From NCBI GenBank assembly GCA_951406725.2, contig OX597824.1, positions 32,922,001 to 32,986,000 of the forward strand: a stretch of DNA of 64,000 bases. Reading direction: 5' to 3'. The notes under the pieces are model-generated. The model saw only the letters and a program-made list of their open reading frames with translations. It had not been told where the DNA came from and did no database searches. A program made the position numbers and the translations under genes. This DNA comes from Octopus vulgaris. Lineage: Eukaryota. Shown in pieces: positions 1-64,000 of this stretch (positions within the stretch are counted from its first letter, which is position 1; each line of letters opens with the position of its first letter).

Positions 1-412
1 TCTTGTATTGCCTTTAGATCACATTTAGATTTGTCTTTTATTTGTTTGTCATTGGACTGCAGCCAATGCTGGAGTAGAGAATAAAACTACCAATTTTGTG
101 CACAAGCAATGTGGTAGACACTGGACGAAGTTACTGATTGGGAAAATAATTCAGAATTCTACATAATTATCTATATAGTAGAGTATACAAATGCTGGCTT
201 TGTAACCATGTGGTTTCAGTTCAACTCTTACTGAGTGGCACTTAGGGTGTCTTCTATTATAATTGTAGGCCTACCAATTTGTGAAACCTTATGGAAGCTT
301 GCCATATAAATATATATATATGTCACTAAAGTGAACAAAGGACACTAATCAGTATCAGTATTGCTAGAAATAAAAGTCAAAACAACTCAATAGCCACAAA
401 AGTACTATCTTA

Positions 413-1683
413 CGAGGGGCGTTCAATAAGTAATGCCCCTGACCCACTTCCCATAGCAGTAGAGCAACGAAACTTGGCACAGTTATTAGTCTTTTTCTAC
501 ATAGGAACCATTCAGAGTTACACATTTCTACACAGACCGTTTTTGTAGAAGACCCCAGCTTGGTCCTCCAACCACGACGTGACTTCAGAAATCAAGGCTG
601 CATCATCTGGGAAACGCTTTCCTTTCAAAAACAACTTCATGATTGGGAAGAGGTGAAAATCAGAGGGTGCAAGGTCAGGAAAGTAGGGGGGATGGGGGAG
701 GAGTTCATAGCCGCACGCCTGTGCTTCTGATCTGGCAACACGCGAGTTGTAGACCGGAGCGTTGTCCTGCAGGAGGAGGATGCCTTTGCTGATCTTGCCC
801 CGCCTCTTGATTTTGATAGCTTCTCTTAATTTCCTCAAAAGTGAAGCATAATAGGCTCCGTAATTGTGGTACCCTTTGCCAGGAAATCTGACAGCACTAC
901 TCCGTCCTGGTCCCAGAAGACTGTGAGCATGACCTTGCCAGCGGAGGGCTGCACCCTTGCCTTCTTTGGAGGAGGTGAGTCACGGTGCTTCCACTGCATT
1001 GACTGGGCTTTGGTCTCTGGATCATAGTGATGGACCCAGGTTTCATTCTGTGTAATCAGTCTTTTGAAAAATTTTGATTCATCTTCTTGGCACATCTCCA
1101 AATTCATCCTCAAGCACTCGATGCGTTCTTGCTTCTGGAAAGGTTTGAGCAACCTGGGAATCCATCTGGCAGACACCTTTCGCATATGCAAATGGTCATG
1201 AATGATAGTTTCCACAGACCTGGTACTAAACTTGACCTCATAGGCTATTTGGCGAATAGTTATGCGTCGATCTTCCAAAATGGCAGCCTCAACTTGACGG
1301 ACAGATGCCTCATCAATGGCAGAAGGGGCGACCAGATCTGGGAGCTGTTTCCACAGAGTTCCAACCATGTTTGAATTCACGATGCCAGCGTTTTACAAGG
1401 TCATATGATGGGGCATCATCACCATAAGTTACTTTCATTTCATCAAAAGTCTCCCGAGGTGTGCGTCCTTTCAAATACAAAAACCGGATCACTGCTCAAC
1501 ACTCAACAGGCTCCATTTCACACTTGACTCAGTTCAAACACCTGTATATCAGAAACCACAATTAGTTCAGAGCTGTAATTTGCCACTTAATCTATAGAGA
1601 TATAAATAATTGCACATGTAAATTTTCAGCTAGATCAAACAACTGCAAGTGGGTCAGACGCATTACTTATTGAATGCCCCTCG
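413..1683 (-). mobile_element. Mariner (DD34D) DNA transposon, near full length and decayed
   Basis: TA|CGAGGGGCGTTCAATAAGTAATGC...GCATTACTTATTGAATGCCCCTCG|TA terminal inverted repeats with TA target duplication. Confidence 0.95.
518..1516 (-). pseudogene. Mariner transposase pseudogene
   Basis: ATG at 1516 (MEPVEC*AVIRFLYLKG...), premature stop and frameshifts near 1325 and 855. Motifs WIPRLL, ITQNETWVHHYDPE (first catalytic D changed to N), LLQDNAP and HPPYFPDLAPSDF. Confidence 0.93.
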
Positions 1684-1957
1684 TAAATTACTGACAAGGG
1701 AGATAAGCTCCCTATTGTCGCAGAGTATAGCCAGATCATTGATGATCTGACTATATCTGTGACCGTAAGGAGCTTGTCTCCCCTGTTAGTAATTTAAGAT
1801 AGTGCTTTTGTGGCTATTGAGTTGTTTTGACTTTTATTTCTAGCAATACTGATGCCGATTAGTGTCCTTTGTTCATTTTAGTGACATATATATTTCTGCC
1901 TTCAGGTTCTAAAATTTCAAATTAGCCACCCATATTATTTATTTATATATATATATA

Positions 1958-2156
1958 GTTGTCTGGGGAGAGTCATTTTCTTTTTGTGCCTTATAATGTA
2001 ACACACTCACCGGTAAAATTTCCACTTATTTCTTATTTTTATTTTCCTAAAATTTTCGTTGCGTCTTGCAACCTTTTCAATGACTTTCCCCAGACATAAC
2101 AGAATATGCTCAACACACGAACTCATATAAAGAATGTTGTAAACCAAATCCAAAAA

Positions 2157-2159
<3 letters not shown>
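1958..2159. mobile_element. Asymmetric fold-back element, family A (Penelope-like, hammerhead-variant bearing)
   Basis: Arms GTCTGGGGAGAGTCATT / AATGACTTTCCCCAGAC between (TA)n tracts. Paralogous to 62680-62971 and 63238-63420. Confidence 0.75.
2046..2081 (-). ncRNA. Minimal hammerhead-like motif (UUGAAAA core variant)
   Basis: Minus strand a-TTGAAAA-g-GTTGC aagac GCAAC-GAAAATTT-tagg. The 5' strand of stem I (cta) is seen in the paralogues at 62841 and 63416. Confidence 0.55.
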
Positions 2160-2202
<43 letters not shown>

Positions 2203-2822
2203 GTATATTTATGTACATACGTGCATGTGTGTGTGTATTTATTGTGTGGGTTGTCTTTGTGTCCCCCACCACCACACTGTTTGATAACTGATGTTGGTTT
2301 GTTTACGTCCTCAGAGATTAGAAGCTCAATAAATGTGATCAATAGGACAAGTACCAGACCTAAAAACAAGTACTGGGTTCGATTCGTTGGACTAAACCCT
2401 TCAAGGCAGTGCTCTAGCATGATCACAGTCCTATGACTAAAAATAGCGATCAAAAAATAAAATTTTTTGCCCCATTCTTAAGGTCAAGCAGAACCATCTT
2501 TGGAGATGATAAGATGTAAGAAGTAACAATTCTGAGTAAAATGACATTCCAGGATGAAGATTTTTTCAGAATTTCTTTTCTTTTTCTAAATCAGTTTTTA
2601 TTGTATCTCAGGAGGGTTGAAGCCTTCTGTACGATATTTCTGTTGCAGTTTACTTTCTTTCAATTAATTTTGAAAATAATCAAAAATTTAGTAAATTAAC
2701 TTTGCTGTTATTAATTTAGATCACCTTGACCCTTTAACACTTGCATAATTTTCTCAAATGTAATGCTTATTTATTCACATTGTTTCAAATTAATCATGCA
2801 TTATCTTGTATGATGCAAGTAC

Positions 2823-3022
2823 ACTTTTACTCTTTTACTAGTTTCAGTCATTTGACTGTGGCCATGCTGGTGCACCGCCTTTAGTCGAGCAAATTGACCC
2901 CAGGACTTATTCTTTGTAAGCCTAGTACTTATTCTATCGATCTCTTTTGCCAAACCGCTAAGTTAGCGGAAAGTAAACACACCAGCATCAGTTGTCAAGT
3001 GATGTTGGGGGGGGGGGGACAA

Positions 3023-3053
<31 letters not shown>

Positions 3054-3190
3054 CGACGGGCTTTTTTCAGTTTCCATCTACCAAATCCACTCACAAGGCT
3101 TTGGTTGGCCTGAGGCTATAGTAGAAGACACTTGCCCAAGGTGCCACGCAGTGGGACTGAACCCAGAACCACACAGCCACTCCTACGCCT
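2823..3190 (-). mobile_element. tRNA-derived CORE-like SINE (octopus OR-type)
   Basis: Similar to the copies at 5115, 22203, 42730 and 51307; nested in a piggyBac-type MITE. Confidence 0.85.
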
Positions 3191-4391
3191 ATAGCAAGTG
3201 TTTATTCTTAGAATGACATTGTAGGGTAGATGTGAGAGGTCAGACCTGGCCAGCTTGAACATAAAATGTGTAGAATATTTGAGCCAGATATGGTCAGAAC
3301 CAAAGGAAATCTCAGGTGGATTGGCATCTAAATAGTTAATAAACCTGGGAACAGTTACTATAAAAGAACATGAGGCTGAACAAAAACAGAACGAAATTGT
3401 TTAAAAAAAAATCTGTTGCTTTATTTTCCTTTGCATCCAAGTACACAAATTTGCAAATGGTATCAACAGAACCAGAAATGGCATTAACAGAACCATATAT
3501 GGTCATGTGACTATTTCAGTTTTTAATTTTATATTTTTGGTTTATTATGTAATTATTACATTTGTTTATTTTGAGAAAAAAAAAAAAAAACTTTTCATTA
3601 ACAAGGTTTCCTGTTATTCAGTTAGATGTGGAATAAAAAAAGAGAACAAAATAAATTAAAAAAAATATATTAATGAAGAAACAAAGCAAGCAAGCAAGCA
3701 TGCAATAATATTAAATAATAATAATAATAAATAATAATAATAATAATCTTATATATGGATGACGATTTGGATTATTAAGGTAGGAAAGAAATTATATTAT
3801 GAGTGTTGAAGCCTTTCTTAATGAAATTAACAATGCAATTTGGACATTTCCAAATGGGAAAAATTGTAGCAGCCATAGAGTTGAGTGTTCTGAGTATTAG
3901 TGTACCATACTGAGTATTGTACCAAACTGCACTAAAGTATTATTTTAATAATAACTGAAAAGTGTCATGAAAACTATAAAAACATTAGCAATGTGGAAAA
4001 TGGAATCTATCAATGTGTGCGTGTATGTGTGTGTATAAATATATAAATCCCGTCTATTCACTTTCATAACTAACTTATGTCCCACACCTTTTTCCATGTA
4101 ACAATATATATATATATATATATATATTCTAATTCAATCATAAGTAAACTGACAGTGTGCAAACACACACATATATATATATATATATATACAGATAGAT
4201 AGATAGATAGACAGATACATGCGTATGAAGATACACATCAAGAAAGACTATAGCTTGTGACAAAGCTCTATGTCCCTCAAAGTTTATAGTTTTTCAAAAT
4301 CATACAAATGTGAAACTGGTTAAACAAATCATTATTAATATTGCTAAATCTTCATATACACTCTATGCATTAACTTCAGTTATTTCTTATA

Positions 4392-4704
4392 TATATATAA
4401 AATATTAGAAAAAAAACACCTTTTATCAATTCAAAATGAATAATTAAATTAATAATTAAATCACACCATCTAGAAAATTACATATAATAGAAAAGTTAAA
4501 ATTAAAATAATATTTGTTATTTTAATTTTAACTTTTCTATTATATGTAATTTTCTAGACAGTGTAATTTAATTATTCATTTTGAATTGATAAAAGGTGGT
4601 TTTTTTCTAATATTTTATATTTATTATATTGTGTGGAATTTGATTTAGTATTTCTAAATTTAATTCTTTTTCTTTGTAAGTTTGGATTTTATTCCCTCAA
4701 ATAA

Positions 4705-4710
<6 letters not shown>
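4392..4710. repeat. AT-rich asymmetric fold-back (about 110-bp arms, centre near 4513, about 90-nt tail) between (TA)n tracts
   Basis: ATAAAATATTAGAAAAAAAACACCTTTTATCAATTCAAAATGAAT... against ...ATTCATTTTGAATTGATAAAAGGTGGTTTTTTCTAATATTTTAT. Confidence 0.85.
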
Positions 4711-4761
<51 letters not shown>

Positions 4762-4913
4762 CTTATCTAAAATGGAGATGAGTACCAATATTTCCACGAG
4801 GTATGCTTGAACAATTGTAAAAGAATCTCAATACATGAAATCATTGGTAGCCTTAATAATATTTATCCACCAATGCAGTGTTAAGCACTCATTCTTACTG
4901 TCTGATATTAGCA

Positions 4914-4979
<66 letters not shown>

Positions 4980-5114
4980 GGATCAGTAAACAAAGTTGAT
5001 AGTATTATATACACACACAACTAACATTCACTGTATACATTTGTACATAAAGGAAAGATGCTCTATTTTCAAGCATGTTGTATTGAAGACGTAACTGAAT
5101 TTGAACTCATTTAT

Positions 5115-5513
5115 TACTCTTTACTCTTTTACTTGTTTCAGTCATTTGACTGCGGCCATGCTGGAGCACCGCCTTTAGTCGAGCAAATCAACCCCGGGAC
5201 TTATTCTTTGTAAGCCCAGTACTTATTCTATCGGTCTCTTTTGCCGAACCGCTAAGTGACGGGGACATAAACACACCAGCGTCGGTTGTCAAGCAATGCT
5301 AGGGGGACAAACACAGACACACAAACATATACACACACACTTATATATATATACATATATATGACAGGCTTCTTTCAGTTTCCGTCTACCAAATCCACTC
5401 ACAAGGCATTGGTTGGCCCGGGGCTATAGCAGAAGACACTTGCCCAAGATTCCACACAGTGGGACTGAACCCACAACCATGAGGTTGGTTAGCAAGCTAC
5501 TTACCACACAGCA
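5115..5513 (-). mobile_element. tRNA-derived CORE-like SINE
   Basis: Head GGCTGTGTGGTAAG...GGTTCAGTCCC, CORE-like CTTGGGCAAGTGTC and an internal (CA)/(TA) tract. Confidence 0.88.
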
Positions 5514-7660
5514 TATATATATATGATGGTGGTGATGCTGATACACACACACACACACAATAACTGCAAGTTACAACTGAGCAAGTGTTTTCTGCAATAG
5601 CCCCAGGCTAACTAAAACCTTGTAATTGGATTGGTAGATAGAAACTGAAAGAAGCCCAATGTGTGTGAATATATGTATGTGTGTGTGTGTGTTTGCGAAA
5701 ATATATGTGTATGTGTGTGTGTGTGTGTACACAATGCTCTAATCCTTTCATCTCCATAAATTCAAAGAAAATCACTTATATATATTTTTCATTTTAAGAA
5801 TTATTCTAATAATATTTAAAATTCACATTGTAACTTTTTACTAGTATTATATGCTATGTATATTGGTCTACCATTAGAAATATTTAATATTACATGACTC
5901 TGCATATGTGTATAAACATATATAATATAAGCACATATATATGAGCAGGTTTATACAATAAGAGTAAGCTTCTAAAAAAGATAGTCTTAGTTACATGCAT
6001 GATTTCTCACAGAAACATTTAATCTTATTTATTAGTGTTCAATACCCCAAGAAATAACGGGTACGACAACTAGTGAAATGAAGTGATTTTGTTCTCATAT
6101 TAAAGTGTGTGTGTTAAATATTTTGTAATTTTTTTCTTAGTCTGGTGAAAGCCAATACCTATCTGTAAGTTTCAGGCCATATATTTTGGAGAATAAAGAG
6201 ACATATTAGCAGAGTTGATATGGTGGGTACGAAATTTGAATGTTGACAGATTTATTTAGGGGGAATATGTAAATAAGTAGATTGTTCGAGAATGTCTGAG
6301 TGAGATTGGGATTAGTATGGAGTTTGAGGCATGACACAAAGTTGTGAAGAAGAGCGATGCATATGCATCTTGGGATGTATATATTTATTTATTTATATCT
6401 GTATGTAATGTTTATATCATTTGAAAAAGCATCCTTAAATTTAAGCATGTCTTCATACAAAAGATTTGGGTAAGCGATATATAAATGCCAAACGATTAAC
6501 AAAAAGCAATGTATAAATGCCAAACAACAAAAAGGAAATAAAAAAGATAAAAATAGAAGTAAGTTATGTCAATAATTTACAAATTAAAAATTTTTTTGGT
6601 AAAGAAGGAAAATAGTTAAGCTGTAAAATATACGTTTGTTATGAGTTACAGGTCATGAAATATTCTTAGTATATTACAAATGTGTTAATAGCAGCTCACA
6701 AATAAGGAGAAAAACATACTCTGTGTGTGTGTGTGTGTGTATATGTGTGTGAGTGTGTGTGTGTTTAAATTTATTCATGAGTGTGATAGTTTAAAATATT
6801 ATTAAATGATAAATTAATATTTTTCTTTCTGTTTATTCTTGTACCTTCTCATATAGTGAGTGTTTGTGGTTATATATACATATATAAATACAATTATATC
6901 AATATTGTTGTCAGAGAAGATTTGTCTCTCATTAACAACACTATCATCAAGAAGCAAATAATTATTGGCTACTCATTGAAAATTACAGTGTTTCAAATCC
7001 TAGTTATTCACCAATTGCATTTTTGCAAGTGTAACATATATACAACAACTTCACAAAATTGTGATCAAATACACAGTGAATGTTCAAATAAGAATATGTT
7101 AGGGAATGGCTGTCTAAAAGTTCCCTCATTAATATAAAAGAAATTGACATTATTATCATTATTGTTGTTGTTGTTGTTTTTGCCATTTGTCATTGATTAT
7201 AACTTTACAAGTAAAATACAAACCAAGGATAAGAGTTAGGTTTCCATTGCTTAACTCTTTCCACAAACTTTGAAAATTTATAAATATATTTCCAACAGAA
7301 AATATACCAACAGATAAAAATTTAAATTAGCAAGACACAAACACACATACCGAAAAAAAAAAAAAAAAAAAAAAACAACAACTAATTTATAAAGTTATTT
7401 TCTTTATAATATATAAATAAGTTAGTAAACATTTGGAATCACATACAATTGCCAATTTGTGTCAAATATATTGTATGCCAAAAAAAAAAAAAAGAAAAAA
7501 TATAAATAATGGGACTCAATTAGATCACAGGATGGCTAGAAAACAATTTAAACTATATATTGTCATAATATAATATTACAATGTTAGTCTCAACATTGAA
7601 ATATGTTCTAATGTTTTAGAATATCTTCACTATATTAATAAACAGAAGTGTAGTCTTACA

Positions 7661-7697
<37 letters not shown>

Positions 7698-10600
7698 CAT
7701 ATAGTTGTATAAATATGGTGAAGGAGTATACCACAAAATATTCATGTCCTATACAGATGAATAAAATTAATGAGCTTTGCTGGTTTTCTATATTGACCAT
7801 TCATAAGCTCTCTCTACACTGGACCTACTTGTACTACATATGGTATATAATAACGTTAAAAGAAGAAAAAAAAGAACAAAAAATAAATAAATAAAAACGC
7901 TTCCTGAGTGGAATGACAAAAGAGACCATATCTTTCATTGAAAGTGAAATGCTAAATGTATCTCTCTTTAAAGAACCATATAATTCAAATTGCTAATTAG
8001 CCACCCAAACTATATTGAAGGGTTTTACACCAATGTAAAGAACTTGTAACAGAGGTGTTTCTAATTAGTGTCTCATAGCTAATATCACATTGAGGTTTTA
8101 TTCTACATTACAGACAAGATGTAGTCACAGCATTCAAAGTGGTCTTACAAAAGTTAGTGACAAACACAAAGTTTAAACAGGAACAAAGACAAGAAAAGTT
8201 GAAAATTTAGTTGTAACTGAAATAATGTGGTTATTAAAACAGTTATATAAATCACAGCAAAAACTTCGTTTCAAACAAGCAAATTTGATTTTGTAATTAA
8301 AAAAAACAAACTAGCAATGGTATAGAGGAACTGGTGATGTGCTTATATACACAATGTTTATAGAGTGTCTACATTGGCAGAGCTTAAAATTTAATCAAGT
8401 ACTAATGCCAAATGACATTAAATGGCATGCTGGTTCTCATCACATCAAGAAAACTATTCGTTTGAAATTCATATAAAAAAACCTAACAATTTAAATAGGA
8501 TTCTAAATGGAATATCAAAATGGTCAGTGCTTTTATTATCGTTTACCACATAGATAGCAATCAGGCTGAGAACATGAGAAGAAACTATTAAAAATGTGAG
8601 ATTCTATTGAAGTGTCAATCACAAATGATAAGAAATTAATTCCAAAGTATACAAATTTGCTACCATCCCTTGGAACAGTAAATTATAGGGTACAGGTGAG
8701 TGTCAATAGCATGACTTGATATTAGTATTAAAACTGATAAATATAGAGTCAGAGATGGGTTGGCAAGACATCTGTGATATTAGATACAAGTGTGAGTTTG
8801 TTTACATGAATATATAACTGTGTAAATTAAGCATGCCAGTGACAGAATAATAATAGTAACAACAATTACAAACTGAAGTTAAACTAGATCTAATTTAGTG
8901 ATTTGCTTAACAAAGTAGAGTGATATTAATGATTTCTTAATTAGGCATGAAGCCTTAGACACAAGAGTGAAAAGAAGTTGCAGTAATTATATCTTTTCTG
9001 AAGGCATAAAAATAACGAAGAGTTCTCATCAAAAATTAAAAAAAAAGACCAGATTATGGAATCTATTTACTGCACAGTTACCACTACACAAAACTCATCT
9101 ATTTCTTAATAGCAACTGTTTGTGACTTAGGCCTAAGGCCAGCAAATTCTAGGGTTTTGGGGGTTAGTTGAAATCATCAACCCCAGTACTTGACAGGTAC
9201 TTTAATTTACCAACCCCAGTGGGATAAAAAGCAAAGTAGACATTGGTGAGATTTGAACTCAGAATGTAAAGGGCTGGTAAAAAATACTGCAAAGCATTTT
9301 GTTCGATGTTCTAATGATTCTGTCAAATAATAATAATAATAATAATAATAATAAGTTTCAAATTTTGGCACAAGGCCAGTAATTTCAAGGGAGGGTGTAA
9401 GTCAATTACATCGACCCCAGTACACAACTGGTACTTATAGAATACATATAATAATTCTTGATACTTCAAAAGAGAAGATGATGACAAAAATTCAAAACTT
9501 GTATAAGCTCTAAGATTTCTTTGAATAACATTATTGCATGCAAGCAATGATACCTGGTGGTTACTGCAAATATTTTAGTCTTTTGTATATTCATTATTCA
9601 GGAGTTATAGGGTTAACTTATCAATGCTAGAAGTACAGAAAGCAAAAGCAAAGTCATTTCCAATAGGATTTAAATTAATATTGTAAAAGGATACAATTAC
9701 ATACCACAAGACATATTATCCAGATCCTAGAATAATAATAATGGTTTCAAATTTTGGCACAAGGCCAGAAAATTTGGGTAAGGAGGGTAAACTGATTACA
9801 TTGACCCTAGTGTTCAACTGGTACTTACTTTATTGACCCCAAAAAGATGAAAGGCAAAGTCAGCCTCAGTGGAATTTGAACTCAGAATGTAAAGGCAGAT
9901 GAAATGCTGCGAAATATTTTACCCAGCACACTAACAATTCTCCCAGCTTGCTGCCTTTAATAATAATAATAATAGTGCTTGCAAGCCAAGTAGAATTAAG
10001 TATCTTCATTAAGCACATAACCCGATCAGCAGTATAAAAAAAAATCATTATTAGGTACAAAGAGTTTACTGCCTTAGACGTTAACAGCAGAAATATCCTG
10101 AACAAGATTTGTTATACAAGCATCAGTATTAATATTATTGATAGAATAAGTATGCAAGGGAGGGGGGAACTAATAATAATAATAATATTAGGACAAAAGA
10201 GTAATAATGATTGCTTTTAAATAGACCCAACACCAATGTTTGTATGAATGGACTGAATGGACATTTCTCCTCCTGACCCAGGAGGAATGAAACACAATTT
10301 TGACTCCATGGAGAGGATGAAATGAAACAGTATCAAGCATTCAGTACAGCTTTCTACTATTTGCGACTGCAATAATAGAAGAAAACAAATTGGACAACCT
10401 CACACAACATTGTGTTTATCATAGGAATATATTTTTAAATGGCAGTGCCCCAGCATGGTTACAGCCAATGAGTAAGATAGCACACAAGGGGGGAAAAAAT
10501 TCATAATTTCTGATTTACCATAAAATGTAAAGCACACATACACACACACACTCACATTGAAAAATAGGACTTGTGTGGAGCTAGGGGGAAAATATATTAA

Positions 10601-11300
10601 ATAAAACTAAAAAATACAAATGTTTATCAACATCTCCAGTTTCAAAGATAAACTGAAATATAAAAAATATTTAAAAAAAACATGCAATTAACATACATAA
10701 GACCTATTTAAGAGAGAACAGACAACATGAAAATAAGCATATATAATAATAATAATAATGTATGAATATATGTTTTCTTTATTAAAACTCAAGTTGCGAG
10801 ACAAACTCCCAGCTTCAAATAATCAAAAAAGCCATATCCTCTACAACATATTGAGCACTCTTTCTCATTTGTTTGACAAAAAGCATTATATATTTATCAA
10901 CAGATTTGTTTTCACCATTACAGAATAAAAACAAATTCTAATTTTATACAAAATAAATTCCTAGTATATATTAAAAGTTTAAAAAATTTAAATATTACAC
11001 ATTTGTATGTTTCTTGAGAAAACAAGACATTGTTAAGCCAAAAAAAAAAAAAAAGAAAGAAAAAGATAAAAAATTTGAGCAAAATTCTCAGCAGCAACAT
11101 TAAAAAAAAGAGGTAGACCAAAAATGAAACCAACAAAGTTTGAGTTCTTTGTTCATAAATATTTATATATCATGTTGGATATGAAATTCAATGGTGAAGT
11201 AAATATTTTGAAGGAAAAAAGTTAAATTTTACTCTAATCTAACAAAGAATTTTGAAAACAAGATATTAATAGGAAAATTGTTGTGGTAGTTGTTATTGGA

Positions 11301-11348
<48 letters not shown>

Positions 11349-12123
11349 TTGCCATTGCTTTAATTTATACAAGCTGCATCCAAATCTCAACCAGAGATGT
11401 CAAAAGACATATACCTGTTTGCATCTAAAGATGCAAACAGGTAAAATTCCATGCAATGGAAGAAATTTATGAGTGTCTTATATATATAAAAGAAAATCTC
11501 TAAAAAATGTTATTGTTGTTGTTCTTGTGACACCTATTTCAATACCAAGTTTAAAAGCATTAGAAGTATTAGTTTGCAAAATTTATTCATGTTAGAAAAT
11601 ATAGAAAGAATTAAAATCAGAAGAAACAGCTAAAAAAAACAAGCAAAAGCAGCTACATTCATTTTAATGATTTACCAAAATTAGTCAACAAAAGTATGAG
11701 CAGCAATATTTGAATACATACAAAGTTCATTTCTAAATATATGCAAAATATCAAGGTCACACCTTACAATATATATGCACTGGAATGATTTCCTTATAAG
11801 GAATTTCATGTACATTCTTGTCTATTAACAATAACAACAAAGAAGGAAAATGAAAATAGGAATGATCTTAAGAAATTTAAATCATGAATGAGATAAGCAG
11901 CATTGTGGTTGGTGGTATGATAGAGAGTGCAAAAGAGATAATTTGTACTGCAGCTAGACTGTGAGATAATCTCCGGTGGAAAAAATTTGCACAGATTGTA
12001 AGAAGAGTGTAAAACGCACTGCAAAGAATTTTGATTTCACTTGGGAATTGTAGTTCAGTGAATCTGTAATCAGAATTGGCATCTGAAGAAATAAAAGGTA
12101 TAAAAAGCTATAATGTGTGTGTG

Positions 12124-12166
<43 letters not shown>

Positions 12167-12177
12167 CTGTATGTATG

Positions 12178-12209
<32 letters not shown>

Positions 12210-14528
12210 CACACCAACACACACAGACATCATATACAATTATATACATACATACATATACAGATATTCAGAAATTTGATAATTGATAAGATTGCAAGAA
12301 AATGTACAGAAACCAGTTTCCTTTCTTTATTGACCTTTTGACCTTTCTCTTTCTAAATTTTCAGACATTAAGCCAAGAGGAACATTATCAAATGTATCTG
12401 TCCTTTACCTTTCTTAATTTTTTTTTTAAAGATTTGGCTGCTATTTGTATCAGGTCAAGCAACTGTGTAGAGGCTTCCTCATAAATTATTATTGCATAAA
12501 AAATGACCGACAACAATAGCAAAAGAAGGATATCTAGTAGTTTGGTAAATAAATGAATTATACTTGATTCACAATGACCACACAACAAATTGAATGCAAC
12601 AGTTGTGTTGTTGTTGTTTAGCCCCAGGTTAACCTTGAACAAGGAGGCTTAGGATCCAAACCATTCCAGCTGTGACCATCCTGTCTTTTTGAAGCACATG
12701 TACAATGTGTCCTTCCTTTTTTAAAGGTGGTAGGATTCTCATTGGATTGATAATTGCTGTGCTGTTGTTTGGCTCCAGGTCAAACCTCATCAAGCAGAGT
12801 GAAAGCCAGTCCAGTTGTGACCATCCAATCATTTTAGAGCATCTAGGATTGCCCAGTGTATCCTTTCCTTTTGTTAAGATGGTATGGCATTATTTGAGGG
12901 AGATTAAGCTGCTATTTCTAGTGGGTCGAGCAACTATGTAAAGGCTCCCCAGTGTTTAAATGACAAGTAACTGGGGTTTCCCTTCCATAGTTAGTTTCAG
13001 ATTTGAATATTTGGGAATCTAAAGATTAAAACAAAAGTTGAAACAAGGTTTCAAAACAAAAATGTGTGTCTGAAGTGTGTTGACAAGAAACTGAGTCTTT
13101 CAAAGAATCCAAGAAAAATAAACTAAACTTCAAAAAAAAAAAAAAAAAAAACATAAGAAAAGAAAACAACAGCTATATTATCTTTAAAACTTTTTCATGT
13201 TTTTATTAAAATAACTGAATACAATTTAACATAATTTACAATGTAACTGGTATATAAAATGCAACATGACTAAGTAGTTAATATTACCATGTAGAGAAAT
13301 TAAAGTAATCATTGCAAGATATATCTTGCTCCAAGGGTACAAAATTGTGTCTGCGGTAGGGTAAGAACTCACAACCCAAGAACCATTAAAACTTAACCTA
13401 TTTGATCATTGACCTTCAGATAGTGCTGATATACTATCAGAGGAAATGATTTAGTTCATTCTAATCAATTAAAAATTTAAAGAAAAAAATTTATGAGTAT
13501 TATATATATAAGAGTTTAGATTAAAAAAAAACTTCAAGTAGTTGCAAAAAGTTTTTCAAGTACATCTTTAAAAAAAAAAATCTATGAAATATTAAGCTCT
13601 GAATATCCAAATGCAAAATGTTAGATAACTAGAAAATTATTTGAAAGCTATTATTTAACACCACTTGAGATTAAAGCATATTTTAAAGTCAACAACAAGC
13701 ATTTTTGTTTATATTTCAACTGCTCATACTGTTTTTCTTTTGTTTTTAACAACGTTGATACAGTATAAAACAATTACTTATTTAATGAAAGGAAAAATAA
13801 AAAAAAAAGAGAAGAGAAATCCCCAAAAAACAATTCTTACATAAAAGAATAAAACATAAAAATGAAAAATTTTTGTTTCACTAGTTTTCTTTTTCTTCCT
13901 TCTTTTGATTAAGATAAAGTTACATCAATGATGTGCATAGAAATAAAAAATAAATTAAATTAGATTAGATTAGATTTAAATAAATAATGCGCACATTCTC
14001 ACAGCCAATTTTAAAAATTACAATAGTAGTGCAATAAAAATGAACAGCCACTCTCACTTCATCAAAAGATATTTTTTTAAAAAACCCCAAAAAACTATAA
14101 CATTTAAATAAATAAAAGCATTTAGCATTCCAAGTTAATTGAGATTAAGTCAGAATAATGAAAAGCTAGTTAAATTTTTTACTTCATAAATAGAACGAAG
14201 TTTGACTAATTCACTTTTTCTCTAATAAGCAAATAGGTATTATTCCCATATTGATCAATAACTGTGAGTCTACAAATTCAATGGGTCATTGGAATATCAC
14301 TAACAAGTTCCGTGTTATGCAGTGTAATGATAAATCAGCTGAGTGGAGACTATACTTCTCCCTGTTATTTCCAACATAATAAAAAAACACTTGCCAATTT
14401 TACAGTACTCCCACTGATTACAGTTCTGAGTTATATTATACTAGAATGTACATTTGCAGTAAATATATATAGTATAAATGCAGTGTATATTTACAGCAAA
14501 TATACATAGTATGGACACTATGTATAGA

Positions 14529-14567
14529 AATAGCCAACATTTCTGCAGATGGTTCATCTTCAGTATT
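14529..14567 (-). ncRNA. Degenerate hammerhead-like motif
   Basis: Minus strand aata-CTGAAGA-tgaaccatctgca-GAAATGTT-ggctatt, next to a (TA)n tract. Stems are weak. Confidence 0.3.
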
Positions 14568-15088
14568 TAAGACATTTAACAGGCAACTACTATATATATA
14601 CATATATATACATATATATATATACACACATATATATATATATATATATATGTATATGTGCGTGTATGTATATTTAACAACTCCATTCTTCACTTATTTT
14701 ATATTCCACAACAAAAGGTAACTTTCTGAATTTTCAGTTTGTGTGAAACTAATATTTCTACTAAAAGAAATTTCCGATAGCTAGTGTTTACAGGAGTGCT
14801 GCCAAAGGTAACTGCTGGGTCCCCTTTGATTTATTATATACATATATGTGTGTATGCACATACATATAATTTCTTAAATAGTATTCTGGTTATATATGAT
14901 GAAATAAAATGAAAAACTCTTGGTTACTGATATAACAAAATCCCAAAATTAGAGATGAAGAACCCAAGAGACCCAATATATAAACTTTACTAGTCACAGG
15001 GATATAAACATATTACTGGAAAAAATAAAAAAGACAAACCAACAAAAAGCCAAATGAAGATGTAGTTGTTGCACACACGCACACACAT

Positions 15089-15162
<74 letters not shown>

Positions 15163-15288
15163 ATATATGTATATATATATACTCACACACATATGTATAT
15201 ATTCAGAAGTTCAGCATAATCATATTACTCTGAAACTATAGATATCAATGCTACTTGTTAAGTCTAAAATTAAAAGTAATTTCAGTGA

Positions 15289-15331
<43 letters not shown>

Positions 15332-16099
15332 AAGTTGAAGAATTTTTATTATTAGTGGCATTGTAATGAATATTCTTCTAGGTTTGTTCATGAATAACTC
15401 CTGGTCATCACATTTGTTAATTCTAGCAGACCTTTGTTATGGTTTGGCTTCATAGAATACAAAGAGAATATTTTGTTCTGCTGGAATATGTAAAAAATAT
15501 CACGGGGGGATTATATGTCAAGACTGTCTCAACCAATTTAGGGTAAAATGATATTTAACACAGAGGTACAATTATTTGTTTAAGTATAAAAAAACGTGTG
15601 TGTATGTGTGTACACAAACACACATGTATTTTGCAAAATAGGTGTCTAAATGAGTTCTGAGAACATGTTATATTGTAATAGACTGAGATTTTCGGACAAA
15701 TCTCTTAATAGCTCTGAATCTCAAAATACTTTAGCAATAACTCTCTGAAATTGATATATAATATCAGAGATGTTTCCTGAAATATTTGATATATTTCCAG
15801 GCAACTTTTTACCAATATATGTGTGTATATATGAACACTAATATGTGAGTATGAGGCAGTAGTCTGGGTGCACAATATACATACATTGTATATGTGTATA
15901 TAATAAAATAATTTACATAATCATCATCACCATCACCAGTTATAGCTATTAAATTATTTAAAGAAGAAATAGAATTAAAAGAGAGAAAATAAAAACAAAG
16001 CAATGCTGAATAGATAAATAAATAGCAAAATTTTAAAATCTTCATTTATCTTTATATTTTACTTTAGCCCTAATGTTAAATTGTGAAAGGCACCTATGG

Positions 16100-16517
16100 A
16101 AAAGAAAATTATATGAAAGACAGGAACATGAAAATGGTAAAAGTAAGCTGACTCTTGAAGAAAGAAACTTGTTGAAGAAAGTTCAACAATAATTAAAAAG
16201 AGCATCCATTTTAGATATCACAATTAGTTTTAACTGTTTATACATCTATCTTCGTTTATCACTGATCTGAGATAACATGGGTCGCTGATCAGATAGTTTC
16301 TGCTTGGACTGCAAAAGCATGCCCCAATCACTATCCACAATTGCTCAGGATAACTCGAGGGTCTGAGAATGAAACTTATTTATTCCTATAAGTTTCTATG
16401 ATTCATTTATCACTGATTTGTGCAGCACCATACACTCGTGATAAACAAGGACAGATGTGTAAATATTTTAACTGCGGACTGATTAGCTGAAGCTTAATTT
16501 GAAGACCTTCTTTCATC
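16100..16517 (-). other. Candidate alternative terminal or 3'UTR exon
   Basis: Strong acceptor tttttcttttttaag|GATGAAAG at 16518-16519, at the edge of a repeat-poor block. Splicing from the large exon gives G then stop. The lower boundary is arbitrary. Confidence 0.35.
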
Positions 16518-16914
16518 CTTAAAAAAGAAAAACAGCCAGTCTAGTTACTGTTAGTTATCAGAGTTGCTATCTATCATTATAAGAATATCAATAGCTGTAA
16601 GCTGTATGACTAGTGGCTAATCACTCTTTAAATATTCAGATAGAAATAAAAATTAAAAAATACATAAATTAGGTGCTCACAGGTAAGCATACAAATATTG
16701 TCAGTCAGATGGCTGTTAACACTTCAGAAAATACTAAAGTAAGGGTTGAAAAGAGGGGTAAAAAATTTGCATCAGATATATCCAAACACCACTGAAAAAG
16801 TATTTCAAAAATTATTAAAAAATTGCTGTCATTTAATCAGAGGTGGGACATCGAATAGTTGTACAGATAAATAAGTAAGAACTATATTCAATAATAACAA
16901 TTAGAATTCTTTCT

Positions 16915-17994
16915 TCAATAGGCACAAGGCCAGAAATTTTGGGGGAATGGAGATAGTCAATTTACATCGACCACAGTGCTAGATTGGTACTTATTTTATC
17001 AACCGCAAAAGGATGACATGCAAAAATTAACCTTGGCGGAGTGTGAACTCTGAACAATGCCAGAAGAAATACTGCTTAGCATTTTATCCAGCTTGCCACC
17101 TTATTAATAACAACAGCTGTAAAGATTGGCACAAGGCCAGCAAATTTAGGGGAGGTGGAAGCCAATTACATCAGCCCCAGTACTTGACTGGTACTTTATT
17201 TTATCAGCCCCGAAAGGATGAAAGGCAAAGTTGACCGTGGCAGGATTTGAATTCAGAATAAATACCACTAAGCATTTTGTCCAACACACTAATGATTTGG
17301 TCAGTTTGTCACCTTTAATATTAATAATAATGATAATGATTTCTTATATATGCACAGGGCCACAAATTTTAGTGGTGAGGGTTTTTTATTACACTAATTC
17401 CAGTACATAACTGGTACTTAATTTATTGATCCCCGCCCCATCACCAAGAGAATTTAATTCACAATGTAAAGGCAGGATGTATTAAAAAAGTAAAATGCAA
17501 CTTGTTCGGTGCTATTTAAATTAATAATAATAATAATAATGGTGATTTCAAGTTTTGGCACAAGGCCAGCAGTTTCTGGGGAGAGGATAAGTTGATCACG
17601 TCAACCTCAGTGTTCAACTGGTACTTTATTTTATCAACCTTGAAAGGATGAAAGGCAAAGTTGACCTCAGTGGAATTTGAACTCAGAATGTAAAGATGAA
17701 TGAAATACTGCTAAGCATTTTGCCCAGCATGCTAACCATTCTGCCAGCTCACCACCTTAACAATAATTATTATTTCTAACACAGGCTCAAGGCCAGAAAT
17801 TTGAAGGGGGCTGTGGTTAGTCAATTAAATTGACCCTTAAATCTTGACCGATAGTTTATTTAATAAACTTCAAAAGGGTGAAAGGCAATACTGATCTTAG
17901 AAGAATTTGAACTCAGAATGTAAAGAGCCAGAACAAATATTACAAGTCATTTTATCTGATGCTCTAACAATTCTGCCAATCCACTGTCTTTTTG

Positions 17995-18025
<31 letters not shown>

Positions 18026-18202
18026 AATAATATAAATAAGAAAAGAATAATAATAATGATAATTTCTCACATAATAATGGTTTCAAATTTTACCACAAGG
18101 GCAGCCATTTTGGGGGAGGGGATGTGTCGATTACATCGACCCCAGTGTTCAACTGGTACTTAATTTATCGACCGCGAAAGGATGAAAGGCAAAGTTGACC
18201 TT
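16915..18202 (-). repeat. Tandem cluster of about 7 tRNA-derived Nin/Deu-domain-like SINEs separated by (AAT)n
   Basis: Repeated GGCACAAGGCCAG...CTGGTACTT...AAAGGATGAAAGGCAAAGTTGACC...TTTGAACTCAG...CTGCCAGCT. Other copies at about 9120-9960, 19750-20158, 23515-23730, 50905-51121 and 61520-61741. Confidence 0.85.
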
Positions 18203-19667
18203 AGAAAATAATAAAAACACATATGTGACGTTCTAAATGTTCATCTAGGGAACATCAAAGGTATGTAATGAGCTCTCCAGTCTTTTTAATAAAAACCCCG
18301 AGCGTGTGCACATTTTATCAAACTACCACTTCTAAATGTGGTGGCGGTGGAGGAGGAGGGGGGCGGCACAACAGCAACAACAACAACACTTGGAAGAAGA
18401 CCAAGCCAAAGAATATAGTTTAGAAATTCATTTGTCTACACTAAGGAAGAAAAGATTAAAAGAATAGGTGGTTTCTTACATTGGGAGGAGTAGGAGGAGG
18501 AGGAGGATGTTGTGATATTCAACCCTTTCCAAAGATCGTTAGCAAAGTATGTGAAGTAGTTACAACTACAGATTAAAATTAAGTGGTGGACTCCACTTGT
18601 TTAGAATTTACTGCAACACCACATTGAATAATAATAATAATAATGATAATAATAACTACAACTATTTTTTTATTATTAACATCATCATCATCAACCCCAG
18701 AAAAGAAGATGGTACGTGTAAACTGAATGTTAAAAAATGGTTATTTATCAATAAGAATTATAGATTAGATAGATAATTGGATAAATTAAAATTAAAATTT
18801 GAATCAATGTAAGTTTTTCTTAATTGGCAACATTACAGCACTAAACACATTTCAAAAAGAGATTTTAAAACTGAAAATAAAATAATTTATAAGATACATA
18901 CACACACATGCATTCGGAGAGATAGTGCTGCGAAGAAATTGGAACAGAAAAAAAAAAACAGAGAGCAAAAAGAAAAATGTATATAAATAAATATTTCTAA
19001 GCACATAAGCGCCAAAACCAATTGATTAAAGGAGAAAATGTTTTGGTGTGATGATAGTTGAGGAATAGAGTGATTGTTTCATTCATTACAAACAGTGAGC
19101 CTTTTAAAATTCTTAGAAAATGTTCAATTACATCACACGTACACAGCAAATAGATTGTGAGGGACGGAGGATGGTATGGTTTAATCGTGGAGTCAATGGA
19201 AGCAATCATTATCATCATCATTGTCAAGAGTGTTGCTGTCACAGATGGAAAATTAACAGAACACTGTAAGGGTTTTTTTTTTAAAAAACTTTTTCCATAA
19301 TAGCAGTAGTAACAGTAGGAGTAAGTGTTTCTAGACTTTCCCTTGAATTTCTGTATCAATGAGAAAGGATTGCTGAAACAAATACACAATTCTGAGAATT
19401 TGTCAAATATTACCGTTTCCATCAAAAACTCTTGTTGTCAAGCTACCTTAGCTAAATCAAAGTATTTCACAAGTTGGAGACTTTATATTTGAGAAGTGCA
19501 GTAGCCTTAGTAGCGCTTGTCTTTTGATATGAAGGCCAGAGTGTTAGAGTAGAAAGTATAAAGAAAAAGTGCAAGCAGTGATGATATGATAATTATATGA
19601 TTATTGGCATGGAACTAAAAATATGTGACCACATCTCTTAGGGTCATTTCGAAATGCGTTCTTCGTG

Positions 19668-19705
19668 TCAGACAGTTGATGACGATTGATGTTTTTCCAT
19701 ACAAT
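19668..19705 (-). CDS. CCDC9: Terminal coding exon: DCMEKHQSSSTV*
   Basis: ttgtgtttcag|ATTGTATGG; phase 1 entry; TGA at 19670-19668, followed by unique UTR-like sequence. Confidence 0.65.
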
Positions 19706-20589
19706 CTGAAACACAATAAAAACATTTGGGTTAAATTTACACAATATAACGGTTTCGAATTTTGGCTCAAGGCCAGCAATTTTGGGGAAAGGGTTAGTTA
19801 ATTACATCAAGCCCAGTGCTCAAACTGTACTCGTTTTATCAACCTCAAAAGGATGAAAGGCAAAATCAGCTTTGGTGAACTTAAAATCAGAATGTAAAGA
19901 CAGACAAAATGTTGCTAAGCATTTTGTCTAGTTGCTAACCATTCTGCCAGTTTGCTACCTTAAATTTACATATTTTGGTTTCAAATTTTGGCACAAGGCC
20001 AACAAATTCAGTGGGAGAGGTAAGTCGATTACATCAACCACAGTCCTCAATTGGTACTTATTTTACCAACCCCAAAAGGTGAATTTGAACCCTGAAAGTA
20101 AAAACAGATGAAAGCATTTTGCTCGCTGTGCTAACAATTCTGCCAGCTCACTGCCTTAAATTGACACAATATATTACCATCAATATTATTAAAATAAATG
20201 TTTAAACAACCCCATTACATTGTCCTGATATGATGTTTCATTATTGCTGTGAATAGACTGTCAAGAAATATTCATTAGGCCAGCATCTCATATATTTTAG
20301 TCAATTGTCTCTAAAAATAGAAACCTTTGTCTCATCATTCTGTCTCATCACTTTGCACCGATTTTCTGCTGTTTACACCTTATCTTCAAATACCCATTAG
20401 GCACTTTCTTCCCTCAAAAGCAATCAAGTATGTTTCATGTCTTCAATCAAAGTCAATAACTTACATTTGTATGGTCATCAGTGTCACTTAGCTCTACAAG
20501 TTGCTTGCATTTGTTGTATTCATTCTTATGTTGTTTGGTAATCAAAGTTAATTTAATTGTTTTGGTTCAATTGAAATTCAACATCAATG

Positions 20590-21405
20590 GAAATTGTAGC
20601 TGTGATACCAGTGCCGGTGGCACGTAAGAGAACCATCCAAACGTGGCCATTGCCAGCGCCGCCCCGACTGGCACGTAAAAAGCACCATCCGATCGTGGCC
20701 GTTTGCCAGCCTCCTCTGGCACCTGTGCCAGTGGCATGTAAAAAGCACCCACTACACTCACGGAGTGGTTGGCGTTAGGAAGGGCATCCAGCCGTAGAAA
20801 CATTGCCAGATCAGACTGGGCCTGGTGCAGCCTTCTGGCTTCCCAGACCCCAGTTGAACCGTCCAACCCATGCTAGCATGGAAAGTGGATGCTAAACGAT
20901 GATGTTGTCTGACAAGTAGTTGTTGTGTCTACATGCCTGTAACTTGGTGGTCTGGCAAAAGAGACCAATAGAATAAGTGCCAGACTTTAAGAGAAATAAG
21001 TACTAGGGTTGATTCATTCATTCATTCAACTAAAAATTCCTCAATGTGGTGTCCCAACATTACTAAAGTCTAATGACTGAAACCAGTAAAAGGTAAAAGA
21101 TTAAAAAAAAACTATTTGATCAAGAAACACGAATGGTGTGACTGTGCCTCAACGGTTGGCTATCAAAAGTGTTATGATCCTGCCTTAATGCTGACTAATG
21201 AAATAATCATTTATTTCTACATAACGTAAAAAACACCCACTACACTCGCGGAGTGGTTGGCGTTAGGAAGGGCATCCAGCCGTAGAAACACTGCCAGATC
21301 TGACTGGGCCTGACGAAGCCTTCCAGCTTCACAGACCCCAGTTGACCCGTCCAACCCATGCTAGCATGGAAAGCGGACGCTAAACGATGATGATGATGAT
21401 GATGA
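20590..21405 (+). repeat. SINE-like family with GGTTGGCGTTAGGAAGGGCATCCAGC core and (GAT)n tail (copies 20590-20906 and 21225-21405)
   Basis: Internal repeats of TGGCACGTAAAAAGCACC. Further copies at about 28445, 30125 and 47460 (+), and 37336-38170 and 48610 (-). Confidence 0.8.
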
Positions 21406-21930
21406 TAACAGTGTTTCATAATATAATCTAAGTTTTCTAATTGCTTGTTTTATTGTAAACAAAATACCAATTCTGAAGTATTTGTAAGTTAGAAAATAAT
21501 AAAATTTTGTTTGAAGATAATGGCAAAATAACTGAGCATAAAAAGGGTAGAAATCCAACACGCAATAACTATGTATAAGTGTTCAGAATTTTGGCCACAC
21601 ATAAGAAACTGGGAAAATATATAAATGTTTTGCTAGCCTACTCACACAAAAATATGTTATATACATTAAGAAGAGAATGTTCCCTCACCTGTTATAAACT
21701 GTCTCAGAGTCAGTTCTACACAGAGTTTAATGCTTGTTCTGAACAATCACTTACGAGATCTGGAGATTCTATAAAAACAGAAATAAACCAGCATGGATCA
21801 ATCAAATCAAAGATGAAGTGAATGAAGGAATATATGTAAATATAATCAATATTTTAAATTTCAGACATGTACTTGTGTGGAAAGTCATTTGACCTGAGAC
21901 TGTGTATTCAAACTAAAACAATCACAGCAT

Positions 21931-22690
21931 GGCACAGGTATGGCTGTGTGGTAAGAAGTCTGCTTCTCAACAACATGTTTCCAGGTTCAGTTCCACTGCC
22001 TGACACTTTGGGCAAGTGTGTTCTACTGTAGCCTCAGGCTGACCAAGCCTTGTGAGTGGACTTGGTAGGTGGAAACCGAAAGAAGCCCATTGTATGCAAG
22101 TGTGTGTCTGTGTTTGTCCCCCACCACTGCTTGACAACAAGTGTTGATATGTTTATGTCCTTGTAACTTAACAGTTCAGCAAAAGACACTGATAGAACAG
22201 TCTTTACTCTTTTACTTGTTTCAGTCATTTGACTGTGGCCATGCTGGAGCACCGCTTTTAGTCGAGCAAATCGATCCCAAGACTTATTCTTTGTAAGCTT
22301 AGTACTTATTCTATCGGTCTCTTTTGTCAAACCGCTAAGTTACGGGGACATAAACACACCAGCACCGGTTGTCAAGTGATGTTGGGGGGACAAACACAGA
22401 CACACAAACATACACACACACACACATATATACGATGGTCTTCTTTCAGTTTCTGTCTACCAAATCCACTCACAAGGCTTTAGTCAGCCCGAGGCCATAG
22501 TAGAAGACACTTGCCCAAGGTGCCATGCCGTGGGACTGAACCCGGAACCATGTGGTTGGTAAGCAAACTACTTACCACACAGCCATTCCTATGCCTATGT
22601 ACTGGGGTTGAACAGTTTGACTAAAATTCTTCAAGAAGGTGCCCCAGCATGGCTGCAGTTTAATGGTTGAAACAAGTAAAAGAATAAGAG
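21931..22690. mobile_element. Plus-strand CORE-like SINE with a minus-strand copy of the same family nested at about 22203-22595
   Basis: The + copy runs 21931-22200 and resumes at about 22598. Confidence 0.8.
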
Positions 22691-23109
22691 AATGGAAAAT
22701 GCATATTAACCATTCAAAAACATACAAAAGCTTAACTTCATTTCATATCAAAATTTTCATTATACTAACCTTGAGGAATTGTGTCAGTGACCAGGTTGCA
22801 ATTAGTGTAATGAAAATTTTGACACAAAGTGGAATTAACAGTTTGCAATTAGTGTGATGAAAATTTTCTTTTTTTTTTTACAACAAATGGAGTTAATAGT
22901 TTTTGCGTATTTTTGAATGGCTAATATATGTCTTCTATATAGTAACTATCAATATTTGGAACTATTTTCAGATTATGAATTCAAAACCTTCCAAACTGAA
23001 AACAACACAAGGAAAGCTCTTAGATCTGTAAATTTTATATATGTACGGTTAATCAGGAAAACGAAAGGATAATTAATAATGACACACATAATAATAATAA
23101 CAACAACAA

Positions 23110-23513
23110 CAGGTGCAGGAGTGCCTGCATGGTAAGAAGCTGGCTTCCCAATCACAAGGTTCCAGGTTCAGTCCCACTGCATAACACCTTGGGCAAGTGC
23201 CTTCTACTATAGTCTCTGGCAGACCAAATCTTGTGAGTGGATTTGGTAGACGGAAACTGAAAGAAGCTCGTCATACACACACACACATATGTATTTGTGT
23301 GTGTGTCTGTGTTTGCCCCTCTCACTGTTGCTTGACAACCGATGTTGGTGTGTTTAGGTCCCCATAACTTAGCAGTTCCGCAAAAGAGACTGAAAGAATA
23401 AATACTAGGCCTAGGCTTACAAAGAATAAGTCCTGGGATTGCTTTGTTCAGCTAAAGGCGGTGCTCCAGCATGGCCGCAGTCAAATGACTGAAACAAGTA
23501 AAAGAATAAAAGA
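23110..23513 (+). mobile_element. tRNA-derived CORE-like SINE
   Basis: Full-length + copy ending GAAACAAGTAAAAGAATAAAAGAAT. Confidence 0.88.
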
Positions 23514-24556
23514 ATTTCTACTCTAGACACAAGGCCTTGAAAAAATTTTTGGGAAAAGGGGACTAGTCAATTACATTGACCCTAAGGCATAACTGGTACT
23601 TATTTCATCGCCCCTGAAAGGATGAAAGGCAAAGTTGACCTCAGCAGGATTTAAACTCAGAATGCAACAGTAGACGAAATACCGCAAAGCATTATGCCTG
23701 GCGTGCTAACGGTTCTGCCAGCTCTCCGTCGTCAACAACAACAGTAAAAAAAATATAAAAACAACAACCCAAAAAGCAAATAGAGTTCCCTATGTTTCGA
23801 TATATTTCAAATGTTAGAAGACCAAAATAATACATTCAGTATTTATCCTGAAATCATAATTTTTCAGTCTTCAAACTTCTTATTAAGGTTCTTTTGGTAT
23901 GTCCACAAAATACAAAAGAGAAATGTTCAGAGGAGTTTCAAATTGTTACGAACAACATTAACCATGTATTGCCCCCCCCCACCACCACCACCACCCCAAA
24001 AAAATTATGGTCTCAAATTTTGCCATACGCAACTGGAACTTAATTTATTGACCATGAAAGGATGAAAGGCAAAGTTGACCTCAGTGAAATAATAATAATA
24101 ATAATAATAATAGTAGTTACTTAAGTACTTAGTTTGTGATGTTCATTTATTTCGCAATATTTTCAAAGCAGAAAGGTTTCATAGGGAAATGAATTTGGTT
24201 CAGTTTGTACAGAAAATTAATCAGTGTGTTAAGAGCCAAGTTGGAAATATCTTTTATATTTACATCAACAGGCTTCACTAGTATTATGGTCAAATAGAAG
24301 ATTAACATTCTAAGTAGACAGAAGAAATTACTGTATTTATCCATGTATAAGTTGAACCATAATTTTGCATTAAATCTTGATACAAAATTTGATCCCTTCA
24401 TAGCTTTAAGCTTTGCCCCATGTATAAGATGCACCTCAAGTTTTTTCCAGTTAAAATCAAGTATAAAATAGTGTGATTTATACACAAGTAAATATGGTAG
24501 CCTTAGAGATTGTGAAAAAAAATGTATGTTAACAGTAGAAGAATGAAGTTTAATAC

Positions 24557-26725
24557 CTGTTTTCGATTTTTCATCCGTGCTGCTCTTGTGAAGATCATTG
24601 CATTCATTATTAACAGACTGGTTATTGCTGTCTGGCAGATTATTAGAAACAGTTTCCTTCAACGGATTTTGAGAGGAGGAGGAGGAGGAGGAGACAGAAC
24701 CTGCTGCAGCTACACCCTCAGTTTTGGAATCAGAAGCATTAGACTCATTGGAACTCTTGTACACCGATACTGTTTCAATATCATCTTTGACACTTAATTT
24801 CCAAGCACCAGCGTCTTTGACAGTCTGCAATGTTTCTTTGATTGTGACTGCACAAACCTCTGCAGTTGGATAAAAAACATCTCTGCTAGTATTGTCATTT
24901 CTCTGCTTCGAAGCATCAGAAGTAACATTCGAACAGTTTTCGGAACTATCTCCAACATCAGCTTTACTCTGGTCTTCTTTCACTGGTGCTTTTTCTTCTT
25001 TATCATCTGTCTCCCCACTAGTTTTGGTCTCAAGGTTTTCACTTAACTCAGTTGATTCAGTGCTAACGTTTTGTTCAACGGATTTATCTAATTCTTGTTT
25101 ACAAATATCGTCTTCTATTTTGACATCTACTTTCTGTTCGTTAACAATGCTTTCAGTGTTACACACTGAAGCCTGGTCATTAACAATTTCTGTTTTTGTA
25201 TCAGTTTCTGGGTTTGGCACTGTGGTTTTTTCACTATCTTCACTTTTTGATGCTGCAACTTCTTTGCTGCCTGTGTCTTCACTTTTCGACTCTTTGCTGC
25301 CTGTATCTTCACTTTTCGACTCTTTGCTATCTTTATTATCAACTACATCGGTTTCCTTAATTATATTTTCTTCTTTAGCTATTTGTTCATTAGAATTATG
25401 TTCATTTTCAGATCTAACTGTTTCTGTAGTAACTTTGGTTTTAGAATCAGAATTCTCTACCTTATTTGCTGATTGTTCATTGTGACTATGAACACTTTCA
25501 TCAGATTTTGTTGCCAGTGGGTCTAAATTAGTTTCTTCTAATTTGTTGGTCTCAATATCTGCATCAGGAACAAGGCTATCTGAATCTGATAAACTTTTTG
25601 TAAATGCTTCTGAGCTATTTTCCGGTTTAGCATCACTCTCATCAACAGCATCACCATCAGCTTTATCTTCACATTTGTCATGGCAATTTAATCCTTCGTT
25701 ATCAGTCTTAGTCAATTTATCAGGATTCTCAGCAACTTTCTGAGAATCTGATTTGCAAAGATTTTGATTTAAGGAGGAGGAGGAGGAGGAAGAGTCATTT
25801 AATACTTTATTTTCATGGACCTCATCTTTGTCAACAGTATTAGCGGAAAATTCTTTAGCTGAGCTGCTACTCAAAATTGGGGGTTGAACACTTTTGTTCT
25901 TGTTTTGAACAAGAGACTCTTTGGCTTGCTCTATAGAGGCCGGGTTGATAGGTTTGTCATTTTCTGATGGAGCATTCAAAAAATCTGGTGAGGTGGGAAC
26001 AAAAGCTGGGGCTTCAGGATTTAGCTGACAGTCAAGTCGAAGACTTTCCTGTATTTTATCAGTGCTATCATAAACCAGATGACCATCTTCAACGCAATAG
26101 TCATCCTCATCGGGACAGTCTTCCCATTCCTCACCTTCCACCATGCCATGTACAAGACCATAATTGGCTTCATTTTCAGCATCTTCATATATACCACTGT
26201 AAAGCTCTCCATCTTCAATATATTCGTCTTCCAGCATAACACCCTCTTCATCATCATCATCATCATCATCTTCGTCGTCGTCATCTTCCTCATCATTGCC
26301 ACAGTGAAGGTGGTCACCATTTTGCAGGTTAATCTGAGACTGGTCCCATGAATTCTCTTGTATGGTATCCCACATTTTTTCAGCAGGAGCACAGCCTGAT
26401 GTAGGACAGGACTTACTGTAAGGAGAGCTTACGATAGAATGTGATGTCTGATCATATGAAATAGGTATGCTAGCTGAAGCAATTCCACTACCACCGACTG
26501 ACCGTAATGCAATATTATCGTTATCAGAGTATTCAACTTCTACATCATCTCGAGCACCTGGAGCATTGTCTATCTTTACAACAAGCAGATCCCTTGTACA
26601 CTCAACTTTACGAGAATCACTAGCAAGATTTGCTGGTATGATACGACTTCGAGGTGGTGCTGTTATACCACGACCTCTTCCACGGCCTCGACCCAACAGC
26701 TTCTTTCCTTTATCAGCTTTCTCAC
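24557..26725 (-). CDS. CCDC9: Very large exon (2169 nt, phase 1-1): RGRGRG tract, D/E-rich region, EEWED motif, PAM2-like motif, long S/E/K/D disordered tail
   Basis: Lies within ORF 24147-26798. Acceptor ttgttttag|GTGAGAAA, donor AAAACAG|gtatta. The hydrophobic ends of the ORF are intronic. Confidence 0.9.
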
Positions 26726-28684
26726 CTAAAACAATAAAAGAAAATGAGAAAAAAAAATAATACAAATAAAAACATCTGAAATCTACTGTTTTCCACATTT
26801 TTAAAGTTTTAATAATGAATATCTGATCATCTGAACCAACAAATGACTGGCACTCCTCTCCATTACCTTCAAATAGTGCTCTCCAGAGCTAATTTCTATC
26901 CCCACTAAACTCTTATCTCTTTCCCTCTGAGCATATCTGAATCTTTTGAAATCTGCTATTAATGTATCCAATCCTTAAAAAGTACAAACTTTCTGACTTT
27001 GCATCAAAGCCATTTCCAACATATCAACAGTGATGGTAATATTCTTCCTTCAGTACATTAAATTTGTCCCTCTTCATTGACCAGCATAATGATTCTATAG
27101 AGCCAGATCTGCAGGGGCCTCGCTCTCTTTAGTCACTAACCAGTAGGTCCTTCATCTTGATAACTTCATTGAAAGCAATGTTGTAGCAATAAACATTACC
27201 AAAATCATAACGATATCCAGCATGAAAACCTCCAAGCTAAGTTGAGGCGTTCATCTTTCCTTTCTAGGATTCGAAGTTCCTAGTCTGACTGCACCATCGC
27301 AACATATCCCAACGAGTTCCTTCAAAACCACCTGCTACTGACTGTGGTGAATGCTAAGGCTTAGTAATCTCTCCTATACTCTCCTTACTGTACATTCATC
27401 AACTGCTTGCTGTCACTTCTAAGCAATTCATATTCCTATACAGACAAAAGAATGCTTTACTTCTCCTTGGCCTTCTACTCACTTGTCAAAGACCTCAAAC
27501 AGGAACATTCAACAGGAACATACCAGCTGAGTCACTTTCCTACATGGCACAAACACTTAATCATTATGAATGTTCACATGTTAAACAATTTGTACCTCAC
27601 ATGATCGAGAATAAAACACAACGGAGGTTCCAAAGTTGCTACAAATAAATGTTAGGCCACACAGTCTCTAATAATAACCCCACCTCCCATGTATAATACT
27701 GCCAAAAGTGCATCACAAAAACTGATTCTTTTTTAGAGCCAAGAAATACTTAAATGCCAGTCAGTTGTTGACTTTCTACAGAATCCATGTAACTCCCATA
27801 ATGAAGAACTGTTCAGTGCTATGAGACACTTCAGCTGTTGCTAGATCTAGATTCACACGATGACATGATTGACCAGACTATTGAATGTTTGTTATACATT
27901 ACTGATCAGAAGGCTAGGATTACCCATTTACAACTCAGTGGACTGAAGTAATATGAAATAAAGTGTTTTGCTCAAGAACATAATGCACTGCTCAGTCCAG
28001 AAATTGAACTTGGGATTACTAGATTTTGAGTGCAACACTAACCACTAGGCCTTCACTAGATTACTTGAAATAAATAACTTACTAAGAAAATTCTCAAAGG
28101 AAAATAATCTTACACATGTGGGATAAAAGATCCCTTATTTGAAACACAGTTAAGGGTTAGTGACAGGAAGAAAATCTGGCTGTAAAATAATAACTTCAAT
28201 AAGATATACGTCTAACCCAAAGCCAGCATGGGAAAATGGACATTAAAAAAAAACACACAAACTTTACACCACTATCAACTTTATGTCACTTATAACAAGA
28301 TTAAAGTAGAGTTTAGTTCTGTGTAATAAACAGTTACTAATACTCCCAGTAGTTGTGAATTTGAAAAGGTTCAATGAGATTGCTATTAAGTTTTTAAAAA
28401 TCTATCATTTTAAAAGTGGAATTTATAAATGTACATTCAAGATACTCTGTAAAGTGGTTGATGTTAAGAAGGGCATCAAGCCACAGAAACTATGCAGAAG
28501 CTGACAATGGAGCTTGGCATGGTCTTCTAGCTTGCCAGTTCCAGTTGAAACATCCAATTCTTGCCAGCAAAGAGAATGTTAAATGGTAATGATAATGTTG
28601 ATGGTGATATTGTTGTTTGAAAAGAAAACTAAACGACTGTGTAATTAGTTATGACAAAAATATATAAATTTAATTAACACCTAC

Positions 28685-28717
28685 CTATTCGGCTAGGGCG
28701 CTTCAATTCAGTCACTT
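28685..28717 (-). CDS. CCDC9: 33-nt microexon (phase 1-1): EVTELKRPSRI
   Basis: tttcttgccctgcag|AAGTGA...GAATAG|gtaggt. Strong splice sites and in frame. Confidence 0.7.
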
Positions 28718-31472
28718 CTGCAGGGCAAGAAACTACTGCAATATTTACAATATAATAAAAATGTTTTGCAGGTTTACAAAAGAGGGCAAAATGGAAGGAT
28801 ATTAAAAGAGAAACAAAAGCAACACATATAGCAGATATCTAAATATATTTTGTTTGGATATAAGTCAAAATATTATAGATTAATTCTCATACAAATTGAT
28901 ACTCACCAAATATAAAGCATTTGTCACAGTTTGCTAACTTTTATAACATTTGAATTCCCAGCTAGAAATATTCAAAAGTCTAAAAGGATCTCAGGAATAC
29001 AAGAAAAAAACACACCCCAAAAACTATTTACTCATGGAAATATCAATAGAAAAAAAAATGAAAAAATTTAGTCACACAATACTATCCTATAAACATACAT
29101 ACATTTGAGTCCACATCAAGGTGTCTGGAATGAGATCAAGTTAACTAATATTCCTCAAAATGGCAGTTAAGATTTGTTATAAGTAAGCTATAACGAGAAC
29201 ATGTGTGAGTGGAACAACAGCAGGTAAGCAATATTATGATTTGTCAATACAGAAGATGTTGTATCATAAAATAGGTAAAGTACCGGAGGCGGGGTGGGGG
29301 AAGAGAAAAATAAATAAATAAATAAAAACCTGTGGTATTTAGAGACATTCCTGGCTCAATTCTCACTGAGTATGAACATGTTTTTTTTTTCCTCCAAATT
29401 ATGTGCCAATACCAAAAACCATAATTTATAAATGTAAGTAATGCATTAAGAACACATAAATTAATATTTACTAATTATTATTACTAATAATTGAAGCTAT
29501 TACAAATATCAGATATTAGTTACAGAACTTAGATGAACCAAAAAAGAAAAGACTTCAAAGAAGAAAAAAACGAAAAACCCTACATTACAAGAAATAGATT
29601 TCTGTAACTATTTTTCTGAGATAAAAATCATTATTTTAGAAGTATATATTGTTTGAAGATAATTTGCTACGATTATCATTAGTTAACATTTCCAGTTATT
29701 CCAGAGGCAAAATTCAAGGTAACAACCAAAATGCATAATGCTGCATATGAACTAATTATAGAAAGAGTGAAATTTATAGAGTCAATATATAGTTACAAAT
29801 AAATAAATATGTGACTAGATTTAAAAGTATACCATATATTATGTAGAACACATTTAGGCATGCTAATTGTGAGGTGAAATGGCATCAAATTTTTGTATCA
29901 AGATAATTTAATGATTTAGAGTCTGTAAGCAGCATTCCAAAAATGAGCTTATTTAAATATCTCACCATCTCTCTCTCTCTCTTTTTCTAGATAGGAAAGA
30001 CATGTATCCACCTGTTCAGCAAGACACTTGCTCCTGTCTCTCCACCATACTTTCAGTCCTACACCCCACAGAGTTGAGGTTTTGTCATATGGGTACTCAA
30101 TGATATCACCAGTGATGGGGCCATGAAAAAAGCACCCAGTACACTCTGTAAAATGGTTGGCATTAGGAAGGGCATCCAGCTGCAGAAACCATGCTAAAAC
30201 AGACAAGTGGAGCTTAGTGCAACCTACTGTTCATCAGTTTATATCAAACCATCCAAGTCATGCCAGCATAGAACAAGAACCTTAAATGAGGATGGTGAGT
30301 TGCAATTGAAATCACAAAGATTCTTAACTGTAAAGTAATATGCAACAATTAATATTAAATTCTGAAACATGATGGTCTAAGAAAAAAATTAAATCTACCA
30401 ATGTAGTATTATTAATAAATTTAAATATTCTAAACTATTTGAACCACTAAAGTGAATTAACGTTTTTAAAAGAAAATATTTTATCTTGTTACTTAGGTTA
30501 ATGTACAACGCTTAGTTTTGTTTAGTTTATTATTATCAGGTGTTATTTACTCTCAGCATGTTCAATATCATTTGAGTCTTTTCTCAGCCTTCATACACAA
30601 TCACCGAAAGATAGTTTAGTCCAGTCCTTGAGGTTATCAAACCAGTTTGCCTTAGAACTTCCTTGAGTGTTTGCTATTTATCTTTCCTCCTAATAATGCT
30701 CTTTAATTACCTTGTACTCTTAGTACTTAATCACATTATTGTGATTGACCAGACAATCAGGTCTTGTTATATGCCACTAGTCACAATGTGCCTTGCATCA
30801 TTTTACCTTTCAAATGATGCCACCCTGCTGGCTATGCAAGCAAGCAGGCCCACCTTCCCCCTGATCAAAAAGCTAGTCAATTGCAGGGTCACCCATTTAC
30901 AACTGAGTGGACTGGACTGGAGCAATATGAAATGAAGTGTTTTGCTCAAAAACACAATGCACTACTTGGCCCAGGAATTGAGCCCAGGATCTAGAGATCA
31001 TGAGTGCAACACCGTAACTGCTAGGCCACTACATAAATATTAAAATGTGGCAAAACAGTAACTAGTTTCGGGAATACAAGAACTAACATCATATATTGCA
31101 CAGGTTAATTATTACATAAAACCATAAGTAAAAGATGATGTTCTATAAAGATGCTTTTAGTGCAAATGTATCTCGTACAAAATGTGCTTAAACAAGAAGT
31201 CTCAGGCTGTGAAGTGTTGCAATGGAAATACTTGATCTTTTGTTTATTGCATAACACAAAGAAAGTTTAGATATAGCATGCTGATGGAAATAATCAAATG
31301 CATATCAAAAATATGCTCAATAAAAAAGGAGCCAACAACTTGAGGAATTTGATATTAATGGTCGTTAATATCCTCATGCACAGGAGACAAGGAAAACTGT
31401 GGAACAGCAGCAGTGCTATCTCTATCAGACCAAAGACTTCTTGACAAAAACATTATTCCTTGATAATAAATT

Positions 31473-31554
31473 ATGAATTCTAACAATTTATTCCTTAATT
31501 TTCAAATGCTGCCATGAATTCTAACAATTTATTCCTTAATTTTCAAATGTTGCC
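31473..31554. repeat. 41-bp tandem duplication
   Basis: ATGAATTCTAACAATTTATTCCTTAATTTTCAAATG(C/T)TGCC twice. Confidence 0.9.
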
Positions 31555-32750
31555 AAGACAACCAAATTGATATGAACTTGAAGAATTAATCCATATAAAC
31601 ACAACACAACACAGAAATATGTATACAGATGTAAATAATTCATTTATGTACATTAGTAACATTTTCTCCCATGTCCAACCTATCAATTTTAATGCAATAT
31701 ATATAACACTCTCACTCTCCAAATCTTTTCTCTTTTTATAAAAATCTTTCTGTCACTTCAAACTCAACTCACACAACTTCTCTCTCTCCGGAGCAAATAG
31801 ATTTTCCTCTTCATCTTGTCTTTGCTTTAATAACTCTTATGATGACTCATTTGGTCAGCTTCATATCTACACCATCCTCATACAATTACATCATTCTTAC
31901 AGTTGATAAACAGCAGTCATAACTAATAACCTGTCTAACAAGTAAACAAGTAGTTTGACATAAATACATGTTAGGACTTCACACTTTTTCATTTCTTCGT
32001 GTATTTAATTACTTAAATGCTTCTTCATAACCACACAAGTTTCCCCTATGCCATCCATACAATTCATTCAGCAACAATTTGCTGAAATTAAATGCTCCCT
32101 TCTTTTGGAAATTTCTTCAATTTTTTTTTTTTACACTTGTTTCAGTAATTGCACTGTGGCCATGCTGGAGCACTGCCTTGAGAGGTTTAGCTGAAGGAAT
32201 CGACCCCAGTATTTTGCAAGTCTGGTACTGATTCTACTGGTCTCTTTGCCATAGCATTAAATCATGGAAACATAGACAAACCAACATTGGTTGTCAAGTG
32301 GTGATGGGCAAGGACACACACCCTTAAAAGTCTCAAACTCTTCTCAAACATCAACACTCTCCAGAACTAATTAAAACTGTTTCTCAAAAACCTATGCTTG
32401 ATTTTCAAAGTTAGAAAATACACTAGCTCCAAACAGTTGCCACTTACATGACAGATATGCTTACACATAAACTAAAGATTGTATTGAAAAGAAACTCATC
32501 TAATGTTTTGGCCATAACATTTTCCAGTCACTAACAAACCAACAGCCTGTCTCTTCCCTCTATCTATATAGATGTACAATAGTGGTAAACAGTGAAAACA
32601 AGTGCTCAACACTGCATTTGGTAGATACTCCTTATTTGTGGATTAACAATTAATGCCACCAACGTAGAAATTTTGCAACTTTCCAAACCTTCCATATTGG
32701 ATGAGATTCATCCAACATAGGAGCCAGTTACCGATACAGACAAATATACA

Positions 32751-33212
32751 TACACATTATTTACATTTGACAGTTATTGGTCCTCATCTTGTTTGTTGCT
32801 AACAGTTTCGGCTGATATATACCCTCCAGCTTTCATCAGGTGTCTTGGGGAAATTTCGAACCTAGGTTCTCATTCCGAAGGTATTTTTCAATGTTATTAT
32901 TATTATTCAGGTCACTGCTTGGAATCAAACTAGGAATCTTGGGGTTAAGAGCACAGGTTACTAACCCCATGATTCCTAGTTTGATTCCAGGCAGTGACCT
33001 GAATGATGATGATGATCATAATAATAATAATAACAACAACGAAAAATACCTTAGGAATGAGAACCTAGGTTCAAAATTTCCCCAAGACACCTGATGAAGG
33101 CTGGAGGGTATATCAGCTGAAACGTTGTGTTAACAACAAACAAGATGAGGACAAATATCCGTCAAATGTAAATAATGTACATATTTCCTCATCTCTTAAA
33201 TACAGAACTGTA
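32751..33212. mobile_element. Fold-back element (about 190-bp arms, about 30-nt tail) with hammerhead motif and tRNA-like head
   Basis: TACACATTATTTACATTTGAC... against ...GTCAAATGTAAATAATGTA; centre near 32950. Confidence 0.85.
33086..33131 (+). ncRNA. Minimal type-I hammerhead ribozyme motif (Penelope type)
   Basis: gacac-CTGATGA-a-GGCTG gagggtatat CAGCT-GAAACGTT-gtgtt. Stem I gacac/gtgtt, 5-bp stem II, palindromic ACGT stem III, GUU triplet. Confidence 0.75.
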
Positions 33213-33449
33213 TACGTACACATATATATCATTTAATGTTCGCAACATTAAAATAAAAGCTACTAATAGTTTATTGCAATGGAGACACTGATTTTTATAA
33301 TGTGCTTTGTATTTTTATAACTTTATAATGTGCTTTGTATCTCCAAGCAATCTTCAAGCTCAGGGAACATGGTTAGTTAATCCTACTAAAATGGAACAGC
33401 AAACAATGTGTGTGTGTATGTGTATAACTTACTCACAAGATACAGGAAT

Positions 33450-33487
<38 letters not shown>

Positions 33488-33610
33488 TCTGCCTAAATAA
33501 TGGAACTACAGATACAATATCCCTGCATATCTCACGTCTCTTTTCATTCCTCCACTTCATTCTCTATTACATTTTCTAGAATAACTATTGCTTAACCATT
33601 TTCTCACACA

Positions 33611-33658
33611 GTCTCCAATGAAGGGATATATAAAATATCCCGGAAACAGCTGTAAGAC
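33611..33658 (+). ncRNA. Minimal hammerhead motif with mutated core (CCAAUGA)
   Basis: gtct-CCAATGA-a-GGGATAT ataaa ATATCCC-g-GAAACAGCTGTA-agac. Perfect stems I and II and palindromic ACAGCTGT, inside a roughly 240-bp insert between (TA)n tracts (33483-33720). Confidence 0.7.
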
Positions 33659-34573
33659 CTATTTATAAATGTTCTGAAATTTTTCACAGCTCTGGATTTT
33701 TATCTCATTCTGTAAATTTTTATATATATATTTATATATACCTGTATATTTGCTGCTTTTTTTTTCATCTGGTCTATAATTTGTAGATTTATAAAACTGT
33801 TCACTTAACGATTTGAGGTTAATATTACAATTTAATAATTCCGTATGAATATAAAGACACATTTGGTCAGCCATGCATAATTGAACAACATACAGAGAGC
33901 AAAATAAAAAGAAAGAAAAAAGTGAGTATATTTCATATTTTTCACAGTAACAAAACAGATTTTTCTGAGAACAAGTCACTTAATAAGAAATACAAAATAT
34001 ACTGTCGATAAGGTGAATAAAGAAAACAAATATCCAAGTTATATGTGAATTGAGTAAATATATAAATTAAGAATGAATACACACACACACAAATATAAAA
34101 TGCAACAACTTAGGAAATTATATTTTGTGAAATAGCATTATCAAATAACCAATAAGATGCAAAATGTAACAAAAATATTCAAACACAAAATCAAACTGAC
34201 ATGCAACAAAAAATAATGCGAAACAGAATTATGAATAATCAAACAATCCTAATTTAAACCAAAATCATTAAGAATAAACATTTCAACAATAAATATCTGT
34301 ATGAGTGAGTAGAAGAAAGAGAGAACAATGAAGAGAGTTTGTTTGTGTGTGTGTGTGTGTGCATGCACACAATCATGTACAAGTGTGACTGCGTGTTTTA
34401 TATACATAATGGAATATATATTCAGCATTAACACCATTCGTCCTATTTTTTGCTAAACACTGAAGAGGTAGACCAACAAGCAATTATGTAAACCTGGCAG
34501 TAATTTATTGAAACACGTATATGTTTTATAAAGCATAAAATACCATATATTTTCTGTATGCTATGAATACTAA

Positions 34574-34576
<3 letters not shown>

Positions 34577-34615
<39 letters not shown>

Positions 34616-34812
34616 CTATCTATCTATCTACATATATCTATCTATCTATCTACATATCTCTATCTATCTATCTATCTACATATCTCTATCTATCTATCTA
34701 TCTACATATATCTATCTATCTATATCTATCTATCAATCTACCTATCTATCTATATCTATCTATCAATCTACCTATCTATCTATCTATATATATATATATA
34801 TGTGTGTGTGTG
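34577..34812. repeat. Compound (TA)n/(TATC)n/(TG)n microsatellite
   Basis: Direct inspection. Confidence 0.95.
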
Positions 34813-35895
34813 CCTGTATTGGTTTATATAGAATAACGAATGTTGTATTCAGATAAGATATGAAGAGAAAAAATTTTTTTTCTTAAATGTTATTAACAAA
34901 ATATATTAGCTTAACTGTCATGTATTAAATTTCGCATTTAATTTTAAAATGTTTCAAATTCCAATAAACGTGGATTCGATGTCAAAACACTTTTACAAAT
35001 TGCATTTCCCAATATCACTTTTCCTTCAATTAGCCTTACAACCTAACACTTCTCCCCAACACACTAAAGATCTGCTTGTCTGACTATGTATTTTGATTTC
35101 TGTGTGTGTGTATGTGTTTGTGTGTGTGTGAATACACTCTTCTAGGAAAACAAACAAGAGAAAGAAAATAGATAAAGAGGGAGAGAGAGAGAAAGAGAGA
35201 GAGCTACAATTAATAGATCCAAATCCTGAGTTTCATGCAGTAAATTTTCTCATTGGAATGGTTAAGTATTTACAATAAATCAAACATTTTTTTTTTTTAT
35301 TTGGCACCTTATTTCTGTGAGGAAAATTTTGTAATTTAAGCTAAATTAATTCTCATAGCCTCGAGATGTTTTTGAGATTTTGAAATCACATATTCATTCT
35401 ATTTAAAATTCTTTCTTAATGAAAATATAAAAAAACACACTTATTAAGTGGCCGATTCTCAGAAAGTTTTTTTTTTAATGAAACATTATGTTAGAAAGTT
35501 TTCTTTCTTTTTTTTTTATTTTTTTTAAATAAAATATTATGTCAGAAAATCTATGAAATGGAACATAGCATTTAACTGACAGAATGAAGGCTATAAAAGT
35601 CAGGATATGAAACTCTTATTAATCAATTCCCACTTCACTGACACACATATATATATTTATGAGTGAAGTGGGAAGTAATTTAACACATAGTCACAAACAT
35701 GCATCAAGCACTCTAATGTAATTGCATAAATGTCCTATATAATTTGTGTGTGTTTTGTGTGTAAACATGCTTGTATACTTGAATGTGTGTGTTAGCAAAC
35801 CACAAACAAACAGTTTTTTTTTTAAAAAGAACATTAGAAGAACACATGCAGCAAATATCCAGCATCAGATAAACTTAAACAGTTGATGCAGGTAC

Positions 35896-35973
35896 CTTTG
35901 GTTCCAGGGGCTTCACCCCTCTGGCGGTCATCTCTTTCGCCACGGTCAAAACGACCACTGCCAATTCGACCAG
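35896..35973 (-). CDS. CCDC9: CCDC9-like exon (78 nt, phase 1-1): AGRIGSGRFDRGERDDRQRGEAPGTK
   Basis: ttcttgttag|CTGGTC...CCAAAG|gtacct. GC-rich island with an open R/G/D-rich frame. Confidence 0.85.
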
Positions 35974-36164
35974 CTAACAAGAAGAAAAAAGTAAGGAATC
36001 TGTTTAATTATGTTATTAGTAAAAGAGAGAAATGGGTGTGAAGAAGATTAATAATAGAGACATGGAGATTTATTTATATATATAATATATATAGGATAAG
36101 GAAACGAAATGAATGAAAGTATAAAGAATTCCTTCATTGTCATTTGCGTTGGCATGGTACCTAC

Positions 36165-36257
36165 ATAGTAGTCCTACTTTTTGTCTCCTTTCAGGTGATA
36201 TGCTTTTCTGAACGTTTGAACAAAGCCTCATCTCTTCTGACACACAGACAGACTCCA
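36165..36257 (-). CDS. Possible alternative 93-nt exon (phase 1-1): VESVCVSEEMRLCSNVQKSISPERRQKVGLL
   Basis: Strong polypyrimidine acceptor (cctgtatgtctag|TGGAG) and open frame. The donor CTAT|gtaggt is weak. Not counted in the 3192-nt model. Confidence 0.3.
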
Positions 36258-39200
36258 CTAGACATACAGGAAACAGGGGGGAAAAAAAAGAAAAAAAAAA
36301 AAATTCAGCAAATGAATTTGGTCTAATTAATGTTCCATAATTAAAATGATGGGAAATAGCAACATGTAAGATGGTTTAGGAAACAAGAGGAGGAGAGAGA
36401 TCAATTGGTCTTCATAACAAGATATATATATGCGCACCTCTATGCAAAATAATACTATCTAAGAATGAATTCTGCAGACTATAGATTCCCCATTAATCCA
36501 GATGTCTCTTTGAAAATGGTGTATAATCCTTTAGCATTCAGATTACTCTGTCAAATGAAGGTGCATGGCTTATTGGTTAGAGTATTTAGCTCATGATCGA
36601 AAGGGCATGAGTTTGATTCCTGGGGGTGTGTTGTGTCCCTGAACAAGACACTTCATTTCATGTTGCTCCAGTCTACTCAGCTGAAAAAAAATGAGTACTA
36701 CCTGTATTTCAAAGGTCAACCATGTCACATTCTGTGTCACGCTGAATCTCCCTGAGAACTATGTTCAGGGTAGTAGTCAGCCACTCGTACATGAATTTCA
36801 TAAGCAGGCAGTTCTGTCGATCAAATCAAATGGAACCTTTGTTGTTGTAACTGATAGAGTGACAGTTAGTTACAGTTACTACAATTGTGACAGTTAGTTA
36901 CGGCCACTATTACTCCTTTAATATATTTTAGACATATTAGCAATGCTAATTTATTCACATTATTTTGAATAAATCATATATTATCATGTAGTTTTGAAAT
37001 TTCAACTATCTGATTGTTTATATTTAGAATGACATTGTAAGATAGGTGTGAGAGGCTGGATCAAGCCATTTTGAACATAAAACAGGTAGAATATTTGGGC
37101 CAGATAATGCTGGTTTAACTCTAACAGGATAAATTATAAAATCTTCAACTGGATAATCTCATTTGAAAATGGATTGCAAATTTCCTAAGTAATATACAAT
37201 GAAATGTGAGGTTTGTGAAAAACTTGTGGTAGTCAGTGTCAGGGGGGAAAAAAATTACAGTTTAATAACATTCATAAAATAGATTGTTTGAGTGCTGCAA
37301 AGAGAAAGGAAGTGTAATGTCTTAGCGTAGAGATTTCATCATCAATATCATCATCATCATTTAATATTCATTTTCCATGTTGGCATGGGTTGGACTGTTC
37401 GACAGGAGCTGGCAAGGCCAGAAGCCATACCAGGTTCTATAGTCTGTTTTGGCATGGTTTCTACAGCTGGATGCCCTTCCTAATACCAACCACTTTGCAA
37501 AGTGTGTCTGATCATATCATCATCATCATCATTTAATGTCTGTTTCCCAAGCTGGCATGGGTTGGATGGTTTGACAGGAGCTGGTAAAGTGGAGAGCTGC
37601 ACCAGGATCTAGTCATCCATTTTGGTTTGGTTTCTATGGCTGGATGCCCTTCCTAATACCAACCACTTTGCACTTATAGACTGAGCGGTAACCCAAGGAG
37701 AAGGCTGATGGCCTGAAATGTTGAATGACAGTTTTGAAGTGCTACTTCTAGGTGTTGCTCTTGGCATTTAGAGAGTCTGAACTGGTGCTGTTACATAACA
37801 GGTGCCTTGTTCCACCAATCTGTAACATATAGGTTGAGCTTGCATGCAATCCAGTAGATGGAGTTAGTAGTGGGAAAACTGTGTTTTATGGAGAGCTACC
37901 ATTGGGGATAACAATCTGGGGTAAGAACTCTTAAATGGAGAAGACAGGCTTGTGTCTAATCATATCATCATCATCATTTAATGTCTGTTTCCCAAACTGG
38001 CATGGGTTGGACGGTTTGATAGGAGCTGGTAAAGCGGAGAGCTGCACCAGGATCTAGTCATCCATTTTGGTTTGGTTTCTATGGCTGGATGCCTTTTGTA
38101 ATGCCAACCACCTTACAGTATGTACTAGGTACTTGTTAAGTGGCATAGATATGGGTGCTTTTTACATGGTGCTGGCACATGCCAAAGAAAACTGGTAGAA
38201 GGGATTTTTACTATGGCTTTGGAGAATGAGTGAATTTGTCCAACAGACAATGACAGCTGTTTGAAGTAATTCCACAAGTCAACAATTCTCATTTACTACT
38301 GAACATCTTGGGCAAGTCTAACTGACAGCAGCACATCCAGGCCTGTAAAACTACTCTTGAAGCACAATGATTCCAGTAATGCTGCTATCTCTACATTAAT
38401 ACCAGAATTATTTTGGCAGATCCCTTGCTATCAGCCAAAGCATAAAACAACAGTCGTCTCCCTTCGATTGACAACGAGAATTGAATGCAGGATTTATTTT
38501 GTTCCTTTGAGCTCACTACACTTCATATATTGCTGGCCATCTGCCATGTCATACTTTGAGAATTTATCATCACCAGCATTGACTGGCCAGAGATGCTAAA
38601 AAATTGAAAGCCTAGACCAAAAATGCTTCTGGAATCTTTCCTTGGCTGTATACAATGCAATTCTTAAATTGTTGTCACTCATCACTTCTGCTAATGCTTT
38701 ATGGGGTGAGGTGACTGAGTCTAGGATATAAGATTGCTGTGAGCATCTGGAAAACACTCCAATAGTCATCAAATCAAATATTACAGACACACAGACGGGA
38801 ACAACATGCAGGTAAGTAGATTCACTAAACAAATTCTTGGGTGTTGTGAAGATAGAATAATGAAATAATCATTAAAAAAATTACATAAGAAAATTAAGTG
38901 ACAATACTATGTATGTTAATACAGAGGTTTAGGCTAATAAATTTGATATAATCACTAAAAGACCACAAAGATAAAATGTATATAAATGATTGATAAACAA
39001 ACACATATCAATGAAACAGAACAACTCTCAGAATATAAACAGATTTACAGGTAAAATAGGAAGACCATTAGGTTACAGGTAGGTTTTATAAATTAAACTC
39101 CTTACCAGAGACCTTTTCAAATCAAGAATTATTGAATATAGCTCTTATGAGAAACAGCTACATACTGATGAAAATTATGTCCATGGGAGACAGATGACCA

Positions 39201-39412
39201 CACAAAATACACAAAACACTAAAATAGAGACCAAGTCCTTGCAAGTCAACCAAACACCTGGGGCTTAGTACTTGCATACAGAGGGACACAGACCCACCCA
39301 CCCACCCACACAAACATAATTACATAGTTAAAGCTAACCCCACAACTCATGAATAATCTGGTATGATATAAAAAAAGAAAACATAAAATGAAAAAAAAAG
39401 CATTACAATAAT

Positions 39413-39778
39413 AACAAGAGCACTCAGAGAGCGCAAACCTCCACCAAGGCAATACCAATGTCCTCTCAACGATTAGCCAGGGATGATTTTTAAAATGAGA
39501 ATATCTAGAATAAACTCAACTGCTCTCACAAACGAGAATACTAAAAATGAACCAGACTGCTATCAAAAATTGAGTTAAAAAACAGGAAAAATAATTCAGA
39601 ATCCTTGTCCGGTACCAGACTGATCCCAAAATCTAATAAGTTCATGCCAGTCATGAGGCCAAACATCTCTGAAAGTTTCATCCAAATCCATCCAGTGATT
39701 CTTGAGACATCTTGTCCATGTACAAACAAACAAATATGACTGAAAACAATACTGCCATCTTTGCTAAGGTGGAGGTAA
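39413..39778. mobile_element. Non-autonomous Helentron/DINE-1-like element
   Basis: Starts AACAAGAGCACTCAGAGAGCGC. Subterminal inverted repeats ACCTCCACC (39437) and GGTGGAGGT (39768); internal AAGTTTCATCCAAATCC and (ACAA)n. Confidence 0.6.
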
Positions 39779-40967
39779 TAATTCTCTCTACTATATGCAC
39801 AGGGTCTGAAATTTGGGGGAGTGGCTAGTCAATTACATTTAACCTTGTTTTCAATATCTTTAACTTGAAATCATAGTTTTAGTTAATTTTCCATGTGAAA
39901 TGAACAAGTAATTTCTCAAAATTTAATCTTCAATCAGGTTGTGTGGTTAAGAAACTCACTTAGCAACCACATGGTTTCAGGATCAGTCCCATTGTGTAGC
40001 ACCTTGGGCAAGTGTCTCCTACTACAGCCCAGGCTGACCTATGCTTTGTAAGTGAATTTGGTAGTCAGAAACTGTGTGGAAGCCCGTCACGTATACATAT
40101 ATGTATTTATTAGTGCGTGCATCTATCTTTGCTAGCTCTTGTCAAATCATCCAACCCATGCTAGCATAGAAAACAGACATTAACCTCTAGCATTCGGATT
40201 AGTCTGAATGCTTATTTATTCACACTGTCCTGAACTAATCATGCACTATCTCATAACTTAGAGATTTTGATGATGTGACTGCTTACTTTTAGAATAACAT
40301 TACAGGGGGTGTATGAGAGGCCAGATCTAGCTGTGTAAAGTTATAAAAACTGGTAGAATATTTTGGTCAGATATGGCTGGTTTAAATGATGATGATGATG
40401 ATGATAGTTGAAGATTACACAGTGTATTTATTCAGTAGAATGTAAGACAGGAAAGAATGTGAATGTAAAAGCTTAATCTGCAAAAAAGCATTCAAACATC
40501 TACTGGAATGGTATTTAGTTCCTATCAAAGGATTTTATAGAAATGTTAAGAACTTAAGTATTAAATGACATTTAACAGGGGGAGCCTCTACACTGAGACT
40601 TGATCTGTTAGAGATAGCAAGCAGTCAAACCAAACCGTACCATCATGGGAAAAAAAAAAAAAAAAAAAAGAGACGAAGGACACATTGGATATTGTAGTCC
40701 TAGATACACTGTTTGAAACTGAAATGGGATGGCCATAATCAGAATGCCTTGATCATAGATTAAACAACTAAAACATCTAGTGCAGAATAACAAAAAAGTA
40801 TTTATTCAAACATTTACAACCAGAAGCTGACTGCTGAATGAGTTTCTTAAATCTTTATCATCAGATTTGGAACATCCATGCTGGAATTATGTCTTCGCCT
40901 CCTCATTATAATCTAAATTTCTGCAAGATTTATATTTTGTTACAGTTTATAACATTTTGTTACACAT

Positions 40968-41620
40968 TAAGGTGTGTAACCTAGCGATTAGGGTGTTACA
41001 CTCATGAGTAGAAGATCAGGATTTCGATTCCTGGACCAGGCCATGCGTTGTGTTCTTGAGCAAAACACATAAGTTTACACTGCTCCGTGATCACTTTGAT
41101 ATCTGAAACTTGTCAGGTCAGGTCCGATGTATGCAGCATCAGATCCTACTACTGGTAAACTGTAAACCAGTACAACCTGTCAGTGGGGTAGAAAGGGCTC
41201 CTTAGCCGCAGTGAAGGCAATCTGTCTAGGGAGATAACCTTACAATAAATCACTCGGTCCATAGCTTAGAAATACTGGGTTGACGTCCAGCGGGAACAGC
41301 TTTGTTTCATGGAGGAAGAAAGATCTTCTTTAGTGCTTGGTTGAACAATGCTTTCCAATGTGTGTAGTAGCGGCACGCGCACACATTATTAGCCATTTGA
41401 AAAGACTATGGAATTTACAAGGTCTTGACCACGGTCGAACAATGATGATTGATATCTGATGTGTAGCACACCTTGTACTTGTACAGGTAATGTTGATTTG
41501 ATGGAGTGAATGAGCTAATGTACAACGCAAGCATTTGCTCACTATAGGCAAATAATCTGTGTTGGTTGTCCAGTAAGAATCTGTGGAACTCTCAACAGGA
41601 TGACAGAAAAGTCCATCACA
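40968..41620 (+). mobile_element. tRNA-derived SINE with a nested insert of about 340 bp (41107-41448) flanked by an 11-bp duplication
   Basis: B-box-like GATTTCGATTCC. TTGATATCTGA occurs at 41096-41106 and 41449-41459. Related SINEs at about 27855, 30740, 36557, 49468 and 57590. Confidence 0.7.
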
Positions 41621-42487
41621 GTTTATATTTAATGCTTCATCAAGTTTTCATTTCATAAACCAAAAATATTCAAATCCACTCACTTCCACTCATAACTTTT
41701 TTATGAGTAATATTATATTCATAACTCTTGTTATGTTTGTAATGTTAAACTGAGAAATGACAGCAAAATACCCTAACCTATTTAGGTTGTTTTAGATAAA
41801 GAGATTGAAGTAACTGAGTAAGGCTGGTGCAGTTTATTGTGGCAAGATGAAGGAAATGTTTAAGTAGGGTGCAAGTTCCAGATGGAGGTTGTTTAGGAGA
41901 GAAGGAATAATATAATTATAATCAATATAATTAATACAGAGTCCAAGAGGTAAGATCATTTACATTGGATGATGAAGAAAAGGTGTTTCCAAAGAGGAGG
42001 TGGCTTCTAATAGTTCCAGAAAAATAGAGACCTCTTTTAGTGGAGGAGAGTAAATTTCAACTTGAGTTGGTGTTTATAAAGTGTATGAATATTGGTTTGC
42101 AAGTCAGTCTGTTTGTGATCTAAACATGTTTAAGGATGCATTGCCCCAAATATTATAGTACAAGGCATATGCTTCTTAATGTGTTATCAAATGTTCAAGG
42201 CTAAAACAATTTTTGCCTTGAAGTTAAAATGCTGTGTCATAAATTTGAGTTATATGGAAATCGGTATGTTTTTAGGTATATTTTAAAATGTTTAAACAAG
42301 CCTGACATAAATCATAAGAATGCATTACAAAGACATCCTGCCGCTGTAAAAGTAAATGAATTGACCACTAAATAACAAGTAACTGTCTCATGGAAACCAT
42401 GGCACAAAAGAAATGTGTGACTCAAGCTATCAGACATTAAAATAATATGAAGTGTTTACAGAATTATGAGAAGTAAAAGATATTTAC

Positions 42488-42537
42488 CTGGTCGACGAGA
42501 TAACTCCTGACGTCTTGCATTTGAATTTTCTTCATAC
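42488..42537 (-). CDS. CCDC9: CCDC9-like exon (50 nt, phase 2-1): YEENSNARRQELSRRP
   Basis: gtttgttttag|GTATGA...GACCAG|gtaaat. Supplies the phase 2 to phase 1 change the model needs. Confidence 0.85.
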
Positions 42538-42729
42538 CTAAAACAAACAAATAAATAAAATGAAAACAATTCCTAATTAATACATTTTAGGTCTGATAAG
42601 TTCCAATAAATATATCTTCAGTCTTATAATGTAAAAAACCCATTTTATAAGATCCAATCATGTTTTTTAAAAAGCCAGATATTATTCTAATATATTTTGA
42701 GAGTGGATAAGTTTTGTTTAAGTTCTATA

Positions 42730-43125
42730 TTACTCTTTTACTTGTTTCAGTCATTTGACTGCGGCCATGCTGGAGCACCGCCTTTAGTCGAGCAACTCGA
42801 CCCCGGGACTTATTCTTTGTAAGCCCAGTACTTATTCTATCGGTCTCTTTTGCTGAACCGCTAAGTGACAGGGACGTAAACACACCAGCATTGGTTGTCG
42901 AGCAATGCTAGGGGGACAAACACAGACACACAAACACACACATATATATATACATATATACGACAGGCTTCTTTCAGTTTCCGTCTACCAAATCCACTCA
43001 CAAGGCATTGGTTGGCCCGGGGCTATAGCAGAAGACACTTGCCCAAGATGCCACGCAGTGGGACTGAACCCGGAACCATGTGGTTGGTTAGCAAGCTACT
43101 TACCACACAGCCACTCCTGCGCCTA
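42730..43125 (-). mobile_element. tRNA-derived CORE-like SINE (young)
   Basis: Near-identical to 5115-5513. Confidence 0.9.
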
Positions 43126-43499
43126 TTATTCTTCATAATTTCTTTAAACTTCAAACTGCTATTTGCTTATATTTTCATAACGACTTTGAATTTTGAATTT
43201 TTTGTTTTTGTTCGACTTGTATGATGGGACACCTGTTTGGAATGATTGTGTGAAGCCCTGACAAGGGTATATGAGCACTTATAAACACATATACACATCA
43301 CAAACTTTTAGTTTCCACTCACTAGGCTTTGGCTGGTTGTAATAGAAGACACCTGCCCAAGGACTGGACTTGAACGTCTTTACAACATGGCCATACCTGC
43401 ACTTGTCTCAAAAGATTATTCACTCATAACATGAACTGAATTCTGTCTTACCATTTCTTTTCACTCTCACACTCATAAATGTCAACCATTTATATCAGG

Positions 43500-45920
43500 G
43501 GATCACTTGGCTCATCCATTGATTAAGAGCAAGGCAATCCACATAAATTGCAGGATCCAGTGAACATTGACACTTTGAATGCTCAGTGCAACCCAGGGAT
43601 CCCATTATCTTCAGGCTTGGTCTGGTCAAGTGGTGGAGAATCAGGAGTCATGGCAAAAAGCATGGGTGGTGATACCATAGTAAATCTGGTGGGCATACAA
43701 GCCAGATTGACGACATCCTCATCAGAAACTGAGATAAACAGATGCTTATAAATGCAAAGTCCTTTCCCAGTGAGGAATGTACAACTCAACATAAGTTAGT
43801 GGTTAGCAACTTCAGACTTAGAGCTAGATGGACACGGCAGTGCAAACCAGTTTGGAAAAGGAAATTACAAAAGCTCAAAGAACCACCAAACAGTCAGAGA
43901 TTTGGAGACATCATGATTAAAGTATATGATGAAAAAGAGGAGGTTGTGATGTATAATGTAGAGGACAACTGGAAGTTTTTACAGGACAACCTTCTAAAGG
44001 CTGTGACTTGGTGGTGGAACAGTGTGATAGACAGAGCCATAAAAGCAAAGAGACAGGTTTTAACAGATTGGAGAAACGGAGACAGCAAAGTGCTGTAACA
44101 GGTAGCCTAAAGGGAAGCTAAGTGACAGGATTATCTAGTAAGGGCAGAAGCAGAAAGGAAGAGGTTTGCCAATCTCTTACTGTGTGAACATCAGAAATTT
44201 GATGTGTTCTGGGTTGCTAGACAGTGTGTCAGAGAGAATCAAGATGTTGTGGCAGAGAATAATGGATGAACAATGGCATTCTTGCACTAAGTGACACTGA
44301 AAAGAAAGAGGTGTGGAAGTGTTACTATGAGAAACTATTAAATGTGGAGAACGAATGGGAAACAGGTAGTCTCCCTTATGGGAAGCCAACAGAAGGACTG
44401 GCAGTTTTCAAACTGACAGCAGTATGATAGACAAGGCAATTAAGGAGTTACCACTGGTCCATTGGGAGTTACCACTGAAATGCTTAAAATATCTAGCAGA
44501 ATAGGACACAGCTTAGTCACCTGTATAGTTAATCAGGTTATTCAGGAAGGTATTATCCTTGATGGCTGGTGCAGCAACATTATAGTCAGCTGCTACAAAG
44601 GTAAAAGAGATGCCTTAAATAGAATTACAGAAGCATCAAATTGCTAGACCAAGTCATGAAAGTTATGGAAAGAGTTATAGCTCAGTTAATTACGAACTGA
44701 ATCAGATTAGATGAAAAGCAACTTGACTTTGTGATGGGGAGAAGTACTACTGATGCTACCTTTATAGTCAGACGACTGCAGAAGAAGTATTTGGTTAAGA
44801 ACAAACCATTGTATTTGGTATTTCTTGACTTGAAGAAAGCCCTCAACAGAATATCTGCTACGTGATATGGTGGGCTTTCAGGAAGCTAGGGGTTGACAAA
44901 TGGCTTGTAAAAACTGTACAGGCCATGTAGAGAGGTTCTGTCAGTAAGGTGAGAGAGTTAACCAGGAGTATAGTGACGTATTTAGTATACAGGCAGGTAT
45001 TCATCAGGGTTTGGTTCTCAGTCCCCTGCTATTCATCATTGTCCTCCAGGCCATAACAGAGGAAGTCAAGATTGGCTGCTCCTGGGAACTGTAATATGCT
45101 GTTGATCTTGTTCTCATAACAAATTCTGTAACAGAACTAGAAAAGAAATTCTAGGTGTGGAAGCAAAATCTGGAATCAAAGGGCTTTAAAGTTAACTTAG
45201 CAAAGACCAAGGTTCTAGTAAGAAAACAGACAGGACCCTATTCCAATCAGGTAAATGGCCCTGCTAGTATGTAGGAAAGGCATGAGCAAGAATTCCATAC
45301 AGCATACCCAGTGTAAGCTAAGGACACACAAGTGGTGCTGTGGAATATAGGAAGGTTATCAGAGAAAGTAGTGCTTGTATGTGGAAGATGCACAGGGACA
45401 ATAAAGAATACAGATACATAGAGGTAATGAATAATTTCCTCTAACTAGGGGACCTAATTAGCAGTGGAGGAGGATGTATGGAAAGTGTAATAGCCAGAAT
45501 AAGAATAGGATGGAGAAAATTCTGAGGGCTTTTACACTTGTTGGCAACCAAAGGTCTCTCTAAGTGAAAGGAAGATTGTAGGGTGATTGTGTATGAACAG
45601 CAATGCTACATGGTAGTGAATCATGGGTTCCACTAGATGTGCAAGGTCAGTGTAAATGTGTGACAGAGCAGTAGTGTATTGAAAGAAAAGTTAGGCATAA
45701 GGGGATTTAGATGCAGTGTACAAGAGAGAAGACTGCACTAGCTCAGTCATGATACGCATATGGACATGGACAGTTGTATGAAGAAGTGTCAATCACTGGA
45801 AGTTGTGGAAGTGGGAGACCCAGGAAGACATGGAACAATGTATTGAAGGTTGCTCTCAAGACATTGAGCCTTTTGAAGGAAATGACAAAGGACCAAGATA
45901 CTTGGCACCTAGCTGTTCTC
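43500..45920 (+). mobile_element. Decayed RTE-clade LINE (APE endonuclease and RT remnants)
   Basis: Fragments SQIDDILI...EECTTQHKLVV, WWWNS, GRSTTDATFIVRRLQKKY, FLDLKKA, GIHQGLVLSPLLFIIVL, YAVDLVL and GRPRKTW, with many stops and frameshifts. Confidence 0.9.
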
Positions 45921-46582
45921 ATCTACCATAACAGAATTGATATCTTAAACCACCCTGGTTAATGCTTGTCTGTGAAGGGCTTTGTCCTGTGCCCGCCTGC
46001 ATCCTCCCTGCCCCATCAACCATTTCCCCTCACCTTTTTTGAATTATTAGTGAAAATATAAACATATCAAGAAAAGAAAAGACTAAAGTTTTCAAGTTAA
46101 CACAGAAAACAATTCAGTATAACAAAATGATTTTTGTGCAATACTAATAACAACACAAGTCTGCTATAACAAACACATAATGAATTAATAATACAGTCTG
46201 CTGTAACAAATATATACTAAAATAGCAGGCAAGTTTTATTCTAGATACCAAATAGAATTACTAAGTGACATCGTAAACAAGAAAAACAAGAAGAAAATGA
46301 AAGTCAACCACAGAAATCATGACACACAATACAAAATTATAAAATGTTGCAACTAAAAGTACTAACTCGAAGAAATAAAGACATATATGTAAAAATATTT
46401 ACTAAAAAAACAATGAAGAATGGAACATAAACTTTACTATAAGAATACCACTAGGCACAATAAATAAGAATGCTAAAAAGAAAGGGTAAATGAAGAAAAA
46501 TAGATACACAACCAAAATCTGCTTTTTTTTTAATATAAATCTAAAGGTCAAGGAACCATGCTTTGAAGTCCAACTAACAATC

Positions 46583-46637
<55 letters not shown>

Positions 46638-46680
46638 GTATATTAGATAGAGACATTGGAAAAGACATAATGTCACTTAC

Positions 46681-46725
46681 ATTGGGGGAACCTGCATTAG
46701 TTTGAACTGTTGATTGACATTGCAC
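46681..46725 (-). CDS. CCDC9: Candidate 45-nt cassette microexon (phase 2-2): (E)CNVNQQFKLMQVPP
   Basis: ttttgcag|GTGCAA...CCCAAT|gtaagt. Open in the required phase and symmetric, so it could be skipped. Confidence 0.55.
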
Positions 46726-47979
46726 CTGCAAAATTTTACATCGTATTTAATGATAGTCTGTCTTCATGTTGATTAATCTAAGCCTTGAAATATGTCAGAT
46801 TATTACATTTAAATTCAGCAGAAAAATATACACAAAAATTAATAGCCCTTTTTCTGCAGTCTTTCAGATGAAAAGAATTACCATTGATAACACCTGTATT
46901 CTTATGCACATTCAATCATTAGTGAGTCATGAGCTGGAATAAACTTTGATAAGAGAAAACAATCTTTCCAAAATAATATACACTTGAAAATTTCTAAGAA
47001 CTGATAGTAAAAATATTGCTTGAACCGTTTATCTGTCCTGTGTATTCCATGTGATGCACAGTACATATTTTCCTGCGATCCATGCATCATATATGACACA
47101 CATTCCCAATTTATTTCAACAGCCAGAATAACTTGGGACTTATGAAAGGAAAGCTATGTATTAGTCAGAACATACGAAACAAGAGCCAACTAAAAGTCTG
47201 GAAAAAGCATAGACAGTCAGGATAAATTTATAAATATGCTTTGGACAGGCAAAGGGCTAATGATAGAATCAAATATCTAGCAATGATACTTAGTATCAAA
47301 TAGTAACCAACATCTCGGGATTTTATTTAGACAGTTACCAAGTGGGAAATATGTAAATGTAGCTGTGATTTAATTTACGAAACAGGGAAAGAAAAAACAG
47401 ACCTTCAAAATTTTTATGTGAATATATAAGTAAATATTATATATTAAGATTGTTGTGGCTATTGTCAGTGTCATATAACTAGCACCCATGCTGATGGTAT
47501 GTAAAAAGCACCTTCTGAATGTTAGGCCTCACAGAAGCAATGTGGCCAATACTGATGTTACGTAACTAGCACTTGTGCTGGTGACACATAAAAAGCACTT
47601 TTTGAGCACTGGGCCCCACAGAGGCAATGACAAATGACCAAGACCTTTGGCAATATGCTGTGCTTGAGAAGAAGACCCATCAAGCCAAATGAAATTGTAG
47701 TCATGGCAGATACTGGTGTCATGCCAGTGGCATGTAAAAGCATTCATTACACTCTTGGAGAGGTTGGCATTAGGAAGGGCATCCAGATGTAGAAACCATG
47801 CCGAATCAGACTGGACTCTGGTGCATCTCCTCAGATTACCAGCCCTGGTCAAACCATCCAAAACATACCAGCATGGACAATGGATGCTAAATGATGAGGA
47901 TGATGATATGCGTCAAAACTTATTTTTAAGTATTACAATTATTTTACACAGAAATCAAGATATTTTGTTGGGTCTTGAG

Positions 47980-48175
47980 AGGGTCATTACACCAATAATA
48001 ATAACAACACACTAGCTGAGTATCACTTCTTTATTGTTAGTCAATTGGTTAAAATAACTAACCAACTAACTAATCGATTATTTAGGGTGCTGGTTATACA
48101 ATCAATCAGTAACTAACAATAATGAAGTGATACTGAGCTAGTGCATGTGTCGTTATTGGTGTAATGTGAGACCCT
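47980..48175. mobile_element. Long-TIR MITE (related left end at about 59986)
   Basis: AGGGTCATTACACCAATAA...CACTAGCTGAGTATCACTTC against GAAGTGATACTGAGCTAGTG...TTATTGGTGTAATG..ACCCT. Confidence 0.7.
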
Positions 48176-48264
48176 ACTGTAGGTGTATATTATAGACAGC
48201 TCTCCAGAGGTACTGTCCTTCAACTGTATTGTTGATGTTCATATTCAGGATTGCTACATTTGCC

Positions 48265-48371
<107 letters not shown>

Positions 48372-48917
48372 ATCACTCTTAGTTTTGCCAACTGTACAGA
48401 AGACGCTTTAGTTGAAATAGTTTAACACCAAAGTATGTCTCCTGCTTTCTTCAGATGATTTTTTTAGTGTCCCTTGCCTATCAAAAGATGCTAAGAGTGA
48501 CGAATTAGTGCTTCAGCTGTAGAAACTTTAGCTTTTGACACTTTGATAAATAAAGGACACAAAAATTATTTTCTCTTTCTGACAAAGAAATCAGTCTAAA
48601 TCCTCTTCCTCATTGTCATCGTTATCATTGGTATCATCATCTAAAGTCCATTTTCATGATGGCATAGGTTGGACAGTTTGACAGGAACTGCATCAAGTTA
48701 CATAGTCTGTTTTTGGTATGGTTTCTACAGATGGATGCCAAGCACTTTAAAAAGTGTACTGGATGCTTTTAATGTGGCACCAATACCAGTGCTTTTTATG
48801 TGGTACCAGCACCAGTGCTTACTATGGGGCACCATCACCAAAAATATGTTGAAATTCTTATTCCAAGAACATATGAAGTTCAGAACCTTAATACATTATC
48901 AAATAATTACAACTTAC

Positions 48918-49099
48918 TCTTGCTGATGTTTCTCAGCATCCCATTCTCTTCGCCATTCTCCTGAAGCAGATTTTTGTCTCTCAATTCTTTCTTTGTCAAC
49001 TCGGTCTCTCTCTGCTTTCCATTCCATATATTGGCGTCTCTCACGACCTGTCATCGATATAGACATCTCCATCTTTGTCGGAGGAGTGGAATTGAAACT
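48918..49099 (-). CDS. CCDC9: CCDC9-like conserved-domain exon (182 nt, phase 0-2): SFNSTPPTKMEMSISMTGRERRQYMEWKAERDRVDKERIERQKSASGEWRREWDAEKHQQ
   Basis: ttaatag|AGTTTC...CAAGA|gtaagt. Closely resembles the vertebrate CCDC9 motif SMTGRERxEYxxWKxERExIDxERxxRxxxxxGxWRREWDAEK (DUF4594), recognised from memory. Confidence 0.93.
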
Positions 49100-50448
49100 C
49101 TATTAACAGAAACAGAAAAATAAAATCAAATTTAAGGTTCCTAGCTATAAATCTGACTTCACTGCCAATAAATGCATTACTTTCCAAATATATTTTTCTA
49201 TAGTTCATATTTATTCATCTGAAAATTTCTGAAAGCATTACAATACCTACTTTTAATAAGTAAATTGATCATATTCTCTACTTACTTTACTGGACAGCAA
49301 ATTGGCAGAGTGCCTAACATAATGCTTTAATCATGTCTTAGTGTCGCTAAATTTTCCATAATCAGCTATACTTTTTATTCTTTCAGGATCAATAAGTATC
49401 AGTCAATTACTGGATTGGCTGAATCAACTGTTTTCTCCTCCAAAATTAGAAATCATCAACATATTTGTGAAGGCAAGTGGCCTAGTGGTTAAGTGTATTG
49501 CACTCATAATCCTGCGATTGTGGTTTCGATTCTCAGACCAGCTGTATGTTATGCTCTTGTGCAAAACATTTCATTTCATGCTGCTCCAGTCCACTTAGCT
49601 GTAAATGGGTAACCCTGCAATGAACTAGCCTTCTAATCAAGGGGGATGTTGGCCTACTTGTCTAGCCAATGAAATGGCATCACTTGAAAGCTAAAACAGT
49701 ACAAAGCATATTGTGACCAGCGATGTAAAACAACATCCAATAGTCTGGTTATCATGAAATCACCAAATATATTTTATGATGATTAACACTGGATCCTTCT
49801 AACTTTGTGATATGTTACTATATCAATGAATGCTACAGATATTTAACAAGTATAAAAATTTTGCAGTGTTAAAACTGAAACTTAGCTTTAACTTTTGGAT
49901 TTCCACAATGTTTTACACAACCTCTTTCTGATTTTATCCAAAAATGGAGTGGAATAAGATGAAAAGGATATAGATCTCAAGAGAAGAGAACATGCTTTGA
50001 AACTAATTTGTACAATCACAAAGAAAGCTGCTTATGAATTAGTTCGAAATATGTACTTTTTACTTGAAGTAAGTCTACACTGAGCAAAAAATTCTCAAAA
50101 GTTTAATTTTGATATATTTTTATCAGAATGTGATTTTGAAGCTTTCAACTGCAGAAACTAATTCTAATTGGCTTTGGAATAATATTTTTAACAGTCTGAG
50201 GTAGTTATATTTTTTCTCTCATATACTTCATAAAGTTACTTTCTATAGATATGTGAGTAAAAATATTTCTCCAAATTACAAGTTTAATCTAGCACCAAAT
50301 AAAATATGTTGTGATTCCAGGACCTTTCAGATTTGTTGGGTGTTTGGAAGAAGAAAAGTGATTTTAATTTACTTAACATCAACTGTTCTAAACATGAACT
50401 TGTCAGAAATAACGAGTGAGAAAAAGTGTTAAAAGTGAATAATTAGCT

Positions 50449-50536
50449 ATTAAATGGTTAATAAAGCAATGTCTGTTTGAATGTAATTTCAAATTAAATG
50501 GGTAATAAAGCAATGTCTGCTTGAATGTAATTTCAA
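50449..50536. repeat. 44-bp tandem duplication just downstream of the 50556 donor
   Basis: ATTAAATGG(T/G)TAATAAAGCAATGTCTG(T/C)TTGAATGTAATTTCAA twice. Confidence 0.9.
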
Positions 50537-50555
50537 TGATAAATTGTATCCTAAC

Positions 50556-50816
50556 CTGTCTATCTCTTGCAGCTTTCATTTTTGATTTCACATTTTGGAA
50601 ATCAATTCCACCATAGTTTTTTGGGTGCCTGCGAATATCTTTTACACGGTTATCTTTTATGTTGCTGCATTCTCCCCCTCCTCCTCCTCCTCTCCCGCCA
50701 CTGCCACTGCTTCCTCCTCCACCTCCTCCTCCTCCATCCCTGTCACCTCGGTCATAACCAGGACCTTCACGGCGTCTATCTGCAAGGAAGTTGTAGGCAG
50801 GGTCAGGTGGTGGGCC
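50556..50816 (-). CDS. CCDC9: CCDC9-like exon (261 nt, phase 0-0): GPPPDPAYNFLADRRREGPGYDRGDRD(G/S-rich)...HPKNYGGIDFQNVKSKMKAARDRQ
   Basis: ttcctag|GGCCCA...AGACAG|gttagg. NYGGIDF resembles the CCDC9 NWGGPDF motif (recalled). Confidence 0.9.
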
Positions 50817-51306
50817 CTAGGAATTGCAAAAAGAAACAAATAGAAGAAATAAAACATTTCTGAAGTGATTCCAACAAAATCAGAGAAGTAAACACAATAA
50901 CAATATTGATTTCAAATTTTGACACAAGGCCAGCAATTTCAGGGGAAGGAGCAAGTCGACTGCCTCGACTCAAGTGCTTGACTGGTACTTGTCTTATCAA
51001 CCCTGAAAGGATGAAAGGAAAAGTTGACCTCGGCAGAATTTGAACTCAGAACATAAAGACAAATGAAATGCAGTTAAGCATTTTACCTAGCATGCTAACG
51101 TTTCTGCTAGCTTGTTGCCCTAAACACGATAATAATAATATTGTCTTAAATGTTATCAATGCAGAGCAACTATAAACTACTGTCATATCAAATAAAATTT
51201 AGCACATTAGCAGACAAACCTTTCATGCTCTTCACTACATCCAAATGATCAATGCTAAATTACAGTAAAATCCATATATAATACACCAGCGTGTATAATA
51301 TGCTAG

Positions 51307-51706
51307 TACTCTTTCACTTGTTTCAGTCATTTGACTGTGGCCATGCTGGAGCACCGCCTTTAGTCGAGCAAATCAACCCCAGGACTTATTCTTTGTAAGC
51401 CTAGTACTTATTCTATCAGTCTCTTTTGCCGAACTGCTAAGTTACGGCGTTGTAAACACACCAGCATCAGTTGTCAAGTGATGTTGGGAGGACAAACACA
51501 GACACACAAACATACACACACACACATATATATATATATATACATATATACGACGGGCGTTTTCAGTTTCCGTCTACCAAATCCACTCACAAGGCTTTGG
51601 TCGACCCGAGGCTATAGTAGAAGACACTTGCCCAAGGTGTCACGCAGTGGGACTGAACCCGGAACCATGTGGTTGGTAAAAAAGCTACTTACCACACAGC
51701 CACTTC
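51307..51706 (-). mobile_element. tRNA-derived CORE-like SINE; an older + copy follows at about 51878-52310
   Basis: Same family consensus as the other copies. Confidence 0.88.
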
Positions 51707-52642
51707 TACATATAATATATATCTCAATTTCGAACTCTAAATTGTTTTGAAACTCTTTAATACCATGTATAACATAGAATGTTATATAACAGCTATAAGA
51801 GCAGATTATCTACTGTAATGCAATAAAATAACCCTTAATATCCCATTTTATGTTAAATAAAATAACTTTACATTTTGAAGCTGTCATAGCTGTGTGGTTA
51901 AGAATTCCAATTTCAGACCAGATGATTCTGAGTTCAGTCCCTCTGTGTAGCACATTGGGTATGTGTCTTCTGCTTGAGTCAGGCACTATGAGTGAATTTT
52001 GGTAGTCAGAAACTGTGCAGAAGCCTGTTGTGTGTGTGAGTGCGTATGCATGTATGGGCCTTTATGCATGCATACTTATATGTTTATGATTGTCAGCCTT
52101 ATTTTGTCTTTACAGGGACACTGTTTGACAGCTGGTGTTAGTTTACATCCTGTAACTTAATGGCTCAACAAAAGTACAGATTGCTAGAATAAGTAACAGG
52201 CTTTTAAAAAAGTAAGTAGTGGGGTTGATTTGATTGACTAAAACCTGCAGTATTAGACAACATGGTTGCAGTCCAGTGCCTGGAACCCCTAAAAGTGAAA
52301 GAATAAAAGAAAGCATGGAGGACACATATTAGTCATTCAAAAATACGCAAAAACTGTTCAGCTTTTGTGTGTTTCTGAATGGTTAATATGTGTCTTCTGC
52401 ATTATAACTGCTTTAGTGTCAACACAGTCTCAGATCAAATTACTCGTTAAGCAAGTACATCAAATACATAACGAAATACTATTAAAAAAAAAAATCATCT
52501 CAAAAGTGATAAAGTCTTATTACATTGTTTCTCTTTCTTTCTGAATAAAAGTGTGTGTTGGGGTGGGCAGGAGATAATCTTTAGTTGTAACATAATTTGT
52601 TATGTACAATAAATAAGATAACCAGACAACAGTAAAAATAAT

Positions 52643-54265
52643 GTAACGAACTGACAAATCTCTTTACGAACCAAAATTCAATATTCCTTGTGAACTAACC
52701 AACTGACACCTGACTTCACTGCGAACTAACATGAATGTCAGTTCACTCCAAACTCAGTCAGATCGTTACAATTTATACTTTACTCAGACCAGTCTACCTT
52801 TCACAAAGGGGCACCATAGCTCTCATCCCATCTCCACTTTTGAGATTTCAACTAGTGAGAAAGCAGAATTTCTTTATTTTAATTTTTTCTTTCTAATACC
52901 TCTCCCATTTTTTGATTTTTAGCTGTTGTATCTTAATTGTTGCCCAACTTTTAAGATAGTATTGTTCATTGCACACAGCACTTTTCTTTTCGTTGTACTA
53001 AGCATTCGTTTTTTTGGAGCAGGGAGGGATTAAAATCTTGTTTAGGTATAACTTTCAGATATTCTGTCTGCTTTCATTTTCTGAAGCTAGTTCTATGGGG
53101 TTTAATATCCCTTGGTGCTGGTACTTCAAAGATATCATAGAAGACTTCCATTGGTAAATACATCATGTTACCTAATCTTTTGATTACACAGCCATCCTCC
53201 CAACCTTCTTTACCATTTTTGTAATTTTTAAAATGAACTTTATCTCCTACTTTGAAAAGTAATATTTCTTGTATTTCCTTCAAATGTATTTTTCAATCTT
53301 TTTTTTTTCTTGGCAATAATTTATTGAAGATCGATTTTATTTTATATGCAAACATCAACTCTGTCGTTATCTAGTTCGTTCCTAGCTTTTCTTAGAGCTC
53401 TTTTGAACGTGTTGACAAATCTTTCTGCCTGCAACTTTGACCTCAGGTGGTAGAGTGGCGTAAAGATGTGCTTTATGGTTTGTATTTTGTAGAAATTTCT
53501 AAATTCAGATCCCATGAATTGTATTCAATGATCTGAAACTTAACATGTCTGGAACACCGTATCAAGCAAATAACTCAAGTAGGAACTTTATTGTTGTCTT
53601 TGCTGTGGGTTTATTACATCTGCATACCTCTAGCTATTCACAATGATTAGATAGTATGTGCCGTTCACTGGTCCAGCATAGTCGATATGTATCCTGGACC
53701 TTGGGCTCTGAGTCTCTGGCCATGATTGGTATTTTACAGGTGGTGCTTTGGTTGCTAACATGCAACTTCTACATGCTTTCACCAATTTTTCAATGTCCCT
53801 GTTCATAGTCGGCCAATATACAAAGCTCCTCATTAAACCTTACATTCTAGACATTCCCAGGTACTCACAGTGGAATTGTTGCAATACTCACTTCTGTAGT
53901 GCACTTAGCACTGCTACTCTCAACACGTACATTAAGACATTGTAATGTAGTGAGAAATAAATTGAATTTATATTTTTATTATTCTTTTTTTCAATGTTTC
54001 TTTCTTTCTTGTAATGTAACTATCCTCTACGGATTTCATTTTTATGTCATATGCTGTCACCGGCAGTTCCTGGATTAAATTACACACAATACTTCTTACT
54101 TCATTTTTTGGTTGCAATGATGCTATCATGGTCTCTTCTAGTGGTTCCACGCTCTTGGGAATTAGCCTTGATAAGTAGTCTGCATGATCTATTTTCCTTG
54201 ACAGAATATACTGCATCTTAAAATTGTAGTTCAGCAATATTGTACCCCAACATTGTAGTCAGTTT
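52643..54265 (-). mobile_element. Decayed Ty3/Gypsy LTR retrotransposon fragment (RNase H end, integrase, probable 3' LTR at about 52643-52817)
   Basis: LNYNFKMQY...DHADYLSRL, RSFVYWPTMNRDIEKLVKACRSC (zinc finger), RIHIDYAGP, FKVGDKVHFKNY. A purine tract precedes the putative LTR, which ends ...TTACA. Confidence 0.85.
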
Positions 54266-56069
54266 GATCCCTCCCCACACACTAAAATAGAGAGAGAACT
54301 AAAGAGATATTACATATATTATTATTATTATTATTATTATTATTACAACTACTACTACACTGTGTAACATGATTTTTGTCTTTGGGTAGCAACTATTATT
54401 TCCTATTTGCTTACCCCTAGAAGGTACGAGGAATGGCTTCAAACTTTGCTTTTGTTACATTCATTCAATCCCAAAGAATCCCTCTTAACACATGGCTATG
54501 ATGCTCCCCAATTACTCCTGTTCATGATCAGAGATACACATATTGTCAGCCACTAAGGCACATGCTCAAGTTATGATCCACCACTGACAAGTAAATCTGT
54601 GGTATTGAGCAGAATATTTGCTATAATGATATTTCTGCTTCAGCAATTCAGCAGTGAATCTGTTTGAAATGTAATGGAAAATAGGTTAGTTTCAAAACAT
54701 TGACATCCAGGTCACAAAAGCAAAGTTTGAAGGGAATAGTAGTCATTTCCTTTGACTTTTAGACCGAAGCAGATAGGAAATAACACTAACTGACCAAAAA
54801 CAAAAAAAAATTTTAATTTTGTTACACAGTGTTATAGTAGCTATTTCATTTCTGTAAAAGTAGTACCTATACACGGTTAATCATAACTAAAATATTTTTT
54901 TTTAAACTAGTGGGGAATGATACTGTCAAACTGGGTGCTTTTGGACACATTTTGCAAATTTTTTTTCAAAGACTTCTTTCCGTTGACTTCATATTTCCAG
55001 TATTGAGTGTTTTGAAACTAACCTATTTTCCATTACTGATTCATTTTCTCCCTGGTTGAAAATGAGGATATATGCTAGCATAGATCTTAGTGGTTTGATT
55101 GAAGAGTAAATAAAGGTTTGTGGACAGGTAGTTTCTCTCTATTTTCTTATTTTTAAGTAATTTGCTATTTATGAACAATGTCCAAAGCCACTCTGTTTGA
55201 TGGTACTGATGTGGACCCGTGAACCACAAAATTCAACAGTCATGACTTCAAACCTTACTACAATAAATGGGGTGACAACCACCCATAGCCCAAAATTTCA
55301 TTCTGAATCATAGATAACCTAGCTAACAATAAGTTTCACTTCTAACTTGCAGTTCAGAGGTTAGTTCTAGGAATGGTATACAAAAAAAAAAAAAAAAAAA
55401 AAAAACTGTTCCAACAAAAACTATTCAATCATTTGTACTATTCTTTTAATTATATATTCTGACATATGAATACACACACAAACAGAAAAAAATATTTATA
55501 ATCAAGAACAACCCCCAAACTATAGCAATTCATTTGTTATGGTCATACAAGAAAAAAATTGGTCAAAACAATGAGTAAAGCAATGTTGGTTTTATATAAA
55601 GCACAAATTCACACATGCAAGAGTCAGAATAGAACAACGATTTAACACGGAGTTAATTACAGGTAAAAATTATTTGTTAAGTTACAAATTTTGCCTTTAT
55701 TAATTATTATTAGTGAAAGGAACTGAAATATAAAACGTCTTCAATTTAAAAAACAAAAGGCTCAATCAAAACAGAAATTTCCCGTGAAACACAAAAATCA
55801 ATGAAATGACTAACATCTCAGTAATATGCAGAAAATTTTCAGTTGTATTAACAGAAATTAACTCCTGACGTAGAAAACTTAAAGTTCACTACTAAATTGT
55901 TCTTTGGCATGTGATACATTTGACTGAAAAGATGTGCATAAGAGTGAGTGTATAATATATATATATATATATATGTGTGTGAGTGAGTGTACACACAGAC
56001 ATATATATGTATGTATCAACATGTATGTACAGGAACAAATAAATAGATGGGTGTATTCATAAAACTTAC

Positions 56070-56312
56070 ATTGAAGTCTGTAGTCTTTTCTCGCTCTCTC
56101 TCCCTATGTTTATCTCTGGTTTGCCTTATATTAGCGAAATTTGGCCGGTATTCAGGAACGTTGTCAGTAATTTGAATATGAATTTCATTCATTTCATTAT
56201 TAGGTACAGTGGTCATTCGCTCAAGCCGATGCTGCCCACCTGTCGGACCCACTGCATGCATAGACCGGCGACCTCGATAGACACTGTCGATACATAGATC
56301 TCCATTCTCATC
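56070..56312 (-). CDS. CCDC9: CCDC9-like exon (243 nt, phase 0-0): DENGDLCIDSVYRGRRSMHAVGPTGGQHRLERM...REREREKTTDFN
   Basis: gttagcag|GATGAG...TTCAAT|gtaagt. Overlaps ORF 56016-56261; length is a multiple of 3. Confidence 0.85.
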
Positions 56313-56903
56313 CTGCTAACCATTTGATGTTCACAGCAACACAAGTAGAATTAAAGAAGAACAACTGATATAACAACCATATTACAGCCCATGACCAAAT
56401 AGTAGATAAAAAAAGAACAAGAAAATAAATGTAAACAAATTTTTACTCAGACATGGGAAGAAGAAATATTGAGAATTTAAGGCATTCATGCCTTTTTTGC
56501 CTTTTGGGAATCTATATGTATTTTATGATATGTCAGACGAATTAAGTTATCTTTCTATTGTCTCAATATTTAAAAATAAAAAAGAACAAAGTTAACAGTA
56601 GGAAGTACCATGGTACTGCTCTACTTCTCATCCCTAATAATTCTGTGTCATTCTCCTCCACCCCAACTACCAATGCTTTGATTTCTTTTATCTTCTATCT
56701 TACATTCGTTTCTGTCGTCAGACTGTGGCACTGCCTTGAAGACATTTTAGTTGAATGAGTCATGCCCAGGACTTATTTTCTTTTTAAGTCTGTTACTTAT
56801 TCTATTAGTTCTTTTTGCTGAACTGCTAGGTTACAGGGATATAAACACGCCAACAGTGGTTGTTGAGTAGTGGTGAGGGACAGACAGACACACAAACACA
56901 CAC

Positions 56904-56935
<32 letters not shown>

Positions 56936-56940
56936 TATAT

Positions 56941-57112
56941 TTATTCAGATAAAAAATTACTCCATATCCTAAGGGAATTGTTCCCTAGGTTCCCAGTTTC
57001 TTTTACCATACATTATTTATGAATTTCGTCTATCCGTATGAATGTATTTAAGCAAAAATATCATTATAAGAGATAATTCATTAAATGAAATTTAATGAAT
57101 TATCTTATGATG

Positions 57113-57120
<8 letters not shown>
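56941..57120. repeat. Short asymmetric fold-back inserted in the (TA)n tract of a SINE
   Basis: AAAATATCATTATAAGAGATAATTCATTAAAT-gaa-ATTTAATGAATTATCTTATGATGATGTTTT at about 57055-57119, with a left extension of about 115 nt. Confidence 0.65.
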
Positions 57121-57160
<40 letters not shown>

Positions 57161-58988
57161 ATGGGCCTTTTTCAGTTTCTGTCAACGAAATCCACTCACA
57201 AGGCTTTGATCAACCCAAGGTTATAGTAGAAGACACTTGCCCAAGGAGCCATGCAGTGGGACTAAACCTGCAACAATGTGGTTGGAAGAAAACTTCTTAC
57301 TACACAGTCATGCTTGCACCTATTTATTTTTGTTTGTTTAGTAACATATTTAGAGGAAGAAGAGCAGCACACATGATACTTTTCAGGGTCACTGTAACAT
57401 ATAAAAGGGAAGATGTCTTCAGAATGGAAATCTGGCCCCATTGTCTATAACAGAATGGTCTCTGCTAAAAGTAGTCACGGTTCAGGTGGTAGTATTAAAC
57501 TGTGTCACGTGATGTCAGTGTGATTGATGAGACAAGAAGTCCAGGAGAAATGCATCAGACAGAAGATGGATCTTGACACCATCTTTCATATTCAGTTGTT
57601 CCTGGCATGTTGTGTCCTTGAGCAAGACACTTTATTTCACATTGCTTCAGTCCACTTAGCCGGCAAAAATGAGTTAGCTGTACTTGTATTTCAGAGAGTC
57701 AGCCTTGTCACATTCTGTGTCATGCAGAATCTCCCTCAGAACTATGTTAAGGGTATACATGCTTGTGGAGTATTCAGCCATCTGCATGTTAATTTCACAA
57801 GCAGGGTGTTTTGTTGATCAAAATAACATTCATCATGGTAACCGACAGAGTACCACATATGCCCATGTTACGTAATCTCCATTCTGTACTAGAGATCTAA
57901 AATGCAAACTCTTTACAAAAAAAAAAATTTGGCAGTTTGAAATATTCTGTATACTCTCTGTAATGAACAACCATTGGTAGTACAGTATGACAAACTTGGA
58001 GTCAATGAATAGGTGAAGACTCATGAGTCATGAGCATCAAAGCAGTGATTTTGAGAGATAAACATCAGTAGACTTGGCCATGCTTTTAGAACTTCTAGAA
58101 TGTTCCTTTCAAAGAATGAAAAAAAACCTAGTGAGTCTGAAAAACTATATCAAAGACCAAACTAGTTGCAAGCTTCTACCGATGACAAAACTAAGAGCAT
58201 GCAACTATATAAAAGGCAGTCAGCTACTCAGAACAGACTTGTCGAAGAAGATTCATCAATGCCAATCAGAATTTAAAGTCTGCAGTAAAGTCTATTGTAA
58301 TCTTCATGTTATCTCCATTGATCCTACTTATGGCTTATACATTGGGTATATGTTTGCCAAGTTTGAATCTACCAAAGTGATGCAATCTTGATTTGGCCTT
58401 GTCAAACTCATCCTTTGAGTCCTTATCTCTTGAATTTTGCACTTCAAGATTTCAACAATTGCCTCTATCACATGTCAAAACTTGATGACTCTCTCTTCTT
58501 CCACCTGTGATGACAAAGTGCAACAAACAAAATGTCAAAGTAATTCATTCTCAGTGAACTCTTCACAGTTGTTTGTGCCCTTTATGAACTAACATATAAT
58601 CTTACTTCTACTTTTGTTATTTGATTTACAGAAGTCAAACAGTTGTTGAGGTGTACAAATAGTCTCAAAACAGAATGAATGAACGAATGAATCCATCCAT
58701 CCATACATACAAAATCCCTTTTTCTCTAAAGCTAATTCCAAAACACTTTGTATAAGCTACCTTTCTCTCTCTTATGTTTTCTAACCCCTGTTCATTGCAG
58801 AGTCAAAACCACAAAAACTGCTAGGTTGTCTAGAATGTCAATACAAAATTAGAAAAAAAAAAAAAAAAAAAATTACTGAATAAGATGTCATTATAAAAGG
58901 TAATTCTCTGCATACAAATGAGAAAAACGGTCAAATGAAACAAGCAGTTTCAGTGGAGAAAATAAAATCATGCAGAAAATAGTTATTG

Positions 58989-59221
58989 TTTAACCCTTTA
59001 GAATAAAGATCTTTTTCTCAAATGTAATACTTATTTATTCTCTTTTGTTTTGAATTAATCATGTATTGTCTTGTAGCTTCGAGATTTCAATGGTGCATTT
59101 GTATATTTGTAACAATGACATTGTAAGGTAGGTGTGAGAGATTTGGATCAGGTCAGTTTTAACATAAAACAGGTAAAAATATTTGGGCCAGATATGGCTG
59201 GATTAAATGCTAAAGGGTCAA
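58989..59221. mobile_element. piggyBac-type MITE, second family (also about 2727-3300 and 36525-37130, both SINE-interrupted; 40180-40388; 63008-63220)
   Basis: TTAACCCTTTAG...CTAAAGGGT(C/T)AA ends and a shared internal GACATTGTA..GTAGGTGTGAGAG...CATAAAACAGGTA. Confidence 0.75.
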
Positions 59222-60550
59222 TAGATGAAAATACTTGAATTTTCAAATTTTACAATTCATTAGTAATAGCAGTTAAATCTGGGATACAAATATTAATAAA
59301 CCCAAAATAAAACATATTAAAAAAAATAAAATCTACATGCTGGTTAATGTTTATAAAAGTAGCAAAAACATAAAATATGCATTCATGCATACTATTTAAA
59401 CTTTATAAAGTTTTATTTTTTTATTTATATCAAACATACATATATTAAGCGATACAGTTTTATCACAAAAATTATATGCCGTCATAATAAATATTTTTGA
59501 TGAACATTTGTCCACAATATTTTACATGAATGTATGTCTACAACATGTACATGGAATTCCCTAAAAGATTAAAATCTTAGTTATTTTAATCTTGGGAATT
59601 ACCATATTTGATGGCATATGGAACTCCCTCCCCCCAATGTCTCAAAAACATCATCCCAGGTCCTAAATGCAAACGTGGGCCTCCTATAAGCTTAATGAGT
59701 ATGTCCTGCAGGCCAATGCCAGTTTCATGCTGTCAGATATGCTAAGAACTAGCTTGACTATTACTTTCATTCACCGAGAAAGATTCAAAATAAATTGTCA
59801 AATACTAAATTAATACATATTACACAGCTTCTTCCATTCAGTTAACCAAAGTAAATGGGGACAGCAGTTTAAGATCAAAGAAAATATACAAGAAACAGCA
59901 TATTAAAAGAAATAATGATTCAATATAATTTATTTTATGATAAGCGTTAATGTAGAATTTTTGTCAGTTTGTGTTGTATCTTAGGAGGGTCATTATGCCA
60001 ATAATAAAGACATGCACTGATTGTAGTTCACTTTTTTAATATCTATTTGTCAATTGGTCAACCAATTGACTAATCAATTGTTTGATTAAGCATTCAGTTT
60101 TACTAATCAATCAAACGGTTATGCTTGTGAAAGCCCTTTTGTTGTTGTTCGTAACCTCACCAAAGACATGCCCTTTCTGCATCAGATTAGCTTCAGGTCT
60201 GTCTGTCTACTCAATATACATTATCTTGGGGGAGAATGCTACATACAATTATTTTATATCTTACTTTCTCTGTTGCTATACATTGGCTAAAACAGCAGGA
60301 ACTGAGTACTTGTAAACAGTTCTAGTCCTCCTAGAGAGATCAGGAACTATGTTTCACATATGTTCCATTTGGATTTTATTTTCTATAGCTGATACCCTTC
60401 CTATCACTAATGATTTTACAGAGAGTAACTGGGGGCAATTTATCACAGAATCAGATAGAAAGCCACTAAATAAACATCATTACTTTTCCTAATTAAACAT
60501 TATTAGTTTTCCTTAGTTATCCAAGCAAAATGTATACCTAAGACCATTAA

Positions 60551-60771
60551 CCCTTTCGTTACTGTATTTATTTTGAGATGCTCTGTGTTTCTTTCAATTA
60601 TTTTAAATATAACAAAGAATTTAGTAAAATAACTTAGTTATCATTAAACTAATATAAGGAATATAAATTGCAACTAAGGTTTGGTGGTATATTTTGATGC
60701 AAAACTTATGAAAACAAGACATTTGTACTACAGAGCCAGAGCTGGTTTTGGCCAGGTTGGTAATGAAAGGG
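60551..60771. mobile_element. piggyBac-type MITE
   Basis: TTAA|CCCTTTCGTTAC...GTAATGAAAGGG|TTAA. Confidence 0.85.
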
Positions 60772-61835
60772 TTAAGCAGTAAATTATTTACTGCAGTGCA
60801 TCTACTTACATCTCTGTATTTTATGCTCTCAATTTTTAAAATTTTATTTCATTGCCTCTGAATCCTTTTTCCATGATAGAATTGTTAAAATATATATCAT
60901 TTGCCTGATATAGAAATGTATCACTTCACAGAAGAGTAATCAGCATTAGAAATAATTCTGAAGTTTAAGACATCAGTTTCTAAAATGAACAGTTAAAAAT
61001 TGCAAAACTACCCAGGAGCGATAGAATGAGATAGAAATGTTACATAGATCCGGCTGAGATTTATCTTGAAATGGTTATCTTGCTTACAATAGCTGGTCAC
61101 CAGGGCAGACCTCATACTTGAACAATCTCATTAAAAATGAGGAAAATGAAAGATCTAATTTTCAACTAAAGACACTTATGTAGAGTGGATATCAACAATT
61201 CACAGAGTAAATTGGAAACCTTAGAATAGTAACTCCAACAGGGAACTGAAACAATGTAATAAATACAGTTCACCAATTCCTCTATTATAGATAGAAAGAA
61301 AGAAAGAAAAAATGAAAGAAGGAAGGATGGAAGGAAGGAAAACTCAACACATTAATGCTTCACTGATTTACATAGCTAAAACTAGAACAGATAATTGTAT
61401 CAATAGGGAATCTTAATCTGTAATGTAATAGATATTCTAGAACATTCCTCACAAAGTAAGAAAGAATCATTAAGAAAAATCTAATAAAAATCGGAATCCT
61501 TATCAAAATTATTTAATAAATAATGGTTCCAAATCTGAGCACAAAACCAGTAGTTTTGAGGGGAAGGGTTCAGTCAATACCACTGGCCCTAGTATTTGAT
61601 TGGTATTTCATTTTATTAATCCCAAAGAGATAAGGGTCAAAGTCAGCCTCAGTGGAATTTAAACTCAGAAGATAAAGAGCTAGAAGAAGTGCTAAGCATT
61701 TTGTTGCTCAACTTGCTTATGGTTCTGCCAGCTTGCGGCCTCATCCAATATCTGATCAATAATCTAAGTAATTTATTGATACCTTATAGCAAGTAAATAA
61801 ACCTTTACAATGAACTCATAGAATGGAATACATAC

Positions 61836-61928
61836 CAAAGACTTTGGTCGTTCTTTGACTCTGTTACCTGGGCCTTTGCCACGTATAGGTGGTTTTGGTC
61901 TCCTTTTCACTTCCAATTCAGAAAGAAT
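61836..61928 (-). CDS. CCDC9: CCDC9-like gene, first visible exon (93 nt, phase 0-0): ILSELEVKRRPKPPIRGKGPGNRVKERPKSL
   Basis: Minus strand tttcag|ATTCTT...TCTTTG|gtatgt. Only phase 0 is open, and the phase fits the next exon. Upstream exons lie outside the window. Confidence 0.75.
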
Positions 61929-62679
61929 CTGAAATATTCAAATTTGAAGATGAGATGAAGAAACAATTCAATCCACAAATATTTTACCCAAGATTCCATA
62001 TCCAACAATACTGAGTGGGAAATCATTATTTTTTTTTTAATAATGATTTCCCACTTTTCTTTTTACTGTAACCAAGGAAATTATTAGTACATTGCATGTT
62101 TCAAATAAAGCAAAGTCACCAGCAAATATAAGAAGGAAATCACATTTGCTAAAAGTTGTTTAACCTCTTTTAAATAAAAATGGGTAAAGTTAAGGTAATT
62201 TAATTTCTGGAATCTTCTCTTAAAAGTATTTATTTTAAACAGAAAATTAATTAATTGTATATTTTGTAAACTCCCACCCTATGCATGTATGTATATGCAT
62301 ATGTATGTGTGTGCACATGTGTGCATGTACACACACACACATGCACACACAAAATCTGCCAGAAGATAATATTCATTTAGACACCTTACTATTCCTAAAT
62401 TATAAGTCAAAAACAGAGGTGATAAAGCAACAAACTTAATTTGATACAAGATTGGAAAAACTGCAACAATAATTAAAACAACGCTGACATTTAGATTCAC
62501 AAGTTCCACTCATAAAGTGTTCATTAACCACAGCAACATAACTCAAACAACAATCAAAAGTGTATGTACCAAACAATGAACTTTTATTCTGATAGAAATA
62601 TTTCTCTATTTCCAAATCAGTTTATTCTTATTTCAGTTCAATTGTTATCTTATGTTATAGAAGAGAAATAGGTTATTTC

Positions 62680-62971
62680 ATTTTGGGATTTGGTTTGCAA
62701 GATTCGTTATATGAGTTCGTGTGTTGAAGCATATTCTGTTGTGTTTGGGGAGAGTCATTTTCTTTTTGTGCTTTATAATATAACACACTCATCGGTTAAA
62801 TTCCCACTTATTTCTTATTTTTATTTTCCTAAAGTCACGACTATTGAAAAGGTTGCAAGATGCAACAAAAATTTTAAGAAAATAAAAATAAGAAATAGGT
62901 GGAAATTTTACTGGTGGGTGTGTTACATTATAAGGCACAAGAAGAAAATGACTCTCCCCAGACACAACAGA
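62680..62971. mobile_element. Asymmetric fold-back element, family A, with 16-bp target site duplication
   Basis: Direct repeat AGAAATAGGTTATTTC at 62664-62679 and 62972-62987; inverted arms; degenerate hammerhead at 62841-62877. Confidence 0.85.
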
Positions 62972-63237
62972 AGAAATAGGTTATTTCTCCACTTAACTCT
63001 TTGGCATATAAGCCGGTCACATTTGGTCCAAATAGTCTACATGATTTATATACAAACCAGCCAGATCTGATCCCTCACACTTACCCTACAATGTCATTCT
63101 AAAAATCAACAATCCCATTGTCAAAATCTCAAAGCCTCAAGATAATGCATGGTTAATTTAAAGCAATGTAAATAAATAAATTTTAAATTTGACAGAGTAA
63201 TCTGAATGCTAAAGGGTTAAAGTTAATTTTAAATTTC

Positions 63238-63420
63238 GTTTATGTATTTGGTTTGCAAGATTCTTTATATGAATTCGTGTGTTGAAACATATTTTGTTGT
63301 GTCTGGGGAGAGTCATTCTGTTTCAATGCCTTATTAATTAACACACTCACCAGTTCAATTTCCACTCACTTATTTTTCTTCTAAAATTTTTGTTGCTTCT
63401 TGCCACTTCTTCAATAGTTG
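63238..63420 (-). mobile_element. Family A single-arm copy with degenerate hammerhead (UUGAAGA core, 63381-63416)
   Basis: Colinear with 62686-62833. Confidence 0.7.
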
Positions 63421-63689
63421 TTCACTATATTCTATTGAAGTATATTTCAAAAACATATTTTTAAATGAAATTTTTATGCATCAGAACAACTGATTAGATG
63501 CCTGCTCTTCAGATGAGAACATGTTGAAAGTAAGGCTGCTCTAGTACACACAACCTTCTTGTAATACTGATTCCTGCTGTGGGTAACAGTTTTTATATAA
63601 CTCATTTTCCTTCTCCTAAGGGAAAACATAGGAAATATAGAAGTCAAAATTACAAGCTCATAAAAATACTTAATACATATATTTATAAG

Positions 63690-63950
63690 AAATTAAAATG
63701 ACAAGAGAATAAGAAATTGTCATGAACTTCATTAGCTTACAGCTGTTTCTGCTACAAGGTGCAATGCACTCACTGTTGAATGCTTGTGTATCACCCTGTA
63801 GCTTCATCAGAGCTTTGTAAATGAAGTTTAATTTCCTTATTCCTTGTCATTTTAATTTATTACTGCTCTGTACTCAACTGACGCTTTGCTCTGAAGCATA
63901 TGTAGAGTTCCAGCACCAGGAGATTAGTGCAGCTATGCCTAAGTGAAATA
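63690..63950. mobile_element. Asymmetric fold-back element hosting the 63734-63814 hammerhead
   Basis: ATTAAAATGACAAGAGAATAAGAAATT...AACTTCATT against AATGAAGTT...AATTTCCTTATTCCTTGTCATTTTAAT, plus a tail of about 90 nt. Confidence 0.7.
63734..63814 (-). ncRNA. Type-I hammerhead ribozyme motif with canonical core
   Basis: Minus strand agct-CTGATGA-a-GCTACAGGGTG...CACCTTGTAGC-a-GAAACAGCTGTA-agct. 11-bp stem II, palindromic stem III, GUA triplet. Confidence 0.8.
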
Positions 63951-64000
63951 ATAATAATAATAATATAGATAAATAGATGTACAGACGGATAAGTGTACAA

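Follow-up and report, generated by a model that had tools for sequence, protein, structure and literature searches.

A hammerhead motif in an intron of a CCDC9-like gene of Octopus vulgaris, probably a copy of a Penelope-like element end

A hammerhead ribozyme that lies in sense orientation within a gene raises the question of whether the gene makes use of it or only carries it as part of a mobile element. Such a motif is found on the minus strand of the window analysed here, a stretch of 64,000 nucleotides of Octopus vulgaris DNA (contig OX597824.1, positions 32,922,001 to 32,986,000). The preferred reading, to which a probability of about 0.8 is given, is that the motif belongs to a dispersed repeat as one of its copies, that it likely represents the hammerhead from a Penelope-like element (PLE) end of Neptune type, and that it is predicted to be a largely silent passenger in an intron of the CCDC9-like gene. 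Judged from the DNA, the hammerhead is real and of a known kind, and the PLE-type insertion that holds it is decaying, with cleavage as a prediction. An intact-looking sense intronic hammerhead is expected in the octopus genome from its repeat content, and the present case adds one octopus family to the known PLE hammerheads.

The motif and its host gene

The initial annotation had placed a hammerhead on the minus strand near the end of the window (Table 1), and a real type I hammerhead motif was confirmed there by its sequence, by its folding relative to shuffled sequences and by its membership in a repeat family; self-cleavage is predicted. The invariant core (CUGANGA, GAAA and UH, with three helices of which helix I is open) was completely present in the window copy. 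The annotation that all core nucleotides are intact held for these invariant bases but not for the R10.1-Y11.1 pair beside the core, where an A on each side precedes the first G-C pair. The usual G10.1-C11.1 position is an A-A mismatch in the window copy and in the majority sequences of all three subfamilies of the repeat, a natural core-adjacent variant at the base of helix II. Folding placed a 5-nt bulge between proximal stem I and nine further intramolecular pairs, and the 30 nt within stem II, described initially as a loop, folded as a bulged hairpin and not as an open loop.

A chance match or an assembly artefact has next to no probability. The loose core pattern is by itself poor evidence, being mildly enriched (2 matches in the window against 0.39 expected, with 7 of 100 shuffles reaching 2), and Rfam gave no hammerhead match at the gathering score or at E <= 10, as would be expected of a spurious motif. 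However, the folding of the minus strand was far better than that of shuffles, with z = -5.25 over 106 nt and z = -10.87 over 173 nt and 0 of 200 shuffles equally good in either case, and hundreds of homologous copies retain the helices. Because the strand folds better than shuffles and the motif belongs to a repeat family, it is not due to chance, a possibility that the repeat-family data refuted. Contigs from a DNA run, possibly made from the assembly's own sample, were identical to the assembly over 63372-63724 and also crossed the inversion junction described below, which argues against an artefact.

The host gene was recognised from a match of PF15266 (DUF4594, CCDC9) to the minus strand at 48923-49063 (E 4.8e-13). 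Two of 16 octopus proteins were aligned to the window and the next 58 kb, and the mapped exons spanned 93231 to 21719. Two of them, with GT..AG ends, flank the hammerhead (Table 1), and by this protein homology it was shown to lie on the sense strand inside a 9.6-kb intron of the CCDC9-like gene, in agreement with the initial annotation; the intron is called from exons of homologous proteins, not from reads over a host exon-exon junction. In three runs presumed to be RNA, the unique intron part at 63444-63659 had 0 cover and the pieces over the motif were from related copies, which is evidence neither for nor against. The upstream exon has a weak GTATAT donor, is missing from Argonauta protein P0007 and may be alternatively spliced.

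Several other features were seen in this region. A degenerate 5.8S rRNA-like fragment (43487-43635, plus strand, 49.1 bits) lies within an intron of the host gene, and another repeat of high copy number, distinct from that of the hammerhead and with inverted pieces inside it (62672-63430), shares the intron of the hammerhead. Reading frames at 521-1392 (minus) in the window and at 104877-105932 (plus) past its end resemble what we take to be remnants of mariner-type transposases.

Table 1. Coordinates of the hammerhead, the insertion that carries it and the neighbouring host exons, numbered from the first letter of the window
Feature	Position	Strand	Basis or remark
Direct arm, 5'-truncated 3' end of element	63685..63833	minus	82-83% identical to L015, L028, L083
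Inverted copy of element 3' tail, long end	63820..63960	plus	sequence comparison
Type I hammerhead motif	63734..63814	minus	sequence reading and folding
AGCU, 5' arm of proximal stem I (4 bp)	63814-63811	minus	sequence reading
CUGAUGA core box, then extra A at 63803	63810-63804	minus	sequence; identical in three subfamily majorities
Stem II arms, 11 bp, enclosing 30 nt	63802-63792 and 63761-63751	minus	sequence reading
Extra A	63750	minus	between stem II and GAAAC
GAAAC	63749-63745	minus	core box
AGCU, loop 3	63744-63741	minus	loop of 2-bp stem III; 8-nt palindrome 63746-63739
GUA cleavage triplet	63740-63738	minus	predicted cut between 63738 and 63737
AGCU, 3' arm of proximal stem I	63737-63734	minus	sequence reading
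Distal stem I, 63820-63828 paired with 63733-63725	63725..63828	minus	folding; native to hammerhead family
Host exon with DUF4594/CCDC9 match	48917..49099	minus	PF15266; named octopus proteins match at 100%
Host CCDC9-like coding exon, immediately downstream of hammerhead-bearing intron	61836..61931	minus	protein homology
Host upstream exon, past window end	71591-71535	minus	protein homology

The repeat family and the conservation of its core

The copy number of the family, a check proposed with the initial annotation, showed that the hammerhead belongs, as one of the copies, to an old, dispersed repeat and is not a gene-specific element. A 181-base query gave 1,419 first-look, unverified candidates in the genome; among the 40 that were scored, the best other matches had 79-93% identity. 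An exact core pattern had 51 genome matches and a pattern outside the core had 289, with 0 in the reversed control for each. Over the motif, DNA contig depth summed to 83,698 (against 40.5), a figure that does not give the number of copies and was not taken to do so. A working set of 103 distinct copies was assembled, of which 82 contained a full hammerhead; 70 of these fell into three clusters (39, 23 and 8), and the 12 singletons were left out. A metagenome scan gave 0 matches, and a literature search, outside of which many subscription papers lay, found no paper on this octopus family. In one copy (L007), the upstream part of the element is broken, about 290-400 nt upstream of the match, by a stretch that presumably resembles 5S rRNA.

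The initial annotation had named a lack of core conservation among paralogues, together with a lack of cleavage, as what would refute it, and between subfamilies the core was found to be unchanged. Between the majority sequences of two subfamilies (33 and 13 copies, picked without reference to the core), 0 of 21 sites in the core and stem III differed, compared to 15 of 57 other sites (p = 0.008). A comparison of three subfamilies gave 0 of 21 and 28 of 69, but took in copies picked by the core pattern, so the inference was placed on the former test. The proximal helices of the three subfamilies differ by three changes, each of them a G-U/A-U swap that kept the pairing. The constancy of the core between subfamilies, together with these swaps, indicates that the ribozyme fold mattered while the family spread.

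After insertion there was no sign of selection on the core, and decay was neutral: in 48 inserted copies, 47 of 526 core positions had changed (8.9%), compared to 296 of 2,852 in the rest of the motif (10.4%, p = 0.35). Two observations speak against this: all 11 core bases were retained in 22 of the 48 copies, with 14.4 expected, an excess that could be explained by mixed copy ages, and the window copy belongs to the better-kept ones. Its 81 nt contain 5 changes, which places it at rank 4-7 of 34, and the three changes in its stem II all hold or improve the pairing.

These features bear on the alternative that the motif is a domesticated intronic ribozyme regulating production of the CCDC9-like mRNA, of the RECK type known from amniotes. 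Amniote intronic hammerheads such as that of RECK are likewise of type I and within an intron of a protein-coding gene (PMC6155905, in its available portions), and the orientation, intronic position and intact core of the window copy would all suit such a role, as would a double change in its stem II from U-A to C-G and a further change from G-U to G-C. However, each half of the double change is common alone (CA in 6 and TG in 6 of 48 copies), intact cores are frequent in the family (the 22 of 48 above), the core decays neutrally across it, and the canonical loop 1-loop 2 geometry is missing. In addition, the RECK-type hammerheads are conserved across species, whereas the octopus motif belongs to a repeat whose copies, in their hundreds, decay neutrally. 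Domestication is therefore considered very improbable, and the motif continues to be read as a passenger.

Structure of the insertion and its relation to Penelope-like elements

In the insertion, which is 0.27 kb long, a 5'-truncated element end meets its own tail copied in inverted orientation. The direct arm starts about 95 nt before the cut site and stops at a short end 53 nt after it, with AT-rich DNA next, while the inverted arm extends to a long end, at element positions of about +145 to +155. The arms join within an 8-9-nt stretch common to both arms of stem I, with 7 nt lost, and one contig of the DNA run (as above, possibly the assembly's own sample) crosses this junction, over 63738-63896, with 2 differences. 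The common stretch suggests a template switch at the junction. Because the tail copy is inverted, the hammerhead is surrounded by an outer inverted repeat of 33 nt (63686-63718 with 63830-63862). Across the family, an inverted copy was found directly upstream in 27 of the 103 copies, that of the window included, and a microsatellite at the 3' end in 43 of 103, compared to 379 of 3,090 control windows. The two classes of end were first distinguished by eye; a census of the 103 copies gave 20 short, 40 long and 43 unclassed ends, the last because profile ends blur into repeats. Shared sequence extended upstream for at least 500-800 nt and then gave way to TG/TA repeats.

This structure is consistent with a PLE reverse transcriptase/GIY-YIG enzyme that would have started at two fixed points of the element RNA and copied it into AT-rich DNA, yielding a short-end direct arm and a long-end inverted arm joined at the stem I repeat. 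Comparable elements were found in the same genome. A search for GIY-YIG domains gave 148 matches (6,136 candidates, 150 scored), and at the loci read a Cys-rich linker precedes the GIY-YIG domain, with a 781-aa ORF carrying RT motifs at one of them; the name Neptune-type given to these comparators comes from the linker and not from an RT tree. At three loci (L188, L194, L196) a hammerhead end leads into ORF1 and then the RT ORF, and at two others (L200, L201) a short-end direct arm is combined with a long-end inverted arm. The ORF-linked hammerheads have a palindromic stem III and are followed after about 55-65 nt by a (TA)n-bound end, so the layout of the window copy is that of ORF-bearing Neptune-type elements. 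A partial tandem of pLTR-ORF-pLTR was seen in another family (L194, L196) but not in that of the window.

Published elements resemble the family in several respects, here as given in the available portions of the papers cited. The EN+ PLEs of Neptune type share with it, as do the five loci just named, 5' truncation, an inverted 5' copy, a tail at one end only and microsatellite targets, with the short end following the hammerhead after about 55-65 nt (PMC8557442), and the same kind of architecture is given for PLEs in PMC11167929. The type I hammerheads of PLE pLTRs described by Cervera and de la Pena (2014, PMC4209133) are alike in their long helix II and short proximal helix I, in the extra nucleotide between A9 and G10.1, in the small palindromic helix III, and in occurring mostly as single, dispersed, truncated copies, with inverted pairs and predicted dimer activity. 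The octopus family differs from these in that another extra A, its second, separates C11.1 from G12 (supplementary alignments of that paper may show a double-A variant), in a helix II of 11 bp with a distal hairpin, and in that no ORF was linked to it. Its tail of about 90-100 nt, rather than the 30-40 nt of the PLE papers, counts against the PLE reading. It also differs from the ORF-linked families seen in its own genome, which have other 3-8 pairs where the window family has the canonical C3-G8.

The ORF-linked families deserve some description of their own. At L188-L196, L199, L200 and L201 they have altered cores: U3-A8 (UUGAUAA), A3-U8 at L201, and GCAA instead of GAAA at L200. In the young family of L188, L194 and L196, a separate ORF1 starting with MPAKK overlaps the 781-aa RT-GIY-YIG frame, which is still open in many copies.

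Neither an RT nor an endonuclease was found for the window family, and the label "Neptune pLTR" is applied to it on architecture for this reason. No ORF for either was found in the 103 copies with flanks of about 1.5 kb or in 19 loci of 9 kb, and no family hammerhead stood behind the ORF at 50 (30 + 20) of the 148 GIY-YIG matches, 16 of them also examined as longer stretches; taken together, this sample is too small to prove absence. The walk upstream ended where similarity fades into TG/TA repeats at 500-800 nt, a search with the upstream part returned low-complexity matches, and the sole exact match to the long-end pattern had no ORF following it, as judged by eye. Neptune-protein matches beside two family copies (L090, L148) were rejected as parts of other insertions. 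At one GIY-YIG locus (L176), such a hammerhead lies on the opposite strand.

It is possible, although doubtful, that the family never coded for protein and was instead a retrozyme-like non-autonomous parasite, a microsatellite-rich unit of about 1 kb that relied on PLE enzymes for its movement, possibly in the form of an RNA circle. The lack of an ORF and the way in which the shared upstream sequence dissolves into TG/TA repeats agree with such a parent, and animal retrozymes are derived from PLE pLTRs in the accessible text of a preprint (bioRxiv 10.64898/2026.07.22.740005). Metazoan non-LTR retrozymes such as axolotl HHR_Amex2 are also alike in being of type I with a 2-bp helix III and a tetraloop (PMC7229834 and the same preprint), and HHR_Amex2 has a likewise mismatched helix II base (U-U) and cuts better as a dimer (PMC7229834). 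However, the defining tandem was not found, as none of the 103 loci had another complete hammerhead on the same strand within about 1.5 kb, and one near-identical same-strand pair, 1.66 kb apart, is split by unrelated DNA; the unit is also longer than the 150-450 nt of non-LTR retrozymes. The long end of all three subfamily majorities has ATG-CCT-AAG, like the MPAKK start of Neptune-type ORF1, and ORF-linked copies should in any case be rare in an old family. A retrozyme-like parent would change the label of the parent but leave the status of the window copy unchanged.

The near-identical members of the same-strand pair (L225 and L226, at G000:C1:137754962 and 137756622) have exon-like DNA between them. 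They could pair in cis, though both have lost the loop-3 palindrome.

Predicted folding and the cut site as a candidate splice donor

Folding predicts that the PLE-type copy in the window is poorly active as a monomer. Its active monomer fold lay 3.5 kcal/mol above the MFE, pairing probability was about 0 for stem III and 0.28 for proximal stem I, and the core CUG paired with the loop-3 CAG at 0.45-0.58. Distal stem I did form within the monomer, with 7 of 9 pairs at a probability of 0.93-1.0 and the end pairs at 0.67-0.81. At standard state, a two-strand cofold resembling a double hammerhead had -84.1 kcal/mol, compared to 2 x -37.6 (-75.2) kcal/mol for a pair of monomers. These values, from nearest-neighbour folding that leaves out tertiary contacts, suggest that the hammerhead depends on a dimer. 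The initial proposal that self-complementary stems I and III favour intermolecular pairing thus stands for stem III, which is weak and palindromic and for which the cofold favours the dimer, but not for stem I: since distal stem I forms within the molecule, its palindromic AGCU is no argument for pairing between molecules.

In the multi-unit RNA of the element, two hammerheads would join through their palindromic stems III, and the resulting dimer would cut, perhaps assisted by the element's protein. A dimer mechanism with low activity is given for PLE hammerheads in PMC4209133 and protein-assisted cutting for an anole element in PMC11167929, both in their available portions. In the host pre-mRNA, a lone copy would have no such partner and would mostly take inactive shapes. 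The 122 kb covering all mapped coding exons of the host contained a single copy of the family, so that there is no partner in cis and cutting of the host pre-mRNA is unlikely; the initial suggestion that nascent CCDC9 RNA is cut as a dimer is not supported by this result.

Slow cutting of the host pre-mRNA by the lone copy as a monomer, an unselected side effect tolerated by splicing, is unlikely as well. No invariant core base is missing, the pairing of stem II and of distal stem I has a probability near 1, the energy gap to the active fold is small, and the long inverted repeat insulates the domain; moreover, efficient cutting by monomers is possible for invertebrate retrozyme hammerheads whose helix III has 2 bp (PMC7229834, in part). 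On the other hand, the low probabilities for stem III and proximal stem I and the A-A mismatch at the base of stem II stand against a monomer, and the PLE hammerheads tested so far are poor cutters without a dimer or protein, as far as the accessible parts of PMC4209133 and PMC11167929 go.

The GU of the cut triplet also starts GUAAGC, a word resembling a 5' splice site (63738..63750 region, minus strand). A quite improbable but specific proposal is that the GU at the family's cut site is a candidate 5' splice site of an intron of about 115 nt. Splicing would then destroy the ribozyme and make mRNA, unspliced RNA would keep the dimer-activated, A-A-capped hammerhead, and U1 over the cut site would mute sense intronic copies. 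The candidate intron has GUAAG at the triplet, a branch-like CURAY word and CAG right before ATG-CCT-AAG. In three sets of long-tailed copies, counted without a chance control, GTAAG was at the cut site in 12/17, 7/12 and 7/7, a branch-like CTRAY was present in 12/17, 9/12 and 1/7, and YAG stood ahead of the ATG in 11/17, 11/12 and 2/7. GTAAG was not common to all ORF-linked families, and its presence at the cut site may be a simple consequence of ribozyme constraints. The read comparison, which covered 15 of 31 joints, speaks neither for nor against the candidate intron: just 19 bases separate its 3' splice site from the skipped repeat. The literature searched, with many subscription papers outside the search, contained no paper in which the cut site of a PLE holds a splice donor. 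If real, the overlap would tie intron retention in PLEs to control of the ribozyme. An intron that overlaps a PLE hammerhead is described for D. virilis in the accessible part of PMC4209133, at the other end of the motif.
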